64,000 nucleotides of DNA from Escherichia coli. GTDB taxonomy: Bacteria; Pseudomonadota; Gammaproteobacteria; Enterobacterales; Enterobacteriaceae. A program made the translations under genes and the position numbers. Within the stretch, counting starts at the first letter, position 1; each line of letters begins with the position of its first letter. Positions 1-64,000 of this stretch are shown in pieces. The notes below the pieces were generated by a model. It had not been told where the DNA came from. It ran no database searches and saw only the letters and a list, made by a program, of their open reading frames with translations. The stretch is taken from assembly GCF_016026235.1 (NCBI RefSeq), contig NZ_CP065613.1; one strand, given 5' to 3'.

Positions 1-267
1 ATCATCTAACGCGACAAAGTAGGTTTCTGCTTTACCATCACGTTGACCCAGGATGTAGGTCTGGCAAGTACCACGAGCATGGATCATGCTCACTTCAGAC
101 GAAGGTTTACCCGCAATTTGTGCAACCTGCGCCCGGCTCATGCCTTTTTTGACGTCTTTCACCACAGGCTGTACAAACTGGTCTTTGGTACGATCATAAG
201 CCGTACAACCCGCCAGCATGGTTAATACCGCCGCTGCACTCAGAATTCCTGCCATATTCTTGTTCAT
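1..267 (-). CDS. osmE: Osmotically inducible lipoprotein OsmE, 5' portion only (3' end lies beyond the window start)
   Basis: Reverse complement of 241-267 reads ATGAACAAGAATATGGCAGGA (MNKNMAG...), followed by [12 protein letters not shown] with a lipobox; no stop codon before the window edge. Confidence 0.8.
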
Positions 268-468
268 ATTCCGTCCTCTTGTTTATCAGCGTGTTAGATA
301 AGCCTGGAATACATTGGGCGCTTTTTCAAGCCCATGAACGAAACGGCTCCGCTTTCAGAGGATTCCTGTATGACGTTTTAACCACCATTCAGCCCGCTGT
401 CGCTTGTCGTTTCAGTGGCAACGGGTTAGCTTTAAGGAAGTTTTGTCTTTTCTGTCTGGAGGGGTTCA

Positions 469-1296
469 ATGACATTGCAACAACAAATAATAAAGGCGCT
501 GGGCGCAAAACCGCAGATTAATGCCGAAGAGGAAATTCGTCGTAGTGTCGATTTTCTGAAAAGCTACCTGCGAACTTATCCGTTCATTAAATCACTGGTG
601 CTCGGGATCAGCGGCGGTCAGGACTCCACGCTTGCCGGAAAGCTGTGCCAGATGGCGATTAATGAGCTGCGCCAGGAAACCGGCAACGAATCACTGCAAT
701 TTATTGCCGTACGCCTGCCCTATGGTATTCAGGCCGACGAACAAGATTGCCAGGATGCCATTGCCTTTATTCAACCGGATCGCGTATTAACCGTTAATAT
801 CAAGGGCGCGGTATTGGCTAGCGAGCAGGCATTGCGGGAAGCAGGCATTGAACTGAGCGATTTTGTCCGTGGCAATGAAAAAGCGCGTGAGCGGATGAAA
901 GCACAATATAGCATTGCGGGTATGACCAGCGGTGTCGTGGTGGGCACCGATCATGCAGCAGAAGCCATTACCGGATTCTTCACTAAATATGGTGACGGCG
1001 GTACGGACATTAATCCGCTGTATCGTCTCAACAAACGTCAGGGTAAACAGTTACTGGCGGCATTAGGTTGCCCGGAACACCTTTATAAGAAAGCGCCAAC
1101 GGCCGATCTGGAAGATGATCGCCCTTCTCTGCCAGATGAAGTGGCACTCGGCGTGACCTATGACAATATCGACGACTATCTGGAAGGGAAAAACGTACCT
1201 GAACAGGTCGCCAGAACAATAGAGAACTGGTATCTGAAAACCGAACATAAACGCCGTCCGCCAATTACCGTTTTCGATGATTTCTGGAAAAAGTAA
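469..1296 (+). CDS. nadE: NH3-dependent NAD+ synthetase
   Basis: 275-aa ORF with SGGQDS PP-loop motif; matches NadE length and sequence from memory. Confidence 0.93.
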
Positions 1297-1341
1297 TAAT
1301 TTGCACCTATTGGATTGTGCGAAAAAGAGTAATTTGTTCAC

Positions 1342-1443
1342 GCCGGATGCGGCGTGAACGCCTTATTCGACCTACAAAACTATGCAAATTCAATGCATTG
1401 CAGGAGTCGAATAGGCCTGACAGGCGTAGCACGTCAGACGGTG
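1342..1443. repeat. REP-like palindromic units (BIME-type) downstream of nadE
   Basis: gccggatgcggcgtgaacgcc...cctac and a second partial unit; resembles E. coli REP consensus by eye. Confidence 0.4.
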
Positions 1444-1525
1444 TAACCTTTGTCATCAACCCGCCTCTTTTTTAATCGCTTCCCGCCTGTTACACTGGAT
1501 AGATAACCAGCATTCGGAGTCAACA

Positions 1526-3028
<1,503 letters not shown>

Positions 3029-3060
3029 TTAGTGGTGATCAGGCTTTTTTTACAACTGTT

Positions 3061-3141
3061 TGAGAAGAGAAAAGAAAACCGCCGATCCTGTCCACCGCAT
3101 TACTGCAAGGTAGTGGACAAGACCGGCGGTCTTAAGTTTTT
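3061..3141 (-). terminator. Intrinsic terminator downstream of spy
   Basis: Inverted repeat accgccgatcctgtccac / gtggacaagaccggcggt (3078-3130), flanked by a T-run on the + side and a T-rich tract on the - side. Confidence 0.6.
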
Positions 3142-3152
3142 TGGCTGAAAGA

Positions 3153-3638
3153 TTATTCAGCAGTTGCAGGCATTTTACCTTTTGCCGCTGGACGTTCTGT
3201 CAGACGCTTCTCAAAATTAGCATTAAATTGCTTTTTCTGTTCCGGCGTCAGGATGTTGTAAATTTTGTTCTGGGTTTCCATGTGCGCCAGCATGTTAGCT
3301 TTGCGCTGTTCTTCCATTTTTGCGATCTGCGCTTCAGCTTTTGCTTTATCGAAGGTATCGCTGGCAATGATGTCATGCATTGCGCGGCGTTCTTCCAGCG
3401 GCGGACGTTTCATCTGGTCACGCTGGCCTTTCATGATTTCGCGGATCTGCTGTTTCTGCGCGTCGGTCAGGTTCAGGTCTTTGAACATCATGTCCTGATG
3501 CGGACCGAACTTGCCTTTGTGGTGCATCATCGGCTTCGCGTCAGCCGGTGCTGCGGTAGTGGTGTCTGCGGCATGGGCCAGGTTAGCCGCGCCAAGAGTC
3601 AGGGTAGAGGCAACAAACAGTGCAGTTAATTTACGCAT
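3153..3638 (-). CDS. spy: Periplasmic ATP-independent chaperone Spy
   Basis: 161-aa ORF with signal peptide MRKLTALFVASTLTLGAANLAHA and LTPEQKKQF region. Confidence 0.93.
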   Translation of the reverse strand: MRKLTALFVASTLTLGAANLAHAADTTTAAPADAKPMMHHKGKFGPHQDMMFKDLNLTDAQKQQIREIMKGQRDQMKRPPLEERRAMHDIIASDTFDKAKAEAQIAKMEEQRKANMLAHMETQNKIYNILTPEQKKQFNANFEKRLTERPAAKGKMPATAE

Positions 3639-3939
3639 ATTCTATATCCTTCCTTTCAGTTATTTATTACGGCTTTCTTAAGTAGCGTGCCGTGTTGACG
3701 AGATTAACTTTACTGACTTTAGCGTCAATTAATCAGAGCAACGGTAAAACAATGAAAGTGTAAAAAACACTTTTGCGCCAATTATGGAGAAAAAAAGAAA
3801 ATTTGATGGAGAGTGATGAGCGAATATTACAACACGATGATTTTGCAGAGATTATGAAGAACTATACCGGATGACTGGTGATAAATAAAGCAAATAACCA
3901 GGATTAATCTGTATTAATTTATAAGAAAGCAACTTAATA
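3639..3939 (-). promoter_or_regulatory. spy upstream regulatory region (envelope-stress regulated in K-12)
   Basis: 301-bp AT-rich intergenic region upstream of spy; no individual binding site could be placed with confidence. Confidence 0.3.
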
Positions 3940-3962
3940 CCCGCAGAATGATTTCTGCGGGT
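3940..3962 (-). terminator. Hairpin just downstream of astE (end of ast operon)
   Basis: cccgcagaa-tgat-ttctgcggg stem-loop 6 bp after the astE stop codon. Confidence 0.45.
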
Positions 3963-3967
3963 AAGTA

Positions 3968-10031
<6,064 letters not shown>

Positions 10032-10067
10032 TTAACAATAAGTAATGTTTGCGCTGTAAATGTAGAT

Positions 10068-10084
10068 TGCAGGGTTCGTGCCAG
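10068..10084 (-). promoter_or_regulatory. Sigma-54-type promoter (-24 GG / -12 GC) upstream of astC
   Basis: Minus strand reads CTGGCAC-gaacc-CTGCA, matching TGGCAC-N5-TTGCA, about 75 bp upstream of the astC start. Confidence 0.55.
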
Positions 10085-10440
10085 CCAGTGATGAAAGTGC
10101 ATAAACCGCGGAGGCTAACTGGAAATCAAGGAGTTATAACCAAACCATATGCATTTAAAGTGCATATTAAGTGAATACGTTTGCGATGTGAGCGAATAAA
10201 AAGAATAAAAAACGCAATGTTATGCAGAAGTAAAATATAATTCTGGAATTGTGATCATTGACGAAATTTACTGGAAATTACTGCGCCATTCTGACGCAGC
10301 TCGCACCAAAAGCGGGCATTTTTTGCGCCATCGTTGACATCATTAACAACCATCGATCAAATCACTTAACAACAGGCGGTAAGCAAAGCGAAATTCTGCT
10401 ACCATCCACGCACTCTTTATCTGAATAAATGGCAGCGACT

Positions 10441-11247
10441 ATGAAATTTGTCTCTTTTAATATCAACGGCCTGCGCGCCAGGCCCCACCAGCTTAAAGCC
10501 ATCGTCGAAAAGCACCAACCGGATGTGATTGGCCTGCAGGAGACAAAAGTTCATGACGATATGTTTCCGCTCGAAGAGGTGGCGAAGCTCGGCTACAACG
10601 TGTTTTATCACGGGCAGAAAGGCCATTATGGCGTGGCGCTGCTGACCAAAGAGACGCCGATTGCCGTGCGTCGCGGCTTTCCCGGTGACGACGAAGAGGC
10701 GCAGCGGCGGATTATTATGGCGGAAATCCCCTCGCCGCTGGGCAATGTCACCGTGATCAACGGTTACTTCCCGCAGGGTGAAAGCCGCGACCATCCGATA
10801 AAATTCCCGGCAAAAGCGCAGTTTTATCAGAATCTGCAAAACTACCTGGAAACCGAACTCAAGCGTGAAAATCCGGTGCTGATTATGGGCGATATGAATA
10901 TCAGTCCTGGCGACCTGGATATTGGCATTGGCGAAGAAAACCGTAAGCGCTGGCTGCGTACCGGTAAATGCTCTTTCCTGCCGGAAGAGCGCGAATGGAT
11001 GGACAGGCTGATGAGCTGGGGGTTGGTCGATACCTTCCGCCATGCGAATCCGCAAACAGCAGATCGTTTCTCATGGTTTGATTACCGCTCAAAAGGTTTT
11101 GACGATAACCGTGGTCTGCGCATCGACCTGCTGCTCGCCAGCCAACCGCTGGCAGAATGTTGCGTAGAAACCGGCATCGACTATGAAATCCGCAGCATGG
11201 AAAAACCGTCCGATCACGCCCCCGTCTGGGCGACCTTCCGCCGCTAA
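10441..11247 (+). CDS. xthA: Exodeoxyribonuclease III
   Basis: ORF 10429-11247; start at [14 protein letters not shown] gives 268 aa. Confidence 0.93.
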
Positions 11248-11413
11248 TTTAGCAGCTCTCCTGGCTCAAACTGGGTCAGGAGAATTAACCTTGAGAAAAA
11301 TCAACAAACTGTCAGTAATGATTTGTTGCCTGCCGTCCTTTGTTATACCGTCTCCGCGTTTTTAGTTGTCTGACCACTTCTCTATTATCAAGTTTGATAT
11401 AGGAAACTCCACG

Positions 11414-12124
11414 ATGAACGCTGAGCGTAAATTTCTTTTTGCCTGTCTTATTTTTGCGCTGGTCATTTACGCTATCCACGCTTTCGGTTTATTCGATCTG
11501 CTCACCGATTTACCCCACTTACAGACACTCATCCGCCAGAGCGGATTGTTCGGTTATAGCCTCTATATTCTGTTATTCATCATTGCCACCCTCTTTCTGT
11601 TACCAGGAAGCATACTGGTGATCGCTGGAGGAATAGTTTTTGGCCCGCTCTTAGGAACACTACTCTCATTAATTGCCGCCACGCTGGCCTCCTCGTGCTC
11701 ATTCCTGCTGGCGCGCTGGCTGGGACGTGATTTACTGCTGAAATACGTTGGCCATAGCCATACCTTCCAGGCCATTGAAAAAGGCATCGCGCGTAACGGT
11801 ATTGATTTTCTTATTCTGACCCGCTTAATCCCGTTGTTTCCTTACAATATTCAAAATTACGCTTACGGATTAACCACCATCGCCTTCTGGCCTTATACCC
11901 TTATTTCGGCACTCACGACCCTGCCCGGTATTGTTATTTATACCGTGATGGCAAGCGATCTCGCCAATGAAGGCATTACGCTGCGCTTTATTTTACAACT
12001 CTGTCTGGCGGGCCTGGCGCTGTTTATTCTCGTCCAGCTCGCCAAACTCTACGCCCGACACAAACATGTGGATCTGTCTGCTTCGCGCCGCAACCCACTT
12101 ACTCACCCAAAAAATGAAGGATAG
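11414..12124 (+). CDS. ydjX: DedA/TVP38-family inner membrane protein
   Basis: ORF 11366-12124; internal Met MNAERKFLF gives 236 aa; multiple hydrophobic segments. Confidence 0.8.
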   Translation: MNAERKFLFACLIFALVIYAIHAFGLFDLLTDLPHLQTLIRQSGLFGYSLYILLFIIATLFLLPGSILVIAGGIVFGPLLGTLLSLIAATLASSCSFLLARWLGRDLLLKYVGHSHTFQAIEKGIARNGIDFLILTRLIPLFPYNIQNYAYGLTTIAFWPYTLISALTTLPGIVIYTVMASDLANEGITLRFILQLCLAGLALFILVQLAKLYARHKHVDLSASRRNPLTHPKNEG

Positions 12125-12128
12125 AACG

Positions 12129-12806
12129 ATGTTGCAACATTATTCAGTGTCATGGAAAAAAGGACTGACTGCACTCTGCTTACTGGCTGTTGCTGGGCTT
12201 AGCGGCTGCGATCAAAAAGAGAATACGGCGGCAAAAGTGGAATACGACGGACTTTCGAACAGCCAACCGCTGCGCGTCGATGCCAATAACCATACGGTAA
12301 CCATGCTGGTGCAAATTAATGGTCGTTTCCTCACCGACGACACTCGTCACGGTATTGTGTTTAAAGATGGCTCCAACGGACATAAATCGCTGTTTATGGG
12401 TTATGCGACCCCGAAAGCATTTTATGAAGCCCTGAAAGAGGCAGGTGGTACGCCGGGCGAAAACATGACGATGGATAATAAAGAAACGACTCATGTCACG
12501 GGCAGCAAACTGGATATTTCGGTCAACTGGCAAGGGGCGGCAAAAACGTATTCCTTCGATGAAGTGATTGTTGACAGTAATGGCAAGAAACTGGACATGC
12601 GCTTTGGCGGTAATTTAACGGCAGCAGAAGAGAAGAAAACGGGTTGCCTGGTGTGTCTGGATAGCTGCCCGGTCGGCATCGTCAGCAATGCAACATACAC
12701 TTATGGTGCGGTTGAAAAACGAGGTGAAGTTAAATTCAAAGGCAATGCCTCGGTTCTCCCGGCGGATAACACGCTGGCAACGGTTACCTTTAAAATCACC
12801 GAATAA
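12129..12806 (+). CDS. ydjY: Putative lipoprotein YdjY
   Basis: Start at MLQHYSVSW with lipobox LSGC; 225 aa. Confidence 0.78.
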   Translation: MLQHYSVSWKKGLTALCLLAVAGLSGCDQKENTAAKVEYDGLSNSQPLRVDANNHTVTMLVQINGRFLTDDTRHGIVFKDGSNGHKSLFMGYATPKAFYEALKEAGGTPGENMTMDNKETTHVTGSKLDISVNWQGAAKTYSFDEVIVDSNGKKLDMRFGGNLTAAEEKKTGCLVCLDSCPVGIVSNATYTYGAVEKRGEVKFKGNASVLPADNTLATVTFKITE

Positions 12807-12820
12807 AGCCAGGATAAAGG

Positions 12821-13528
12821 ATGATGAAGATGCAATCGCGTAAAATCTGGTACTACCGTATAACCCTCATCATCCTGTTGTTCGCTATGCTGCTGGCATG
12901 GGCGCTGCTTCCCGGCGTCCATGAGTTTATCAATCGCAGCGTTGCGGCGTTTGCCGCCGTGGACCAACAGGGTATAGAACGCTTTATTCAGTCTTACGGC
13001 GCACTGGCGGCAGTTGTCTCGTTCTTGTTGATGATTTTACAGGCCATTGCTGCACCGCTACCTGCGTTTTTGATCACCTTTGCCAATGCGTCGCTGTTTG
13101 GCGCGTTCTGGGGCGGCTTGCTGTCGTGGACCAGTTCGATGGCCGGCGCGGCACTGTGCTTTTTTATCGCCAGAGTGATGGGCCGCGAAGTGGTGGAAAA
13201 ATTAACCGGCAAAACCGTGCTTGACAGTATGGACGGCTTTTTCACTCGCTACGGCAAACACACCATCCTGGTCTGTCGGTTATTGCCTTTTGTCCCTTTC
13301 GATCCAATCAGCTATGCTGCCGGTCTGACTTCAATACGTTTTCGCTCGTTTTTTATCGCCACCGGGCTTGGTCAATTACCGGCGACTATTGTTTATTCCT
13401 GGGCGGGCAGCATGTTAACAGGCGGTACTTTCTGGTTTGTCACCGGACTGTTTATTCTGTTTGCCCTGACCGTGGTGATTTTTATGGCGAAGAAAATATG
13501 GCTTGAGCGCCAGAAGAGGAATGCCTGA
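12821..13528 (+). CDS. ydjZ: DedA/TVP38-family inner membrane protein
   Basis: 235-aa hydrophobic ORF, paralogous in appearance to ydjX. Confidence 0.8.
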   Translation: MMKMQSRKIWYYRITLIILLFAMLLAWALLPGVHEFINRSVAAFAAVDQQGIERFIQSYGALAAVVSFLLMILQAIAAPLPAFLITFANASLFGAFWGGLLSWTSSMAGAALCFFIARVMGREVVEKLTGKTVLDSMDGFFTRYGKHTILVCRLLPFVPFDPISYAAGLTSIRFRSFFIATGLGQLPATIVYSWAGSMLTGGTFWFVTGLFILFALTVVIFMAKKIWLERQKRNA

Positions 13529-14076
13529 TGGGTTTACCGCCGCTTAGCAAAATTCCTTTCATTTTACGTCCGCAGGCGTGGCTGCATCGTCGCCATTACG
13601 GCGAGGTGCTAAGCCCGATTCGCTGGTGGGGGCGGATCCCGTTTATCTTTTATTTGGTGTCAATGTTTGTTGGGTGGCTGGAGCGCAAACGCTCACCGCT
13701 CGATCCGGTAGTGCGATCGCTTGTCAGCGCGCGCATTGCGCAAATGTGCCTGTGTGAGTTTTGCGTGGATATCACCAGTATGAAAGTCGCCGAGCGTACC
13801 GGCAGCACCGATAAACTGCTGGCAGTGGCTGACTGGCGGCAAAGCCCGCTCTTTAGCGATGAAGAACGGCTGGCGCTGGAGTACGCCGAAGCCGCAAGCG
13901 TCACACCGCCAACAGTCGATGATGCCCTGCGTACCCGACTGGCTGCGCATTTTGACGCTCAGGCGCTCACCGAACTGACGGCATTGATCGGCCTGCAAAA
14001 CCTGTCGGCTCGTTTTAATTCTGCCATGGACATTCCCGCTCAGGGGCTGTGCCGTATTCCTGAAAAACGTTCTTAA
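13528..14076 (+). CDS. ynjA: AhpD-like (carboxymuconolactone decarboxylase family) protein
   Basis: 182-aa ORF with CxxC (CEFCVD); ATGA overlap with the ydjZ stop. Confidence 0.78.
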   Translation: MGLPPLSKIPFILRPQAWLHRRHYGEVLSPIRWWGRIPFIFYLVSMFVGWLERKRSPLDPVVRSLVSARIAQMCLCEFCVDITSMKVAERTGSTDKLLAVADWRQSPLFSDEERLALEYAEAASVTPPTVDDALRTRLAAHFDAQALTELTALIGLQNLSARFNSAMDIPAQGLCRIPEKRS

Positions 14077-14085
14077 GGAGAGATG

Positions 14086-15252
14086 ATGCGCCATTGTGGG
14101 TGGTTGCTGGGATTGTTATCGCTGTTTTCTTTGGCAACACATGCCAGTGACTGGCAGGAAATTAAAAATGAGGCCAAAGGGCAAACCGTCTGGTTTAACG
14201 CCTGGGGCGGCGATACCGCAATTAACCGCTATCTCGACTGGGTTAGCGGCGAGATGAAAACCCATTACGCTATAAACCTGAAGATTGTTCGTCTCGCGGA
14301 TGCCGCAGACGCGGTGAAGCGCATTCAGACCGAAGCTGCTGCCGGACGTAAAACGGGCGGCTCGGTGGATCTGCTCTGGATGAACGGCGAAAACTTCCGC
14401 ACCTTAAAAGAGGCCAATTTATTACAAACGGGCTGGGCGGAGACTCTGCCCAACTGGCGCTATGTCGACACACAGCTGCCGGTGCGGGAAGATTTTTCAG
14501 TGCCGACACAAGGTGCGGAATCGCCCTGGGGCGGCGCACAACTGACGTTTATCGCCCGCCGCGATGTTACGCCACAGCCACCACAAACGCCGCAAGCCTT
14601 ACTGGAGTTTGCTAAAGTCAATCCCGGCACGGTTACCTATCCGCGCCCACCGGACTTTACCGGCACGGCGTTTCTTGAACAGTTGCTGATTATGCTGACG
14701 CCCGATCCCGCAGCATTAAAAGAAGCGCCGGACGATGCGACTTTCGCCCGTGTCACTGCTCCCTTGTGGCAATATCTTGATGCGCTACATCCGTATTTGT
14801 GGCGCGAAGGAAAGGATTTCCCGCCTTCGCCCGCGCGGATGGATGCTCTGCTGAAAGCCGGCACATTGCGCCTGTCGCTGACCTTTAACCCCGCGCATGC
14901 GCAGCAAAAAATCGCCAGCGGCGATTTGCCGGCAAGCAGTTACAGTTTTGGCTTTCGCGAGGGGATGATTGGCAACGTGCATTTCGTCACCATTCCAGCC
15001 AACGCGAATGCCAGTGCTGCGGCGAAGGTAGTTGCCAATTTCCTGCTCTCACCCGATGCGCAACTGCGTAAAGCAGATCCCGTTGTCTGGGGCGATCCTT
15101 CTGTTCTCGATCCGCAAAAACTGCCTGACGGGCAGCGCGAAATATTGCAATCAAGAATGCCGCAGGATCTGCCGCCGGTACTGGCTGAACCGCACGCAGG
15201 ATGGGTGAATGCACTGGAACAAGAATGGTTACGCCGTTACGGTACGCATTAA
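14086..15252 (+). CDS. ynjB: ABC transporter periplasmic substrate-binding protein
   Basis: ORF 14083-15252 with N-terminal signal peptide; start taken at the second Met for 388 aa (start uncertain by one codon). Confidence 0.75.
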   Translation: MRHCGWLLGLLSLFSLATHASDWQEIKNEAKGQTVWFNAWGGDTAINRYLDWVSGEMKTHYAINLKIVRLADAADAVKRIQTEAAAGRKTGGSVDLLWMNGENFRTLKEANLLQTGWAETLPNWRYVDTQLPVREDFSVPTQGAESPWGGAQLTFIARRDVTPQPPQTPQALLEFAKVNPGTVTYPRPPDFTGTAFLEQLLIMLTPDPAALKEAPDDATFARVTAPLWQYLDALHPYLWREGKDFPPSPARMDALLKAGTLRLSLTFNPAHAQQKIASGDLPASSYSFGFREGMIGNVHFVTIPANANASAAAKVVANFLLSPDAQLRKADPVVWGDPSVLDPQKLPDGQREILQSRMPQDLPPVLAEPHAGWVNALEQEWLRRYGTH

Positions 15253-16760
15253 TCTTTTTGCTGTGGGCGATGGTGGCGGTGATTTATGCACCGCTGATCC
15301 CGGCAGCTCTCACGCTGATATCGCCTGCGTTGTCGTTGACACACTGGCAGGCGTTATTTGCCGATCCACAGTTACCGCAGGCATTACTGGCAACGCTGGT
15401 GTCGACAACCATCGCGGCGGTCGGGGCATTGTTGATTGCCCTGCTGGTGATTGTGGCGCTATGGCCTGGGCCGAAATGGCAGCGTATGTGCGCCCGTCTG
15501 CCGTGGCTGCTCGCCATTCCCCATGTGGCTTTTGCCACCAGCGCCCTGCTGCTCTTTGCTGACGGAGGGCTGCTATATGACTATTTCCCGTATTTCACTC
15601 CGCCAATGGACCGATTTGGCATCGGTCTGGGCCTCACCCTTGCAGTGAAAGAAAGCGCATTTCTGCTGTGGATCTTAGCGGCAGTATTGAGCGAAAAACG
15701 GCTGTTGCAGCAGGTCATTGTGCTGGATTCGCTGGGCTACAGCCGCTGGCAATGCCTGAACTGGCTGCTGTTGCCCTCCGTCGCGCCTTCGCTGGCAATG
15801 GCGATGCTGGCGATTGTTGCCTGGTCGCTTTCGGTCGTGGATGTGGCGATTATTCTTGGGCCAGGTAATCCACCGACGCTGGCAGTAATTAGCTGGCAGT
15901 GGTTAACTCAGGGCGACGCGGATCAACAAACGAAAGGCGCACTCGCCAGTCTGCTGCTGATGCTGTTACTCGCCGCCTACGTTTTGCTGAGCTATCTGCT
16001 ATGGCGCAGCTGGCGGCGCACTATTCCCCGCGTAGATGGCATTCGCAAGCCTGCCACACCTTTATTACCAGGCACCACGCTGGCGAGTTTTTTACCCTTG
16101 ACCGGTGTGCTGTGTGTGGTTCTGCTGGCGATCCTCGCGGATCAGTCGACGATCAATAGTGAAGCGCTCATCAACAGCCTGACAATGGGGCTGGTGGCGA
16201 CATTCATCGCTTGGCTCCTGTTACTGCTGTGGCTGGAATGGGGGCCACAGCGTCGCCAGTTGTGGCTATGGTTGCCCATTTTATTACCGGCACTGCAGCT
16301 GGTGGCGGGCCAGTACACGCTGGCGCTATGGCTGAACATGGATGGAAGCTGGACGGCGGTGGTCTGGGGGCATCTGCTGTGGGTAATGCCGTGGATGCTG
16401 TTTATCCTGCAACCCGCCTGGCAGCGCATTGATTCACGGTTAATTTTGATTGCACAAACACTGGGCTGGTCGCGGGCCAAAATCTTCTTTTACGTGAAAT
16501 GTCCGCTTATGCTACGCCCTACGCTGATTGCCTTCGCGGTGGGATTTTCAGTCAGTATTGCGCAGTATATGCCGACGCTGTGGCTGGGCGCGGGGCGTTT
16601 TCCGACGCTCACCACTGAGGCGGTGGCATTAAGCAGCGGCGGCAGCAACGGTATTCTCGCCGCCCAGGCTTTATGGCAACTGCTATTACCGCTTACTATT
16701 TTTGCCCTGACCGCGTTAGTCGCAAAATGGGTAGGTTATGTCAGACAAGGACTCCGCTAA
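15225..16760 (+). CDS. ynjC: ABC transporter permease (fused two-domain)
   Basis: ORF 15201-16760; start at MVTPLRYALIF gives 511 aa; highly hydrophobic. Overlaps the ynjB 3' end. Confidence 0.78.
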   Translation: MVTPLRYALIFLLWAMVAVIYAPLIPAALTLISPALSLTHWQALFADPQLPQALLATLVSTTIAAVGALLIALLVIVALWPGPKWQRMCARLPWLLAIPHVAFATSALLLFADGGLLYDYFPYFTPPMDRFGIGLGLTLAVKESAFLLWILAAVLSEKRLLQQVIVLDSLGYSRWQCLNWLLLPSVAPSLAMAMLAIVAWSLSVVDVAIILGPGNPPTLAVISWQWLTQGDADQQTKGALASLLLMLLLAAYVLLSYLLWRSWRRTIPRVDGIRKPATPLLPGTTLASFLPLTGVLCVVLLAILADQSTINSEALINSLTMGLVATFIAWLLLLLWLEWGPQRRQLWLWLPILLPALQLVAGQYTLALWLNMDGSWTAVVWGHLLWVMPWMLFILQPAWQRIDSRLILIAQTLGWSRAKIFFYVKCPLMLRPTLIAFAVGFSVSIAQYMPTLWLGAGRFPTLTTEAVALSSGGSNGILAAQALWQLLLPLTIFALTALVAKWVGYVRQGLR

Positions 16761-17413
16761 TGCTCTGCGTGAAAAATGTTTCGCTACGTTTACCAGAAAG
16801 CCGCTTGCTGACAAACGTTAACTTTACGGTGGATAAAGGTGACATTGTCACGTTAATGGGTCCGTCTGGCTGTGGAAAATCCACTCTGTTTTCATGGATG
16901 ATTGGTGCACTGGCTGGACAGTTTTCTTGTACAGGTGAGCTATGGCTCAATGAGCAACGGATTGACATGCTACCCACCGCACAGCGTCATATTGGCATTC
17001 TTTTCCAGGATGCACTGTTATTTGACCAGTTCAGTGTCGGGCAAAATTTACTGCTGGCGCTACCGGCGACACTTAAGGGGAATGCCCGACGTAATGCCGT
17101 GAATGATGCACTTGAGCGTTCAGGCCTTGACGGAGCTTTCCATCAGGATCCTGCCACTTTGTCTGGCGGTCAGCGAGCGCGCGTTGCTCTGCTTCGCGCC
17201 CTTCTCGCTCAGCCAAAAGCGTTGCTACTGGATGAGCCATTCAGCCGTCTTGATGTGGCTCTGCGCGATAATTTTCGCCAGTGGGTGTTCAGCGAAGTTC
17301 GCGAACTGGCGATCCCCGTCGTTCAGGTAACGCACGATCTCCAGGATGTTCCTGCTGATAGTTCTGTTCTGGATATGGCGCAGTGGTCAGAAAATTACAA
17401 CAAACTGCGATAA
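16760..17413 (+). CDS. ynjD: ABC transporter ATP-binding protein
   Basis: Walker A GPSGCGKST and signature LSGGQRARV; 217 aa from MLCVKNVSL. Confidence 0.85.
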   Translation: MLCVKNVSLRLPESRLLTNVNFTVDKGDIVTLMGPSGCGKSTLFSWMIGALAGQFSCTGELWLNEQRIDMLPTAQRHIGILFQDALLFDQFSVGQNLLLALPATLKGNARRNAVNDALERSGLDGAFHQDPATLSGGQRARVALLRALLAQPKALLLDEPFSRLDVALRDNFRQWVFSEVRELAIPVVQVTHDLQDVPADSSVLDMAQWSENYNKLR

Positions 17414-17479
17414 CGCAAAGTTTTTCTCAATGCGTCAGTTCAGAATGGCGCACTCAAAACTACAATGTCGGGATTTTCG

Positions 17480-18788
17480 ATGAAACGTGTTTCTCAAATG
17501 ACCGCGCTGGCAATGGCTTTAAGGGCTGGCTTGCGCTTCTTCGTGGGCCGCTGAACTGGCGAAGCCTCTTACACTTGACCAGCTTCAACAACAAAATGGC
17601 AAAGCGATAGATACTCGCCCCAGCGCGTTTTATAACGGCTGGCCACAAACCTTAAATGGCCCTTCTGGTCATGAACCTGCCGCCTTAAACCTCTCTGCCA
17701 GCTGGCTCGACAAAATGAGCACCGAACAGCTCAACGCGTGGATCAAGCAACATAACCTGAAAGCCGATGCCCCGGTGGCGCTGTACGGTAATGACAAAGA
17801 TGTCGACGCCGTCAAAACGCGACTGCAAAAAGCAGGTTTTACGCATATCTCCATTCTGAGTGACGCGCTAAGCGAACCTTCCCGTCTACAAAAACTGCCG
17901 CACTTTGAGCAGCTGGTTTATCCGCAATGGCTGCACGACCTGCAACAAGGTAAAGAGGTTACGGCGAAACCTGCCGGTGACTGGAAAGTCATTGAAGCGG
18001 CCTGGGGCGCTCCTAAGCTTTACCTTATCAGCCATATTCCCGGTGCTGACTACATCGATACCAACGAAGTGGAAAGCGAACCGCTGTGGAACAAAGTTTC
18101 TGATGAACAACTAAAAGCGATGCTGGCAAAACACGGCATTCGCCATGACACCACGGTCATTCTGTACGGGCGTGACGTATACGCTGGAGCGCGTGTTGCG
18201 CAAATTATGCTCTACGCAGGCGTGAAAGATGTGCGTCTGCTGGATGGCGGCTGGCAAACCTGGTCCGACGCGGGACTGCCTGTTGAGCGAGGAACGCCAC
18301 CGAAAGTGAAAGCGGAACCGGATTTCGGCGTGAAGATCCCGGCACAACCGCAGTTGATGCTCGATATGGAACAGGCCCGTGGACTGCTGCATCGCCAGGA
18401 TGCATCGCTGGTGAGCATTCGTTCGTGGCCAGAATTTATCGGTACGACCAGCGGTTACAGCTATATTAAACCAAAAGGTGAAATAGCCGGAGCACGTTGG
18501 GGACACGCTGGTAGCGACTCGACGCATATGGAAGATTTTCATAACCCGGATGGCACCATGCGCAGCGCCGATGATATTACCGCTATGTGGAAAGCGTGGA
18601 ATATCAAACCAGAGCAGCAAGTTTCATTCTACTGCGGCACCGGCTGGCGCGCGTCCGAAACCTTTATGTACGCACGCGCCATGGGCTGGAATAACGTCTC
18701 CGTTTACGACGGCGGCTGGTACGAATGGAGCAGCGATCCAAAAAATCCGGTAGCAACCGGTGAACGCGGCCCGGACAGTAGCAAATAA
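17480..18788 (+). pseudogene. ynjE: Periplasmic rhodanese-domain sulfurtransferase YnjE, interrupted by a +1 bp frameshift in the signal peptide
   Basis: ATG at 17480 opens MKRVSQMTALAMAL then hits TGA after 24 codons; the remainder continues one frame over to 18788. Span is 1308 nt (435 aa plus stop) plus 1. Extra A at 17521/17522 (tttaaggg). Confidence 0.75.
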
Positions 18789-18796
18789 CATTGCAA

Positions 18797-19417
18797 TTAC
18801 TGACGCTGGAGCGACTTCAGCGTCAGATACCCACTCCACACCCGCGTAAAGGTCGTCATCCAGCACAACGCACCGAAGATCCACGCAAACCACGCAAACC
18901 ATGCAGGGAATAAACATCCCAGCACAAACAGTAAGATCGTTTCTGTGCCTTCGGTTAATCCCCCCAGATAGTAAAACGACTTATGTGCATAACCGGGGTT
19001 ATCAATCTGATGTTTTGCTGCCAGTGCAGCAAAGGCGAGAAAACTGCTGCCCGTGCCGATAAACGCAAACAACAACCAGCCGCCTGCCAGCGCATTTTGC
19101 TCCGGTGCAGCAAGAATAAAGCCAAACGGCACCAGCGCGTAAAAGAGAAAATCGAGAGAAATATCAAGAAAGCCGCCCGCGTCGGTAAGCTCTCTGCGCC
19201 GCGCCAGCGCACCGTCCAGACCATCAAGCAGCCTGTTCAACAAAATGACGACTAGCGCCGCCAGATACCAGCCCAGCGCCAGAAACGGCAGAGCCAGCAC
19301 GCCGATGGCAAATCCCACTAATGTTAAACCATCTGGCGTAATGCCCGGTTTATCAAGAACCCGCACGCACTGATGCAACAACGGTTTAATCCGGGGATGA
19401 AGATGGCGGTCTAGCAC
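18797..19417 (-). CDS. ynjF: CDP-alcohol phosphatidyltransferase family membrane protein
   Basis: ORF 18797-19423; second GTG gives 206 aa; DGxxAR motif (LDGLDGALARR). Confidence 0.75.
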   Translation of the reverse strand: MLDRHLHPRIKPLLHQCVRVLDKPGITPDGLTLVGFAIGVLALPFLALGWYLAALVVILLNRLLDGLDGALARRRELTDAGGFLDISLDFLFYALVPFGFILAAPEQNALAGGWLLFAFIGTGSSFLAFAALAAKHQIDNPGYAHKSFYYLGGLTEGTETILLFVLGCLFPAWFAWFAWIFGALCWMTTFTRVWSGYLTLKSLQRQ

Positions 19418-19503
19418 AGGCACTCCTTAAATATAAAGCCTTTCTGATTGAGCAACAGTGCGGATATTATGGCATTTTTCGCTTATCTGCCCGTGTGTAA
19501 TTT

Positions 19504-19911
19504 ATGAAAATGATTGAAGTTGTTGCCGCCATCATTGAACGTGATGGCAAAATTTTACTCGCGCAACGCCCCGCCCAGAGCGATCAGGCGGGATTATGGG
19601 AGTTTGCCGGTGGTAAAGTCGAGCTGGATGAAAGCCAGCGGCAGGCGCTGGTGCGTGAGTTACGCGAAGAACTGGGCATCGAAGCAACTGTGGGTGAGTA
19701 TGTTGCCAGCCATCAGCGAGAAGTTTCGGGGCGGATTATCCATCTTCATGCCTGGCACGTACCCGACTTCCACGGGACGTTACAGGCACATGAACATCAG
19801 GCGCTGGTCTGGTGCTCACCTGAAGAGGCGCTGCAATATCCGCTGGCTCCTGCTGACATTCCATTATTAGAGGCATTTATGGCTTTACGCGCCGCCAGAC
19901 CAGCGGATTAG
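19504..19911 (+). CDS. nudG: Nudix hydrolase (CTP/dCTP pyrophosphohydrolase)
   Basis: 135-aa ORF with Nudix box (GGKVELDESQRQALVRELREELGIE). Confidence 0.88.
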   Translation: MKMIEVVAAIIERDGKILLAQRPAQSDQAGLWEFAGGKVELDESQRQALVRELREELGIEATVGEYVASHQREVSGRIIHLHAWHVPDFHGTLQAHEHQALVWCSPEEALQYPLAPADIPLLEAFMALRAARPAD

Positions 19912-20149
19912 TGCTAAGGGTTTTGTCATCCCGCTGGCATTGCAGCAGTATTCCTTCGGCTTTAATTACCGCCCCTTCAGAATAATTTTTATCCTGATAA
20001 ACGCAGCACTGAGTACAGGGCTGCGCTGACTGCCCGCCTGAACTGAACACTTCTGGCGGTACGTTTACCGCCACGTCCGGACGATAATGCGGCTTAGCCA
20101 GTGCAATTAATGGAAATGCTAATACTACGGCGAACAATGCTCGACTCAC
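19877..20149 (-). CDS. ynjH: DUF1496 secreted protein
   Basis: 90-aa ORF with signal peptide; 3' end overlaps nudG convergently by 35 bp. Confidence 0.7.
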   Translation of the reverse strand: MSRALFAVVLAFPLIALAKPHYRPDVAVNVPPEVFSSGGQSAQPCTQCCVYQDKNYSEGAVIKAEGILLQCQRDDKTLSTNPLVWRRVKP

Positions 20150-20384
20150 AGGGAACTCCTTAACGTTATTGTCTCTGCTACTGATAACGGTAGCCGGGTG
20201 GCAAAACTTTAGCGTCTGAGTTATCGCATTTGGTTATGAGATTACTCTCGTTATTAATTTGCTTTCCTGGGTCATTTTTTTCTTGCTTACCGTCACATTC
20301 TTGATGGTATAGTCGAAAACTGCAAAAGCACATGACATAAACAACATAAGCACAATCGTATTAATATATAAGGGTTTTATATCT

Positions 20385-21728
20385 ATGGATCAGACATATT
20401 CTCTGGAGTCATTCCTCAACCATGTCCAAAAGCGCGACCCGAATCAAACCGAGTTCGCGCAAGCCGTTCGTGAAGTAATGACCACACTCTGGCCTTTTCT
20501 TGAACAAAATCCAAAATATCGTCAGATGTCATTACTGGAGCGTCTGGTTGAACCGGAGCGCGTGATCCAGTTTCGCGTGGTATGGGTTGACGATCGCAAC
20601 CAGGTACAGGTCAACCGTGCATGGCGCGTGCAGTTCAGCTCCGCCATCGGCCCGTACAAAGGCGGTATGCGCTTCCATCCGTCAGTTAACCTCTCCATTC
20701 TCAAATTTCTCGGCTTCGAGCAAACCTTCAAAAATGCCCTGACTACCCTGCCGATGGGCGGTGGTAAAGGCGGCAGCGATTTCGATCCAAAAGGGAAAAG
20801 CGAAGGCGAAGTGATGCGTTTCTGCCAGGCGCTGATGACTGAACTGTATCGCCACCTGGGCGCGGATACCGACGTTCCGGCAGGTGATATCGGCGTTGGT
20901 GGTCGTGAAGTCGGCTTTATGGCGGGGATGATGAAAAAGCTCTCCAACAATACCGCCTGCGTCTTCACCGGTAAGGGCCTTTCATTTGGCGGTAGTCTTA
21001 TTCGCCCGGAAGCTACCGGCTACGGTCTGGTTTATTTCACAGAAGCAATGTTAAAACGCCACGGTATGGGTTTTGAAGGGATGCGCGTTTCCGTTTCTGG
21101 CTCCGGCAACGTCGCCCAGTACGCTATCGAAAAAGCGATGGAATTTGGTGCTCGTGTGATCACTGCGTCAGACTCCAGCGGCACTGTAGTTGATGAAAGC
21201 GGATTCACGAAAGAGAAACTGGCACGTCTTATCGAAATCAAAGCCAGCCGCGATGGTCGAGTGGCAGATTACGCCAAAGAATTTGGTCTGGTCTATCTCG
21301 AAGGCCAACAGCCGTGGTCTGTACCGGTTGATATCGCCCTGCCTTGCGCCACCCAGAACGAACTGGATGTTGACGCCGCGCATCAGCTTATCGCCAATGG
21401 CGTTAAAGCCGTCGCCGAAGGGGCAAATATGCCGACCACCATCGAAGCGACTGAACTGTTCCAGCAGGCAGGCGTACTGTTTGCACCGGGTAAAGCGGCT
21501 AATGCTGGCGGTGTAGCAACGTCAGGCCTTGAAATGGCGCAAAACGCTGCGCGCCTGGGCTGGAAAGCCGAGAAAGTTGACGCACGTTTGCATCACATCA
21601 TGCTGGATATCCACCATGCCTGTGTTGAGCATGGTGGTGAAGGTGAGCAAACCAACTACGTGCAGGGCGCGAACATTGCCGGTTTTGTGAAGGTTGCCGA
21701 TGCGATGCTGGCGCAGGGTGTGATTTAA
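20385..21728 (+). CDS. gdhA: NADP-specific glutamate dehydrogenase
   Basis: 447-aa ORF with the Glu/Leu/Phe/Val dehydrogenase active-site region (GGGKGG). Confidence 0.95.
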   Translation: MDQTYSLESFLNHVQKRDPNQTEFAQAVREVMTTLWPFLEQNPKYRQMSLLERLVEPERVIQFRVVWVDDRNQVQVNRAWRVQFSSAIGPYKGGMRFHPSVNLSILKFLGFEQTFKNALTTLPMGGGKGGSDFDPKGKSEGEVMRFCQALMTELYRHLGADTDVPAGDIGVGGREVGFMAGMMKKLSNNTACVFTGKGLSFGGSLIRPEATGYGLVYFTEAMLKRHGMGFEGMRVSVSGSGNVAQYAIEKAMEFGARVITASDSSGTVVDESGFTKEKLARLIEIKASRDGRVADYAKEFGLVYLEGQQPWSVPVDIALPCATQNELDVDAAHQLIANGVKAVAEGANMPTTIEATELFQQAGVLFAPGKAANAGGVATSGLEMAQNAARLGWKAEKVDARLHHIMLDIHHACVEHGGEGEQTNYVQGANIAGFVKVADAMLAQGVI

Positions 21729-21737
21729 GTTGTAAAT

Positions 21738-21829
21738 GCCTGATGGCGCTACGCTTATCAGGCCTACAAATGGGCACAATTCATTGCAGTTACGCTCTAA
21801 TGTAGGCCGGGCAAGCGCAGCGCCCCCGG
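21738..21829. repeat. REP pair (BIME) downstream of gdhA
   Basis: gcctgatggcgctacgcttatcaggcctac and gtaggccgggcaagcgcagcgcccccggc in inverted orientation. Confidence 0.6.
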
Positions 21830-21844
21830 CAAAATTTCAGGCGT

Positions 21845-22885
21845 TTATGAGTATTTAACGGATGATGCTCCCCAGGGAACATTTCTTATGGGCCAACGGC
21901 ATTTCTTACTGTAGTGCTCCCAAAACTGCTTGTCGTAACGATAACACGCTTCAAGTTCAGCATCCGTTAACTTTCTGCGATAGCAGCAGATATGCCAGTA
22001 AAGAAATCCCATTAGACTATTTTTTTGATAATCTTCTTCGCTTTCGAACAACTCGTGCGCCTTTCGAGAAGCAAGCATTATATAATGCCAGGCCAGTTCT
22101 TCTTCAATTGTCCCGTTTTGAAAAGCTGTGCTTGATATCGAGATCATCCATGATAATTCCGCCGCCCATATTAGCTTCGCCGAGGATTTACCGGAGCGAT
22201 TATTAGCGCAATCAGAGATATAGTCTGAGGGAAAAACAGCAAATTTATTCAACAAGGCGATAACCTGCTCTGGGGCTTCCTCCATGTTTGCTTTAAAGGT
22301 ATTGGCTCCATGGTCGCCAGAAAGAAAATGCTCCATTAAGGCACAATAACTTTCGCTATCTTCGATACCCCATTGATCCTCTAAAGACTCGCGTCTTTTA
22401 CTTATGATATCGATCGAGTCAAAAGGAAGCACATGATATTGGAAGGTATCTTTGCCAGGTTCAGGCTTTCGCGGCCAGAACTCCAGCGTTTCAGACCATT
22501 GCTTATGATAGAATCGATAAGGTGCGATCAATTGTAGCGCCTGTAACTTCTCGATACTGAGCGGCTCAATACCTTTAGCCTGATAATAATGCAGTTGTTC
22601 TTTTTTTGCTTTAAAACCGGCCCGAACAATAAGCCCCATCATAATTAATAGATAAAGAAAAGAGCATCCCGCGGTAATCAGGCCTCTTTCATTCAAACCG
22701 TTGGATGTTATCGCTGCGAACACAAACATTACAGCGACAACACATGTTAAATAAAACCCCCACTTACAAAGCAGCATGGCCTTATTTTCTTTAATCATCC
22801 GTTCAAAATTACTATTAAATATTTCCCAGCCATTAAAAGAATACTTCTCGCTCCCAGGATGGTTTTGTAATAAAACTTTTTTCAT
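21845..22885 (-). CDS. ynjI: Inner membrane protein YnjI
   Basis: ORF 21845-23008; start at MKKVLLQNHPG gives 346 aa. Confidence 0.75.
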   Translation of the reverse strand: MKKVLLQNHPGSEKYSFNGWEIFNSNFERMIKENKAMLLCKWGFYLTCVVAVMFVFAAITSNGLNERGLITAGCSFLYLLIMMGLIVRAGFKAKKEQLHYYQAKGIEPLSIEKLQALQLIAPYRFYHKQWSETLEFWPRKPEPGKDTFQYHVLPFDSIDIISKRRESLEDQWGIEDSESYCALMEHFLSGDHGANTFKANMEEAPEQVIALLNKFAVFPSDYISDCANNRSGKSSAKLIWAAELSWMISISSTAFQNGTIEEELAWHYIMLASRKAHELFESEEDYQKNSLMGFLYWHICCYRRKLTDAELEACYRYDKQFWEHYSKKCRWPIRNVPWGASSVKYS

Positions 22886-23012
22886 CACATTCCCTGTTAT
22901 TACATACTTTAGAGGCGATAATTTTATCCATGCAAAAAAAATATCCAACGAATTTTCTTGATCCGCTGGATATTTCAGAATATGACTCGAATAGCACGAA
23001 AGATTCACTCGC

Positions 23013-24974
23013 TTACGCTATCGCCCCGCTTCCGACTTCATCTGCTGGCGGACTTTTTTTCGCACTACGTTTACGCGGTGCAGCCTTTTTCTTATCAGCA
23101 CTGCCACCACTGCCCGGAGCCACAATGCCGCGAAACTGCCGCACCGGCGTACGTTTGGCTTGATCAATAAGCTGATATAGCGTCCCCACCAGCGGCTGCA
23201 TAAAGTCCTGATAGCGACACTGCTTTTCGCTGATTTGCGTCAGCACCGATTCCCAGTGCGCGGTCATGTCCGGTCGCGTCGCCATTTCTGGCAGCGAATG
23301 GAATAACGCTTTTCCGGCGTCGGTAGAGTGGATATAGCGCCCTTTTTTGGTCAGAAAACCACGCTTGAACAGCAGTTCAATAATCCCGGCACGGGTTGCT
23401 TCTGTCCCCAGACCATCGGTCGCACGAAGGATCTTTTTCAGATCTTTGTCCTGCACAAAGCGCGCGATCCCGGTCATCGCCGAAAGCAGTGTTGCATCGG
23501 TAAAATGGCGCGGCGGCTGGGTTTGCCGCTCTACCACTTCACCTTTTTCACACAGCAACTCATCGCCTTTCGCCACCACAGGCAATGGCGTACCGTCGTT
23601 TTCTTCATCGCGCTCTTTGCTGCCTAACAGCGTGCGCCAGCCTGCTTCAGCAAGAAAACGGGCTTTAGCGACAAATTTGCCTTTGGCAATGTCCAGTTCG
23701 ATAACACACTTGCGGAACACCGCATCCGGGCAGAACTGCATCAGGTATTGACGGGCAATCAGGTTATAGACCTTCGCTTCGTTCTCCGTCAGGTTGATCG
23801 CAGAACTCCGTGCGGTCGGAATGATGGCGTGGTGCGCATCGACCTTTTTGTCATCCCAACAGCGGTTGCGTATATCTGGATCTACCACTGGCTGCGGCAA
23901 CAGATCCGGTGCATGAACACTGATGGCATTCATCACCGCGTGGCGTCCGGCAAAATGTTCTTCTGGCAAATAGCGACAATCGGAACGCGGATAAGTGATT
24001 AGCTTGTGCGTTTCGTACAGCTTCTGGCAGATATCAAGCACGTTCTGCGCGCTCAGACCAAAGCGTTTTGCCGCTTCAATCTGCAACGCCGAAAGCGAAA
24101 ACGGCAGCGGCGCGGATTCTGATTCCCGTTTATCGTTATAGCTGGTGACAATAGCCGGTTGACCACTAATGCGGTTAACTACATGCTCCGCCAGTGGACG
24201 ATGTAACAAGCGCCCTTCTTCATCCTGGTACGGTTCACACGCTTCGCTCGGTTGCCAGATAGCGGTAAACCGCTCATCGGCAGGTGTCACGATATGTGCT
24301 TTGACTTCAAAGAAGTCTTTCGCCACGAAGTTTTCAATCTCTTCATCGCGGCGCACCACCAGCCCAAGCACGGGCGTCTGCACGCGTCCCACGGAAAGTA
24401 CGCCCTGATAACCGGCATTGCGACCGAGAATGGTATACGCACGGGTCATATTGATGCCGTACAGCCAGTCGGCACGCGCTCGCGCCAGCGCAGAAACGCA
24501 CAGCGGTACAAACTCACTGTTGGAACGAAGACGGTCGATCGCCCGCTCAACCGCCTGCGGGTTCAGGTCGTTTATCAAGCAACGCTGTACCTGCTGGCGC
24601 TTTTCCGGTGCCAGTTGTAGATAGTCCAGCACTTCATCCACCAGCAGTTGCCCTTCGCGATCCGGGTCCCCGGCGTGAACGATTTCGCTGGCTTCATGCA
24701 GGTACCGTTTGATGACGTTAAGTTGTTTGGTCACGGAGGGTCGGGGCTGTAATTGCCACTTTTCCGGGACAATCGGCAAATCCGCAAGATTCCAGCGCGC
24801 ATAGCGGCTGTCGTAGGCGTCTGGCTGCGCCTGCTCAAGCAGGTGACCGATACACCAGGTCACCACCTGACCATTACCGCACTCGATAAAGCCATCGCCT
24901 TTCCGGTGCGGTTTGGGCAGGACATCAGCAATGGCGCGCGCCAGACTCGGTTTTTCGGCAATAAACAACCGCAT
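23013..24974 (-). CDS. topB: DNA topoisomerase III
   Basis: ORF 23013-25031; start at [16 protein letters not shown] gives 653 aa; Toprim/topoisomerase IA features. Confidence 0.93.
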
Positions 24975-24978
24975 TGAA

Positions 24979-26022
24979 TTAACGGATCTCAACCATGGCA
25001 CGACCGCCGCGCGCTGGCACCAGTTCGCCAATCGCCGTCAGTTCAATGCCAAACTCGGCGGCTGTAGCTTTAACCTCATTTTCTGCTTCCGGCATGACCG
25101 CCAGCAGCAAACCGCCAGAAGTTTGCGGATCGCACAGCAAATCGCGCACTTCACGCGGCATTTCACCCATCAGATGACCGTAGCTGGCAAAGTTACGTTC
25201 GGTGCCGCCAGGCACTGCGCCCAACTTAATGTACTCTTCAACCCCCGGCAATTTTGGGATCGCGTCATAGTCAACGCGCGCCTGCACACCTGCGCCCTGA
25301 CACATTTCGCTCAAATGGCCCAGCAGGCCAAAGCCCGTTACGTCGGTCATCGCTTTTACGCCTTCAATGTTGGCAAAGGACGCGCCTGCGATGTTCATCC
25401 GGCACATCACTTCCGTCGCCAGTCCCTGATGTTCTGGTTTCAGCAGTGATTTTTTCTCAGCCGTGGTAAGAACGCCGATCCCCAGCGGTTTCGTCAGGAA
25501 CAGTTTACATCCGGCTTGTGCGGTACTGTTTTTCTTCACCCGCTCGGTCGGTACGATCCCCGTCACCGCCAAACCAAAAATCGGCTCCGGCGCATCGATG
25601 GAGTGACCGCCAGCCAGCGCAATACCCGCCTGACGACATGCATAGCGTCCACCTTCGGTCACTTCGCGGGCAATTTCCGGGGAAAGTTTATTAATCGGCC
25701 AGCCGAGGATCGCAATCGCCATAATCGGCTTGCCCCCCATCGCGAAGATATCGCTGATGGCGTTAGTCGCCGCAATGCGGCCAAAATCGAAAGGATTATC
25801 AACGATCGGCATAAAGAAGTCGGTGGTACTGATAACGCTGGTGCCATTGCCCAGATCGTACACCGCCGCATCGTCGCGGGTTTCATTACCCACAAGCAAA
25901 TTCGGATCAACAAACTTCGCCTGCTCACTGTGCAGGATGGTTTCCAACACTTTTGGGGAAATTTTACAGCCGCAACCAGCTCCGTGGCTGTATTGGGTCA
26001 AACGAATCGAGTTCTCGCTCAT
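24979..26022 (-). CDS. selD: Selenide, water dikinase (selenophosphate synthetase)
   Basis: ORF 24979-26028; start at [20 protein letters not shown] gives 347 aa. Sits 4 bp upstream of topB. Confidence 0.92.
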
Positions 26023-26138
26023 GGACATCTCCTGTCAATGCAATCCGGGTATGGTAACCCTCATTCCGTGAAGTGATAAGTGAGAGTGTCTGAATTACTG
26101 CGCCTTTGCTCACAATCCAGACAGTTTCGCGACAATTA

Positions 26139-26690
26139 TCAGAAATAAGTCACAAACGGCGTCGGGTCTGGGACGTTTATCGACGTAGATGCTTTCAACT
26201 GCGGCGTACCGAGGTAGAGAAAACCGACAATTTTATCCTGCTCACGGCAACCGAATGCTTCACGCACTACCGGGCTTTCAGTTAATGCGCCACTGCGCCA
26301 GATGCCGCCAGAACCCTGGGCAACGGCTGCCATTTGCATCGCCATGACCGCGCATCCGGCAGACATTTCCTGTTCCCAGCGCGGGACTTTATGATTTTCT
26401 TCGCATTTCGCCACCACCGTGATGATGAGCGGTGCGCGGAACGGCGCATTACGCGCTTTGTCGATGGCTTTGTCATCACTACCGGCAGCAATCGCCCCCT
26501 GCTCCAGTACGGCGCTGAAACGCTCGCGCCCTTCCCCTTCAATCACAAAAAAATGCCACGGTTGCATGGACTTATGGTCCGGCGCACGCATACCCGCACG
26601 CAGGATGTTTTGCAGTTGTTCACCCGTTGGCGCGGGTTCAGCCAGGCGGGAGGCGCTACGGCGATTGATCAATAGTTCGAGTGCATCCAT
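26139..26690 (-). CDS. ydjA: NAD(P)H nitroreductase-family protein
   Basis: ORF 26139-26708; start at [12 protein letters not shown] gives 183 aa. Confidence 0.82.
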
Positions 26691-26850
26691 TTGATTAACT
26701 CCTGTCATGATATTTATTCACAAAATTAACACGAGAGTGGATTTTGTTACAGCACAGTCCGCAATTCCTGCTGACAAGTGTCGGTTGGGTCATTACGATA
26801 ACCACATCTATTGCGCCTGTGACAGGTGTGACCTTAAGTTGGGAGAATAC

Positions 26851-28707
26851 ATGCGAACCCTTTGGCGATTTATTGCCGGATTTTTTAAATGGACGTGGCG
26901 TCTGCTGAATTTCGTCCGTGAAATGGTACTTAACCTGTTCTTTATTTTTCTCGTGCTGGTTGGTGTGGGGATCTGGATGCAGGTCAGTGGTGGTGATTCG
27001 AAAGAAACGGCCAGTCGTGGTGCACTGCTGCTGGACATTTCTGGTGTGATCGTCGATAAACCCGACAGTTCTCAGCGGTTTAGTAAATTAAGCCGCCAAC
27101 TACTTGGTGCCAGTTCCGATCGTCTGCAGGAAAACTCACTGTTTGATATCGTCAACACCATTCGCCAGGCGAAGGATGACCGCAATATCACCGGTATCGT
27201 GATGGATCTGAAAAACTTCGCAGGCGGCGACCAGCCGTCTATGCAGTACATCGGCAAAGCCCTGAAAGAGTTTCGTGACAGCGGGAAACCGGTTTATGCC
27301 GTTGGCGAGAACTACAGCCAGGGGCAATATTATCTCGCCAGTTTCGCCAATAAAATTTGGCTGTCACCGCAAGGCGTGGTGGATTTGCACGGTTTTGCTA
27401 CCAACGGTCTGTACTACAAATCGTTGCTGGATAAGCTGAAAGTTTCCACCCATGTGTTCCGCGTGGGTACGTATAAATCTGCCGTTGAACCGTTTATTCG
27501 TGATGACATGTCACCGGCAGCCCGCGAAGCTGACAGCCGCTGGATTGGTGAGCTGTGGCAAAACTATCTGAATACTGTTGCCGCTAACCGGCAGATCCCT
27601 GCTCAGCAGGTATTCCCTGACGCGCAAGGGTTGCTTGAGGGTTTAACCAAAACCGGTGGCGATACCGCGAAATATGCACTGGAAAACAAGCTGGTCGATG
27701 CACTGGCATCGAGTGCGGAAATCGAAAAAGCACTGACCAAAGAGTTCGGCTGGAGTAAGACTGATAAAAATTATCGCGCCATCAGTTATTACGATTACGC
27801 ATTGAAAACGCCGGCAGATACCGGTGACAGCATCGGTGTCGTCTTCGCTAATGGCGCAATTATGGATGGCGAGGAAACTCAGGGGAATGTTGGCGGTGAT
27901 ACCACTGCGGCACAAATCCGCGACGCTCGCCTTGACCCGAAAGTGAAAGCGATTGTCCTGCGTGTTAATAGCCCAGGCGGCAGCGTTACCGCGTCTGAAG
28001 TGATTCGCGCTGAACTGGCAGCAGCCCGGGCAGCGGGTAAGCCTGTGGTTGTATCGATGGGCGGCATGGCGGCATCTGGTGGTTACTGGATTTCTACGCC
28101 AGCTAATTACATTGTGGCTAACCCCAGCACCCTGACCGGTTCTATCGGTATCTTCGGCGTGATCACCACCGTAGAAAATAGTCTGGATTCGATTGGTGTT
28201 CATACTGATGGTGTCTCAACTTCACCGCTGGCAGATGTTTCTATCACCAGGGCACTGCCGCCGGAAGCGCAGCAGATGATGCAGTTAAGCATTGAGAATG
28301 GCTATAAACGCTTTATCACGCTGGTTGCTGATGCGCGTCATTCGACGCCGGAGCAAATTGATAAAATCGCCCAGGGCCACGTCTGGACCGGTCAGGATGC
28401 AAAAGCTAACGGGCTGGTCGATAGTCTCGGGGATTTCGATGATGCGGTTGCCAAAGCAGCAGAGCTGGCAAAAGTGAAACAGTGGCATCTGGAATACTAC
28501 GTTGATGAACCGACCTTCTTCGACAAAGTGATGGACAACATGTCTGGTTCTGTCCGGGCAATGTTGCCAGATGCGTTCCAGGCCATGTTACCTGCACCGC
28601 TGGCCTCGGTAGCCTCTACCGTTAAAAGTGAAAGCGACAAGCTGGCGGCGTTTAACGACCCACAAAACCGTTATGCGTTTTGCCTGACCTGCGCCAACGT
28701 GCGTTAA
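26851..28707 (+). CDS. sppA: Signal peptide peptidase A (protease IV)
   Basis: ORF 26707-28707; start at [12 protein letters not shown] gives 618 aa; tandem S49 peptidase domains. Confidence 0.9.
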
Positions 28708-28860
28708 GTCTTGTACTGAGTGGCCGACAGATCGTCGGCCATATTTTTAATCCTCTTCCCGCTGTCTCGCCCCATATTTCCTTATCCGCATAGTATCAGG
28801 TGCGCTCCCCCTGCCTCACGTATATACTTTTGCTCTTTCGATATCATTCATATCAATATC

Positions 28861-29877
28861 ATGCAAAAGAAATCAATTTACGTTGCCTACACGGGCGGGA
28901 CCATCGGGATGCAGCGTTCCGAGCAGGGTTATATTCCGGTGTCAGGTCATCTACAACGCCAACTGGCGCTGATGCCGGAATTCCATCGCCCGGAGATGCC
29001 AGATTTCACCATTCATGAATATACGCCGCTGATGGATTCTTCAGATATGACGCCGGAAGACTGGCAGCATATTGCTGAAGATATTAAAGCGCACTATGAC
29101 GACTATGATGGTTTTGTCATTCTGCACGGCACCGATACGATGGCATATACCGCCTCTGCGCTGTCGTTCATGCTCGAAAATCTCGGTAAACCGGTCATTG
29201 TGACAGGGTCACAAATCCCGCTGGCTGAGTTACGCTCTGACGGACAAATTAATCTGCTGAATGCGTTGTACGTTGCGGCGAATTATCCGATCAACGAAGT
29301 AACACTCTTTTTTAATAACCGACTGTATCGCGGCAACCGCACTACCAAAGCCCATGCCGATGGTTTTGATGCGTTTGCCTCTCCAAACCTTCCTCCGTTA
29401 CTGGAAGCAGGTATCCATATTCGTCGTTTGAATACGCCACCCGCCCCGCACGGTGAAGGGGAATTGATCGTACATCCAATCACCCCACAACCAATTGGCG
29501 TAGTGACGATTTATCCAGGGATTTCTGCTGACGTCGTGCGCAATTTTCTGCGCCAACCGGTGAAAGCATTGATTCTGCGCTCCTATGGCGTGGGTAATGC
29601 GCCACAAAACAAAGCCTTCCTGCAGGAATTACAAGAAGCCAGCGATCGCGGTATTGTGGTGGTCAACCTGACACAATGTATGTCCGGTAAAGTGAATATG
29701 GGTGGTTATGCCACCGGTAACGCCCTCGCCCATGCTGGCGTTATTGGCGGTGCAGATATGACTGTAGAAGCCACGCTAACCAAACTGCATTACCTGCTTA
29801 GCCAGGAACTGGATACTGAAACCATTCGCAAGGCCATGAGCCAAAACCTGCGCGGCGAACTGACGCCGGATGATTAA
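28861..29877 (+). CDS. ansA: Cytoplasmic L-asparaginase I
   Basis: ORF 28720-29877; start at MQKKSIYVAYTGGTIG gives 338 aa. Confidence 0.92.
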   Translation: MQKKSIYVAYTGGTIGMQRSEQGYIPVSGHLQRQLALMPEFHRPEMPDFTIHEYTPLMDSSDMTPEDWQHIAEDIKAHYDDYDGFVILHGTDTMAYTASALSFMLENLGKPVIVTGSQIPLAELRSDGQINLLNALYVAANYPINEVTLFFNNRLYRGNRTTKAHADGFDAFASPNLPPLLEAGIHIRRLNTPPAPHGEGELIVHPITPQPIGVVTIYPGISADVVRNFLRQPVKALILRSYGVGNAPQNKAFLQELQEASDRGIVVVNLTQCMSGKVNMGGYATGNALAHAGVIGGADMTVEATLTKLHYLLSQELDTETIRKAMSQNLRGELTPDD

Positions 29878-29887
29878 GGAGACTACA

Positions 29888-30529
29888 ATGCCCCCTCGCG
29901 CCCTGTTACTGGTCGATTTACAAAATGATTTCTGTGCTGGTGGCGCGCTCGCCGTGCCGGAAGGTGACAGTACGGTGGATGTCGCTAACCGCCTGATTGA
30001 CTGGTGCCAGTCGCGCGGTGAAGCGGTTATCGCCAGTCAGGACTGGCACCCGGCGAATCACGGCAGTTTTGCCAGCCAGCACGGTGTAGAGCCTTATACG
30101 CCAGGCCAACTCGACGGTTTGCCACAAACCTTCTGGCCAGATCACTGTGTGCAGAACAGTGAAGGCGCACAATTACATCCGTTACTGAACCAAAAAGCGA
30201 TCGCAGCGGTGTTCCATAAAGGCGAAAATCCTTTAGTTGACAGTTACAGTGCCTTTTTTGATAACGGCCGTCGGCAGAAAACCTCTCTCGATGACTGGTT
30301 ACGCGATCATGAAATCGATGAATTGATCGTTATGGGCCTGGCTACTGACTATTGCGTGAAGTTTACCGTGCTGGACGCGTTACAGTTAGGTTATAAGGTA
30401 AACGTGATTACCGATGGTTGTCGTGGCGTGAATATCCAGCCCCAGGACAGTGCGCACGCGTTTATGGAGATGTCAGCAGCTGGGGCAACGCTATATACGC
30501 TGGCAGACTGGGAAGAGACACAGGGGTAA
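29888..30529 (+). CDS. pncA: Nicotinamidase / pyrazinamidase
   Basis: ORF 29870-30529; start at MPPRALLLVDLQNDFC gives 213 aa. Confidence 0.9.
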   Translation: MPPRALLLVDLQNDFCAGGALAVPEGDSTVDVANRLIDWCQSRGEAVIASQDWHPANHGSFASQHGVEPYTPGQLDGLPQTFWPDHCVQNSEGAQLHPLLNQKAIAAVFHKGENPLVDSYSAFFDNGRRQKTSLDDWLRDHEIDELIVMGLATDYCVKFTVLDALQLGYKVNVITDGCRGVNIQPQDSAHAFMEMSAAGATLYTLADWEETQG

Positions 30530-30538
30530 TTTTACGCT

Positions 30539-30569
30539 GGCCTACAATTCTGTACTGGCATTGTAGGCC
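30539..30569. repeat. Palindromic hairpin between convergent pncA and ydjE
   Basis: ggcctacaattctgtactggcattgtaggcc, perfect 11-bp arms; candidate bidirectional terminator. Confidence 0.5.
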
Positions 30570-30621
30570 AAATAAAACACGTCAGTGGCACATCTGGCAA
30601 TTGATGCCATCAACGAAAGAT

Positions 30622-31980
30622 TTAATTCACCTCAGAAATCTCTTCCAACGACACCTTCCGCGTTTCGATGCCAAAAATGGAGAGAACCAGCGCACAGAGC
30701 AATAACATGACACCAAGTACCATAAACACCGTGATCGACCCATAATGTGTTAATAATGCCGCAACGCCATAGGGCGTGAAGACTGCGACGATCCGTCCGA
30801 CGGCATTAACGAAACCCGAACCGCGCAGGCGTAAATGCGTTGGCCAAAGCTCCGGGATATAAACCGCCGACGCGAAGCAAACATACATGTATAAAAAGAA
30901 GATCATCACCAGGCCATAGATTAAAATCGCCCACTCTGTAGTCTGAATTGAATAGATATAGCCTAACACGGCAATAATAATAAGTAAGGTGGAGCCAAAT
31001 AACCGACGAGGAAAATGATCAATAATTAATGCCGCAATAAATATTCCTACCGGAGCGCCAATCATAATAACAGCGGTCATTAATATTGATTTATCGACAT
31101 CAATGCCGGAGTTAACAAATATGGTCGGTATCCATACGGTGATGGTATAAAGCGAAATGTTCATTGCAATTAAAACAGTAATCGCGACTAATGTACGTCG
31201 TAACATTTCACCTTTAAACAGGAGCCAGAAAGTACCCTTGATTACTTTAACCTTGCTGTTGCTCTGATACGAAGTAAGCGGGGGTAAACGAATACTCTTC
31301 TCTCTTTCAATTTGCTGCTCTACTTCACGAAGTTGGCTTTCTGCACCTGCGATTTGCCCTTTCCCTGCCAGCCATCGTGGCGACTCAATAAAGTATTTAC
31401 CTGAAAGAAACCAGGCTAACAGTATGCCAATACCACCCAGCAGAAACATTATCCGCCAACTAAAAAAAGCGATAACCACCACACCTATCGCCGCAGACAG
31501 CATGGGCGACCAGTTACCAACAAATGAGAGCCGCGCGGACCATTTTCCACGCACCGTCGCGGGGATAAACTCCGTAAATGAGGCATAGCCAACCATAATC
31601 AGCGCCCCCATTCCTGTTCCCATCAGGAAGCGAAAGAAGATGAGCCAGTACATATCAGGGACAAAAGCGGCCCCTGTTGCAGCAATACCGACGATGAGAA
31701 GATTTATGCGAAACGCCCTGCGCCGCCCAAAGTAATCACCGATGAACCCACCGGTAAGAGAGCCGATGAAATAACCAAACATTAATGCCGAGGTAAAGGC
31801 GGCATTGAGGAAATTATTTGACCATCCATTGCTTACCAGCTTTGCTAAGACGACATTACCGGAGTAACTCAAAAACCCTGTTAATAACAGACTAAAGCTT
31901 ATAATACCAAATATACGATAATGAAACCGGGCCAAAGGCAAGCGGTCCAGTCTTGCGCCAATTTGATCATATTGTTCCAT
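30622..31980 (-). CDS. ydjE: MFS-family transporter
   Basis: ORF 30622-32085; start at MEQYDQIGARLDR gives 452 aa; sugar-porter-like MFS motifs. Confidence 0.8.
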   Translation of the reverse strand: MEQYDQIGARLDRLPLARFHYRIFGIISFSLLLTGFLSYSGNVVLAKLVSNGWSNNFLNAAFTSALMFGYFIGSLTGGFIGDYFGRRRAFRINLLIVGIAATGAAFVPDMYWLIFFRFLMGTGMGALIMVGYASFTEFIPATVRGKWSARLSFVGNWSPMLSAAIGVVVIAFFSWRIMFLLGGIGILLAWFLSGKYFIESPRWLAGKGQIAGAESQLREVEQQIEREKSIRLPPLTSYQSNSKVKVIKGTFWLLFKGEMLRRTLVAITVLIAMNISLYTITVWIPTIFVNSGIDVDKSILMTAVIMIGAPVGIFIAALIIDHFPRRLFGSTLLIIIAVLGYIYSIQTTEWAILIYGLVMIFFLYMYVCFASAVYIPELWPTHLRLRGSGFVNAVGRIVAVFTPYGVAALLTHYGSITVFMVLGVMLLLCALVLSIFGIETRKVSLEEISEVN

Positions 31981-32097
31981 TGGGTGCCTCGGATTTGCTA
32001 AAAAAGGTAGCAATTGCGGCAAATTCACTTGCCGCATCTTTATCATCATTTTATATCCAGGCACAGGAACAAATAATATTGACAACGTGTGCTAAAA

Positions 32098-32856
32098 TTA
32101 CCACACCAGCTGGATATTATTGTCTTTGCAAAATGCTATCCACTCTGCACCCGGTGATTTATCAGTTATTATGTAATTAATATGACTAAAGTCAGCTAAC
32201 TGAACAAAAGCTTTGCGATCAAACTTAGAGTGATCAACCAATAACGCAACTTCTGTCGCCTGACGGATCATTGTCTTTTTGATTTCAGCTTCCGCTTCAT
32301 TAGAGTCCAGCGCGCCGCTGTTAATATCAAGACCTTTACAACTCATTACCATGATATCGACATGATAGCGGCTGATGATCTCTTTAGTAATTCTTCCTTG
32401 CAGTGAAAGTGTATTTTTGTTTAGTTCCCCACCCGTTGAAACGACTTTAATTTCTGACTGAGCCAGAACATGAATCGCTTCCGCCGAGTTGGTTAGCAAC
32501 GTCAGGTCACTACGGTCCTGTAACAATTTGAGCAATTCCATTACGGTACTACTGGAATCGGCTGCCATGGTGGTTTTATTGTCGATAAAGGGTAGTGCCT
32601 TGCGTGCAATAAGCTGCTTCTCTTCATAAAACGATGAAGCGCGCTTATAAAAATGGATATTCTCCGTCAACATCGCTGTATTTAAAACAGCACCACCATA
32701 GGTTCTGGTCAAAAAGCCTTCATCTTCCAGCTTCTCAAGATCGCGGCGAATGGTTTCTTCGGTTACCTGAAAAATCCCACTCAAATTTGAGACTGTCACC
32801 TTTTTATCGTTGGCAACCATTTGCTTAATTGCCTGAATCCTGTCTTTTGCCGCCAC
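32098..32856 (-). CDS. ydjF: DeoR-family transcriptional regulator
   Basis: 252-aa ORF with N-terminal HTH and DeoR C-terminal sugar-binding region. Confidence 0.82.
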   Translation of the reverse strand: MAAKDRIQAIKQMVANDKKVTVSNLSGIFQVTEETIRRDLEKLEDEGFLTRTYGGAVLNTAMLTENIHFYKRASSFYEEKQLIARKALPFIDNKTTMAADSSSTVMELLKLLQDRSDLTLLTNSAEAIHVLAQSEIKVVSTGGELNKNTLSLQGRITKEIISRYHVDIMVMSCKGLDINSGALDSNEAEAEIKKTMIRQATEVALLVDHSKFDRKAFVQLADFSHINYIITDKSPGAEWIAFCKDNNIQLVW

Positions 32857-32992
32857 GATTACACCCCTGTATCTTTTTACATCACATTAGCGCGATTATC
32901 GCATAACCGATGTTTACTTTCAAAATAACCTGTTTGAATCACAGATTTTCATCACGGTTTTCACAGAAACAGAGGTGAATCGTGTTGAGTAT

Positions 32993-33973
32993 TTAACGCT
33001 CCAGGGCCTCTGCCATTTCCCTCATCAATGTTGCGTCTGCATCCGATAAGTTGATATTCAGTGCCGCGACATTTTCGCGTACCTGTTGCGGTGCAGTAGC
33101 CCCACTAAGAATGGAGATTAAATCACTCTGTTTTAATATCCACGCCAGTGCCAGAGTGGGAATTGTGCACTGATAACGAGCACAAAGTGGCTGCCACTGT
33201 TCAAGCATATCAATCACTTTCAGCATGTTTTCACGCTGGAACCAGACTTTATTTGCCCGAGCGCCGCCCGGAACGTAATCACGAGTGATGGTGCCGGTCA
33301 ACAATCCCTGCTCTAGCGGGGAATAAACCTGAACCACAATGCCATTATCACGACATAGCGGCAGCAGTTCGTTTTCCATTGCCCGGTCGAGGATACTGTA
33401 TTTCGCCTGAATAATATCCAGTTCACCATATTGCAGATACTCGCGGATATGGTCGGCATCGACGTTAGCAGCGCCTATAGCGCGAATTTTCCCTTCAGCC
33501 TTTAACTCATTAAGCACTGCGACAGTTTCAGCGATCGGCGTATAAAATGGCGGCACCGACTGCCAGTGCGTCATGTAGATATCGATGTAATCAATACCCA
33601 GACGTTGCAAGCTGGCTTCTACCTCTTCGCGGATAGATTCCGGGGAAAGGTTTTTATACAACTGCCGATTGCCAACTTTGTTGAATAAACTTCCTTTTCG
33701 TTCCCAGACAATGCCGCATTTGGTTTCTACTACAACCTGTTCACGGGGCAGTTTTTTTAACGCCTGACCGACGATAACTTCACTATTGCCAAAGTTATAT
33801 CCTGGTGCAGTATCAATCAGGTTAATGCCGCAACGATGGGCTTCAAGAATCGTATCAATACATATTTGCCGATCGAGATCGCCATTCCATGCAGGACCGC
33901 CGCCAATGGCCCATGTCCCCAACCCCATTCGCGAAAGCGTAATATCCGTTGTGCCTAAAGGTATCTTTTTCAT
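32993..33973 (-). CDS. ydjG: Aldo-keto reductase
   Basis: 326-aa ORF, AKR family. Confidence 0.82.
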   Translation of the reverse strand: MKKIPLGTTDITLSRMGLGTWAIGGGPAWNGDLDRQICIDTILEAHRCGINLIDTAPGYNFGNSEVIVGQALKKLPREQVVVETKCGIVWERKGSLFNKVGNRQLYKNLSPESIREEVEASLQRLGIDYIDIYMTHWQSVPPFYTPIAETVAVLNELKAEGKIRAIGAANVDADHIREYLQYGELDIIQAKYSILDRAMENELLPLCRDNGIVVQVYSPLEQGLLTGTITRDYVPGGARANKVWFQRENMLKVIDMLEQWQPLCARYQCTIPTLALAWILKQSDLISILSGATAPQQVRENVAALNINLSDADATLMREMAEALER

Positions 33974-34895
33974 TTGCCTTCATTATCCTTCGTATTCTTC
34001 CAGCAATTGTTCGACCAGCTTTCTGTTTTTTACGCCGGTGGTGGCACCGACGCTTAGAACCGAGATAGCCGCCGTTGCATTGGCAAAGCGTGCGCATTCA
34101 CGCAGATTTTTGCCTTCTAACAGTGCCGCAATAAAACCTGAAGCAAAGTTATCACCCGCGCCAATGGTGTCGATGGCGGTTATTCCTGCGACCGCCGGCA
34201 CCTTCATCGTCATGTCACCACGCTTGATAAAGCAGCCGTCTTTACCCGTTTTAATCACCACCGTTTTTACGCCGCACGCAAGAAAGCAGTCAGCAATTTC
34301 ATCCAGTGTCTCTTTCCCGGTGAGTAATTTTGCCTCGGCATAATTAGGAAACAGATAATCGACATAACTCAATGCTTCGCAAATATCATCCAGCGTTTCA
34401 TTCAACCGCGGTTTAATCATATCGGCACAGATAATCATCTGCCGGGCTTTAGCTTGCGTAAAAATTTCTGTTAGCGTTTTACCATCCAATAGTGGACTGT
34501 TGAAAATACTGGCCAGTGATAATAATTTCGCCTGGGAAAACCGAGCAAAATCAACATCGTCAATATTCAATTTCCACAGACTGCCGTTACGGTTTGTGAC
34601 AAACGTCCGCTCGCCATCCTCCGTCACCAGTCCAACATTAATAGAGGTATCTATGTTGACGTCCTGCTTCAGGCTTTGAATATCAATATTCTCTTTGCGG
34701 CAATGGTCGAGAATAAACTGCCCTGCGGCATCTTTACCAATACGGCTCATTAATGCTGTACGATGGCCCAGACGAGAAATAATTGTTGCTTCATTTATTG
34801 CATCACCCCCGGTGGTCATTGCGATTCTTTCAAGAGGATAAGAATCCACATCAAAGATATTTTTACTGACCGGTTGCAATGGAATATCAACAATA

Positions 34896-34904
34896 GCGGC
34901 ACCT
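34896..34904. repeat. IS1 target-site duplication, left copy (GCGGCACCT)
   Basis: 9-bp direct repeat immediately flanking the IS1 terminus; identical to 35673-35681. Confidence 0.9.
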
Positions 34905-34919
34905 GGTAATGACTCCAAC

Positions 34920-35423
34920 TTACTGATAGTGTTTTATGTTCAGATAATGCCCGATGACCTTGTCATGCAGCTCCACCGATTTTGAGAACGACAGTGACTT
35001 CCGTCCCAGCCTTGCCAGATGTTGTCTCAGATTCAGATTATGTCGCTCAATGCGCTGAGTGTAACGCTTGCTGATAACGTGCAGCTTTCCCTTCAGGCGT
35101 GATTCATACAGCGGCCAGCCATCCGTCATCCATACCACGACCTCAAAGGCCGACAGCAGGCTCAGAAGACGCTCCAGTGTGGCCAGAGTGCGTTCACCGA
35201 AGACGTGCGCCACAACCGTCCTCCGTATCCTGTCATACGCGTAAAACAGCCAGCGCTGACGTGATTTAGCACCGACGTAGCCCCACTGTTCGTCCATTTC
35301 AGCGCAGACAATCACATCACTGCCCGGTTGTATGCGCGAGGTTACCGACTGCGGCCTGAGTTTTTTAAGTGACGTAAAACCGTGTTGAGGCCAACGCCCA
35401 TAATGCGTGCACTGGCGCGACAT
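34920..35423 (-). CDS. insB: IS1 InsB (transposase C-terminal part, expressed as InsAB' by -1 frameshift)
   Basis: 167-aa [19 protein letters not shown]...; overlaps insA in the -1 frame. Confidence 0.9.
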
Positions 35424-35617
35424 CCGACGCCATTCATGGCCATATCAATGATTTTCTGGTGCGTACCGGGCTGAGAGGCGGTGTAAGTGAACTGTAGTTG
35501 CCATGTTTTACGGCAATGAGAGCAGAGATAGCGCTGATGTCCGGCAGTGCTTTTGCCGTTACGCACCACGCCTTCAGTAGCGGAGCAGGAAGGACATCTG
35601 ATGGAAATGGAAGCCAC
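35342..35617 (-). CDS. insA: IS1 InsA (transposition inhibitor / N-terminal part of transposase)
   Basis: 91-aa [25 protein letters not shown]... with zinc-finger-like CxxC...CxxC. Confidence 0.92.
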
Positions 35618-35672
35618 GCAAGCACCTTAAAATCACCATCATACACTAAATCAGTAAGTTGGCAGCATTACC

Positions 35673-35681
35673 GCGGCACCT
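35673..35681. repeat. IS1 target-site duplication, right copy (GCGGCACCT)
   Basis: Identical to 34896-34904. Confidence 0.9.
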
Positions 35682-35711
35682 ATACAAATAACGTCGAGAT
35701 TATCCATATCA

Positions 35712-36548
35712 TTATTCCGCTTTGCCATCAGAACCGAACAGTTTAATTTTTTCCAATGCCCGTTCTTTTACAGCTTTACGTACTTCACGTTCTAAATGCA
35801 GGAAAGGCTGATCCTGGTTTTCTTTCACTGCGACCATTGCGGCCTGACAGAGCTCAGTATGGATGTTGATTTTCGCGATACCCAACGAAATTGCAGTTTT
35901 AATGTCGGCATCACTGATCCCCGATGCGCCATGCAAAACCAGCGGAACAGACACGGCATCGCGTACGCGTTTGACGACCTCAAAGTTCAATTGTGGCTCT
36001 GACGTATAAACCCCATGCTGGTTGCCGATGGCGACAGCCAATGAGTCACAGCCCGTACGTTCAACAAATTCAGCCGCCTGGTCAGGATCGGTATAGTGAT
36101 AGCCCGCCAGCGCTTCCTCATAAACGGTTTCATTACCGACATGCCCTAATTCCGCCTCTACCGGAATACCCAGCGGATGGAAGAAATCGACAGCCTCTTT
36201 GGTTAAGCGAATATTTTCTTCGAAATCAAATGCGGAAGCATCACGCATTAATGAATTCATACCATGAGTCCAGGCGTTATGAATAATCTCCATACTCCGA
36301 CCATGATCCCAATGAGTTATTACCGGCACAGTTGCTTTTCGTGCCATTGATACCATCATGTGAGAGAAATCTTCAAATGAGGTGTTGCCGACAAAACCTG
36401 TGCCAAAAGAAATAATAACCGGTGATTTCGCTTCTTCGGCTGCGTCGATAACGCCCATCAACATTTCTGCATTCCATACGTTAAAATGGGCAATTGCATA
36501 ATGTTTATTTGTGGCATCGTTTTCCCAATATCTGATATCTGCGAGCAT
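35712..36548 (-). CDS. ydjI: Class II (metal-dependent) aldolase
   Basis: 278-aa ORF, fructose/tagatose-bisphosphate aldolase family. Confidence 0.82.
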   Translation of the reverse strand: MLADIRYWENDATNKHYAIAHFNVWNAEMLMGVIDAAEEAKSPVIISFGTGFVGNTSFEDFSHMMVSMARKATVPVITHWDHGRSMEIIHNAWTHGMNSLMRDASAFDFEENIRLTKEAVDFFHPLGIPVEAELGHVGNETVYEEALAGYHYTDPDQAAEFVERTGCDSLAVAIGNQHGVYTSEPQLNFEVVKRVRDAVSVPLVLHGASGISDADIKTAISLGIAKINIHTELCQAAMVAVKENQDQPFLHLEREVRKAVKERALEKIKLFGSDGKAE

Positions 36549-36568
36549 GTTCTGTTCTCCCGTATTAA

Positions 36569-37612
36569 TTAATCGCTAATTTTAATAACGCCTTTAATAA
36601 TGTCGCGTTTGTTGTTAACCGACTCTTCAAATGCCTGTTGTACATCACGGTAATCGTAAATATGTGTCACCATCGATTTCACATCGAATCGCCCTGAAGA
36701 AATAGCTTCAATCGTGACCGGATAACGATTGGCATAGCGGAATACCGTCTGGATAGTGACTTCGCGATTGATTTTGAGGAAATTGATTGCCGAATCGCCG
36801 GGTACAGTACCAACAATCATAATTTTACCGCCGCGCATTACCAGATAAGGTGCCTGTTTAACGGTGACCGCAGAACCCGCTGTTTCGAAAACAATATCTG
36901 CGCCCATGTCTTCGGTAAATTGCTGACAGCGTGCAATAGTGTCTTCTTTTGCGCCGTTAATAACCACTGTCGCACCAAGCTGTTCCGCCATTGTCAGACG
37001 TTTTTCCAGCACATCAACGACGGCAATTTCCGTTGCTCCCAGGCATTTGCACGCTTGCAACGTCATCAAACCAATACAACCCGCTCCTAGAATAATTATC
37101 TTCTTACCCGGTTTAACATCTGCCAGCATCGCGGCATGCATCCCGACTGCGGCAGGCTCCACCAGCGCCCCTTCCATCGTGTCCATATTGTCGGGCAGTT
37201 TGTAAGTAAAGCTCTCCGGATGACACAGATAGTGCGTTAATGCGCCGCGGTAGTTGGGTTGTGTCGCCATAAAATCAACGTCCGGGCAGATGTTATATTT
37301 GCCTTCCAGACAGTAACGACAGTGACCGCAAGGAACGCCAGGTTCGATATTTACCCGATCCCCCGGTTTAAATTTGCGCACGCGGCTTCCCACAGCCACA
37401 ACCGTCCCGGCGCATTCATGACCCTGGCCAATTTCTTGATTTGGGTCTTTAGGCGGAATAAACGGACCTGATTCAAAACCATGTACATCTGAACCACAAA
37501 TACCGACATATTCTACTTTAATCAAAACTTCATCTTCTTTAGGCACTGGTATTTCTGCTGAAATAATTTTCATTGTGCCCGGCACCTGCAATATTGCTTT
37601 TGAATTTTTCAT
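36569..37612 (-). CDS. ydjJ: Zinc-dependent alcohol/polyol dehydrogenase
   Basis: 347-aa ORF with GHExxG and Cys-rich structural zinc site. Confidence 0.82.
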   Translation of the reverse strand: MKNSKAILQVPGTMKIISAEIPVPKEDEVLIKVEYVGICGSDVHGFESGPFIPPKDPNQEIGQGHECAGTVVAVGSRVRKFKPGDRVNIEPGVPCGHCRYCLEGKYNICPDVDFMATQPNYRGALTHYLCHPESFTYKLPDNMDTMEGALVEPAAVGMHAAMLADVKPGKKIIILGAGCIGLMTLQACKCLGATEIAVVDVLEKRLTMAEQLGATVVINGAKEDTIARCQQFTEDMGADIVFETAGSAVTVKQAPYLVMRGGKIMIVGTVPGDSAINFLKINREVTIQTVFRYANRYPVTIEAISSGRFDVKSMVTHIYDYRDVQQAFEESVNNKRDIIKGVIKISD

Positions 37613-37628
37613 TTTGAATCCACCCGTA

Positions 37629-39008
37629 TTATTTATTGGCTACTGCATCAATACTTAAACTTTCAACGGAGACACCTTTGGTTTCGATTCCAATGGTGGC
37701 GATAGCAATTGCGACAATAATTGAAACCGCCCCCAGAAGAATAAAGACTCCCGTAACGCCATAACTACTGAGCAGCACTGCAACGGCATAAGGTGCGGCA
37801 ATACCACTGATTCGCCCTACCGCATTCGCCAGACCGGAGCCACGGAGTTTGGCCTCTGTCGGCCAGATCTCAGGGACATACACTGCCGAGGCATAGCAAA
37901 CGTACATATAGACGAAAGTAATCAGGAAGAAACCAATCAACGTTATGAGCAACATGCTGGTTTGCAGTGAATAGATATATCCGAGCACCGCAATCAGGAT
38001 TAATAGCCCCACACCCATTGTTTTACGCGGAATTTTATCCATCACCAGCATGGCAATAAAAATGCCAAATGGCGCGCCAAACATACTCATGGTATTTAAA
38101 ACAATCGAGTCTTTTAAATTAATCCCCTGGGTCATGAATATCGTTGGCAACCAGTTAATTAGTGTGTACTGCACAACGTTCATGGCAATCAGCACACAAG
38201 AGCCTAATATCACGCGTTTCAGTAATACTCCTGTCAGTAAGGCTGAATACGGCACCGCTTGTGGCGTTTTACCGTCATCAGCAATAACCACGGGCGGCAA
38301 AGGTTTGCCCGTCTGGTGTATGACGCCTTCTTCTATACTCCGCATGACTTTCTCGGCTTCCTGATACCGTCCGCGCGATTCCAGCCAGCGCGGGGATTCA
38401 GGAAAGTAGCGCCAGGCCAGCGCCGTAGCGATAAGCGACAATATTGCAGGGATAAGCAGTTGTACCCGCCAGTTCCACTCTGCACTAATCAGCGGCGTGA
38501 GTCCCATCGCTATCAATGAACAGAGCGGATATGACCAGTTGCCAATAAAGGAAACCCGACTTGACCACGTTCCACGATTTCTACCGGGCATATATTCGGT
38601 GAAACCAGCAAACAGCGTAACCAGTAAAGCTCCCAGCCCAACTCCCATCACAAAACGGCAGGCAATAAGGAAATCCATATTCGGTGAGAAAGCACCGACA
38701 ACCATCGAGGCAATATGAATGGCCTCATAGAGGATGAACGCATTTCTGCGACCGGTTTTGTCGCCAATGATGCCGCCCACCAGCGCACCGAGAAACATTC
38801 CGGCGGTCGTGATTGCTGAGAATGTGGCTGTGGTGGAATTATCTGTCCAGCCCAACGCTTTCAGCTGCGCGAGGATCAAGCCACCAACGGCATTACTCCA
38901 GCAGACAAGCAAGCCAAACGCGACGATGGCAAACATTGACGAATGCCAGCGGCAATCCGGTAAGCGATCCAGCCGTGCACCACAATGCGGTTTTGTTATC
39001 TGTTCCAT
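37629..39008 (-). CDS. ydjK: MFS sugar transporter
   Basis: 459-aa hydrophobic ORF, sugar-porter family. Confidence 0.82.
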   Translation of the reverse strand: MEQITKPHCGARLDRLPDCRWHSSMFAIVAFGLLVCWSNAVGGLILAQLKALGWTDNSTTATFSAITTAGMFLGALVGGIIGDKTGRRNAFILYEAIHIASMVVGAFSPNMDFLIACRFVMGVGLGALLVTLFAGFTEYMPGRNRGTWSSRVSFIGNWSYPLCSLIAMGLTPLISAEWNWRVQLLIPAILSLIATALAWRYFPESPRWLESRGRYQEAEKVMRSIEEGVIHQTGKPLPPVVIADDGKTPQAVPYSALLTGVLLKRVILGSCVLIAMNVVQYTLINWLPTIFMTQGINLKDSIVLNTMSMFGAPFGIFIAMLVMDKIPRKTMGVGLLILIAVLGYIYSLQTSMLLITLIGFFLITFVYMYVCYASAVYVPEIWPTEAKLRGSGLANAVGRISGIAAPYAVAVLLSSYGVTGVFILLGAVSIIVAIAIATIGIETKGVSVESLSIDAVANK

Positions 39009-39034
39009 GCGATAACGTTCCTTCAGGAAAGTTG

Positions 39035-40111
39035 TTATTCATCAAAGTCGTAAGTCATGATCACTTTGATTGCGGTTTTATCGACCATCGCATCAAACCC
39101 TTCGCGCCATTGCGACAGGCCGATACGATGCGTGATCATCGGTTTGACTTTGATAGCGCCGCTGACTAATAGCCTGATAGCGTTACGCCATGAGGTGGAG
39201 TCATAGGCCATATGCCCAATGATGCTTTTGTTCCAGGCGGTAATGTCATTAATCGAGAAATCAAGAGGTTTGAAGCCCATTCCAACGCGTACCACTTCCC
39301 CGTTCGGGCGGAGCATTTCGATGGCTTGTTTCAGTGCGATATTGGCACCGGAGCATTCAATCACCAGTCCCAGATTGTCTTTTCCACAAATTTGCTGGCA
39401 GCGCGCCACCACATCTTCGGTAGAACCATTTACTACTGCCGTCGCACCCAGTTCTTTTGCAACCGGGAAGCGGACCGCCACATCTTCTTGCAGACCAACG
39501 ACGACGATATTTACCGCCCCCATAATTCGCGCCATTTGTACGGAGAACAGCCCGAGTGGGCCAGTGCCGATGACGACCACATCCTGACCAGGAAGGAATT
39601 TCGATTGCTGCGCGATGGATTTGTAGGCATTACAGATAGGGTCAAGTACGGCTGCGTCCTCATAATCAACACCATCAGGGATTTCCCACAACGCATGACG
39701 ATGAATTTTGAGAATTTCACCAGGAACCAGACAATATTTGGAAAAACCACCGCCCCAGGTATTATTATCCAGACCAAGGTTTACTTTTTCTGTACAACAC
39801 AGAAAATCACCTTGTTCACAGGCCGGACAAACGCCGCAAACGTGACCGCTGTTATCCGATACGACGCGTTGCCCCACTTTCCAGTCTTTGACTTTTTCAC
39901 CAACCTGCGCAATACAACCTGCGAACTCATGGCCGCGGATAGAGTTAAACTCATCAGAACCGCTATCGACATTGTAGTGCTTCATGTCTGCGCCGCAGAT
40001 TGCCGCGGCTTTAATTTCAATCACTACATCTTCCGGGCCACACATGGGTTGTGGGACATCAATCATCTTGTAGCCGCCAAAGGCTTTGCCAAACCGAGCC
40101 AGTGCTTTCAT
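39035..40111 (-). CDS. ydjL: Zinc-dependent dehydrogenase (threonine/sorbitol dehydrogenase-like)
   Basis: 358-aa ORF; first gene of the minus-strand ydjLKJIHG cluster. Confidence 0.82.
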   Translation of the reverse strand: MKALARFGKAFGGYKMIDVPQPMCGPEDVVIEIKAAAICGADMKHYNVDSGSDEFNSIRGHEFAGCIAQVGEKVKDWKVGQRVVSDNSGHVCGVCPACEQGDFLCCTEKVNLGLDNNTWGGGFSKYCLVPGEILKIHRHALWEIPDGVDYEDAAVLDPICNAYKSIAQQSKFLPGQDVVVIGTGPLGLFSVQMARIMGAVNIVVVGLQEDVAVRFPVAKELGATAVVNGSTEDVVARCQQICGKDNLGLVIECSGANIALKQAIEMLRPNGEVVRVGMGFKPLDFSINDITAWNKSIIGHMAYDSTSWRNAIRLLVSGAIKVKPMITHRIGLSQWREGFDAMVDKTAIKVIMTYDFDE

Positions 40112-40187
40112 TGCGTCATCCTCTGTGTTTTGTTTTGCTTAGATGGTCATCATACTTACCCACATGATTTTTGAGGTCAACATTAAA

Positions 40188-40222
40188 TCTGTAAAACACA
40201 GATAATGATCTGCGTTTTACAA
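40188..40222. promoter_or_regulatory. Near-perfect palindrome in the ydjL upstream region (candidate operator)
   Basis: tctgtaaaacacagat-aatg-atctgcgttttacaa; arms aaaacAcagat / atctgCgtttt, about 80 bp upstream of the ydjL start. Confidence 0.4.
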
Positions 40223-40480
40223 CTCAGATCACAATTACGCAGAAAATGGCTGGTTCTGTTACAGGTTGATGGAAGGCTGAACGCAAAAGGAGCAAATTTG
40301 AGAGGGATTACCGGCCAAATAGGTCTGAGACTTAAGTTCAGGAGAAGTCATTCAAGCGTGAACGCGACGGCAAGAGACCGGGCTGGGGCTTTGCCTGGTC
40401 GTGACGAGATAATTGAGATGAGTCGTGGGGTTATTGTTGGCTATCCCCTTTATAACCGCGGCAAAAAGGGGACAAACCAC

Positions 40481-40753
40481 TTACTTAAACATGGCAATAG
40501 GCTTTGCTGAGATACCAAAATCTTCTTTTAACTGTTGTTTGCTCTTCATGACCATCTGACCATTTGTGTCAATTGTCATATGCTGTGCTTCGGTATTATT
40601 GCGGGCTTGCCACAGCATCACCAGTTGCAGGCAGTTCTCTTTTTGTTCCTCGGTCAACGCAACGCCATCAGGCCATTTCCCCAGTTCAACGGCGGTCGAC
40701 AAACGCTGGTATACCTCAGGCGTCATGCTGTTGATAATGTCATCAAGATTCAT
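40481..40753 (-). CDS. yeaC: DUF1315 protein YeaC
   Basis: ORF 40481-40798; start at MNLDDIINSMTPEVYQ gives 90 aa. Confidence 0.75.
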   Translation of the reverse strand: MNLDDIINSMTPEVYQRLSTAVELGKWPDGVALTEEQKENCLQLVMLWQARNNTEAQHMTIDTNGQMVMKSKQQLKEDFGISAKPIAMFK

Positions 40754-40794
40754 AATTTTTCCGCTCCTGTGGAATAAGTTGCTGAATCGTTTTT

Positions 40795-41208
40795 TCAACC
40801 GTTGATTTCTTCGCCGTTTTCGCCATCAGTGAAGCGTAAAGAAGCAGAGTTAACACAATAACGTTCGCCTGTTGGTTGCGGCCCGTCGGGAAAGACATGC
40901 CCCAGATGGGCATCACAGTTACCGCAACGAATTTCTATGCGCTGCATTCCATGTGACAAGTCTTTGATATAACGAATGGATTCTTCACTCACCGGTTCGT
41001 AGAAACTGGGCCAGCCACAGCCGGAATCATACTTGGTTTCGGAATGAAACAGCGGGGCATCGCAGATCAAACAGTGATATACGCCGTCACGCTTGTTATG
41101 CAGTAAACGACCCGTAAATGGCGGTTCTGTCCCATGATTCTGCGTCACGTAAAACTGCATCTCGGACAAATTTTTTTTCAGTTCTTCTGCCGAAGGTTTA
41201 TTAGCCAT
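40795..41208 (-). CDS. msrB: Peptide methionine sulfoxide reductase MsrB
   Basis: ORF 40795-41238; start at [12 protein letters not shown] gives 137 aa; two CxxC zinc motifs. Confidence 0.9.
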
Positions 41209-41537
41209 TTGCTCACATCTCACTTTAATCGTGCTCACATTACGTGACTGATTCTAACAAAACATTAACACCAACTGGCAAAATTTTGTCCTAAACTTGA
41301 TCTCGACGAAATGGCTGCACCTAAATCGTGATGAAAATCACATTTTTATCGTAATTGCCCTTTAAAATTCGGGGCGCCGACCCCATGTGGTCTCAAGCCC
41401 AAAGGAAGAGTGAGGCGAGTCAGTCGCGTAATGCTTAGGCACAGGATTGATTTGTCGCAATGATTGACACGATTCCGCTTGACGCTGCGTAAGGTTTTTG
41501 TAATTTTACAGGCAACCTTTTATTCACTAACAAATAG

Positions 41538-42545
<1,008 letters not shown>

Positions 42546-42566
42546 GTTGAGATGACACTGTGATCT

Positions 42567-42600
42567 AAAAAGAGCGACTTCGGTCGCTCTTTTTTTTACC
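42567..42600 (+). terminator. gapA intrinsic terminator
   Basis: agagcgac-ttcg-gtcgctct stem followed by T8. Confidence 0.85.
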
Positions 42601-42628
42601 TGATAAAATGAAGTTAAAGGACTGCGTC

Positions 42629-43513
42629 ATGATTAAGAAAATTTTTGCCCTTCCGGTCATCGAACAAATCTCCCCTGTCCTCTCCCGTCGTAAACTGGAT
42701 GAACTGGACCTCATTGTGGTCGATCATCCCCAGGTAAAAGCCTCTTTTGCATTACAGGGCGCACACCTTCTCTCGTGGAAACCTGCGGGTGAAGAAGAAG
42801 TTCTGTGGTTGAGCAACAACACACCGTTCAAAAATGGCGTCGCTATTCGCGGTGGCGTACCGGTTTGCTGGCCGTGGTTTGGTCCGGCTGCACAACAAGG
42901 TCTGCCTGCGCACGGTTTTGCCCGCAACCTGCCGTGGACGCTGAAATCACATCATGAAGATGCTGATGGCGTAGCGCTGACTTTTGAATTGACACAAAGC
43001 GAAGAGACGAAAAAATTCTGGCCGCACGACTTTACGCTGTTAGCGCATTTCCGCGTGGGTAAAACCTGTGAAATCGATCTTGAAGCACACGGCGAATTTG
43101 AAACCACCTCTGCCCTGCATACCTACTTTAACGTGGGTGATATCGCTAAGGTAAGCGTCAGTGGGCTGGGCGATCGCTTCATTGATAAAGTAAATGACGC
43201 GAAAGAAGATGTACTGACCGACGGTATTCAGACCTTCCCTGACCGTACCGATCGCGTGTATCTGAATCCGCAAGATTGCAGCGTGATTAATGATGAAGCG
43301 CTGAATCGTATTATCGCCGTAGGCCACCAGCATCATCTGAACGTTGTCGGCTGGAACCCGGGACCGGCGCTTTCAGTTAGCATGGGCGATATGCCGGACG
43401 ATGGCTACAAGACCTTTGTTTGTGTAGAAACGGCTTACGCTTCAGAAACGCAAAAAGTGACCAAAGAAAAACCTGCACATCTGGCGCAATCCATTCGCGT
43501 TGCGAAACGTTAA
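42629..43513 (+). CDS. yeaD: Aldose 1-epimerase family protein (putative glucose-6-phosphate 1-epimerase)
   Basis: ORF 42608-43513; start at MIKKIFALPVIEQ gives 294 aa. Confidence 0.82.
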   Translation: MIKKIFALPVIEQISPVLSRRKLDELDLIVVDHPQVKASFALQGAHLLSWKPAGEEEVLWLSNNTPFKNGVAIRGGVPVCWPWFGPAAQQGLPAHGFARNLPWTLKSHHEDADGVALTFELTQSEETKKFWPHDFTLLAHFRVGKTCEIDLEAHGEFETTSALHTYFNVGDIAKVSVSGLGDRFIDKVNDAKEDVLTDGIQTFPDRTDRVYLNPQDCSVINDEALNRIIAVGHQHHLNVVGWNPGPALSVSMGDMPDDGYKTFVCVETAYASETQKVTKEKPAHLAQSIRVAKR

Positions 43514-43528
43514 TTTACGTTAATGTTG

Positions 43529-43556
43529 TGTGCCGGGTGCGATGCATCCGGCACGT
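43529..43556. repeat. REP-like hairpin between convergent yeaD and yeaE
   Basis: gtgccgg-gtgcgatgcat-ccggcac. Confidence 0.4.
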
Positions 43557-43563
43557 ATCAACA

Positions 43564-44418
43564 TCACACCATATCCAGCGCAGTTTTTCCTTTTGGTGCC
43601 GGATATGCTTTGTCCAGCATGGCTAATTCCGCTGACGAAAGTTCGACCTCAAGCACAGCCGCATTCTGTTGGACATGGGCAATCGTGGCCGCTTTTGGAA
43701 TCGCCATCACACCCTGATGGCTGATTACCCACGCCAACAATACTTGTGCCGCGCTGATATTGTGAGCATGTGCAATTTCGTTGACTACCGCGTTTTTTAA
43801 CAGTCCATTGCGCAACCGCCCGGCCTGGGCTAATGGACTGTAAGCCATCACCGGCATCTGCTGTTGCTGGCACCAGGGGAGTAGATCGTACTCAATCCCT
43901 CGTGAACCGAGATGGTAAAGCACCTGATTAGTGGCACACTGATTTCCCCCCGGCAGCTGCCAGAGTTCCTGCATATCAGCATGATCAAGGTTAGAAACGC
44001 CCCAGCGGCGGATTTTTCCCTGGGCGATCAATTTTTCCATCGCTGCCACAGTCTCTTCAAAAGCGAAACTGCCAGACCAGTGTAATAAGTAGAGATCGAG
44101 ATAATCAGTATTGAGACGGCGTAAACTGGCTTCGCATGCATTTATCGCTTTTTGCCCGCCAGCATTCCACGGATAGACTTTAGAGACGAGAAAGACGTTA
44201 TCGCGCAGACCGGTTAATGCTTCCCCAACCACCTTTTCGGCACCGCCATCGGCATACATTTCGGCGGTATCAATGAGGGTTAAACCGAGCTCAATGCCCG
44301 CGCGTAGTGCAGCAACTTCTGTTTTGCGCTGACTGGCATCTTCGCCCATATACCATGTTCCCTGCCCTATGGCTGGCAGTGAGACATCGCCACTAAATTG
44401 AATCATTTTTTGTTGCAT
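43564..44418 (-). CDS. yeaE: Aldo-keto reductase
   Basis: 284-aa ORF, AKR family. Confidence 0.85.
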   Translation of the reverse strand: MQQKMIQFSGDVSLPAIGQGTWYMGEDASQRKTEVAALRAGIELGLTLIDTAEMYADGGAEKVVGEALTGLRDNVFLVSKVYPWNAGGQKAINACEASLRRLNTDYLDLYLLHWSGSFAFEETVAAMEKLIAQGKIRRWGVSNLDHADMQELWQLPGGNQCATNQVLYHLGSRGIEYDLLPWCQQQQMPVMAYSPLAQAGRLRNGLLKNAVVNEIAHAHNISAAQVLLAWVISHQGVMAIPKAATIAHVQQNAAVLEVELSSAELAMLDKAYPAPKGKTALDMV

Positions 44419-44451
44419 TGTTTCCTCCCAGGTATTGCACCACCGTAATGC

Positions 44452-44477
44452 AAAACAGGGCGTGACGCCCTGTTTTT
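44452..44477 (-). terminator. Intrinsic terminator downstream of mipA
   Basis: cagggcgtgacgccctg stem with flanking T-runs. Confidence 0.6.
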
Positions 44478-44507
44478 ATGCACAAAATGCCCTGGAAAGA
44501 TGCATTA

Positions 44508-45254
44508 TCAGAATTTGTAGGTGATCCCGGTAGAAATCAGGCCAGTCCAGGATTTATCCACCATCGGGCTGTCAGTAACTTCATCAGACTGACGGGTATA
44601 GCGCGCGGTACCGTAAACACTCCAGTCGCCGAGGAAGTTGTAGCTGGCGCTCAGCTCCAGGTAAGGGCTCCAGCTGTCGTTCGGGTTATAGCCACGCAGA
44701 CCGCTGCGAGCGGACTCTTTGCGCGATACGCCATAATAGTATTCGTTCTGGTTTTCGCTGTTCCACTGCACACCGATACCCGGGGTCACGGTCAGGCCGC
44801 CGTTGGTGTAACGATACAACCAGGCCATATCCCAGACGATGCCGTTGCTGTTATCCAGGGTATCGCCAGCCAGGGTGGTACGCAGGTAACCGTACTGGGT
44901 AAAGTGAGCATAAGACAGACCAGCCATCATGGTGCTCTTACGGTCATCCAGGTGACGCATTTGGTGATCGCCACTGTCTTTCGCTTTGAAGTAAAGCGGC
45001 GACCAATAAGCGGTAATTGAAAGTTTGTCCGTTGCGTCATTCCACAGGTAGTAACCACCACCTAAGCCACGGAACCAGAAGTTATCGCCTTCATAGTTGA
45101 TTACCGGTACTGGGTAAACATCGGTATCGTAATCTTTATATGGGTGTTCAACGACACCTACGCCTGCGCCCAGGGAAAATTTACCTTCAGCGTGCGCTAC
45201 GCCTGCAGACGTTGCGATAAGCACTCCAAGTGCCAGAAGTTTGAGTTTGGTCAC
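44508..45254 (-). CDS. mipA: MltA-interacting outer membrane protein
   Basis: 248-aa ORF with signal peptide and C-terminal aromatic residue (…GITYKF). Confidence 0.88.
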   Translation of the reverse strand: MTKLKLLALGVLIATSAGVAHAEGKFSLGAGVGVVEHPYKDYDTDVYPVPVINYEGDNFWFRGLGGGYYLWNDATDKLSITAYWSPLYFKAKDSGDHQMRHLDDRKSTMMAGLSYAHFTQYGYLRTTLAGDTLDNSNGIVWDMAWLYRYTNGGLTVTPGIGVQWNSENQNEYYYGVSRKESARSGLRGYNPNDSWSPYLELSASYNFLGDWSVYGTARYTRQSDEVTDSPMVDKSWTGLISTGITYKF

Positions 45255-45570
45255 AATTAATCATTCCTTAAACAAATGTTTAGCGGGCGACAAAGTTTAC
45301 CCGTCAATACATCGAAACCCAACCTTTTTACGTTTTCATTTTTTAAAGTAACTGTTTAATTTTCCTGACGCGGATGACACCGCGCTTACAGCCAAATGAA
45401 TTTAGCGTTACTGGCGAGCCTTGTCTTTACATTAATTATGCAAAATTTATGGATGAGTTGTTGATATGCCATTGAAATTAAGAAAGCCGTGCAGGCAAGT
45501 TTTCCATTTGCCATCTACGCTTAATTTTGAAGGTGTATCACCGGGCACGTTGTTCTCATCGTCGATAAAA

Positions 45571-45586
45571 TGGCATGAGAGTTGCT
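45571..45586 (+). promoter_or_regulatory. Sigma-54-type promoter motif upstream of yeaG
   Basis: TGGCAT-gagag-TTGCT (GG-N10-GC) about 105 bp upstream of the yeaG ATG. Confidence 0.5.
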
Positions 45587-45689
45587 GTGTTTTAGCAAGA
45601 GACGTCGTTCAGTTTACCTCTTCCGGGAGCCTCTACTATTCATATGAACGGCTCTTAACCTGTGCTAAAAAACGAAAGGACGGCATACC

Positions 45690-47624
45690 ATGAATATATT
45701 CGATCACTATCGCCAGCGATATGAAGCTGCCAAGGACGAAGAGTTCACACTGCAGGAGTTTCTTACCACTTGTCGGCAAGATCGCAGTGCTTATGCCAAC
45801 GCGGCTGAGCGGCTATTGATGGCTATCGGTGAGCCTGTCATGGTCGATACAGCCCAGGAACCCAGACTTTCTCGACTCTTTTCTAACCGGGTCATTGCAC
45901 GTTATCCGGCATTTGAAGAGTTTTACGGCATGGAAGACGCGATTGAACAGATTGTCTCTTATCTGAAACACGCGGCTCAGGGGCTGGAAGAGAAGAAACA
46001 AATCCTGTATCTGCTGGGGCCTGTGGGTGGGGGTAAATCATCGCTTGCTGAGCGACTGAAATCATTAATGCAGCTCGTACCGATTTATGTATTGAGCGCC
46101 AACGGTGAGCGTAGCCCGGTCAACGATCATCCGTTCTGTCTTTTCAATCCGCAGGAAGATGCTCAGATTCTGGAAAAAGAGTATGGCATTCCTCGCCGTT
46201 ATCTCGGCACCATCATGTCGCCGTGGGCGGCAAAACGTCTGCATGAATTTGGTGGCGATATTACTAAGTTCCGGGTAGTGAAGGTCTGGCCGTCCATTCT
46301 GCAACAAATTGCTATCGCCAAAACAGAGCCCGGTGATGAGAACAACCAGGACATCTCCGCGCTGGTAGGGAAAGTCGATATTCGTAAACTCGAACACTAC
46401 GCGCAGAATGACCCAGACGCCTATGGCTATTCCGGCGCACTGTGCCGCGCCAACCAGGGGATCATGGAATTCGTTGAGATGTTTAAAGCACCGATTAAAG
46501 TGCTGCATCCCTTGTTAACCGCCACTCAGGAAGGTAACTACAACGGGACGGAAGGTATCTCCGCCCTGCCGTTCAACGGGATTATTCTCGCCCACTCGAA
46601 CGAGTCCGAATGGGTCACTTTCCGTAATAACAAAAACAACGAAGCCTTCCTCGATCGTGTTTACATCGTGAAGGTGCCGTATTGCTTGCGCATTTCCGAA
46701 GAGATCAAAATCTACGAGAAATTGCTTAATCACAGTGAATTGACTCACGCCCCATGCGCCCCTGGCACGCTCGAAACACTGTCACGTTTTTCCATTCTTT
46801 CGCGCCTGAAAGAGCCAGAAAACTCCAGCATTTATTCAAAGATGCGGGTTTATGATGGCGAAAGTCTGAAAGACACCGATCCCAAAGCCAAGTCGTATCA
46901 GGAATATCGTGACTACGCCGGTGTCGATGAAGGGATGAACGGTCTGTCGACGCGTTTTGCGTTTAAGATCCTCTCCCGCGTGTTCAACTTCGATCATGTA
47001 GAAGTGGCAGCAAACCCGGTCCATCTGTTCTACGTCCTAGAACAGCAGATCGAGCGCGAGCAGTTCCCACAAGAGCAGGCAGAACGCTATCTGGAGTTCC
47101 TGAAAGGTTATCTGATCCCGAAATATGCCGAGTTTATTGGCAAAGAGATCCAGACGGCCTACCTTGAATCCTATTCCGAATATGGGCAAAACATTTTCGA
47201 CCGTTATGTTACCTACGCGGATTTCTGGATTCAGGATCAGGAGTATCGCGATCCGGATACCGGGCAGCTGTTTGACCGCGAGTCTCTTAACGCCGAGCTG
47301 GAGAAAATCGAGAAACCGGCGGGGATCAGTAATCCAAAAGATTTCCGCAACGAGATTGTTAACTTCGTACTGCGCGCCAGAGCCAATAACAGCGGACGCA
47401 ATCCGAACTGGACCAGCTATGAAAAACTGCGCACGGTTATCGAGAAGAAAATGTTCTCCAATACCGAGGAGCTGTTGCCGGTTATCTCGTTTAACGCCAA
47501 AACGTCAACCGACGAGCAGAAGAAACACGACGACTTTGTCGACCGTATGATGGAAAAAGGCTACACCCGTAAACAGGTGCGTTTACTGTGCGAATGGTAT
47601 TTGCGCGTACGTAAATCGTCTTAA
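45690..47624 (+). CDS. yeaG: PrkA-family serine protein kinase
   Basis: 644-aa ORF with Walker A GPVGGGKSS. Confidence 0.9.
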   Translation: MNIFDHYRQRYEAAKDEEFTLQEFLTTCRQDRSAYANAAERLLMAIGEPVMVDTAQEPRLSRLFSNRVIARYPAFEEFYGMEDAIEQIVSYLKHAAQGLEEKKQILYLLGPVGGGKSSLAERLKSLMQLVPIYVLSANGERSPVNDHPFCLFNPQEDAQILEKEYGIPRRYLGTIMSPWAAKRLHEFGGDITKFRVVKVWPSILQQIAIAKTEPGDENNQDISALVGKVDIRKLEHYAQNDPDAYGYSGALCRANQGIMEFVEMFKAPIKVLHPLLTATQEGNYNGTEGISALPFNGIILAHSNESEWVTFRNNKNNEAFLDRVYIVKVPYCLRISEEIKIYEKLLNHSELTHAPCAPGTLETLSRFSILSRLKEPENSSIYSKMRVYDGESLKDTDPKAKSYQEYRDYAGVDEGMNGLSTRFAFKILSRVFNFDHVEVAANPVHLFYVLEQQIEREQFPQEQAERYLEFLKGYLIPKYAEFIGKEIQTAYLESYSEYGQNIFDRYVTYADFWIQDQEYRDPDTGQLFDRESLNAELEKIEKPAGISNPKDFRNEIVNFVLRARANNSGRNPNWTSYEKLRTVIEKKMFSNTEELLPVISFNAKTSTDEQKKHDDFVDRMMEKGYTRKQVRLLCEWYLRVRKSS

Positions 47625-47630
47625 CAACCC

Positions 47631-47655
47631 TGGCCCGGTACACATGCTACCGGGC
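47631..47655 (+). other. Stem-loop in the yeaG-yeaH intergenic region
   Basis: ggcccggta-cacatgc-taccgggcc, perfect 9-bp arms, no T-run. Confidence 0.4.
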
Positions 47656-47724
47656 CTACAACGACAGCGAACCGTGGGCCAGAGAAATGGCAACACAGGC
47701 GTAGCATACAGTTGGCAAATGTAG

Positions 47725-49020
<1,296 letters not shown>

Positions 49021-49022
49021 AA

Positions 49023-49058
49023 CTATCAGCCGGGTCATTATCGCCTGGCTGATTTTTA
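49023..49058 (+). terminator. Candidate terminator downstream of yeaH
   Basis: atcagccgg...cctggctgat inverted repeat followed by ttttag. Confidence 0.45.
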
Positions 49059-49166
49059 GCTCACTGTAAATTATCTCATTTATTACATACATTAGCTTAC
49101 AATCGCTTTAAATATGACAGCATAACCTTTACACAATTTAGTTCCAGAAAACAATCATTCGGAAAA

Positions 49167-50642
49167 ATGATTCAGTCAACACGTATTTCCATGGGGTTAT
49201 TCTTTAAATATTTTTTATCGTTAACGAAAATTGATCCTGGTCAAAACTATATATCTCTGCCATCAATAAAATCCAGCACTCACATTGCTCTCCTTTTTAT
49301 GGTTTCTATGGGTACACAAAAATTAAAAGCTCAAAGCTTTTTTATTTTCAGTTTATTGCTGACGTTAATTTTATTTTGCATTACTACCTTATATAACGAA
49401 AACACAAATGTAAAACTCATCCCACAGATGAATTACCTGATGGTTGTTGTGGCTTTGTTTTTCCTTAACGCCGTCATTTTTCTTTTCATGTTAATGAAAT
49501 ATTTTACTAACAAACAAATTTTACCAACACTCATTTTAAGCCTTGCATTTTTAAGTGGCCTTATCTATTTAGTTGAAACCATTGTAATTATCCATAAACC
49601 AATTAACGGCAGTACACTGATCCAGACAAAGTCGAATGATGTTTCTATTTTCTATATTTTCCGCCAACTCAGTTTTATTTGTTTAACCTCGCTGGCGCTC
49701 TTTTGTTATGGAAAAGACAACATCCTTGACAACAATAAGAAAAAAACTGGCATTCTGTTGCTGGCGCTGATTCCTTTTTTAGTTTTTCCCCTTCTGGCAC
49801 ACAATCTGAGCAGTTATAACGCTGACTATTCTTTGTATGTCGTCGATTACTGTCCGGACAACCATACTGCGACCTGGGGAATCAACTATACAAAAATATT
49901 GGTTTGTCTGTGGGCATTTTTACTGTTCTTTATTATCATGCGTACACGATTAGCCAGCGAACTATGGCCGTTAATAGCATTATTATGTCTGGCATCGCTA
50001 TGCTGCAACTTACTTCTACTGACTCTGGATGAGTATAATTATACCATCTGGTATATCAGTCGCGGGATTGAAGTCTCCAGTAAACTGTTTGTTGTGTCTT
50101 TTCTGATTTATAACATTTTTCAGGAGCTGCAACTCTCCAGCAAACTGGCAGTTCATGATGTGCTGACCAATATTTATAATCGGCGCTACTTTTTCAACAG
50201 CGTAGAGTCATTATTGTCGCGACCTGTTGTTAAGGACTTCTGTGTCATGCTGGTTGATATTAATCAGTTCAAGCGCATCAATGCCCAATGGGGACATCGT
50301 GTGGGTGATAAAGTGCTGGTTTCAATTGTCGATATTATCCAGCAAAGCATCCGCCCCGATGATATTTTAGCGCGACTGGAGGGTGAGGTGTTTGGCTTGC
50401 TATTTACCGAACTCAATAGTGCCCAGGCAAAAATCATTGCGGAACGTATGCGTAAAAATGTCGAACTCCTGACCGGCTTTAGTAACAGATATGATGTTCC
50501 TGAACAAATGACCATCAGTATTGGCACGGTTTTTTCAACGGGTGACACGCGTAATATCTCGCTTGTCATGACGGAAGCAGATAAAGCCTTACGCGAAGCG
50601 AAAAGCGATGGGGGCAACAAAGTGATTATTCATCATATTTAA
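49167..50642 (+). CDS. yeaI: GGDEF-domain membrane protein with degenerate active site
   Basis: 491 aa; N-terminal multi-TM region; GGDEF position reads EGEVF (…ARLEGEVFGLLF…). Confidence 0.85.
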   Translation: MIQSTRISMGLFFKYFLSLTKIDPGQNYISLPSIKSSTHIALLFMVSMGTQKLKAQSFFIFSLLLTLILFCITTLYNENTNVKLIPQMNYLMVVVALFFLNAVIFLFMLMKYFTNKQILPTLILSLAFLSGLIYLVETIVIIHKPINGSTLIQTKSNDVSIFYIFRQLSFICLTSLALFCYGKDNILDNNKKKTGILLLALIPFLVFPLLAHNLSSYNADYSLYVVDYCPDNHTATWGINYTKILVCLWAFLLFFIIMRTRLASELWPLIALLCLASLCCNLLLLTLDEYNYTIWYISRGIEVSSKLFVVSFLIYNIFQELQLSSKLAVHDVLTNIYNRRYFFNSVESLLSRPVVKDFCVMLVDINQFKRINAQWGHRVGDKVLVSIVDIIQQSIRPDDILARLEGEVFGLLFTELNSAQAKIIAERMRKNVELLTGFSNRYDVPEQMTISIGTVFSTGDTRNISLVMTEADKALREAKSDGGNKVIIHHI

Positions 50643-50822
50643 GTGCAAAAATATTCAGAGCCATGCTTTTTGCGTGGCTTTTGCATACAATTTATTACTA
50701 TTACCCCTAAATTTCCCCTCCCCAGCGGCGCAGAGATGAGTATAATTAGCGCCCCTGTGCCAGGCCGCAATCGAACTTTATCTGGTTTTCTCGTTTCACT
50801 AACCGAAGGAGTGCCATTTATC

Positions 50823-52313
50823 ATGAAATTGCACCATAGAATGCTCCGGCATTTTATCGCCGCAAGTGTCATTGTGCTGACATCTTCCTTCCTTATTTTT
50901 GAACTTGTCGCCAGCGACAGAGCAATGAGTGCCTATCTGCGCTATATCGTGCAGAAAGCAGACTCCTCCTTTCTTTATGATAAGTATCAGAATCAGAGTA
51001 TTGCCGCGCATGTGATGCGCGCTCTCGCTGCTGAGCAGTCGGAAGTGTCGCCAGAACAGCGGCGCGCCATCTGCGAGGCTTTTGAGTCTGCCAATAATAC
51101 CCATGGCTTAAACCTGACTGCCCATAAATACCCGGGCTTACGCGGCACACTACAAACCGCATCCACTGACTGCGACACAATTGTGGAAGCTGCAGCACTA
51201 TTACCCGCTTTTGATCAGGCAGTGGAAGGCAACCGCCACCAGGATGATTACGGTTCAGGTCTTGGGATGGCCGAAGAGAAATTTCACTATTATCTCGATC
51301 TCAATGACCGCTATGTCTATTTTTATGAGCCGGTTAATGTTGAATACTTTGCGATGAATAACTGGTCCTTCCTGCAGTCAGGAAGTATTGGCATCGATCG
51401 CAAAGATATTGAAAAGGTATTTACCGGGCGTACCGTATTGTCGAGCATTTACCAGGATCAGCGTACTAAACAGAACGTGATGAGTTTGCTGACGCCGGTG
51501 TATGTTGCAGGGCAGCTAAAAGGGATTGTGCTGCTGGATATTAACAAAAACAATCTGCGGAATATCTTTTACACTCATGACCGCCCTCTCCTCTGGCGTT
51601 TTCTCAATGTCACGCTAACCGATACAGATTCGGGGCGCGACATTATCATCAACCAGAGCGAAGATAATCTGTTCCAGTATGTCAGTTACGTCCATGACTT
51701 ACCGGGCGGCATTCGTGTCTCGTTATCCATTGATATTCTTTACTTTATCACGTCTTCGTGGAAAAGCGTTCTGTTCTGGATTTTGACGGCGTTAATTTTG
51801 CTGAATATGGTGCGGATGCACTTCCGCTTATACCAAAATGTGTCGCGAGAAAATATTAGTGATGCGATGACTGGACTGTATAATCGCAAAATTTTAACCC
51901 CTGAACTGGAGCAGCGGTTGCAGAAACTGGTGCAATCCGGTTCTTCGGTGATGTTTATTGCAATTGACATGGACAAGTTAAAGCTAATAAATGACACCCT
52001 CGGTCATCAGGAAGGGGATTTAGCGATTACGTTGTTAGCTCAGGCGATTAAACAATCGATTCGTAAAAGTGATTATGCCATCCGACTCGGTGGCGATGAA
52101 TTCTGCATCATTCTTGTCGATTCGACGCCGCAAATTGCAGCACAACTGCCTGAACGTATCGAAAAACGTCTGCAACATATCGCGCCGCAGAAAGAGATCG
52201 GCTTCTCTTCCGGTATTTACGCGATGAAAGAAAACGATACGTTACATGATGCGTATAAAGCTTCCGATGAGCGTTTATATGTCAATAAGCAGAACAAAAA
52301 CAGCCGTTCATGA
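50823..52313 (+). CDS. yeaJ: Diguanylate cyclase (sensor domain plus GGDEF)
   Basis: ORF 50643-52313; start at MKLHHRMLRHF gives 496 aa; intact RLGGDEF. Confidence 0.85.
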   Translation: MKLHHRMLRHFIAASVIVLTSSFLIFELVASDRAMSAYLRYIVQKADSSFLYDKYQNQSIAAHVMRALAAEQSEVSPEQRRAICEAFESANNTHGLNLTAHKYPGLRGTLQTASTDCDTIVEAAALLPAFDQAVEGNRHQDDYGSGLGMAEEKFHYYLDLNDRYVYFYEPVNVEYFAMNNWSFLQSGSIGIDRKDIEKVFTGRTVLSSIYQDQRTKQNVMSLLTPVYVAGQLKGIVLLDINKNNLRNIFYTHDRPLLWRFLNVTLTDTDSGRDIIINQSEDNLFQYVSYVHDLPGGIRVSLSIDILYFITSSWKSVLFWILTALILLNMVRMHFRLYQNVSRENISDAMTGLYNRKILTPELEQRLQKLVQSGSSVMFIAIDMDKLKLINDTLGHQEGDLAITLLAQAIKQSIRKSDYAIRLGGDEFCIILVDSTPQIAAQLPERIEKRLQHIAPQKEIGFSSGIYAMKENDTLHDAYKASDERLYVNKQNKNSRS

Positions 52314-52355
52314 TAACCTTCTGTGGTTGTTTGCTTGTAATCTCAGGAGCGTGAA

Positions 52356-52859
52356 ATGACTGAAATGGCTAAAGGAAGCGTGACGCATCAGCGGTTAATC
52401 GCTTTATTATCACAAGAAGGTGCTGATTTCCGCGTCGTTACCCATGAAGCGGTAGGTAAATGTGAAGCGGTGTCAGAAATTCGTGGCACCGCTCTAGGCC
52501 AGGGTGCTAAGGCACTGGTATGTAAAGTCAAAGGCAATGGCGTAAATCAACATGTTCTGGCGATCCTCGCAGCCGATCAACAGGCCGATCTGAGCCAACT
52601 CGCCAGCCATATAGGCGGATTACGCGCTTCGTTGGCCAGCCCGGCGGAAGTCGATGAACTCACAGGCTGTGTCTTCGGCGCGATCCCCCCTTTCAGCTTC
52701 CATCCAAAACTCAAACTGGTTGCCGACCCTCTACTCTTCGAACGATTTGATGAAATCGCCTTCAATGCAGGGATGCTGGATAAATCCGTTATTTTGAAAA
52801 CCGCGGATTATTTGCGCATTGCGCAACCAGAACTGATCAATTTCCGCCGCACAGCGTAA
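52356..52859 (+). CDS. yeaK: YbaK/ProX-like aminoacyl-tRNA deacylase family protein
   Basis: 167-aa ORF. Confidence 0.78.
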   Translation: MTEMAKGSVTHQRLIALLSQEGADFRVVTHEAVGKCEAVSEIRGTALGQGAKALVCKVKGNGVNQHVLAILAADQQADLSQLASHIGGLRASLASPAEVDELTGCVFGAIPPFSFHPKLKLVADPLLFERFDEIAFNAGMLDKSVILKTADYLRIAQPELINFRRTA

Positions 52860-52964
52860 CTAGCCTGTCCGTTCAATAAGCAGAACGGACAAAACCAGCA
52901 CAACCGCAATGGCAAAAAACGATGACGTGATAATCAGTGTCTCGACGAACATTTGATCGTTCAT
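52860..52964 (-). CDS. yoaI: Small hydrophobic protein (34 aa)
   Basis: Minus strand encodes [34 protein letters not shown]. Confidence 0.6.
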
Positions 52965-53133
52965 AGTATGCCCCCGGGAGATAGCTGTTTTCACGTTATT
53001 GTTAGCGTGCACAAATGGCAGTTTGATGACAGTTCGCCTGATTTTTTATGCAAAAAACGTAAAGATTTTCTACTTCCTTCCTGCAGCAAGCGTAAAGTAA
53101 GCAGGCTTATTATTTTTTGGCAAGGAAACCACG

Positions 53134-53580
53134 ATGTTTGATGTCACTTTGCTGATCCTGCTCGGGTTAGCTGCGCTGGGCTTTATCAGTCATAACACCA
53201 CTGTCGCCGTTTCAATTCTGGTGTTGATCATTGTCCGCGTCACACCGTTAAGCACCTTTTTCCCGTGGATTGAAAAACAGGGGCTAAGTATCGGGATAAT
53301 CATTCTGACGATTGGCGTTATGGCCCCCATCGCCAGCGGGACGCTACCGCCCTCAACCTTGATTCACTCGTTTCTGAACTGGAAATCGCTGGTGGCAATT
53401 GCAGTAGGCGTTATTGTCTCCTGGCTGGGTGGGCGCGGCGTGACGTTAATGGGCAGCCAGCCGCAACTGGTTGCTGGGCTGCTGGTGGGCACTGTTTTAG
53501 GCGTAGCGCTGTTTCGCGGCGTACCGGTTGGCCCGCTTATTGCCGCGGGTCTGGTTTCGCTGATTGTGGGGAAACAGTAG
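53134..53580 (+). CDS. yeaL: UPF0756 inner membrane protein
   Basis: 148-aa hydrophobic ORF. Confidence 0.8.
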
Positions 53581-54358
53581 TTAATCCCGCAATATATCGG
53601 CCTGGCGTTTGCCCCAGGCCTTTCTTAAACATAGTAATAAAGGCCGTTGTTGAATCATACCCCAGCGTATGAGCAACTTTCTGTACAGTATCGCCTTTCA
53701 CTAATCCCTGAAGCGCCATAATCAGCTGTAACTGCTGTCGCCACTGGCGAAAACTCAACCCCGTCTCTTTTACTATCAGTCGGGCAAGATTGCGTTCACT
53801 CATCGCAAAAAAGCCAGCCCATTGCCCCAATGACCCCCACTCGACGGGCTCTTTCGCCATCATCTCCACCATCGCGCGGATTTTAGGATGAGAAGAAACG
53901 GGTAGGTGCAGCTGTTGTTGTGGCTGCTGAGGGAGTTCATCAAACAGGACCTGAATTAATCTGCGGGTCATCGGCTCAGCACGCTGAGTCGTCGTCCTGT
54001 TTGCCAGAGTTAAAATTAATTCCCGGCATAAGGGCGATATTTTCAATGTGCAACAGGTTGTCGGCATTGTCACTGCGCTGGGTTCGATAAACAGAAAACA
54101 GAGTTCAGCGTTAGCTGTCACTTGATTGCTATGTTCCACCCCGCCCGGTATCCAAACCGCATATTGCGGCGGCACCATCCACAAAGCATTTTCCACCGTA
54201 CAGGTAATTGCACCATGTAATGCTAGTATCAGCTGTCCTTTGCGGTGCTGATGTACAGGACTGGTTAACTCATCCGTTCCGGCGTGAATACAAAATGCGA
54301 CCGCGGCTTCATGGTGTCGGTCGGGTTCATAGCCATTGAGATTCAACCTGTGCATCAT
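53537..54358 (-). CDS. yeaM: AraC-family transcriptional regulator
   Basis: 273-aa ORF with N-terminal cupin-like region and C-terminal AraC HTH; overlaps yeaL convergently by 44 bp. Confidence 0.82.
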
Positions 54359-54454
54359 TTTGTCCGAATTTAGCGATAATTTGTCATTTTAGCTTGATTC
54401 AACATAACAATAAAAACGGTAAGGTACAGCCTCGTTTGTAACAATGAGAAGCAT

Positions 54455-55636
54455 ATGACCTGTTCAACTTCATTAAGCGGCAAAAACAGGATTGTCCTTA
54501 TCGCTGGCATTCTGATGATTGCCACAACATTACGCGTCACCTTTACCGGCGCAGCGCCGTTACTGGATACGATTCGTTCCGCTTACTCGCTGACGACAGC
54601 GCAAACCGGCTTATTAACCACCCTGCCATTATTGGCCTTTGCGCTAATCTCACCTTTGGCTGCCCCGGTGGCGCGACGTTTTGGTATGGAACGTAGCCTG
54701 TTTGCCGCGTTACTTTTGATCTGTGCAGGTATCGCAATTCGTTCTCTCCCTTCGCCTTACTTATTATTTGGCGGTACAGCGGTCATTGGCGGTGGGATTG
54801 CATTAGGCAATGTCTTACTGCCAGGATTAATTAAACGCGATTTCCCTCATTCCGTCGCCAGACTTACCGGCGCATATTCCCTGACAATGGGAGCTGCAGC
54901 GGCACTGGGATCGGCTATGGTCGTGCCGCTGGCTTTGAACGGTTTTGGCTGGCAAGGCGCGTTGTTCATGCTGATGTGTTTTCCTCTGCTGTCTCTTTTT
55001 TTATGGCTGCCACAGTGGCGAAGCCAACAACATGCAAATTTGAGTACCTCGCGCGCCTTACATACTCGGGGTATCTGGCGTTCGCCGCTTGCCTGGCAGG
55101 TCACATTGTTTCTTGGGATCAACTCACTGGTCTATTACGTGATTATTGGCTGGCTTCCGGCGATCCTCATCAGTCACGGCTATAGCGAAGCACAGGCGGG
55201 TTCACTGCATGGTTTGCTGCAACTAGCCACAGCAGCTCCCGGTTTGCTGATCCCTCTTTTCTTACATCATGTGAAAGATCAGCGTGGTATTGCAGCGTTC
55301 GTTGCCTTGATGTGCGCAGTGGGCGCTGTTGGGCTCTGCTTTATGCCAGCGCACGCGATCACCTGGACTCTGCTTTTCGGTTTTGGTTCCGGCGCAACAA
55401 TGATACTGGGGTTGACGTTCATTGGTCTTCGGGCAAGTTCTGCGCATCAGGCGGCGGCACTCTCGGGGATGGCACAATCCGTCGGGTATTTGCTGGCAGC
55501 CTGTGGGCCGCCGCTGATGGGTAAAATACACGATGCTAACGGTGACTGGTCCGTACCACTGATGGGTGTTGCAATACTTTCACTACTGATGGCGATTTTC
55601 GGACTTTGCGCCGGGAGAGACAAAGAAATTCGCTAA
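54455..55636 (+). CDS. yeaN: MFS transporter
   Basis: 393-aa hydrophobic ORF. Confidence 0.82.
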   Translation: MTCSTSLSGKNRIVLIAGILMIATTLRVTFTGAAPLLDTIRSAYSLTTAQTGLLTTLPLLAFALISPLAAPVARRFGMERSLFAALLLICAGIAIRSLPSPYLLFGGTAVIGGGIALGNVLLPGLIKRDFPHSVARLTGAYSLTMGAAAALGSAMVVPLALNGFGWQGALFMLMCFPLLSLFLWLPQWRSQQHANLSTSRALHTRGIWRSPLAWQVTLFLGINSLVYYVIIGWLPAILISHGYSEAQAGSLHGLLQLATAAPGLLIPLFLHHVKDQRGIAAFVALMCAVGAVGLCFMPAHAITWTLLFGFGSGATMILGLTFIGLRASSAHQAAALSGMAQSVGYLLAACGPPLMGKIHDANGDWSVPLMGVAILSLLMAIFGLCAGRDKEIR

Positions 55637-55690
55637 TATCCGGTGCTATAGTGACGTGACAAATCATGCGTGAAAGGGAGAACAAACACG

Positions 55691-56038
55691 ATGAATATTC
55701 AGTGCAAACGCGTTTATGATCCGGCTGAACAGAGCGATGGTTATCGCGTACTGGTCGACCGCCTCTGGCCGCGCGGTATCAAAAAAACCGATTTAGCCCT
55801 TGATGAGTGGGATAAAGAAATCACGCCGTCAACGGAACTGCGCAAAGCCTTTCACGGCGAAGTCGTCGATTTTGCAACCTTTCGCGAGCAATATCTTGCA
55901 GAACTGGCGCAACACGAGCAAGAAGGAAAGCGGCTGGCGGACATCGCCAAAAAACAGCCGCTGACCCTGCTCTACGCAGCAAAAAACACCACGCAGAACC
56001 ATGCGCTGGTGCTGGCCGACTGGCTACGTAGCTTGTGA
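55691..56038 (+). CDS. yeaO: DUF488 protein
   Basis: ORF 55670-56038; start at MNIQCKRVYD gives 115 aa. Confidence 0.78.
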   Translation: MNIQCKRVYDPAEQSDGYRVLVDRLWPRGIKKTDLALDEWDKEITPSTELRKAFHGEVVDFATFREQYLAELAQHEQEGKRLADIAKKQPLTLLYAAKNTTQNHALVLADWLRSL

Positions 56039-56059
56039 TTTTAGTACAGCATCCGGCGG

Positions 56060-56314
56060 TTATTTTTCACCAGCCGGATGGTCCCGTCGCCACAATGCCC
56101 ATTCATCAATCGTTTCACCGCCCGGTAATTTGCAATTGTTGCTGACCCCTTGCGCTGTCGACACTGGAATGAGCGTCCCGCCCTTCTGCTGGCAATAGAC
56201 CGACGCCGGATTTGCCATACCAATCTGCGGCGGTTTAGGTGCTTCTGGCTGAGAAGAGGTTGAACAACCAGCCAGGACCAGCAAGCAAGGCAAAGCAAAA
56301 CTGATAATTTTCAT
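56060..56314 (-). CDS. yoaF: DUF333 lipoprotein
   Basis: 84-aa ORF with lipobox LAGC. Confidence 0.78.
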   Translation of the reverse strand: MKIISFALPCLLVLAGCSTSSQPEAPKPPQIGMANPASVYCQQKGGTLIPVSTAQGVSNNCKLPGGETIDEWALWRRDHPAGEK

Positions 56315-56496
56315 TTATTGATCTCACTCATTTATCTACGCTTAGAGTATCGCGGTATCGTTTTGTTTTGCAGCACTATTTTTATTACATTCACTCAAAA
56401 CATATTACGTCTTGTTTCATCTTTGTTGGTGATGTTTTATCATGCCTGCAAAGATTAAATAATCAGCATTTACCCGCCGTATCCTGGAGTTGTTTC

Positions 56497-57522
56497 GTGT
56501 CAGATCAGATTATCGCCCGCGTCTCGCAATCCCTTGCCAAAGAACAGTCACTGGAAAGTCTGGTCCGACAGCTTCTGGAGATGCTGGAAATGGTCACTGA
56601 TATGGAATCAACCTACCTGACCAAAGTGGATGTCGAAGCGCGCCTGCAGCATATTATGTTTGCCCGTAACAGCCAGAAAATGCACATCCCGGAGAATTTT
56701 ACCGTCTCGTGGGATTACTCGTTATGCAAACGCGCCATTGATGAAAACTGCTTTTTCAGCGATGAAGTCCCTGACCGTTGGGGCGACTGTATTGCGGCAC
56801 GCAATCTTGGCATCACCACATTTCTGAGCACGCCAATTCACTTACCGGATGGATCATTCTATGGCACGCTTTGCGCCGCCAGCAGTGAGAAGCGCCAGTG
56901 GAGTGAACGCGCGGAACAGGTTTTACAGTTATTCGCCGGACTGATTGCACAATATATTCAAAAAGAGGCGTTGGTTGAACAGCTGCGCGAAGCCAATGCC
57001 GCGCTGATTGCGCAATCGTATACCGACTCGTTAACCGGGCTACCGAATCGGCGGGCGATTTTTGAAAATCTGACAACACTGTTTTCCCTCGCCCAGCATC
57101 TTAACCATAAGATAATGATCGCGTTTATCGATCTGGATAACTTCAAATTAATCAATGATCGTTTTGGTCATAATAGTGGCGATCTGTTTCTCATTCAGGT
57201 TGGCGAGCGCCTTAATACGCTCCAGCAAAATGGCGAAGTTATTGGTCGTCTCGGTGGTGATGAGTTTTTGGTTGTTTCACTAAACAACGAGAATGCGGAT
57301 ATTTCGTCGCTGCGAGAACGTATTCAACAGCAAATACGTGGAGAATATCACTTAGGTGATGTTGATTTGTATTATCCCGGTGCCAGTCTTGGCATAGTAG
57401 AAGTCGATCCTGAAACGACCGATGCAGACAGTGCCCTGCATGCTGCCGATATCGCGATGTATCAGGAGAAAAAACACAAACAGAAAACACCTTTTGTCGC
57501 GCATCCAGCGCTACATTCCTGA
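56497..57522 (+). CDS. yeaP: Diguanylate cyclase (GAF plus GGDEF)
   Basis: GTG start at 56497 (MSDQIIARVSQ) gives 341 aa; intact RLGGDEF. Confidence 0.82.
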   Translation: MSDQIIARVSQSLAKEQSLESLVRQLLEMLEMVTDMESTYLTKVDVEARLQHIMFARNSQKMHIPENFTVSWDYSLCKRAIDENCFFSDEVPDRWGDCIAARNLGITTFLSTPIHLPDGSFYGTLCAASSEKRQWSERAEQVLQLFAGLIAQYIQKEALVEQLREANAALIAQSYTDSLTGLPNRRAIFENLTTLFSLAQHLNHKIMIAFIDLDNFKLINDRFGHNSGDLFLIQVGERLNTLQQNGEVIGRLGGDEFLVVSLNNENADISSLRERIQQQIRGEYHLGDVDLYYPGASLGIVEVDPETTDADSALHAADIAMYQEKKHKQKTPFVAHPALHS

Positions 57523-57554
57523 GGCGTATTCACATCCTTTTGATTGGTGATAAC

Positions 57555-57653
57555 ATGCGAATCGGTATTATTTTTCCGGTTGTAATCTTCATTACAGCGG
57601 TCGTATTTTTAGCATGGTTTTTTATTGGCGGCTATGCTGCCCCGGGAGCATAA
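57555..57653 (+). CDS. yoaK: Small membrane protein (32 aa)
   Basis: Encodes MRIGIIFPVVIFITAVVFLAWFFIGGYAAPGA; stop 2 bp before yoaJ. Confidence 0.6.
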   Translation: MRIGIIFPVVIFITAVVFLAWFFIGGYAAPGA

Positions 57654-57655
57654 AG

Positions 57656-57730
57656 ATGAAAAAAACAACGATTATTATGATGGGTGTGGCGATTATTGTC
57701 GTACTCGGCACTGAGCTGGGATGGTGGTAA
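57656..57730 (+). CDS. yoaJ: Small membrane protein (24 aa)
   Basis: Encodes MKKTTIIMMGVAIIVVLGTELGWW. Confidence 0.6.
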   Translation: MKKTTIIMMGVAIIVVLGTELGWW

Positions 57731-57788
57731 CGTCACCTCTAAAAAATAGCAAAGGCTGCCTGTGTGCAGCCTTTGTGCAATTTAAGCG

Positions 57789-58037
57789 TTAACTTTTAAT
57801 CTTCCTGTAGATAAATAGCACGACAATCGCACCAATAACGGCAACCACGAAGCTGCCAAAATTGAAGCCATCGACTTTACCAAAGCCAAACAGCGTGCTG
57901 ATCCAACCGCCGACTACGGCACCGACTATCCCCAGCAGGATAGTCATAAAGAATCCACCACCATCTTTACCTGGCATGATCCACTTCGCCAGAATACCGG
58001 CAATAAGCCCAAAAATAATCCATGACAGAATGCCCAT
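57789..58037 (-). CDS. yeaQ: GlsB/YeaQ/YmgE-family small membrane protein
   Basis: 82-aa ORF with glycine-rich TM helices. Confidence 0.85.
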   Translation of the reverse strand: MGILSWIIFGLIAGILAKWIMPGKDGGGFFMTILLGIVGAVVGGWISTLFGFGKVDGFNFGSFVVAVIGAIVVLFIYRKIKS

Positions 58038-58184
58038 TGTTTCCTCACTTATCTGTTTTGCATTAGCGGGTTAGTCGCTGATAAAAAGCATAGCACAACA
58101 TCGGGAGGGCAAGATTTGTGACGAGCATCACGGAGGATTTTTTTGCGATGGCGCAGAAATTACGCCATCAACGATCAGTGATAA

Positions 58185-58367
58185 TTACCAACCACAAACA
58201 TCATGTTCGTTTTCCGTGTCATAAGAACGCACGGTATTCACCAGATCTTTTATCACTTCAGCCGCCACTTCTGGCACCAGCAAAGTCATCGGCGTCTCTG
58301 TTTCATAATCGACAGAAACGCCATTGCTGTTATTGGTGACGGTCACGGTATACGTTGCTTTACCCAT
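58185..58367 (-). CDS. yoaG: DUF1869 small protein
   Basis: 60-aa ORF MGKATYTVTVTNNSNGVSVDYETETPM... Confidence 0.7.
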   Translation of the reverse strand: MGKATYTVTVTNNSNGVSVDYETETPMTLLVPEVAAEVIKDLVNTVRSYDTENEHDVCGW

Positions 58368-58370
58368 GAT

Positions 58371-58730
58371 TCATTTCCCGTTATGAATGACTTTCCGTTG
58401 TTGCGCACCTTCCATCAGGACTTCAGGAGCCACGAAGAAGTCAATGTTGAAATAAGTATCGTCAGTCATGGCTTCAATGTTGTGCCACTTTTCTGGAGGG
58501 AACACCGCAAACTGCCCCGCTTCGATAAGGATCACCTGATCAGGCTCTGCACTGTGTTCATCAGCGTAGCCGAGATATTTGACCGCCCCATGCATAACGG
58601 AAAGGCGTGGGTAAACCCCCGGGCGCGTTCCTTTATCAAGATGACGTTCGAATATTCCGGCAGGCGCAGTTTGTTTATTCCAGAAAGGTGTTGAGCGCGT
58701 ATGAATATAATTCTGTGGGATTTGCAGCAT
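58371..58730 (-). CDS. yeaR: DUF1971 protein
   Basis: 119-aa ORF immediately upstream of yoaG (3-bp gap). Confidence 0.78.
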   Translation of the reverse strand: MLQIPQNYIHTRSTPFWNKQTAPAGIFERHLDKGTRPGVYPRLSVMHGAVKYLGYADEHSAEPDQVILIEAGQFAVFPPEKWHNIEAMTDDTYFNIDFFVAPEVLMEGAQQRKVIHNGK

Positions 58731-58902
58731 CCTTTTCCCTCCTTCGGTGAATGCGCTGAAAACGGTTTATTCCAGCCGTTTCAGGGTACGCCTGATAATT
58801 TGCATTTTAAATACCATTTATTGGTTACTTTTTAGCACCATATCAGAGAAGAATCAGGGAGGATTATAGATGGGAAGCCCGCGACAACGCGGGCTGAAAG
58901 CA

Positions 58903-59610
<708 letters not shown>

Positions 59611-59667
59611 TTAGAAAGGTGAAAATCAGGTTTTAATCTGATATCAACCCGATAATTGAATCATGAA

Positions 59668-60591
59668 TCAGGCATGTTCCAGTGAAAAATTCGGGTAGTG
59701 CTCGGCAAAATACTGGCGTAAAAATTCTACCGTTATCCGCACTTTCGCTGACGTCGCCAGCCTTGAAACATAAACGGCCCAGACGTTCGCTGGCTGGTAA
59801 TATTCCGGTAGCACTTGCACTAAATGACCACTGGCAATGTTTTCGCTAACATCCCACCAGGAACGCAGAGCAATCCCCTGCCCATCGAGACACCACTGAT
59901 GGACAATTTCTCCATGATTAGACGACAGTGGGCCGGTGACTTTAATCGCATGGTGGCCTTCTTTATTGCGTAATTGCCAGACACCAAAAGGATGATCGCG
60001 CTCTTTAATGACCAGGCACGGCAATGCAGAAAGATCGGTTAAATGTTTCGGCGCGCCATGTTGCGCAATAAATTCCGGCGACGCGCAGAGAATGCGGTAA
60101 TTGGTCGCCAGTTTGCGGGCGATTAAATTAGGGGCAATGTCATCGCCAATGCGAATATCGAGATCGACACCTTCATTGACCAAATCGACCAGCCGGTCTT
60201 CCACATCAAAACGTAATTCCAGTTGCGGATACGCCTTCGCCAGCGCTGATAACGCCGGAGCCACCACCTGTCGTCCAAAACCAAAGCTGCTGATAATACG
60301 CAGCATCCCCTGTGGCACCTGACGCACGTCAGAAAGTTCGTCCATCATCTGACCGACATCCTGCAAAATCCGCTGCGCCCATTCATAAATCCGCTCTCCT
60401 TCTTCGGTAATGGTGACGCGGCGGGTGGTGCGGTGTAACAACACCACGTTTAGCGTTTGCTCCAGCAAGGCGATGCGCTTGCTGACGAACGCCGGTGAAA
60501 CGCCCAGTTCTTCCGCCACGGCGGCAAAACCAGCCCGGCGAGCCACCAGCATAAAGACGCGCAAATCATTCAGCAGCGGTAAATTATTCAT
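59668..60591 (-). CDS. dmlR: LysR-family transcriptional regulator of dmlA
   Basis: ORF 59668-60612; start at MNNLPLLNDLRVF gives 307 aa; divergent from dmlA. Confidence 0.82.
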   Translation of the reverse strand: MNNLPLLNDLRVFMLVARRAGFAAVAEELGVSPAFVSKRIALLEQTLNVVLLHRTTRRVTITEEGERIYEWAQRILQDVGQMMDELSDVRQVPQGMLRIISSFGFGRQVVAPALSALAKAYPQLELRFDVEDRLVDLVNEGVDLDIRIGDDIAPNLIARKLATNYRILCASPEFIAQHGAPKHLTDLSALPCLVIKERDHPFGVWQLRNKEGHHAIKVTGPLSSNHGEIVHQWCLDGQGIALRSWWDVSENIASGHLVQVLPEYYQPANVWAVYVSRLATSAKVRITVEFLRQYFAEHYPNFSLEHA

Positions 60592-60693
60592 GATTCGTGT
60601 TTTATGTTTCACCAGTTACGGGGATTAATTCCTTTTCAGTCAATTATAGGATGGTGATGTTGTCAATTTTGATGGTCAGGAAGTGAGAACCCA

Positions 60694-61779
60694 ATGATGA
60701 AAACGATGCGTATTGCTGCGATCCCGGGAGACGGGATTGGCAAAGAAGTCCTTCCTGAAGGGATTCGCGTGTTACAGGCTGCCGCTGAGCGCTGGGGCTT
60801 CGCCTTGAGTTTTGAGCAAATGGAGTGGGCGAGCTGCGAGTATTACAGCCATCACGGTAAAATGATGCCGGACGACTGGCATGAGCAACTTAGCCGTTTC
60901 GACGCCATCTATTTTGGTGCCGTCGGCTGGCCGGACACCGTTCCGGACCATATTTCGTTGTGGGGTTCGCTGCTGAAATTTCGTCGTGAATTCGACCAGT
61001 ACGTCAACCTGCGCCCGGTTCGTCTCTTTCCTGGCGTTCCCTGCCCGCTGGCGGGAAAACAGCCTGGCGACATCGATTTTTACGTGGTCAGGGAAAACAC
61101 CGAAGGCGAATATTCCTCGCTCGGCGGTAGAGTGAATGAAGGTACAGAGCATGAAGTCGTCATTCAGGAATCGGTATTTACGCGTCGTGGTGTCGATCGC
61201 ATTTTGCGTTATGCCTTCGAACTTGCGCAAAGCCGCCCACGTAAGACGCTAACTTCTGCCACTAAATCAAACGGTTTAGCCATCAGCATGCCGTACTGGG
61301 ATGAGCGAGTGGAAGCAATGGCCGAGAATTACCCGGAGATCCGCTGGGACAAGCAGCATATTGATATTCTCTGCGCGCGTTTTGTGATGCAGCCGGAACG
61401 CTTCGATGTGGTGGTGGCCTCCAATTTGTTTGGCGATATCCTTTCCGATCTTGGCCCAGCCTGCACCGGCACCATTGGCATTGCCCCATCCGCCAACCTG
61501 AATCCGGAACGCACTTTCCCGTCGCTCTTCGAGCCTGTCCACGGTTCCGCGCCGGATATCTACGGGAAAAATATTGCTAACCCTATCGCCACAATTTGGG
61601 CCGGTGCAATGATGCTCGATTTTCTCGGCAATGGTGATGAGCGTTTCCAGCAAGCGCATAACGGTATTCTGGCAGCGATTGAAGAAGTGATTGCTCACGG
61701 GCCGAAAACACCGGATATGGAAGGCAGTGCCACCACGCCACAGGTTGCCGACGCGATTTGCAAAATTATTTTGCGTTAA
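60694..61779 (+). CDS. dmlA: D-malate / 3-isopropylmalate dehydrogenase (decarboxylating)
   Basis: 361-aa ORF, isocitrate/isopropylmalate dehydrogenase family. Confidence 0.88.
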   Translation: MMKTMRIAAIPGDGIGKEVLPEGIRVLQAAAERWGFALSFEQMEWASCEYYSHHGKMMPDDWHEQLSRFDAIYFGAVGWPDTVPDHISLWGSLLKFRREFDQYVNLRPVRLFPGVPCPLAGKQPGDIDFYVVRENTEGEYSSLGGRVNEGTEHEVVIQESVFTRRGVDRILRYAFELAQSRPRKTLTSATKSNGLAISMPYWDERVEAMAENYPEIRWDKQHIDILCARFVMQPERFDVVVASNLFGDILSDLGPACTGTIGIAPSANLNPERTFPSLFEPVHGSAPDIYGKNIANPIATIWAGAMMLDFLGNGDERFQQAHNGILAAIEEVIAHGPKTPDMEGSATTPQVADAICKIILR

Positions 61780-61797
61780 GGTCAAACCAGTTTATTT

Positions 61798-61827
61798 GAA
61801 CCGCGTCACTGACGCGGTTTTTTTATT
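61798..61827 (+). terminator. dmlA intrinsic terminator
   Basis: aaccgcgtcactgacgcggtt stem followed by T7. Confidence 0.8.
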
Positions 61828-62029
61828 CGTTCTTTGCAGTTAATAACCTGCGTCATTTCACCTTTTATTGTTTCCGTTTCGTGTTTTATGGCTTTCCGTA
61901 TTCTTAATTGTTTAATTTATGTAACATGCAAATAATCAATTTGTTAAACACAACATACAACTCATTACCCTGCAAATAATTACAACTGGCAAAAGCCAGA
62001 GACGGGCTTTTATGCCCAGGAGATGACTC

Positions 62030-63640
62030 ATGATGAGCAATGTTAAGAAAAAAGATGTGCCGCTGATAAGCATCAGCCTGGTGGCCATTCTTTTCATCGC
62101 AGCTGCATTAAGCCTTTTCCCACAACAATCGGCCGACGCGGCCAACGCAATATACACTTTTGTTACGCGTACGTTAGGTTCCGCCGTACAGGTATTGGTT
62201 TTGCTGGCAATGGGACTGGTGATTTATTTAGCCACCAGTAAATACGGCAATATTCGTCTTGGCGAAGGAAAACCGGAATACAGCACGCTCTCCTGGCTGT
62301 TTATGTTTATTTGTGCCGGTTTAGGTTCTTCTACGCTTTATTGGGGGGTTGCTGAATGGGCCTATTATTATCAAACACCTGGATTAAATATCGCACCGCG
62401 TTCACAACAGGCACTCGAATTTAGCGTTCCCTACTCTTTCTTCCACTGGGGCATCAGCGCCTGGGCAACTTATACGCTGGCCTCATTAATCATGGCTTAT
62501 CACTTTCATGTGCGGAAAAACAAAGGTCTGAGCCTTTCCGGCATTATTGCTGCTATTACCGGCGTTCGCCCGCAAGGCCCATGGGGAAAACTGGTCGATT
62601 TGATGTTCCTGATCGCCACTGTCGGCGCACTGACCATTTCCCTTGTTGTTACCGCAGCAACCTTTACCCGTGGGCTTTCCGCGCTGACCGGTTTACCCGA
62701 TAACTTCACCGTGCAGGCATTTGTGATCCTGCTTTCCGGCGGCATTTTTTGCCTAAGCTCGTGGATTGGTATCAACAACGGTTTGCAACGTCTGAGCAAA
62801 ATGGTTGGCTGGGGCGCGTTCCTGCTGCCATTACTGGTGCTGATTGTCGGCCCAACCGAATTTATTACCAACAGCATCATCAATGCCATCGGCCTGACCA
62901 CGCAAAACTTCCTGCAAATGAGCTTATTCACCGATCCGCTTGGCGATGGTTCATTTACCCGCAACTGGACCGTTTTCTACTGGCTGTGGTGGATCTCATA
63001 CACCCCTGGCGTAGCAATGTTTGTCACCCGCGTTTCCCGCGGTCGTAAGATTAAAGAAGTTATCTGGGGACTGATCCTCGGCAGCACCGTCGGTTGCTGG
63101 TTCTTCTTTGGCGTAATGGAAAGCTATGCCATTCATCAGTTTATCAATGGCGTAATCAACGTCCCACAGGTGCTGGAAACACTGGGCGGCGAAACAGCTG
63201 TGCAGCAAGTTCTGATGTCGTTGCCAGCCGGTAAATTGTTCCTCGCCGCATACCTGGGTGTGATGATTATTTTCCTTGCCTCGCATATGGATGCGGTGGC
63301 CTACACCATGGCTGCGACCAGTACGCGTAATCTCCAGGAAGGTGACGATCCTGACCGTGGGCTGCGTCTTTTCTGGTGCGTGGTGATCACTCTGATCCCG
63401 CTTTCCATCTTGTTTACCGGTGCTTCGCTGGAAACGATGAAAACCACCGTCGTGCTCACAGCCCTTCCCTTCCTCGTCATTTTACTGGTGAAAGTCGGCG
63501 GATTTATTCGCTGGCTGAAACAGGATTACGCCGACATTCCGGCTCATCAAGTTGAACATTATCTCCCGCAGACACCGGTTGAAGCCCTGGAAAAAACACC
63601 AGTGCTCCCTGCGGGAACCGTATTCAAAGGCGACAACTGA
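62030..63640 (+). CDS. yeaV: BCCT-family transporter
   Basis: Long hydrophobic ORF (536 aa from the first ATG); the true start may be internal, I could not fix it from memory. Confidence 0.75.
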
Positions 63641-63671
63641 GCGCCATCATCCTAACGATAAAGGTATCCCT

Positions 63672-64000
63672 ATGAGCAATCTGAGCCCTGACTTTGTACT
63701 ACCCGAAAATTTTTGCGCTAACCCGCAAGAGGCGTGGACCATTCCTGCCCGTTTTTATACCGATCAGAACGCGTTTGAACACGAAAAAGAGAACGTCTTC
63801 GCCAAAAGCTGGATTTGCGTCGCTCACAGCAGCGAACTGGCGAATGCCAATGATTATGTGACGCGTGAGATCATTGGCGAAAGCATCGTGCTGGTACGCG
63901 GTCGTGATAAGGTTTTGCGCGCGTTCTATAACGTGTGTCCGCACCGTGGTCATCAGTTGTTGAGCGGTGAAGGAAAAGCAAAAAATGTGATTACCTGCCC
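63672..64000 (+). CDS. yeaW: Rieske-type oxygenase subunit YeaW, 5' portion only (continues beyond the window end)
   Basis: ATG at 63672 (MSNLSPDFVLPENF...) with Rieske motif CPHRGH; no stop before the window edge. Confidence 0.8.
   Translation, partial: MSNLSPDFVLPENFCANPQEAWTIPARFYTDQNAFEHEKENVFAKSWICVAHSSELANANDYVTREIIGESIVLVRGRDKVLRAFYNVCPHRGHQLLSGEGKAKNVITC

Follow-up and report, generated by a model that had tools for sequence, protein, structure and literature searches.

REPs are GC-rich extragenic palindromes of the Y, Z1 and Z2 types, tagged by GTAG, mobilised by TnpA_REP/RAYT and arranged in inverted pairs as BIMEs. They are reported to bind DNA gyrase and other DNA-binding proteins. 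Newbury and colleagues are said to have reported in 1987 that a REP in malE-malF stabilises the upstream cistron. The element REP325 has two effects in yjdMN, stabilising the gene that precedes it and lowering expression of the gene that follows, the latter as a partially Rho-dependent attenuator; tandem gene pairs with a REP are upstream-biased in the same study, and stabilisation of the upstream RNA by REPs is not uniform (Harris et al. 2026, bioRxiv 10.64898/2026.03.23.713779). A related class of structures is found at the ends of terminator-less E. coli transcripts, which end just 3′ of stable stem-loops that have no U-tract and that shield the RNA against PNPase and RNase II (Dar and Sorek 2018, PMC6061677). 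In the account of Liang et al. (2015) given in PMC12306157, REPs at most 15 nt from a stop codon are reported to stall terminating ribosomes.

The products of yeaGH form a conserved kinase system of stress and nitrogen starvation, and changes in its dosage influence both survival and regrowth (McQuail 2024; Figueira 2015). The two genes are usually regarded as a single transcriptional unit. Here we describe the intergenic spacer of this operon, which holds a REP-derived hairpin marking the end of a yeaG-only RNA, together with a predicted pairing site for SdsR. The analysis was carried out on a 64-kb stretch of E. coli DNA, hereafter the window, and on orthologous loci in relatives. Features are collected in Table 1.

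Table 1. Features of the yeaG-yeaH locus, covariance-model matches in the window, and comparison spacers.
Feature	Position	Strand	Basis or detail
yeaG CDS, protein kinase YeaG, 644 aa	45690..47624	+	ORF list, RefSeq annotation of matching E. coli genomes
yeaG stop codon TAA	47622-47624	+	ORF list
Stem-loop, truncated REP / palindromic unit	47632..47656	+	sequence, fold, covariance model, orthologous REPs
CTAC at the palindrome foot (GTAG on the opposite strand), REP family signature	47656..47659	+	sequence, model R1
Mapped RNA 3′ end	47661..47662	+	K-12 Term-seq, Adams et al. 2021, PMC7815308, Supplementary file 1
Eroded remnant of inverted partner REP, GTGGGCCAGAGAAA/TGGC	47674..47691	-	alignments with relatives
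Conserved block CAGTTGGCAAATGTAG 5′ of yeaH, SdsR-complementary (about nt 17-33)	47709..47724	+	conservation, duplex, RIL-seq
yeaH CDS, 427 aa	47737..49020	+	ORF list; own Shine-Dalgarno sequence GGGGAG at 47728-47733
R1 match, rank 1: canonical REP 3′ of gdhA	21736-21768	+	39 bits, E 5.5e-8
R1 match, rank 2: canonical REP 3′ of gdhA	21801-21832	-	27 bits, E 7e-5
R1 match, rank 3: yeaG hairpin	47631-47660	+	25.7 bits, E 1.7e-4
Comparison spacers			L027, L030, L033 Yersinia; L029 Serratia; L053-L081 Vibrio, Shewanella, Alteromonas

Geometry and fold of the stem-loop

The spacer between yeaG and yeaH is 112 nt long and untranslated, and the hairpin it contains is thus extragenic, lying between both genes. 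The element comprises 25 nt, with arms GGCCCGGTA (47632-47640) and TACCGGGCC (47648-47656) forming nine perfect pairs around a 7-nt loop, CACATGC (47641-47647). The stop codon of yeaG ends at 47624, and a gap of 7 nt, CAACCCT, leads to the first base of the stem. An earlier note on this DNA had described the same sequence, its perfect 9-bp stem and its 7-bp distance from the stop, all of which stand; the element is, however, placed one base to the right of the positions 47631-47655 given there. Strain K-12 differs from the window in this segment by a single C-to-T change in the loop.

Folding of the RNA, which had been proposed as a check, bears out the structure. The 41-nt segment around the hairpin folds with a free energy of -18.0 kcal/mol, against -8.4 +/- 2.1 kcal/mol for dinucleotide shuffles (z = -4.54), and none of 200 shuffles was equally stable. 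When at most three mismatches are allowed, the hairpin pattern occurs once in the window, where 0.02 occurrences are expected. It is also the sole perfect hairpin in the window with at least 9 bp and at least seven G:C pairs, a class of which Markov simulation predicts 0.27 per 64 kb.

The sequence 3′ of the stem, TACAACGACA, carries one T among its first eight bases, as expected from the earlier remark that no T-run follows. No U-rich tract of about 7-8 nt follows the stem directly, the tail reading UACAACGA; an A-tract upstream is absent too, and a terminator scan of the window did not call the hairpin. Owing to the missing U-tract, it is not a canonical intrinsic terminator. Elsewhere in the window, a perfect hairpin at 42567-42594, AAAAAGAGCGAC-TTCG-GTCGCTCTTTTT, is flanked by A and T runs about 20 nt past gapA; it looks like a bidirectional intrinsic terminator, and Adams et al. 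(PMC7815308) list its sequence among their 3′ ends. A 12-bp palindrome, AAAACAGGGCGT/ACGCCCTGTTTT, occurs at 44452-44476. The sole Rfam hit near the yeaG hairpin, to RydC on the minus strand, scored 19.7 bits against a gathering threshold of 48 (E 3.8), which we regard as noise.

Ancestry of the hairpin

At the orthologous position, at least eight genera carry a hairpin of the form GCCCGG(T/C)(G/A)GCGC..GC(T)T(A/G)CCGGGCCTAC, among them Pseudescherichia, Leclercia, Pluralibacter, Phytobacter, Superficieibacter, Enterobacter and others. A covariance model, R1, was constructed from eight non-Escherichia orthologues only, and the window was searched with filters off. The two best matches are the canonical REPs that lie 3′ of gdhA, and the third is the yeaG hairpin (Table 1), which scores 25.7 bits in the plus orientation against 16.1 bits in the minus orientation. 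In the alignment, nine apical positions of the model correspond to 6 nt of the yeaG hairpin, which makes it a shortened copy. The two gdhA matches constitute a canonical BIME between gdhA and ynjI, GCCTGATGGCGCTACGCTTATCAGGCCTAC (21736-21768, plus strand) and the inverted GCCGGGGGCGCTGCGCTTGCCCGGCCTAC (21801-21832, minus strand).

Further signatures of the family are found at the yeaG hairpin. At 25 nt it falls within the 20-40 nt or so of GC-rich REP palindromes, the canonical REPs of the window measuring 32-33 nt; it has the GTAG/CTAC foot, an extragenic position and a match to the consensus. The canonical REP at 21736-21768 finishes, on its 3′ side, in the same nine bases, GGCCTACAA, that form the foot of the hairpin. 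Its exact sequence occurs once per genome, and the parent consensus is dispersed: at blastn sensitivity, the orthologue REP consensus is found at a median of 4 and a maximum of 11 places per E. coli genome, all of them outside annotated features. Megaplasmids of Enterobacter and Citrobacter have 13-19 copies, and one Klebsiella record has at least 40. The parent family is repetitive, and the yeaG derivative is single-copy. The K-12 RefSeq feature table lists nothing in the yeaG-yeaH spacer. This silence is uninformative because the table has no REP features at all; even the BIME between gdhA and ynjI is unlisted.

Downstream of the hairpin, we found the remnant of an inverted partner. Several genera have an inverted GTAGGCCGGATAAGCG..GCATCCGGC after the REP hairpin and so show the layout of a REP pair; the E. 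coli remnant can be aligned with GTAGGCCGGATAAGCG..GCGCATCCGGC, which is intact in relatives. In both E. coli and E. albertii about 10-11 nt of this partner have been deleted and the rest is mutated; strain 23CRST010 has a further 4-nt deletion in the decayed copy. R1 finds the partner in four other records (L002, L010, L011 and L014); its search for the partner in K-12 and in the window recognised none, so that neither shows the intact inverted half of a BIME. Taken together, the orthologous REPs, the R1 match, the shared GGCCTACAA foot and the eroded partner identify the hairpin, as judged from sequence comparison, as an apically shortened REP and the surviving half of a decayed REP pair, and the yeaG-yeaH site as a relic BIME and not an intact one. 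The earlier note had missed this ancestry.

Conservation of the stem

The hairpin is fixed in E. coli. Of 5426 complete E. coli genomes, 5424 have a single copy of the 47-nt segment that starts at the stop codon and extends 10 nt beyond the stem, allowing two mismatches at most. The window sequence itself is found in 2193 of them; the others depart from it at one or two positions, in most cases through the loop change of K-12. Rare variants in the stem were also retrieved, one turning a G-C pair into a G.U wobble and one changing the innermost pair. Among the 5424 RefSeq E. coli genomes carrying the locus, no allele falls below 93% identity to the window. Conservation within the species is weak evidence for the hairpin as such, since alleles diverge by only about 4% over the spacer as a whole.

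Within Escherichia, the two inner pairs are U-A and A-U in E. coli and G.U and G-C in the lineage of record L002; E. albertii differs again, and the flanks are unchanged throughout. The E. albertii hairpin reaches -18.2 kcal/mol on the sense strand and only -8.0 kcal/mol on the antisense strand, a sense-only stability which suggests that constraint acts on the RNA of the sense strand. Record L002, labelled Escherichia coli SCPM-O-B-8794, probably belongs to a cryptic Escherichia lineage and not to E. coli in the strict sense; its locus (3400-3523) has a 122-nt spacer in which the hairpin apex is a different one, GGCCCGGGGCGCATACCTCCGGGCC, and the partner REP is intact.

In an alignment of 15 Enterobacteriaceae, pairing is seen in 85.6% of cells and, once the partners are slid, in no more than 48%; the covariation score of 0.237 compares with 0.142 in shuffles, 0 of 500 of which reach it. 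The outer six pairs are invariant in this set, and the inner helix shows double changes. Among orthologues, loop length and inner stem sequence vary freely while pairing is kept. The stem is thus retained in relatives through compensatory and G.U changes, where the earlier note had named its absence from relatives as one of its refuting conditions. Part of the covariation could reflect replacement by other REP copies and not selection in place.

The spacer in other lineages

To survey the site more broadly, we took yeaG-yeaH junctions from 80 species and extracted their spacers; chromosomal orthologues of Salmonella and Klebsiella lie outside this set. Spacer lengths form two groups, one of 13-36 nt and free of hairpins, the other of 43-220 nt and almost always with a strong hairpin (-13 to -42 kcal/mol). 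In the 22 short spacers no hairpin was found, and outside Enterobacterales the spacer is often just 13-36 nt long. Nearly all of the 59 spacers of at least 40 nt have a strong hairpin, with a median fold z of -2.7 and 40 of the 59 below -2. The spacers of Enterobacteriaceae, of 63-202 nt, have a GC-rich hairpin at their start, and REP-type stems in this family begin about 7-11 nt past the yeaG stop. When only the single most stable hairpin of each spacer is taken, several loci yield a different, larger fold, at distances of 1-42 nt.

Strong hairpins of unrelated sequence occupy the spacers of Yersinia, Serratia, Pantoea, Edwardsiella, Vibrio, Shewanella and Alteromonas, and no Rfam family matched the yeaG-yeaH spacers of relatives. 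The Yersinia stems, of 20-23 bp, look like a separate palindromic repeat family, and a few spacers, such as L038, L040 and L062, have T-rich tails like those of intrinsic terminators. In Citrobacter, the 202-nt spacer (L003, 3455-3585, and L007; in part also Phytobacter, L013) contains a structured insert of about 115 nt, ...GTGAATCCCAGGAGCGTACATAAGTACGTGACTGGGGTGAGCG..., which replaces the partner REP. Copies of this insert are dispersed between genes, at a median of 12 per E. coli genome, and we take it to resemble ERIC/IRU. The spacer is thus a landing site for selfish repeats, ERIC-like in Citrobacter, which makes an origin of the hairpin as a by-product plausible. The recurrence of hairpins in this spacer could stem from repeat landings or from convergent selection for uncoupling the two cistrons.

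RNA 3′ end and transcript levels

Published Term-seq data place an RNA 3′ end at the hairpin. Converting coordinates (K-12 position = window position + 1821218), the dominant 'primary' 3′ end of yeaG at 1868879 in LB at OD 2.0 (mean 1211 reads) and the end at 1868880 in M63 at OD 0.4 (mean 762 reads) fall 5-6 nt past the stem under two growth conditions, stationary phase and minimal medium; the table has no yeaG 3′-end entry for LB at OD 0.4 (Adams et al. 2021, PMC7815308). The RNA ends in ...CCGGGCCUACAA(C), with reads (about 760-1200) that are modest beside those of many further 3′ ends listed there. A stable stem-loop that has no U-tract therefore stands just 5′ of a mapped 3′ end, the arrangement that marks protective stem-loops.

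Transcript levels of the two genes are unequal, since the DESeq2-type base means in the RNA-seq data of McQuail et al. (2024) are 5327.6 for yeaG and 1791.6 for yeaH. After our own length correction (1935 and 1284 nt), these base means give a yeaG:yeaH ratio of about 2.0 per nucleotide in this one study, which could have other causes, such as 5′-to-3′ decay gradients. Equal levels, the other result that the earlier note had counted as adverse, were not what we found. The 3′ end 5-6 nt past the stem and the ratio of about 2:1 lend support to its suggestion of an element that serves RNA processing or stability, or that attenuates in part.

At about position 48994, near the end of yeaH, an antisense Rho-dependent 3′ region is recorded (K-12 1870212, minus strand; Adams et al. 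2021, PMC7815308), which implies antisense transcription entering from the cdgI side.

An SdsR-complementary block upstream of yeaH

The block CAGTTGGCAAATGTAG lies outside the hairpin in the same spacer, and is conserved through Enterobacterales, including spacers of only 34-36 nt (TTGGCAA...GGGGGA). With SdsR nt 17-33 or so (CUGCAUUAAUGCCAACU), it is predicted to form a duplex of -20.9 kcal/mol, against -13.6 +/- 3.2 kcal/mol for shuffles, 11 of 500 of which are as good. The duplex was computed on short windows. RIL-seq detected sdsR:::yeaG.yeaH.IGT chimeras at N- and N-24, and the validated SdsR site of the same study, in the yeaG 5′ UTR, is distinct from the spacer block (McQuail et al. 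2024). The complementarity and the chimeras suggest that yeaH has an SdsR site of its own, apart from that in the yeaG 5′ UTR. A sigma-54 promoter in TTGGCAAATGCA was considered by eye and set aside, the GG-to-GC spacing being about 7 nt and not the 10 nt of the -24/-12 consensus; pairing with SdsR accounts better for this sigma-54-like block. No sigma-70 promoter for yeaH was found in the spacer. Given the hairpin and the SdsR site, YeaG and YeaH need not be made in a fixed ratio.

Discussion

We consider it reasonably probable that the hairpin blocks 3′-to-5′ exonucleases in the yeaGH mRNA, giving rise to a stable yeaG-only RNA, and that it possibly acts as a weak attenuator as well. Upon transcription of yeaGH, the sense strand would fold into a stem-loop of -18 kcal/mol, 7 nt past the yeaG stop. 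A 3′ end further downstream could come from an endonuclease cutting the 112-nt spacer, or from termination inside or beyond yeaH; starting there, PNPase or RNase II would trim the RNA 3′-to-5′ and stall a few nucleotides from the stem. The outcome would be a stable yeaG-only mRNA ending in ...CCGGGCCUACAA-3′, with yeaG message exceeding yeaH message. We infer that it is such an exonuclease block, and not termination at the hairpin, that creates the 3′ end, and that the effect may be selected.

Several other accounts of the same observations have to be weighed. Partial attenuation, in which polymerase stops at or after the hairpin, either without a U-tract or through Rho acting on the 112 nt of untranslated spacer, so that only a fraction reaches yeaH, would explain both the 3′ end just past the stem and the yeaG:yeaH ratio of about 2:1. 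It has a precedent in the partially Rho-dependent REP325, and SdsR pairing at the yeaH initiation region could uncouple translation and thereby favour Rho. We nonetheless judge it unlikely: without a U-tract the hairpin is no canonical intrinsic terminator; the spacer 3′ of it is G-rich, with a C/G ratio of 0.68-0.73 (0.9-1.0 in early yeaH), the opposite of the C-rich, G-poor composition of a rut site and hence an argument against one there; and Adams et al. list no Rho region on the sense strand of yeaG, in exponential LB, where the operon is nearly silent. Attenuation would be compatible with an exonuclease block, as REPs have been shown to do both. The hairpin could also brake translation, the terminating ribosome stalling at it and being rescued by tmRNA, with less YeaG as the result. 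Its distance of 7 nt from the stop is inside the reported 15-nt range, and the REP-type stems of Enterobacteriaceae keep a similar distance of about 7-11 nt; but stalling alone would leave the mapped RNA 3′ end unexplained, and YeaG is readily detected under starvation, which together make this account quite improbable. Still less can be said for a site acting at the DNA level, be it an operator for a dimeric regulator, a REP site of the gyrase/IHF/HU type or a substrate of TnpA_REP. Although the perfect 9-7-9 palindrome and the protein binding reported for REPs would suit it, loop length and inner stem vary among orthologues while pairing is kept, G.U-type changes leave just the sense strand foldable, an RNA 3′ end maps to the hairpin, and the plus strand shows no promoter-like site close by, so that we hold this explanation to be very improbable.

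Two further readings concern selection. As a neutral relic, the hairpin would be a leftover of a REP or BIME in a permissive spacer, its pairing preserved by short divergence time and the 3′ end and transcript ratio being unselected side effects. Such an origin would agree with the decay of the partner REP, the presence of unrelated palindromes in other lineages and of an ERIC-like repeat in Citrobacter, the absence of hairpins from taxa with 13-36-nt spacers, and the low variation of the whole spacer within E. coli. However, the proximal stem has stayed perfect or wobble-paired while the adjoining partner erodes, the inner two pairs differ among Escherichia species and still pair between unchanged flanks, E. 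albertii keeps the stability on the sense strand alone, and spacers of at least 40 nt have a median fold z of -2.7 across unrelated sequences; we therefore lean against neutrality and give it a low probability. At the other extreme, the half-BIME may be a selected insulator, in which SdsR silences yeaH, cleavage or Rho termination follows, and decay halts at the hairpin, so that YeaG:YeaH becomes adjustable. We offer this as speculation that is doubtful as it stands. If it were true, the unrelated hairpins in Yersinia, Serratia, Pantoea, Vibrio, Shewanella and Alteromonas would represent convergent selection and not repeated selfish landings.

Under the exonuclease block that we favour, the hairpin is an ordinary, previously unremarked member of a well-known class of mRNA-end hairpins. 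Its 3′ end was already present in a published supplementary table, and the class of mechanism is decades old and found in textbooks, so that the result is not surprising; the main gain is a better annotation of the yeaGH locus. With one BIME half kept and the other decayed, the site also offers a clean natural case for the model of REPs as stabilisers or attenuators.

Relation to known systems

The yeaG hairpin resembles intrinsic terminators in its GC-rich stem and in an energy within the range of terminator hairpins; it differs from them in having neither a U-tract nor an upstream A-tract, and in being passed over by the terminator scan. In both the absence of a U-tract and the position just 5′ of a steady-state 3′ end, it agrees with the protective 3′ stem-loops of Dar and Sorek (2018). 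With the stop-proximal REPs of Liang, Rudd and Deutscher (2015), as these are described in PMC12306157, it shares a distance of at most 15 nt from the stop codon, and it departs from them as a truncated REP.

Among repeats, the closest relatives are REPs and BIMEs, with which the hairpin has in common its extragenic position, its GC-rich palindrome and its CTAC foot. It shares its last nine bases with the Z2-like canonical REP of the window, is the positional homologue of the REPs of sister genera, whose covariance model recognises it, and, like a BIME member, adjoins the remnant of an inverted partner. Unlike a typical REP, it is 25 nt long and not about 30-35 nt, its exact sequence is single-copy and its partner is eroded; it has also lost the apical GGCGC..GCGC and any G.T pair or bulge, leaving a perfect 9-bp stem. 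As with REP325 in yjdMN and the REPs of malE-malF, it lies between co-directional genes of an operon whose RNA is upstream-biased. The effects differ in size, more than 100-fold in REP325 constructs against a roughly 2-fold RNA ratio at the yeaG hairpin.

Follow-up and report, generated by a model that had tools for sequence, protein, structure and literature searches.

CdgI, a MASE4-GGDEF protein with a degenerate active site, and two canonical GGDEF proteins encoded in one conserved Escherichia coli segment

The degenerate GGDEF domains of PopA (Caulobacter) and PelD (Pseudomonas) retain an RxxD motif that binds c-di-GMP, and both proteins are receptors rather than enzymes. Their N-termini, receiver domains in PopA and transmembrane (TM) segments plus a GAF domain in PelD, are unlike that of E. 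coli CdgI (YeaI) and their outputs differ, the likeness to CdgI being one of description only. The architecture of CdgI, MASE4 followed by GGDEF, is found in two active E. coli cyclases, DgcT (YcdT) and DgcX, in which the RxxD I-site is present (PMC5635695, PMC10459773). PMC5635695 already reports the degenerate A-site and intact I-site of CdgI, binding of c-di-GMP by its purified GGDEF domain (Fig. S4), heteromeric GGDEF-GGDEF contacts in two-hybrid assays with isolated, over-expressed domains, and a protein that was undetectable under laboratory conditions and toxic when over-expressed. Table 1 of PMC3484386 lists the YeaI motif as 'KNAHDR EGEVF'. The literature is nevertheless split, with CdgI described as degenerate in PMC5635695 and as 'catalytically non-functional YeaI' in PMC10459773, but treated, on genetic grounds only, as an active diguanylate cyclase (DGC) in PMC3484386 and PMC6824119. 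Because the degenerate EGEVF site and the c-di-GMP-binding role were published previously, the finding is in itself ordinary; added here are the lineage-specific loss of the catalytic residues, the conservation of RxxD and the purifying selection on cdgI, together with an estimate of the chance of clustering, the non-duplicate origin of the three genes and the lack of an I-site in DgcP.

Locus and domain architecture

The region is a well-studied, conserved segment of the E. coli chromosome composed of core-chromosome genes, and was matched in 5424 of 5426 complete E. coli genomes with identities of 95-99.9%. The gene order is yeaG-yeaH-cdgI-dgcJ-yeaK-yoaI-yeaL-nimR-nimT-yeaO-yoaF-dgcP, and the interval 49167-57522 runs exactly from the start of cdgI to the stop of dgcP. 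RefSeq annotates the three ORFs as cdgI, dgcJ and dgcP, which agrees with the names yeaI, yeaJ and yeaP assigned in the preliminary description. Gene set and order are those of K-12 (b1785, b1786 and b1794), as are the motifs EGEVF, GGDEF and GGDEF, and the differences from the MG1655 proteins are allelic and of no substance (one residue in CdgI, E481D; one in DgcJ, Q388L; two in DgcP, Y63H and R200Q).

The Pfam search proposed in the preliminary description found a GGDEF domain (PF00990) at the C-terminal end of all three proteins, as had been claimed, with scores of 152.3, 135.8 and 140.1 bits for CdgI, DgcJ and DgcP (cut-off 23.8) and approximately full-length matches (profile positions 1-3 to 160-161 of 161). 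A six-frame profile scan of the window (the whole 64-kb stretch of DNA analysed) detected no GGDEF domain besides these three, and an Rfam search of the region gave no match. The predicted sensor regions were likewise recovered (Table 1). The multi-TM N-terminus of CdgI is a MASE4 domain (165.8 bits, cut-off 28.4; profile positions 5-237 of 239) with an overlapping series of hydrophobic segments from residue 52 to 289. The periplasmic-type domain of DgcJ is GAPES1 (501 bits; positions 1-274 of 274), flanked by TM/hydrophobic segments at residues 7-32 and 308-334, and the protein also passes the NCBIfam equivalog NF040885 (745.4 bits, cut-off 500). The GAF region of DgcP scored 41.6 bits with GAF_2 (cut-off 28.6) and 36.5 bits with GAF (cut-off 22.4), and no hydrophobic segment was found in this protein. 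The start of cdgI conserved across species is probably Met45 (position 49299), which is favoured because orthologues carry in-frame stops upstream of the equivalent codon. A 556-aa ORF beginning at 50643 is a mechanical extension of dgcJ.

Table 1 Features of the cdgI-dgcP region (positions in the window).
Feature	Position	Strand	Description
Terminator-like hairpin	49025..49053	+	11 pairs then T-run, just past the yeaH stop; consensus match only
cdgI (yeaI)	49167..50642	+	491-aa ORF; MASE4-GGDEF inner-membrane protein, degenerate A-site
CdgI MASE4	49428..50123	+	Integral-membrane sensor domain, multi-TM; aa 88-319; PF17158, E=1.4e-48
CdgI GGDEF domain	50148..50621	+	Degenerate; aa 328-485; PF00990, E=1.2e-44
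CdgI I-site RPDD (RxxD)	50352..50363	+	Intact; aa 396-399, five residues upstream of A-site
CdgI A-site EGEVF	50379..50393	+	Degenerate; aa 405-409, at GG[DE]EF position
dgcJ (yeaJ)	50823..52313	+	496 aa; TM-GAPES1-TM-GGDEF diguanylate cyclase
DgcJ GAPES1	50913-51734	+	PF17155, E=7.9e-151
DgcJ GGDEF domain	51858-52304	+	Pfam, E=1.5e-39
DgcJ I-site RKSD	52062-52073	+	aa 414-417
DgcJ GGDEF motif	52089-52103	+	aa 423-427
dgcP (yeaP)	56497..57522	+	341 aa, GTG start; cytoplasmic GAF-GGDEF diguanylate cyclase
DgcP GAF_2/GAF	56545-56961	+	PF13185/PF01590; GAF_2 E=1.8e-10
DgcP GGDEF domain	57019-57486	+	Pfam, E=7.2e-41
DgcP GGDEF motif	57253-57267	+	aa 253-257

Active and inhibitory sites of CdgI and its orthologues

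A DGC was considered competent when its A-site read GG[DE]EF (rarely [AS]GDEF) with an acidic fourth residue. A MAFFT alignment of the three GGDEF domains and phmmer alignments of CdgI to the solved cyclases 6zxm and 3ign, which extend over the whole length of its domain, independently placed the CdgI segment 'ARLEGEVFGLL' opposite 'xRxGG[DE]EFxxx'. The EGEVF pentapeptide thus lies at the GGDEF position, and the earlier contrast between a degenerate YeaI and the intact motifs of YeaJ and YeaP was borne out. CdgI reads DIN/INA/EGEVF/GGN where intact MASE4-GGDEF relatives read DID/IND/GGEEF/G[RK]N, and it is not classed as an active DGC because of these replacements. In the A-site the first Gly has become Glu and the fourth-position Glu has become Val; elsewhere the Arg of GRN is replaced by Gly, the Asp of IND by Ala and the second Asp of DID by Asn, while CdgI still has the metal-binding Asp of DIx, the Lys, Asn, His, Asp and Arg, and the Glu at A-site position three. 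Loss of the GRN arginine is not diagnostic on its own, since the active DgcJ and DgcP also lack it; both keep DxD, K, IND, H, GD, R and GGDEF.

An I-site was recognized as an RxxD with five residues between its Asp and the A-site. In CdgI, R396-P-D-D399 is followed by ILARL and then E405, and in DgcJ, R414-K-S-D417 is followed by YAIRL and then G423; DgcP has no RxxD at this place and reads QNGE instead (57226-57237). The RxxD is unchanged in every MASE4-GGDEF homologue that has a GGDEF domain. DgcJ is a canonical cyclase with the periplasmic GAPES1 domain as its input, a reported sensor of autoinducer-2 (AI-2), which YeaJ GAPES1 binds, including that of the EHEC homologue (PMC9637222). DgcP is a canonical cyclase with a cytoplasmic GAF domain as its input.

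The Escherichia-type CdgI proteins form one clade in the tree, with E or D at the first motif position, and the whole clade has lost the first Gly of the A-site and the Arg of GRN. Its 13 sequences contain six different A-site pentapeptides (EGEVF, EGDVF, EGEEF, DGEVF, EGNVF and EGKRF) and a constant RxxD. The sister group keeps GGEEF, DID, IND and GRN and occupies the same slot between yeaH and yeaJ. Its Citrobacter-type orthologues (P0020, P0024 and P0025) share the architecture of CdgI, with 57-62% identity and a similarly low GC content of 37-38%, but differ in that the canonical GGEEF and the rest of the catalytic signatures are kept, on account of which they are presumably active cyclases. 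More distant MASE4-GGDEF homologues (approximately 40-46% identity) also keep GGEEF, DID, IND and G[RK]N. Set against the syntenic GGEEF orthologues, the degeneration is a lineage event datable to the Escherichia lineage. Recent horizontal acquisition of cdgI, as its GC content of 38% might suggest, was unsupported, since Citrobacter-type genomes and E. albertii carry the gene at the same position and with the same GC content.

Selection on cdgI and alternative readings

Because its active-site loop lacks the initial Gly and the Glu at position four, and other substrate- or metal-site residues are gone as well, CdgI is most likely unable to make c-di-GMP. We consider it probable, with good confidence, that CdgI is a pseudo-enzyme with a retained RxxD, most likely a c-di-GMP receptor, and that DgcJ and DgcP are canonical cyclases with different inputs. 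CdgI would bind c-di-GMP at its canonically placed RxxD inhibitory site as a membrane-anchored receptor and may engage other GGDEF domains heteromerically, thereby sequestering or modulating active cyclases; we infer both its catalytic inactivity in vitro and this inhibitor or scaffold mechanism. The loss of cyclase activity and the receptor or scaffold role predicted in the preliminary description gain support at the sequence level from the additional missing catalytic residues, the invariant RxxD and the purifying selection described below. It is very unlikely that CdgI retains cyclase activity, perhaps weak, and owes its phenotypes to c-di-GMP synthesis, even though it keeps the residues listed above. 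In strain CFT073 the heterologous cyclase WspR rescued the biofilm defect of a yeaI deletion grown in no-salt LB (PMC3484386), but rescue by added c-di-GMP is also expected if CdgI is a c-di-GMP receptor, and the defect seen in glycerol medium persisted despite WspR (PMC3484386). The same paper includes YeaI in a list of DGCs with 'verified' activity, and an increase in c-di-GMP caused by yeaI in BW25113 has been reported (Sanchez-Torres 2011, second-hand via PMC6824119). Against these reports stand the substitution of both the leading Gly of the motif and its fourth residue, Glu, the latter being the position altered in DgcX E360A, made as a 'catalytic mutant' (PMC10459773), the free drift of the A-site within the clade (e.g. 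EGNVF and EGKRF), which is unexpected for a working active site, and the wording of the two papers that term CdgI degenerate or non-functional. Marginally less probable still is that cdgI has no function left and is turning into a pseudogene, its motif having simply decayed. The undetectable and toxic protein mentioned above, the AT-rich sequence (38% GC), the IS5 insertion or deletion seen now and then in complete genomes (H11 and H50), the minor effects of laboratory deletion (PMC8117528) and nonsynonymous change 3-5 times faster than in dgcJ would all fit a relic. However, dN/dS was 0.06-0.11 in both CdgI domains in pairs with enough substitutions (dS up to about 1.0) spanning E. coli, other Escherichia-type genomes with variant motifs and E. 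albertii; near-identical E. coli pairs agreed on the whole-gene value, their per-domain values being too noisy. The corresponding values were 0.014-0.046 for dgcJ and about 0.01 for yeaH. The cdgI frame was also open without a single indel across 447 codons in the six sequences compared, at least 80% of the gene was found in 5408 of 5426 complete genomes, and RxxD stayed constant while the A-site varied. Purifying selection of this strength indicates that cdgI is therefore not a decaying gene. Widespread pseudogenisation, as the short-protein clusters P0013 (345 aa, 639 members), P0023 (281 aa, 934 members), P0019 and P0027 could imply, was rejected; the big 'truncated' clusters are not genuine alleles, P0013 deriving from a frameshifted draft assembly in which yeaG is split too and P0023 running up to a contig end.

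A functional module, in which CdgI would specifically regulate the adjacent DgcJ, DgcP or both and which would explain the clustering, is in our view unlikely. Random placement of 19 GGDEF genes (the number given in PMC5635695) on a 4.64-Mb circle brought any three within 8356 bp with a probability of about 0.009, a post hoc value for a single cluster noticed by eye. Gene dgcJ directly follows cdgI on the same strand after a gap of 180 bp that holds no terminator-like site, the pair is kept in Citrobacter-type genomes and the trio in E. albertii, and the GGDEF domain of CdgI makes contact with several others (PMC5635695). However, eight unrelated genes on both strands set dgcP apart from the pair, and cdgI has regulators of its own, RstA and SrsR, which are reported to bind upstream of it (PMC6824119, PMC9181523). 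The terminator-like hairpin separates cdgI from yeaGH and is followed by an AT-rich upstream region (34% GC); in the promoter and terminator scans, sites were no more numerous than in shuffled sequence. The GGDEF domains are mutually just 24-25% identical and the N-terminal domains unrelated, so that the three genes are not tandem or recent duplicates, and tandem duplication was rejected as the origin of the cluster. Their proximity is conserved across Escherichia genomes. A more specific version, which we hold to be similarly doubtful, is that a single loss of catalysis at the base of Escherichia turned an active MASE4 cyclase into a selected, c-di-GMP-gated 'anti-cyclase' that heterodimerises with and switches off the AI-2-sensing neighbour DgcJ or other DGCs, cdgI-dgcJ being a local signalling module. 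Our data support the evolutionary half of this proposal only (lineage-specific loss, purifying selection and an invariant I-site).

The residual value of the pseudo-enzyme reading is a modest evolutionary framing, in which the transition from active to inactive CdgI can be dated and selection clearly preserves the inactive form. The Citrobacter-type enzyme and the Escherichia pseudo-enzyme form a natural matched pair for probing the role of a degenerate GGDEF protein.

Gene positions and domain organization of the cluster

Three plus-strand frames ending in GGDEF-type sequence were present in the ORF list for 47-60 kb (49167-50642, 50643/50823-52313 and 56368/56497-57522), and the span under study, 49167-57522, runs exactly from the start of cdgI (yeaI) to the stop of dgcP (yeaP). 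The upstream extensions of dgcJ (yeaJ; 50643-50822, 60 codons from a GTG right after the cdgI stop) and of dgcP (56368-56496, 43 codons from a TTG) were rejected as artefacts: in the long dgcJ frame, whose residue 61 is the annotated start, the match to the NCBIfam DgcJ model begins just inside that start, near residue 64, and RefSeq places the two starts at 50823 and 56497.

Coordinates and annotated starts of the three GGDEF-domain genes
Gene	Position	Strand	Annotated start
cdgI	49167-50642	+	ATG 49167
dgcJ	50823-52313	+	ATG 50823 (RefSeq)
dgcP	56497-57522	+	GTG 56497 (RefSeq)

Of 5426 complete E. coli genomes, 5424 gave a megablast match to 49000-57700 (95-99.9% identity), with a single chromosomal copy in almost all of them and cdgI, dgcJ, yeaK, yoaI, yeaL, nimR, nimT, yeaO, yoaF and dgcP annotated in the matched stretch. 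The proteins differ from those of K-12 at one (CdgI), one (DgcJ) and two (DgcP) residues. The sole Rfam match in the whole window was the ES036 (CssrF) sRNA at 1376-1418 (+), barely above threshold (38.0 bits, gathering score 37.6).

Annotated cdgI encodes 491 residues, of which the N-terminal 44 (49167-49298) are not conserved; MASE4 starts only at residue 88. The orthologues of E. albertii and the Citrobacter-type genomes are called at 445-447 residues, and each has an in-frame stop 10-23 codons ahead of the position corresponding to Met45 (loci L003 5971-6000, L004 5932-6000 and L005 5959-6000). These sequences make Met45 (49299) the probable conserved start. Transcription from a promoter-like site at 49128-49155 would begin almost at the ATG at 49167.

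Domain searches confirmed that all three proteins end in a GGDEF domain, as proposed in the preliminary description. CdgI comprised MASE4 (residues 88-319, 1.4e-48) and GGDEF (residues 328-485, 1.2e-44), DgcJ comprised GAPES1 (7.9e-151) and GGDEF (1.5e-39), scoring 745 bits against an NCBIfam DgcJ equivalog cut-off of 500, and DgcP comprised GAF_2/GAF (1.8e-10 / 8.4e-9) and GGDEF (7.2e-41). A simple hydropathy scan agreed with these matches and with the sensor types initially assigned, namely multi-TM, periplasmic-type and GAF: it detected a run of overlapping hydrophobic segments in CdgI (residues 52-289), two segments on either side of GAPES1 in DgcJ (residues 7-32 and 308-334), and no hydrophobic segment in DgcP. 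Li et al. 2022 showed autoinducer-2 binding by GAPES1, with activation of c-di-GMP synthesis, for Salmonella YeaJ and the EHEC homologue (PMC9637222).

No fourth GGDEF domain emerged when all frames of the 64-kb window were scanned with a profile of the three domains. With the 19 GGDEF domains of E. coli K-12 (PMC5635695) placed on a 4.64-Mb circle, 0.0094 triples within 8356 bp are expected (simulated P = 0.0089, a post hoc p-value). A recent tandem duplication is ruled out as the origin of the cluster, since pairwise identity among the GGDEF domains is only 24-25% and the N-terminal domains are unrelated. All three genes occupy the same positions in E. albertii, as does the cdgI-dgcJ pair in two Citrobacter-type genomes. 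Gene content between dgcJ and dgcP is variable, given that nimR-nimT (compare 53134-56038 of the window) is missing between yeaL and yeaO in E. albertii (L003 9834-10725) and in the Escherichia-type genome encoding CdgI representative P0007 (L008 7436-8326), and that the Citrobacter-type genomes carry nimR-nimT plus an extra glutamine-amidotransferase-family gene ahead of yeaO.

Active-site and I-site residues

In a three-way alignment, CdgI ARLEGEVFGLL shared columns with DgcJ IRLGGDEFCII and DgcP GRLGGDEFLVV, and independent phmmer alignments to solved cyclases placed EGEVF on SRFGGEEFVIL (6zxm) and GRYGGEEFGII (3ign). The proposed location of EGEVF at the GGDEF position of YeaI, with GGDEF retained in YeaJ and YeaP, was thus upheld, with no misalignment of the segment in these alignments. 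Key positions of PleD and other cyclases comprise the DxD metal site, K, IND, H, GD, RxxD (I-site), R, GG[DE]EF (A-site) and K..GRN. Table 1 of PMC3484386 lists the same residues. The corresponding residues were VDINQFKRINAQWGHRVGD / RPDD-ILARL-EGEVF / EAKSDGGN in CdgI, IDMDKLKLINDTLGHQEGD / RKSD-YAIRL-GGDEF in DgcJ and IDLDNFKLINDRFGHNSGD / QNGE-VIGRL-GGDEF in DgcP.

In terms of the canonical motif, the CdgI A-site carries G405E and E408V, and CdgI has further lost the IND aspartate, the second aspartate of DID and the GRN arginine. Because this arginine is absent from DgcJ and DgcP as well, its loss alone would not be diagnostic. CdgI keeps RxxD exactly five residues ahead of the A-site and DgcJ carries an I-site (RKSD). 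DgcP has QNGE at the RxxD position and lacks the I-site, so product inhibition by this route would not be expected.

Probable loss of CdgI activity and selection on the gene

One protein search with CdgI yielded 39 cluster representatives, from which a motif table and a neighbour-joining tree were built. Escherichia-type CdgI proteins, including P0010 of E. albertii, formed one clade spanning 99% down to 64% identity, with E or D at the first motif position (EGEVF, EGDVF, EGEEF, DGEVF, EGNVF or EGKRF) and GGN or SGN at GRN throughout. The sister group (P0020, P0024 and P0025; 57-62% identity) had GGEEF, DID, IND and GRN, and remoter MASE4-GGDEF proteins had GGEEF, DID, IND and G[RK]N. The P0020 and P0024 genes have yeaH on one side and yeaJ on the other, with yeaK, yeaL, nimR and nimT beyond yeaJ, and are positional orthologues of cdgI, not paralogues encoding DgcT or DgcX, the active MASE4-GGDEF cyclases of E. 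coli. Comparison with these syntenic orthologues places the inactivation in the Escherichia lineage. Wherever a MASE4-GGDEF sequence had its GGDEF domain, RxxD was unchanged. The simplest reading is that the protein was inactivated once, at the root of the Escherichia-type clade, after which the A-site, no longer of use, drifted freely while the I-site remained under constraint.

Selection was estimated by the Nei-Gojobori method on gap-free alignments of 447 codons from Met45, comparing the window, K-12, an E. coli allele (98.2% DNA identity), two Escherichia-type genomes (EGEEF and EGDVF) and E. albertii. For cdgI, dN/dS was 0.06-0.11, the MASE4- and GGDEF-coding parts giving similar values. 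In these comparisons dS reached about 1.0, which approaches saturation for this method, though less divergent comparisons agreed. Near-identical E. coli pairs (dS 0.03-0.07) gave a concordant whole-gene ratio, their per-domain ratios being noisy (0-4 substitutions). Across the same genomes, dN/dS was 0.014-0.046 for dgcJ, where available, and about 0.01 for yeaH. Protein-level change in CdgI is about 3-5 times faster than in the neighbouring gene products, yet CdgI is clearly under purifying selection.

At least 80% of cdgI was found in one piece in 5408 of the 5426 complete genomes. Disruptions are sporadic: an IS5-family insertion splits it in strain FDAARGOS_943 (genome H11, NZ_CP065615.1 927023-929415), and a deletion leaves only its first 218 bp in strain Ec-2939 (H50, NZ_CM192133.1). 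PMC8117528 describes certain stocks of K-12 MG1655 with IS1 in dgcJ, as well as a cdgI-dgcJ' deletion that arose spontaneously. Two large clusters of short CdgI proteins were rejected as true alleles, one being a frameshifted draft assembly in which yeaG is split too and the other a contig end. Three singleton database proteins (P0017, P0026 and P0035) look like fusions of the CdgI N-terminus with YeaL (MASE4 + DUF441) or DgcJ (MASE4 + GAPES1 + GGDEF; a 560-residue 'DgcJ'), implying either that deletions on rare occasions join cdgI to genes downstream or that the assemblies are in error.

Relative to the EGEEF-variant genome, synonymous divergence of cdgI was about twice that of flanking yeaH and dgcJ (0.84 versus 0.44-0.46; window 49299-50642 versus L008), and between two Citrobacter-type genomes (L004 and L005) it was 3-4 times higher (1.25 versus 0.32-0.38). 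This could reflect allelic exchange or recombination, or method bias on AT-rich codons. GC content is 34-36% over 49021-50147 (the yeaH-cdgI spacer and MASE4-coding part) and 38% over cdgI, against 50% for the window. At 37-38% GC, the orthologues occupying this position in E. albertii and the Citrobacter-type genomes are equally AT-rich, so the low GC of cdgI is old and gives no sign of recent transfer. The AT-richness may be related to the reported very low cdgI expression.

Relation to published work

The observation is correct, and the predicted loss of cyclase activity in YeaI with a receptor or scaffold role is supported; both were already established. Spurbeck et al. 2012 (PMC3484386) listed 'KNAHDR EGEVF' for yeaI and 'KNDHDR GGDEF' for yeaJ and yeaP, still counted YeaI as an active DGC, and found that the biofilm defect of a yeaI deletion was rescued by the WspR cyclase in no-salt LB but not in glycerol medium. 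Cimdins-Ahne et al. 2023 (PMC10459773) described YeaI as a 'catalytically non-functional' MASE4 family member beside DgcT and DgcX. Sarenko et al. (PMC5635695) reported several strong heteromeric GGDEF contacts by the GGDEF domain of CdgI, found the protein undetectable in standard culture, CsrA-repressed and toxic if over-expressed, and proposed for it an inhibitory action on other DGCs that c-di-GMP modulates. Binding upstream of cdgI was reported for RstA (PMC6824119) and SrsR (PMC9181523), and in a sedimentation screen the effect of deleting cdgI was minor (PMC8117528).

The present additions, none of which would surprise a specialist, are the dating of the inactivation by syntenic orthologues, the joint loss of several catalytic residues, the drift of the A-site versus the fixed I-site, the absence of an I-site from DgcP, and dN/dS values that indicate selective maintenance of cdgI.

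What the first reader, a model, noticed from the sequence alone, without database searches (positions are those of the whole stretch)
52860..57730. Small hydrophobic proteins yoaI, yoaK and yoaJ
Three very short ORFs of 34, 32 and 24 codons encode single-helix hydrophobic peptides. yoaK and yoaJ are separated by 2 bp directly downstream of yeaP, and yoaI abuts the yeaK stop on the opposite strand. Such peptides are easily missed by ORF callers (none is in the supplied track) and often modulate membrane proteins.
Basis: partly seen in the sequence, partly recalled or inferred. Interest (0 to 1): 0.3.

Follow-up and report, generated by a model that had tools for sequence, protein, structure and literature searches.

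The report
Known small membrane proteins YoaI, YoaK, YoaJ

Summary
The window is E. coli chromosome. RefSeq annotates all three, and each passes its NCBIfam equivalog cut-off.

They are not chance ORFs. In loci from Escherichia, Citrobacter, Enterobacter, Lelliottia, Pseudenterobacter, Kosakonia and Salmonella the frames, lengths and start sites persist. dN/dS is 0.03 (yoaK), 0.16 (yoaJ) and 0.18 (yoaI), against 1.4-4.5 in the shifted frames. Two other hydrophobic short ORFs in the window, used as controls, are broken by stops within the genus.

yoaI carries the published PhoB box upstream, conserved in all 21 loci. It also keeps S26, V27 and E31; published work shows YoaI binds and activates EnvZ through E31.

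yoaK and yoaJ form a tightly coupled pair. The gap is 0-2 bp and the yoaJ ribosome-binding site lies inside the last yoaK codons. They follow dgcP in E. coli but stand alone in Salmonella. Both products have been detected and both are cleaved by purified RseP in vitro; YoaJ was shown to be membrane-integral. Their function is unknown.

Verdict: already known, low interest.

The parts
52860..52964 (-). yoaI, a 34-aa small inner-membrane protein (N-terminal acidic head, one TM helix, C-terminal ERTG tail)
   Evidence: RefSeq CDS WP_000999630.1. NCBIfam NF041475 scores 79.8 bits against a cut-off of 45. The ORF of 32-34 aa is kept in 21 loci from 5 genera, with dN/dS 0.18. S26, V27 and E31 are present (one search compared).
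52971..52975 (-). Shine-Dalgarno-like GGGGG, 6 nt upstream of the yoaI ATG
   Evidence: Sequence. Duplex with the 16S 3' end is -8.6 kcal/mol, which is within the best 5% of all ATGs in the window. A G-rich block is kept at this position in the other genera.
53014..53031 (-). PhoB box TGTCATCAAACTGCCATT of the yoaI promoter; a -10-like TAACAAT follows at 52998-53004
   Evidence: Identical to the PhoB ChIP-seq site listed for yoaI/yeaL in PMC10294691. The CTGTCAT-N-TGTCAT repeat is conserved in all 21 aligned loci. The -10 assignment is inferred from spacing only.
57546..57551 (+). Shine-Dalgarno-like GGTGAT, 3 nt upstream of the yoaK ATG
   Evidence: Sequence. Complementary to AUCACC of the 16S 3' end, -8.1 kcal/mol. 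A GGTGA/GGTGG/GGGGA block is kept in nearly all of the 24 loci; one has GGTAA.
57555..57653 (+). yoaK, a 32-aa small membrane protein
   Evidence: RefSeq CDS WP_001219350.1. NCBIfam NF033821 scores 69.1 bits against a cut-off of 32. It is exactly 32 aa with an ATG start in 24 loci plus Salmonella, with dN/dS 0.03. About 25 representatives at 50% identity exist among 1.84 billion proteins. All are short, and none is fused to a larger domain.
57644..57648 (+). Shine-Dalgarno GGGAG for yoaJ, embedded in yoaK codons P30-G31-A32
   Evidence: Sequence. Duplex energy -6.6 kcal/mol. The G31 codon is GGA or GGG in 24 of 25 distinct sequences, whereas G25 and G26 are GGC or GGT in 49 of 50.
57656..57730 (+). 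yoaJ, a 24-aa small membrane protein (MKKTT head, one TM helix, C-terminal GWW)
   Evidence: RefSeq CDS WP_001386836.1. NCBIfam NF011343 scores 60.4 bits against a cut-off of 54. It is 24 aa in 25 loci and 25 aa in Kosakonia, and 24 aa in Salmonella, with dN/dS 0.16. Nin-Cout topology is reported in the literature (PMC4597795 citing Fontaine et al. 2011).
57750..57776 (.). G+C-rich hairpin between the convergent yoaJ and yeaQ; probable bidirectional terminator
   Evidence: Terminator-like site on the minus strand with a T-run. An 11-bp stem also forms on the plus strand, z = -2.7 against shuffles. The plus-strand tail is T-poor, so termination of the yoaJ transcript here is inferred.

Best explanation
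The interval contains two separate loci of genuine, already catalogued E. coli small inner-membrane protein genes.

(1) yoaI is a monocistronic gene convergent with yeaK. It is driven by a PhoB-dependent promoter whose Pho box replaces the -35 element. Its 34-aa product inserts with its C-terminal tail in the cytoplasm. According to published experiments it binds the sensor kinase EnvZ through Glu31 and raises EnvZ-OmpR output. This links phosphate and magnesium limitation to the osmotic and envelope response.

(2) yoaK (32 aa) and yoaJ (24 aa) form a translationally coupled two-gene module. In E. coli it is transcribed as the tail of the dgcP(yeaP)-yoaK-yoaJ operon. Ribosomes finishing yoaK are delivered 0-2 nt from the yoaJ start, and the yoaJ Shine-Dalgarno sequence lies in the last yoaK codons. 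Each product is predicted to be a single-pass membrane peptide, and YoaJ is reported to be Nin-Cout. Each is cleaved by purified RseP in vitro, and YoaJ also binds RseP.

Shown here: the existence, coordinates, conservation and purifying selection of all three frames, the conserved Pho box, and the conserved coupling geometry.
Taken from the literature: expression, YoaJ membrane association and topology, the EnvZ interaction, and RseP cleavage.
Inferred: that YoaK and YoaJ act, probably together, as accessory or regulatory subunits of a membrane protein yet to be identified.
For: Identity and annotation:
- 5420 of 5426 complete E. coli genomes match the region, and one matches at 100%.
- RefSeq annotates yoaI, yoaK and yoaJ at the same coordinates.
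- All three exceed their NCBIfam equivalog cut-offs.
- The exact sequences are in the protein collection under the names YoaI, YoaK and YoaJ.

Conservation:
- tblastn and ORF extraction in 26 loci found through DgcP, plus Salmonella, show preserved frames, lengths and starts.
- Pooled Nei-Gojobori dN/dS is 0.03, 0.16 and 0.18 in frame, against 1.4-4.5 out of frame. Variable columns are concentrated at third codon positions.
- Control hydrophobic ORFs at 57155-57283 and 48985-49092 carry stops in congeners.

Regulation:
- The window has the exact published PhoB site, and it is conserved in all 21 loci.
- yoaI RNA is 12,266 in wild type against 28 in a phoB deletion.

Function of YoaI:
- Bacterial two-hybrid interaction with EnvZ, omrB/ompC/ompF reporters, and loss of function in E31A and E31Q. 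E31, S26 and V27 are present here.

yoaK-yoaJ:
- The operon yeaP-yoaK-yoaJ is seen in RNA-seq.
- The gap is 2 bp or 0 bp in every locus that has both genes.
- The G31 codon is restricted to GGR.
- Tagged YoaK has been detected.
- YoaJ is Nin-Cout, is membrane-integral and co-precipitates with RseP.
- Both are class II RseP substrates.
Against: Nothing argues against the genes being real. The limits are these:
- No function or partner is known for YoaK or YoaJ, so their proposed mechanism is inference.
- yoaJ occurs without yoaK in Kosakonia and in Enterobacter sp. EA-1, with its own GAGGAG or GAAGGAG Shine-Dalgarno sequence. The two are therefore not obligatorily paired.
- The link to dgcP is not universal, because Salmonella has yoaK-yoaJ without dgcP.
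- RseP cleavage results differed between tags and were negative with chromosomal RseP levels.
- The yoaI leader shows no significant or conserved secondary structure that would explain its reported post-transcriptional induction at low Mg2+.
Confidence: 0.95

Rival explanations
1. The three frames are chance short ORFs in intergenic DNA that happen to be hydrophobic, and they are not translated.
For: Short ORFs are very common: 120 ORFs of at least 20 aa overlap 6.5 kb. Two other hydrophobic short ORFs exist in the window.
Against: Frame, length and start are kept across 5-7 genera. dN/dS is 0.03-0.18 in frame but above 1 in the shifted frames. The control ORFs decay within the genus. All three pass their curated equivalog models. 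Tagged proteins or initiation peaks have been published.
Confidence: 0.01
2. yoaK is only a leader or upstream ORF. On this view the act of translating it controls yoaJ expression, and the YoaK peptide has no function of its own.
For: The spacing is 0-2 bp and the yoaJ Shine-Dalgarno sequence lies inside the yoaK 3' codons. yoaJ can exist alone with its own strong Shine-Dalgarno sequence.
Against: YoaK is the most constrained of the three at the amino-acid level along its whole length (dN/dS 0.03; 30 of 32 third positions vary against 8-11 first or second positions). It is more conserved than YoaJ. A family of about 25 representatives at 50% identity keeps the core motif FP-x-x-IFI-x-AV-x-FL-x-WF-x-x-GGYA. 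Tagged YoaK accumulates in cells.
Confidence: 0.04
3. YoaK and/or YoaJ are type I toxin-like membrane-damaging peptides (Hok/Ldr/Ibs/Sho-like) that are kept in check by an antisense RNA or by RseP degradation.
For: They are small, very hydrophobic single-helix peptides. RseP, which detoxifies HokB, cleaves both in vitro.
Against: No Rfam antitoxin or sRNA family is found in 50000-60000. The locus is single-copy, syntenic and vertically conserved between yoaF/dgcP and yeaQ across genera. The genes are co-transcribed with a housekeeping-type diguanylate cyclase gene. YoaJ has been over-produced as a fusion tag without reported toxicity. Neither was reported as toxic in the RseP study, where they fall in the weaker class II.
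Confidence: 0.03

Closest known systems
YoaI of E. coli K-12 (NCBIfam NF041475; Vellappan et al., Sci Signal 2025 / bioRxiv 10.1101/2024.09.13.612970)
   Same: Same 34-aa sequence (looked up by exact match under the UniRef name YOAI_ECOLI). Same Pho box. Same neighbours, yeaK and yeaL. Same conserved S26, V27 and E31.
   Different: Nothing differs; it is the same gene. Some genomes annotate a 50-aa GTG-start form (P0003 and P0012). That start lies 2 nt downstream of the Pho box, upstream of the likely -10, so it is probably an over-extension.
YoaK family small membrane protein (NCBIfam NF033821; a Pfam PF28021 entry is listed in the contig annotation)
   Same: Full-length 32/32 match at 69.1 bits. 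Identical to the E. coli entry. Located upstream of yoaJ, as in other Enterobacteriaceae.
   Different: None. Function is still unknown. The Pfam copy available to the tool did not yet hold the family.
Protein YoaJ of E. coli (NCBIfam NF011343), not Bacillus subtilis YoaJ/EXLX1 expansin
   Same: 24/24 match at 60.4 bits. Identical sequence under the UniRef name YOAJ_ECOLI.
   Different: None. Many literature hits for 'YoaJ' concern the unrelated B. subtilis expansin.
MzrA and MgrB (small membrane regulators of the sensor kinases EnvZ and PhoQ)
   Same: YoaI works like them: a small inner-membrane protein that binds a histidine kinase and changes its output.
   Different: There is no evidence of sequence relationship. 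MzrA is 127 aa and MgrB inhibits rather than activates. YoaI acts through a cytoplasmic Glu.

Membership tests
YoaI (NF041475 equivalog) | Full-length HMM match above the curated cut-off (45 bits) | tested here: met
   79.8 bits, E = 1.1e-22, residues 1-34 against profile positions 1-34
YoaI (NF041475 equivalog) | Invariant Ser26, Val27 and Glu31 reported for 57 orthologues | tested here: met
   All three are present in the window protein and in all 21 orthologues extracted here.
YoaI (NF041475 equivalog) | PhoB box upstream (pho regulon member) | tested here: met
   The exact 18-mer TGTCATCAAACTGCCATT lies at 53014-53031 (-). It is conserved in all 21 loci.
YoaI (NF041475 equivalog) | Membrane localisation and binding or activation of EnvZ | not testable with these tools
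   Taken from the literature for the identical K-12 protein
YoaK family (NF033821 equivalog) | Full-length HMM match above the curated cut-off (32 bits) | tested here: met
   69.1 bits, E = 1.8e-19, residues 1-32 of 32
YoaK family (NF033821 equivalog) | A single hydrophobic helix, and a conserved coding frame under purifying selection | tested here: met
   Highest hydropathy of all short ORFs in the window, 2.98. dN/dS 0.03 over 23 distinct orthologous sequences.
YoaK family (NF033821 equivalog) | The protein is actually made | not testable with these tools
   Literature: chromosomally tagged YoaK was detected by immunoblot
YoaJ (NF011343 equivalog) | Full-length HMM match above the curated cut-off (54 bits) | tested here: met
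   60.4 bits, E = 1.1e-16, residues 1-24 of 24
YoaJ (NF011343 equivalog) | Basic N-terminus, one TM helix, C-terminal GWW, and a frame under purifying selection | tested here: met
   The pattern M[KR]K[TS]T...G[WC]W is kept in all 26 loci that carry yoaJ and in Salmonella. dN/dS 0.16.
YoaJ (NF011343 equivalog) | Nin-Cout membrane topology | not testable with these tools
   Literature (PMC4597795 citing Fontaine et al. 2011; PMC7558204). The positive-inside rule agrees, because the MKKTT head is basic.
Type I toxin peptides (Hok/Ldr/Ibs/Sho-like), considered and rejected | An associated antisense or antitoxin RNA | tested here: not met
   No Rfam family reached E = 1 or better apart from a chance JUMPstart hit elsewhere

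The most novel reading that the evidence does not exclude
YoaK and YoaJ may be made in fixed stoichiometry by obligatory translational coupling and work as a two-peptide membrane unit. In Escherichia, Citrobacter and Enterobacter this unit has been placed under the dgcP promoter, which would tie an unknown membrane process to c-di-GMP or stationary-phase signalling.

The evidence does not exclude this. The spacing is 0-2 bp, the Shine-Dalgarno sequence is embedded in GGR-constrained yoaK codons, and the operon is seen by RNA-seq. It is weakened by yoaJ occurring alone in Kosakonia and by the pair occurring without dgcP in Salmonella.
Probability: 0.15. Interest if true: 0.3.

Novelty: already known. 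Interest (0 to 1): 0.07.

Why it matters
For the genome scan it matters mainly as a calibration point. A sequence-only reader recovered three genes of 24-34 codons correctly, and they prove to be real. They are, however, textbook members of the E. coli small proteome, so nothing new is learned about the locus.

The biology is of moderate general interest. YoaI is a published example of a small protein that cross-wires two-component systems (PhoR-PhoB to EnvZ-OmpR). YoaK and YoaJ remain without a known function despite very strong purifying selection, with dN/dS of 0.03 for YoaK.

Tried and rejected
Searches that could not run or added little:
I replaced it with an exact cluster look-up, a DgcP-anchored genome scan and one exhaustive phmmer search for YoaK.
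- Pfam, in the tool's copy, has no family for any of the three.
- Rfam found no RNA family in 50000-60000.

Structure in the yoaI transcript:
- I looked for a leader structure that could explain the reported post-transcriptional induction at low Mg2+. Folding was no better than shuffles (z = +0.8). The leader is not conserved beyond Escherichia apart from the Shine-Dalgarno sequence.
- I looked for a terminator downstream of yoaI inside the yeaK 3' end. No significant structure was found, and no terminator-like site on that strand.

Other candidates rejected:
- The only sigma-70-like site near yoaK (57529-57556) overlaps its ATG, so it cannot serve yoaK.
- Two further hydrophobic short ORFs (57155-57283 +, inside dgcP out of frame; 48985-49092 -) were tested as possible extra small proteins. 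They were rejected because stops interrupt them in other Escherichia species.
- The 38-aa upstream-ATG form of yoaJ (57614-57730) was rejected. In genera with a 0-bp gap, the yoaK stop lies in frame directly before the yoaJ start.

Papers not available: Hemm et al. 2008 and 2010, Fontaine et al. 2011 and the EcoSal small-proteome review are not held in the library. Their results are cited only through papers that quote them.


Full report
**1. What the sequence is**

The stretch 52000-58500 matches 5420 of 5426 complete E. coli genomes, at 95-100% identity in all but one, and is 100% identical to strain EC2641. The RefSeq annotation of that strain gives the following gene order (window coordinate = locus coordinate + 50499):
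- dgcJ
- yeaK
- yoaI (-)
- yeaL
- nimR (-)
- nimT
- yeaO
- yoaF (-)
- dgcP (= yeaP)
- yoaK
- yoaJ
- yeaQ (-)
- yoaG (-)
- yeaR (-)

The three small genes are therefore annotated genes of a well-studied chromosome.

**2. Check of the observation**

Direct translation and the raw sequence confirm every statement.
- yoaI lies at 52860-52964 on the minus strand and encodes 34 aa. Its stop codon starts at the base after the last base of the yeaK stop (52859).
- yoaK lies at 57555-57653 and encodes 32 aa. It starts 32 bp after the dgcP stop (57520-57522).
- yoaJ lies at 57656-57730 and encodes 24 aa, 2 bp after the yoaK stop.

Short ORFs as such are abundant: 120 of at least 20 aa overlap this 6.5 kb. 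Hydrophobicity sets these apart. Among 364 ATG-ORFs of 20-50 aa in the 64-kb window, only four have a 17-residue segment with mean Kyte-Doolittle hydropathy of at least 2.4. YoaK (2.98) and YoaI (2.81) are the top two, and YoaJ scores 2.26.

Shine-Dalgarno-like elements precede each start:
- yoaI: GGGGG at 52971-52975, -8.6 kcal/mol with the 16S 3' end.
- yoaK: GGTGAT at 57546-57551, -8.1 kcal/mol.
- yoaJ: GGGAG at 57644-57648, -6.6 kcal/mol.

**3. Are they real genes?**

A scan of one genome per species with DgcP as anchor returned 26 loci. They come from several Escherichia species, Citrobacter, Enterobacter, Lelliottia, Pseudenterobacter, Kosakonia and a Symbiopectobacterium.
- tblastn and ORF extraction show yoaK as an ATG-initiated ORF of exactly 32 codons in 24 of them.
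- yoaJ is an ORF of 24 codons in 25 of them and 25 codons in Kosakonia.
- yoaI is an ORF of 32-34 codons in 21 of them.

Pooled Nei-Gojobori estimates against the window sequence give dN/dS of 0.03 for yoaK, 0.16 for yoaJ and 0.18 for yoaI. The same DNA read in the two shifted frames gives 1.4-4.5. Variable columns are concentrated at third codon positions: 11/8/30 for yoaK, 14/10/21 for yoaJ and 22/11/31 for yoaI.

As a negative control, I tested the two other hydrophobic short ORFs of the window (57155-57283 +, and 48985-49092 -). Both acquire stop codons in other Escherichia species.

All three proteins exceed the curated cut-offs of their NCBIfam equivalog models (79.8/45, 69.1/32 and 60.4/54 bits). 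Their exact sequences are in the public collection under the names YoaI, YoaK and YoaJ.

**4. yoaI**

The window carries the 18-mer TGTCATCAAACTGCCATT at 53014-53031 on the yoaI strand. This is the PhoB ChIP-seq site reported for yoaI/yeaL. In the same study yoaI RNA fell from 12,266 to 28 in a phoB deletion (PMC10294691). In my alignment of 21 upstream regions this direct repeat (CTGTCAT-N-TGTCAT) is conserved in every genus, followed at fixed distance by a -10-like TAACAAT, TATCAAT or TAAAAA.

Vellappan et al. report the following (10.1101/2024.09.13.612970; published in Sci Signal 2025):
- Ribo-RET initiation signal and a YoaI-SPA signal in membrane fractions.
- PhoB-dependent transcription.
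- A PhoQ-independent, post-transcriptional rise at low Mg2+.
- A two-hybrid interaction with EnvZ.
- Reduced omrB reporter activity in a yoaI deletion and a more than 7-fold increase on overexpression.
- Loss of both the interaction and the activation in E31A and E31Q.

The residues they find invariant (S26, V27, E31) are present in the window protein and in all 21 orthologues I extracted.

I looked for a leader structure that could explain the post-transcriptional control. I found none that is significant (z = +0.8) or conserved.

Some genomes annotate a 50-aa form from a GTG at 53012. That codon lies 2 nt after the Pho box and upstream of the likely -10. Citrobacter also has a 7-nt insertion in the leader relative to Escherichia. 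The 34-aa form is therefore the conserved product; the part of this argument that rests on the transcript start is inferred.

**5. yoaK-yoaJ**

The two genes are separated by 2 bp in Escherichia, Citrobacter and Salmonella, and by 0 bp in Enterobacter, Lelliottia and Pseudenterobacter.

The yoaJ Shine-Dalgarno sequence lies in the YoaK codons P30-G31-A32. The G31 codon is GGA or GGG in 24 of 25 distinct sequences, whereas the G25 and G26 codons are GGC or GGT in 49 of 50. This is the signature expected if the third position is held by the ribosome-binding site. Translational coupling is thus strongly suggested, but it is inferred.

RNA-seq-based operon calls list yeaP-yoaK-yoaJ as one unit (PMC4620388). 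The 32-bp dgcP-yoaK spacer holds no usable promoter.

The link to dgcP is not ancestral or obligatory. In Salmonella dgcP is absent, and yoaK (L028 4001-4099) and yoaJ (4102-4176, MRKTTMMLMGIALIAVLGTELGWW) stand alone between yoaF and yeaQ, behind a 196-bp spacer. In Kosakonia cowanii and Enterobacter sp. EA-1, yoaJ follows the dgcP homologue alone with its own strong Shine-Dalgarno sequence and no yoaK. In Symbiopectobacterium both are missing.

An exhaustive phmmer search of 1.84 billion representatives found only 25 YoaK relatives. All are short. The longer ones look like start-site over-extensions or read-through and frameshift products, including one 57-aa YoaK-YoaJ fusion. None carries another domain.

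A hairpin at 57750-57776 between yoaJ and the convergent yeaQ is a clear terminator for yeaQ and a plausible one for yoaJ.

From the literature:
- Tagged YoaK is detected.
- YoaJ is integral to the membrane with Nin-Cout topology and co-precipitates with the S2P protease RseP.
- Both are class II RseP substrates. They are cleaved by purified enzyme, but in vivo results are inconsistent.
- YoaJ is reported to rise in diamide-treated cells.
- YoaJ has been used as a periplasm-directing fusion tag.
- No function is known.

**6. Mechanism and rivals**

The best-supported account is as follows. YoaI is a PhoB-induced single-pass peptide that activates EnvZ through its cytoplasmic Glu31; this has been shown experimentally by others for the identical protein. 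YoaK and YoaJ are a coupled pair of single-pass peptides. They most likely act as accessory or regulatory subunits of an unidentified membrane protein, with turnover that may involve RseP; this is inference.

I rejected three rivals:
- Chance ORFs, rejected on the conservation analysis and the control ORFs.
- yoaK as a functionless leader ORF, rejected because its peptide is the most constrained of the three.
- Type I toxins, rejected because there is no antitoxin RNA, the locus is single-copy and syntenic, and no toxicity has been reported.

**7. Novelty and verdict**

I class the finding as already known and of low interest.

Noticed in passing
window 53014-53031 (-), and L002-L026 upstream of yoaI: The PhoB box of yoaI is conserved as a CTGTCAT-N-TGTCAT direct repeat in all 21 loci from five genera, with a -10-like element at fixed distance. 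The rest of the leader is not conserved.
   Followed up: yes
window 52860-53012 (-): A 50-aa GTG-start version of yoaI is annotated in some E. coli genomes (P0003, P0012). Its start lies 2 nt after the Pho box, so it is probably outside the PhoB-dependent transcript and an annotation over-extension.
   Followed up: partly
window 52740-52870, both strands: yeaK and yoaI converge with 0 bp between their stops, and no terminator-like hairpin was found downstream of yoaI. A yoaI transcript induced several-hundred-fold by PhoB would therefore run antisense into the yeaK 3' end. Possible interference was not examined.
   Followed up: partly
L028 3805-4237 (Salmonella enterica): Salmonella lacks dgcP. 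yoaK and yoaJ sit alone behind a 196-bp spacer after yoaF, so the pair must have its own promoter there. The contig annotation lists a Pfam family PF28021:YoaK that is absent from the Pfam copy searched.
   Followed up: partly
L023 11129-11206 (Kosakonia cowanii); L027 11093-11167 (Enterobacter sp. EA-1): yoaJ is present without yoaK, preceded by its own strong Shine-Dalgarno sequence (GAGGAG or GAAGGAG). The Kosakonia product has one extra C-terminal residue (GWWQ).
   Followed up: yes
protein P0033 (57 aa), from the representative library: This is an in-frame YoaK-YoaJ fusion (MRIG...AAPEHKDEKTTIIMMGVAIIVVLGTELGWW). It is presumably an indel variant or a sequencing error in some E. coli assembly. 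P0032, P0034 and P0054 look like frameshift read-through products of the same junction.
   Followed up: no
window 57155-57283 (+) and 48985-49092 (-): Two further hydrophobic short ORFs of 42 and 35 aa. The first lies out of frame inside dgcP. Both are interrupted by stop codons in other Escherichia species, so they are chance ORFs.
   Followed up: yes
window 57750-57776: An 11-bp G+C-rich hairpin lies between the convergent yoaJ and yeaQ (z = -2.7). It has a T-run on the yeaQ side only, so it is a likely shared terminator.
   Followed up: partly
window 52000-58500 compared with NZ_CP065615.1, NZ_CP077646.1 and NZ_CP077649.1: In a few E. coli strains the match to this region is split in two pieces by an insertion: an IS66-family element in one strain and an InsQ/TnpB-family element in two. 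The insertion points were not mapped.
   Followed up: no
window 53537-53580: The annotated 3' ends of the convergent yeaL (+) and nimR (-) overlap by 44 bp.
   Followed up: no
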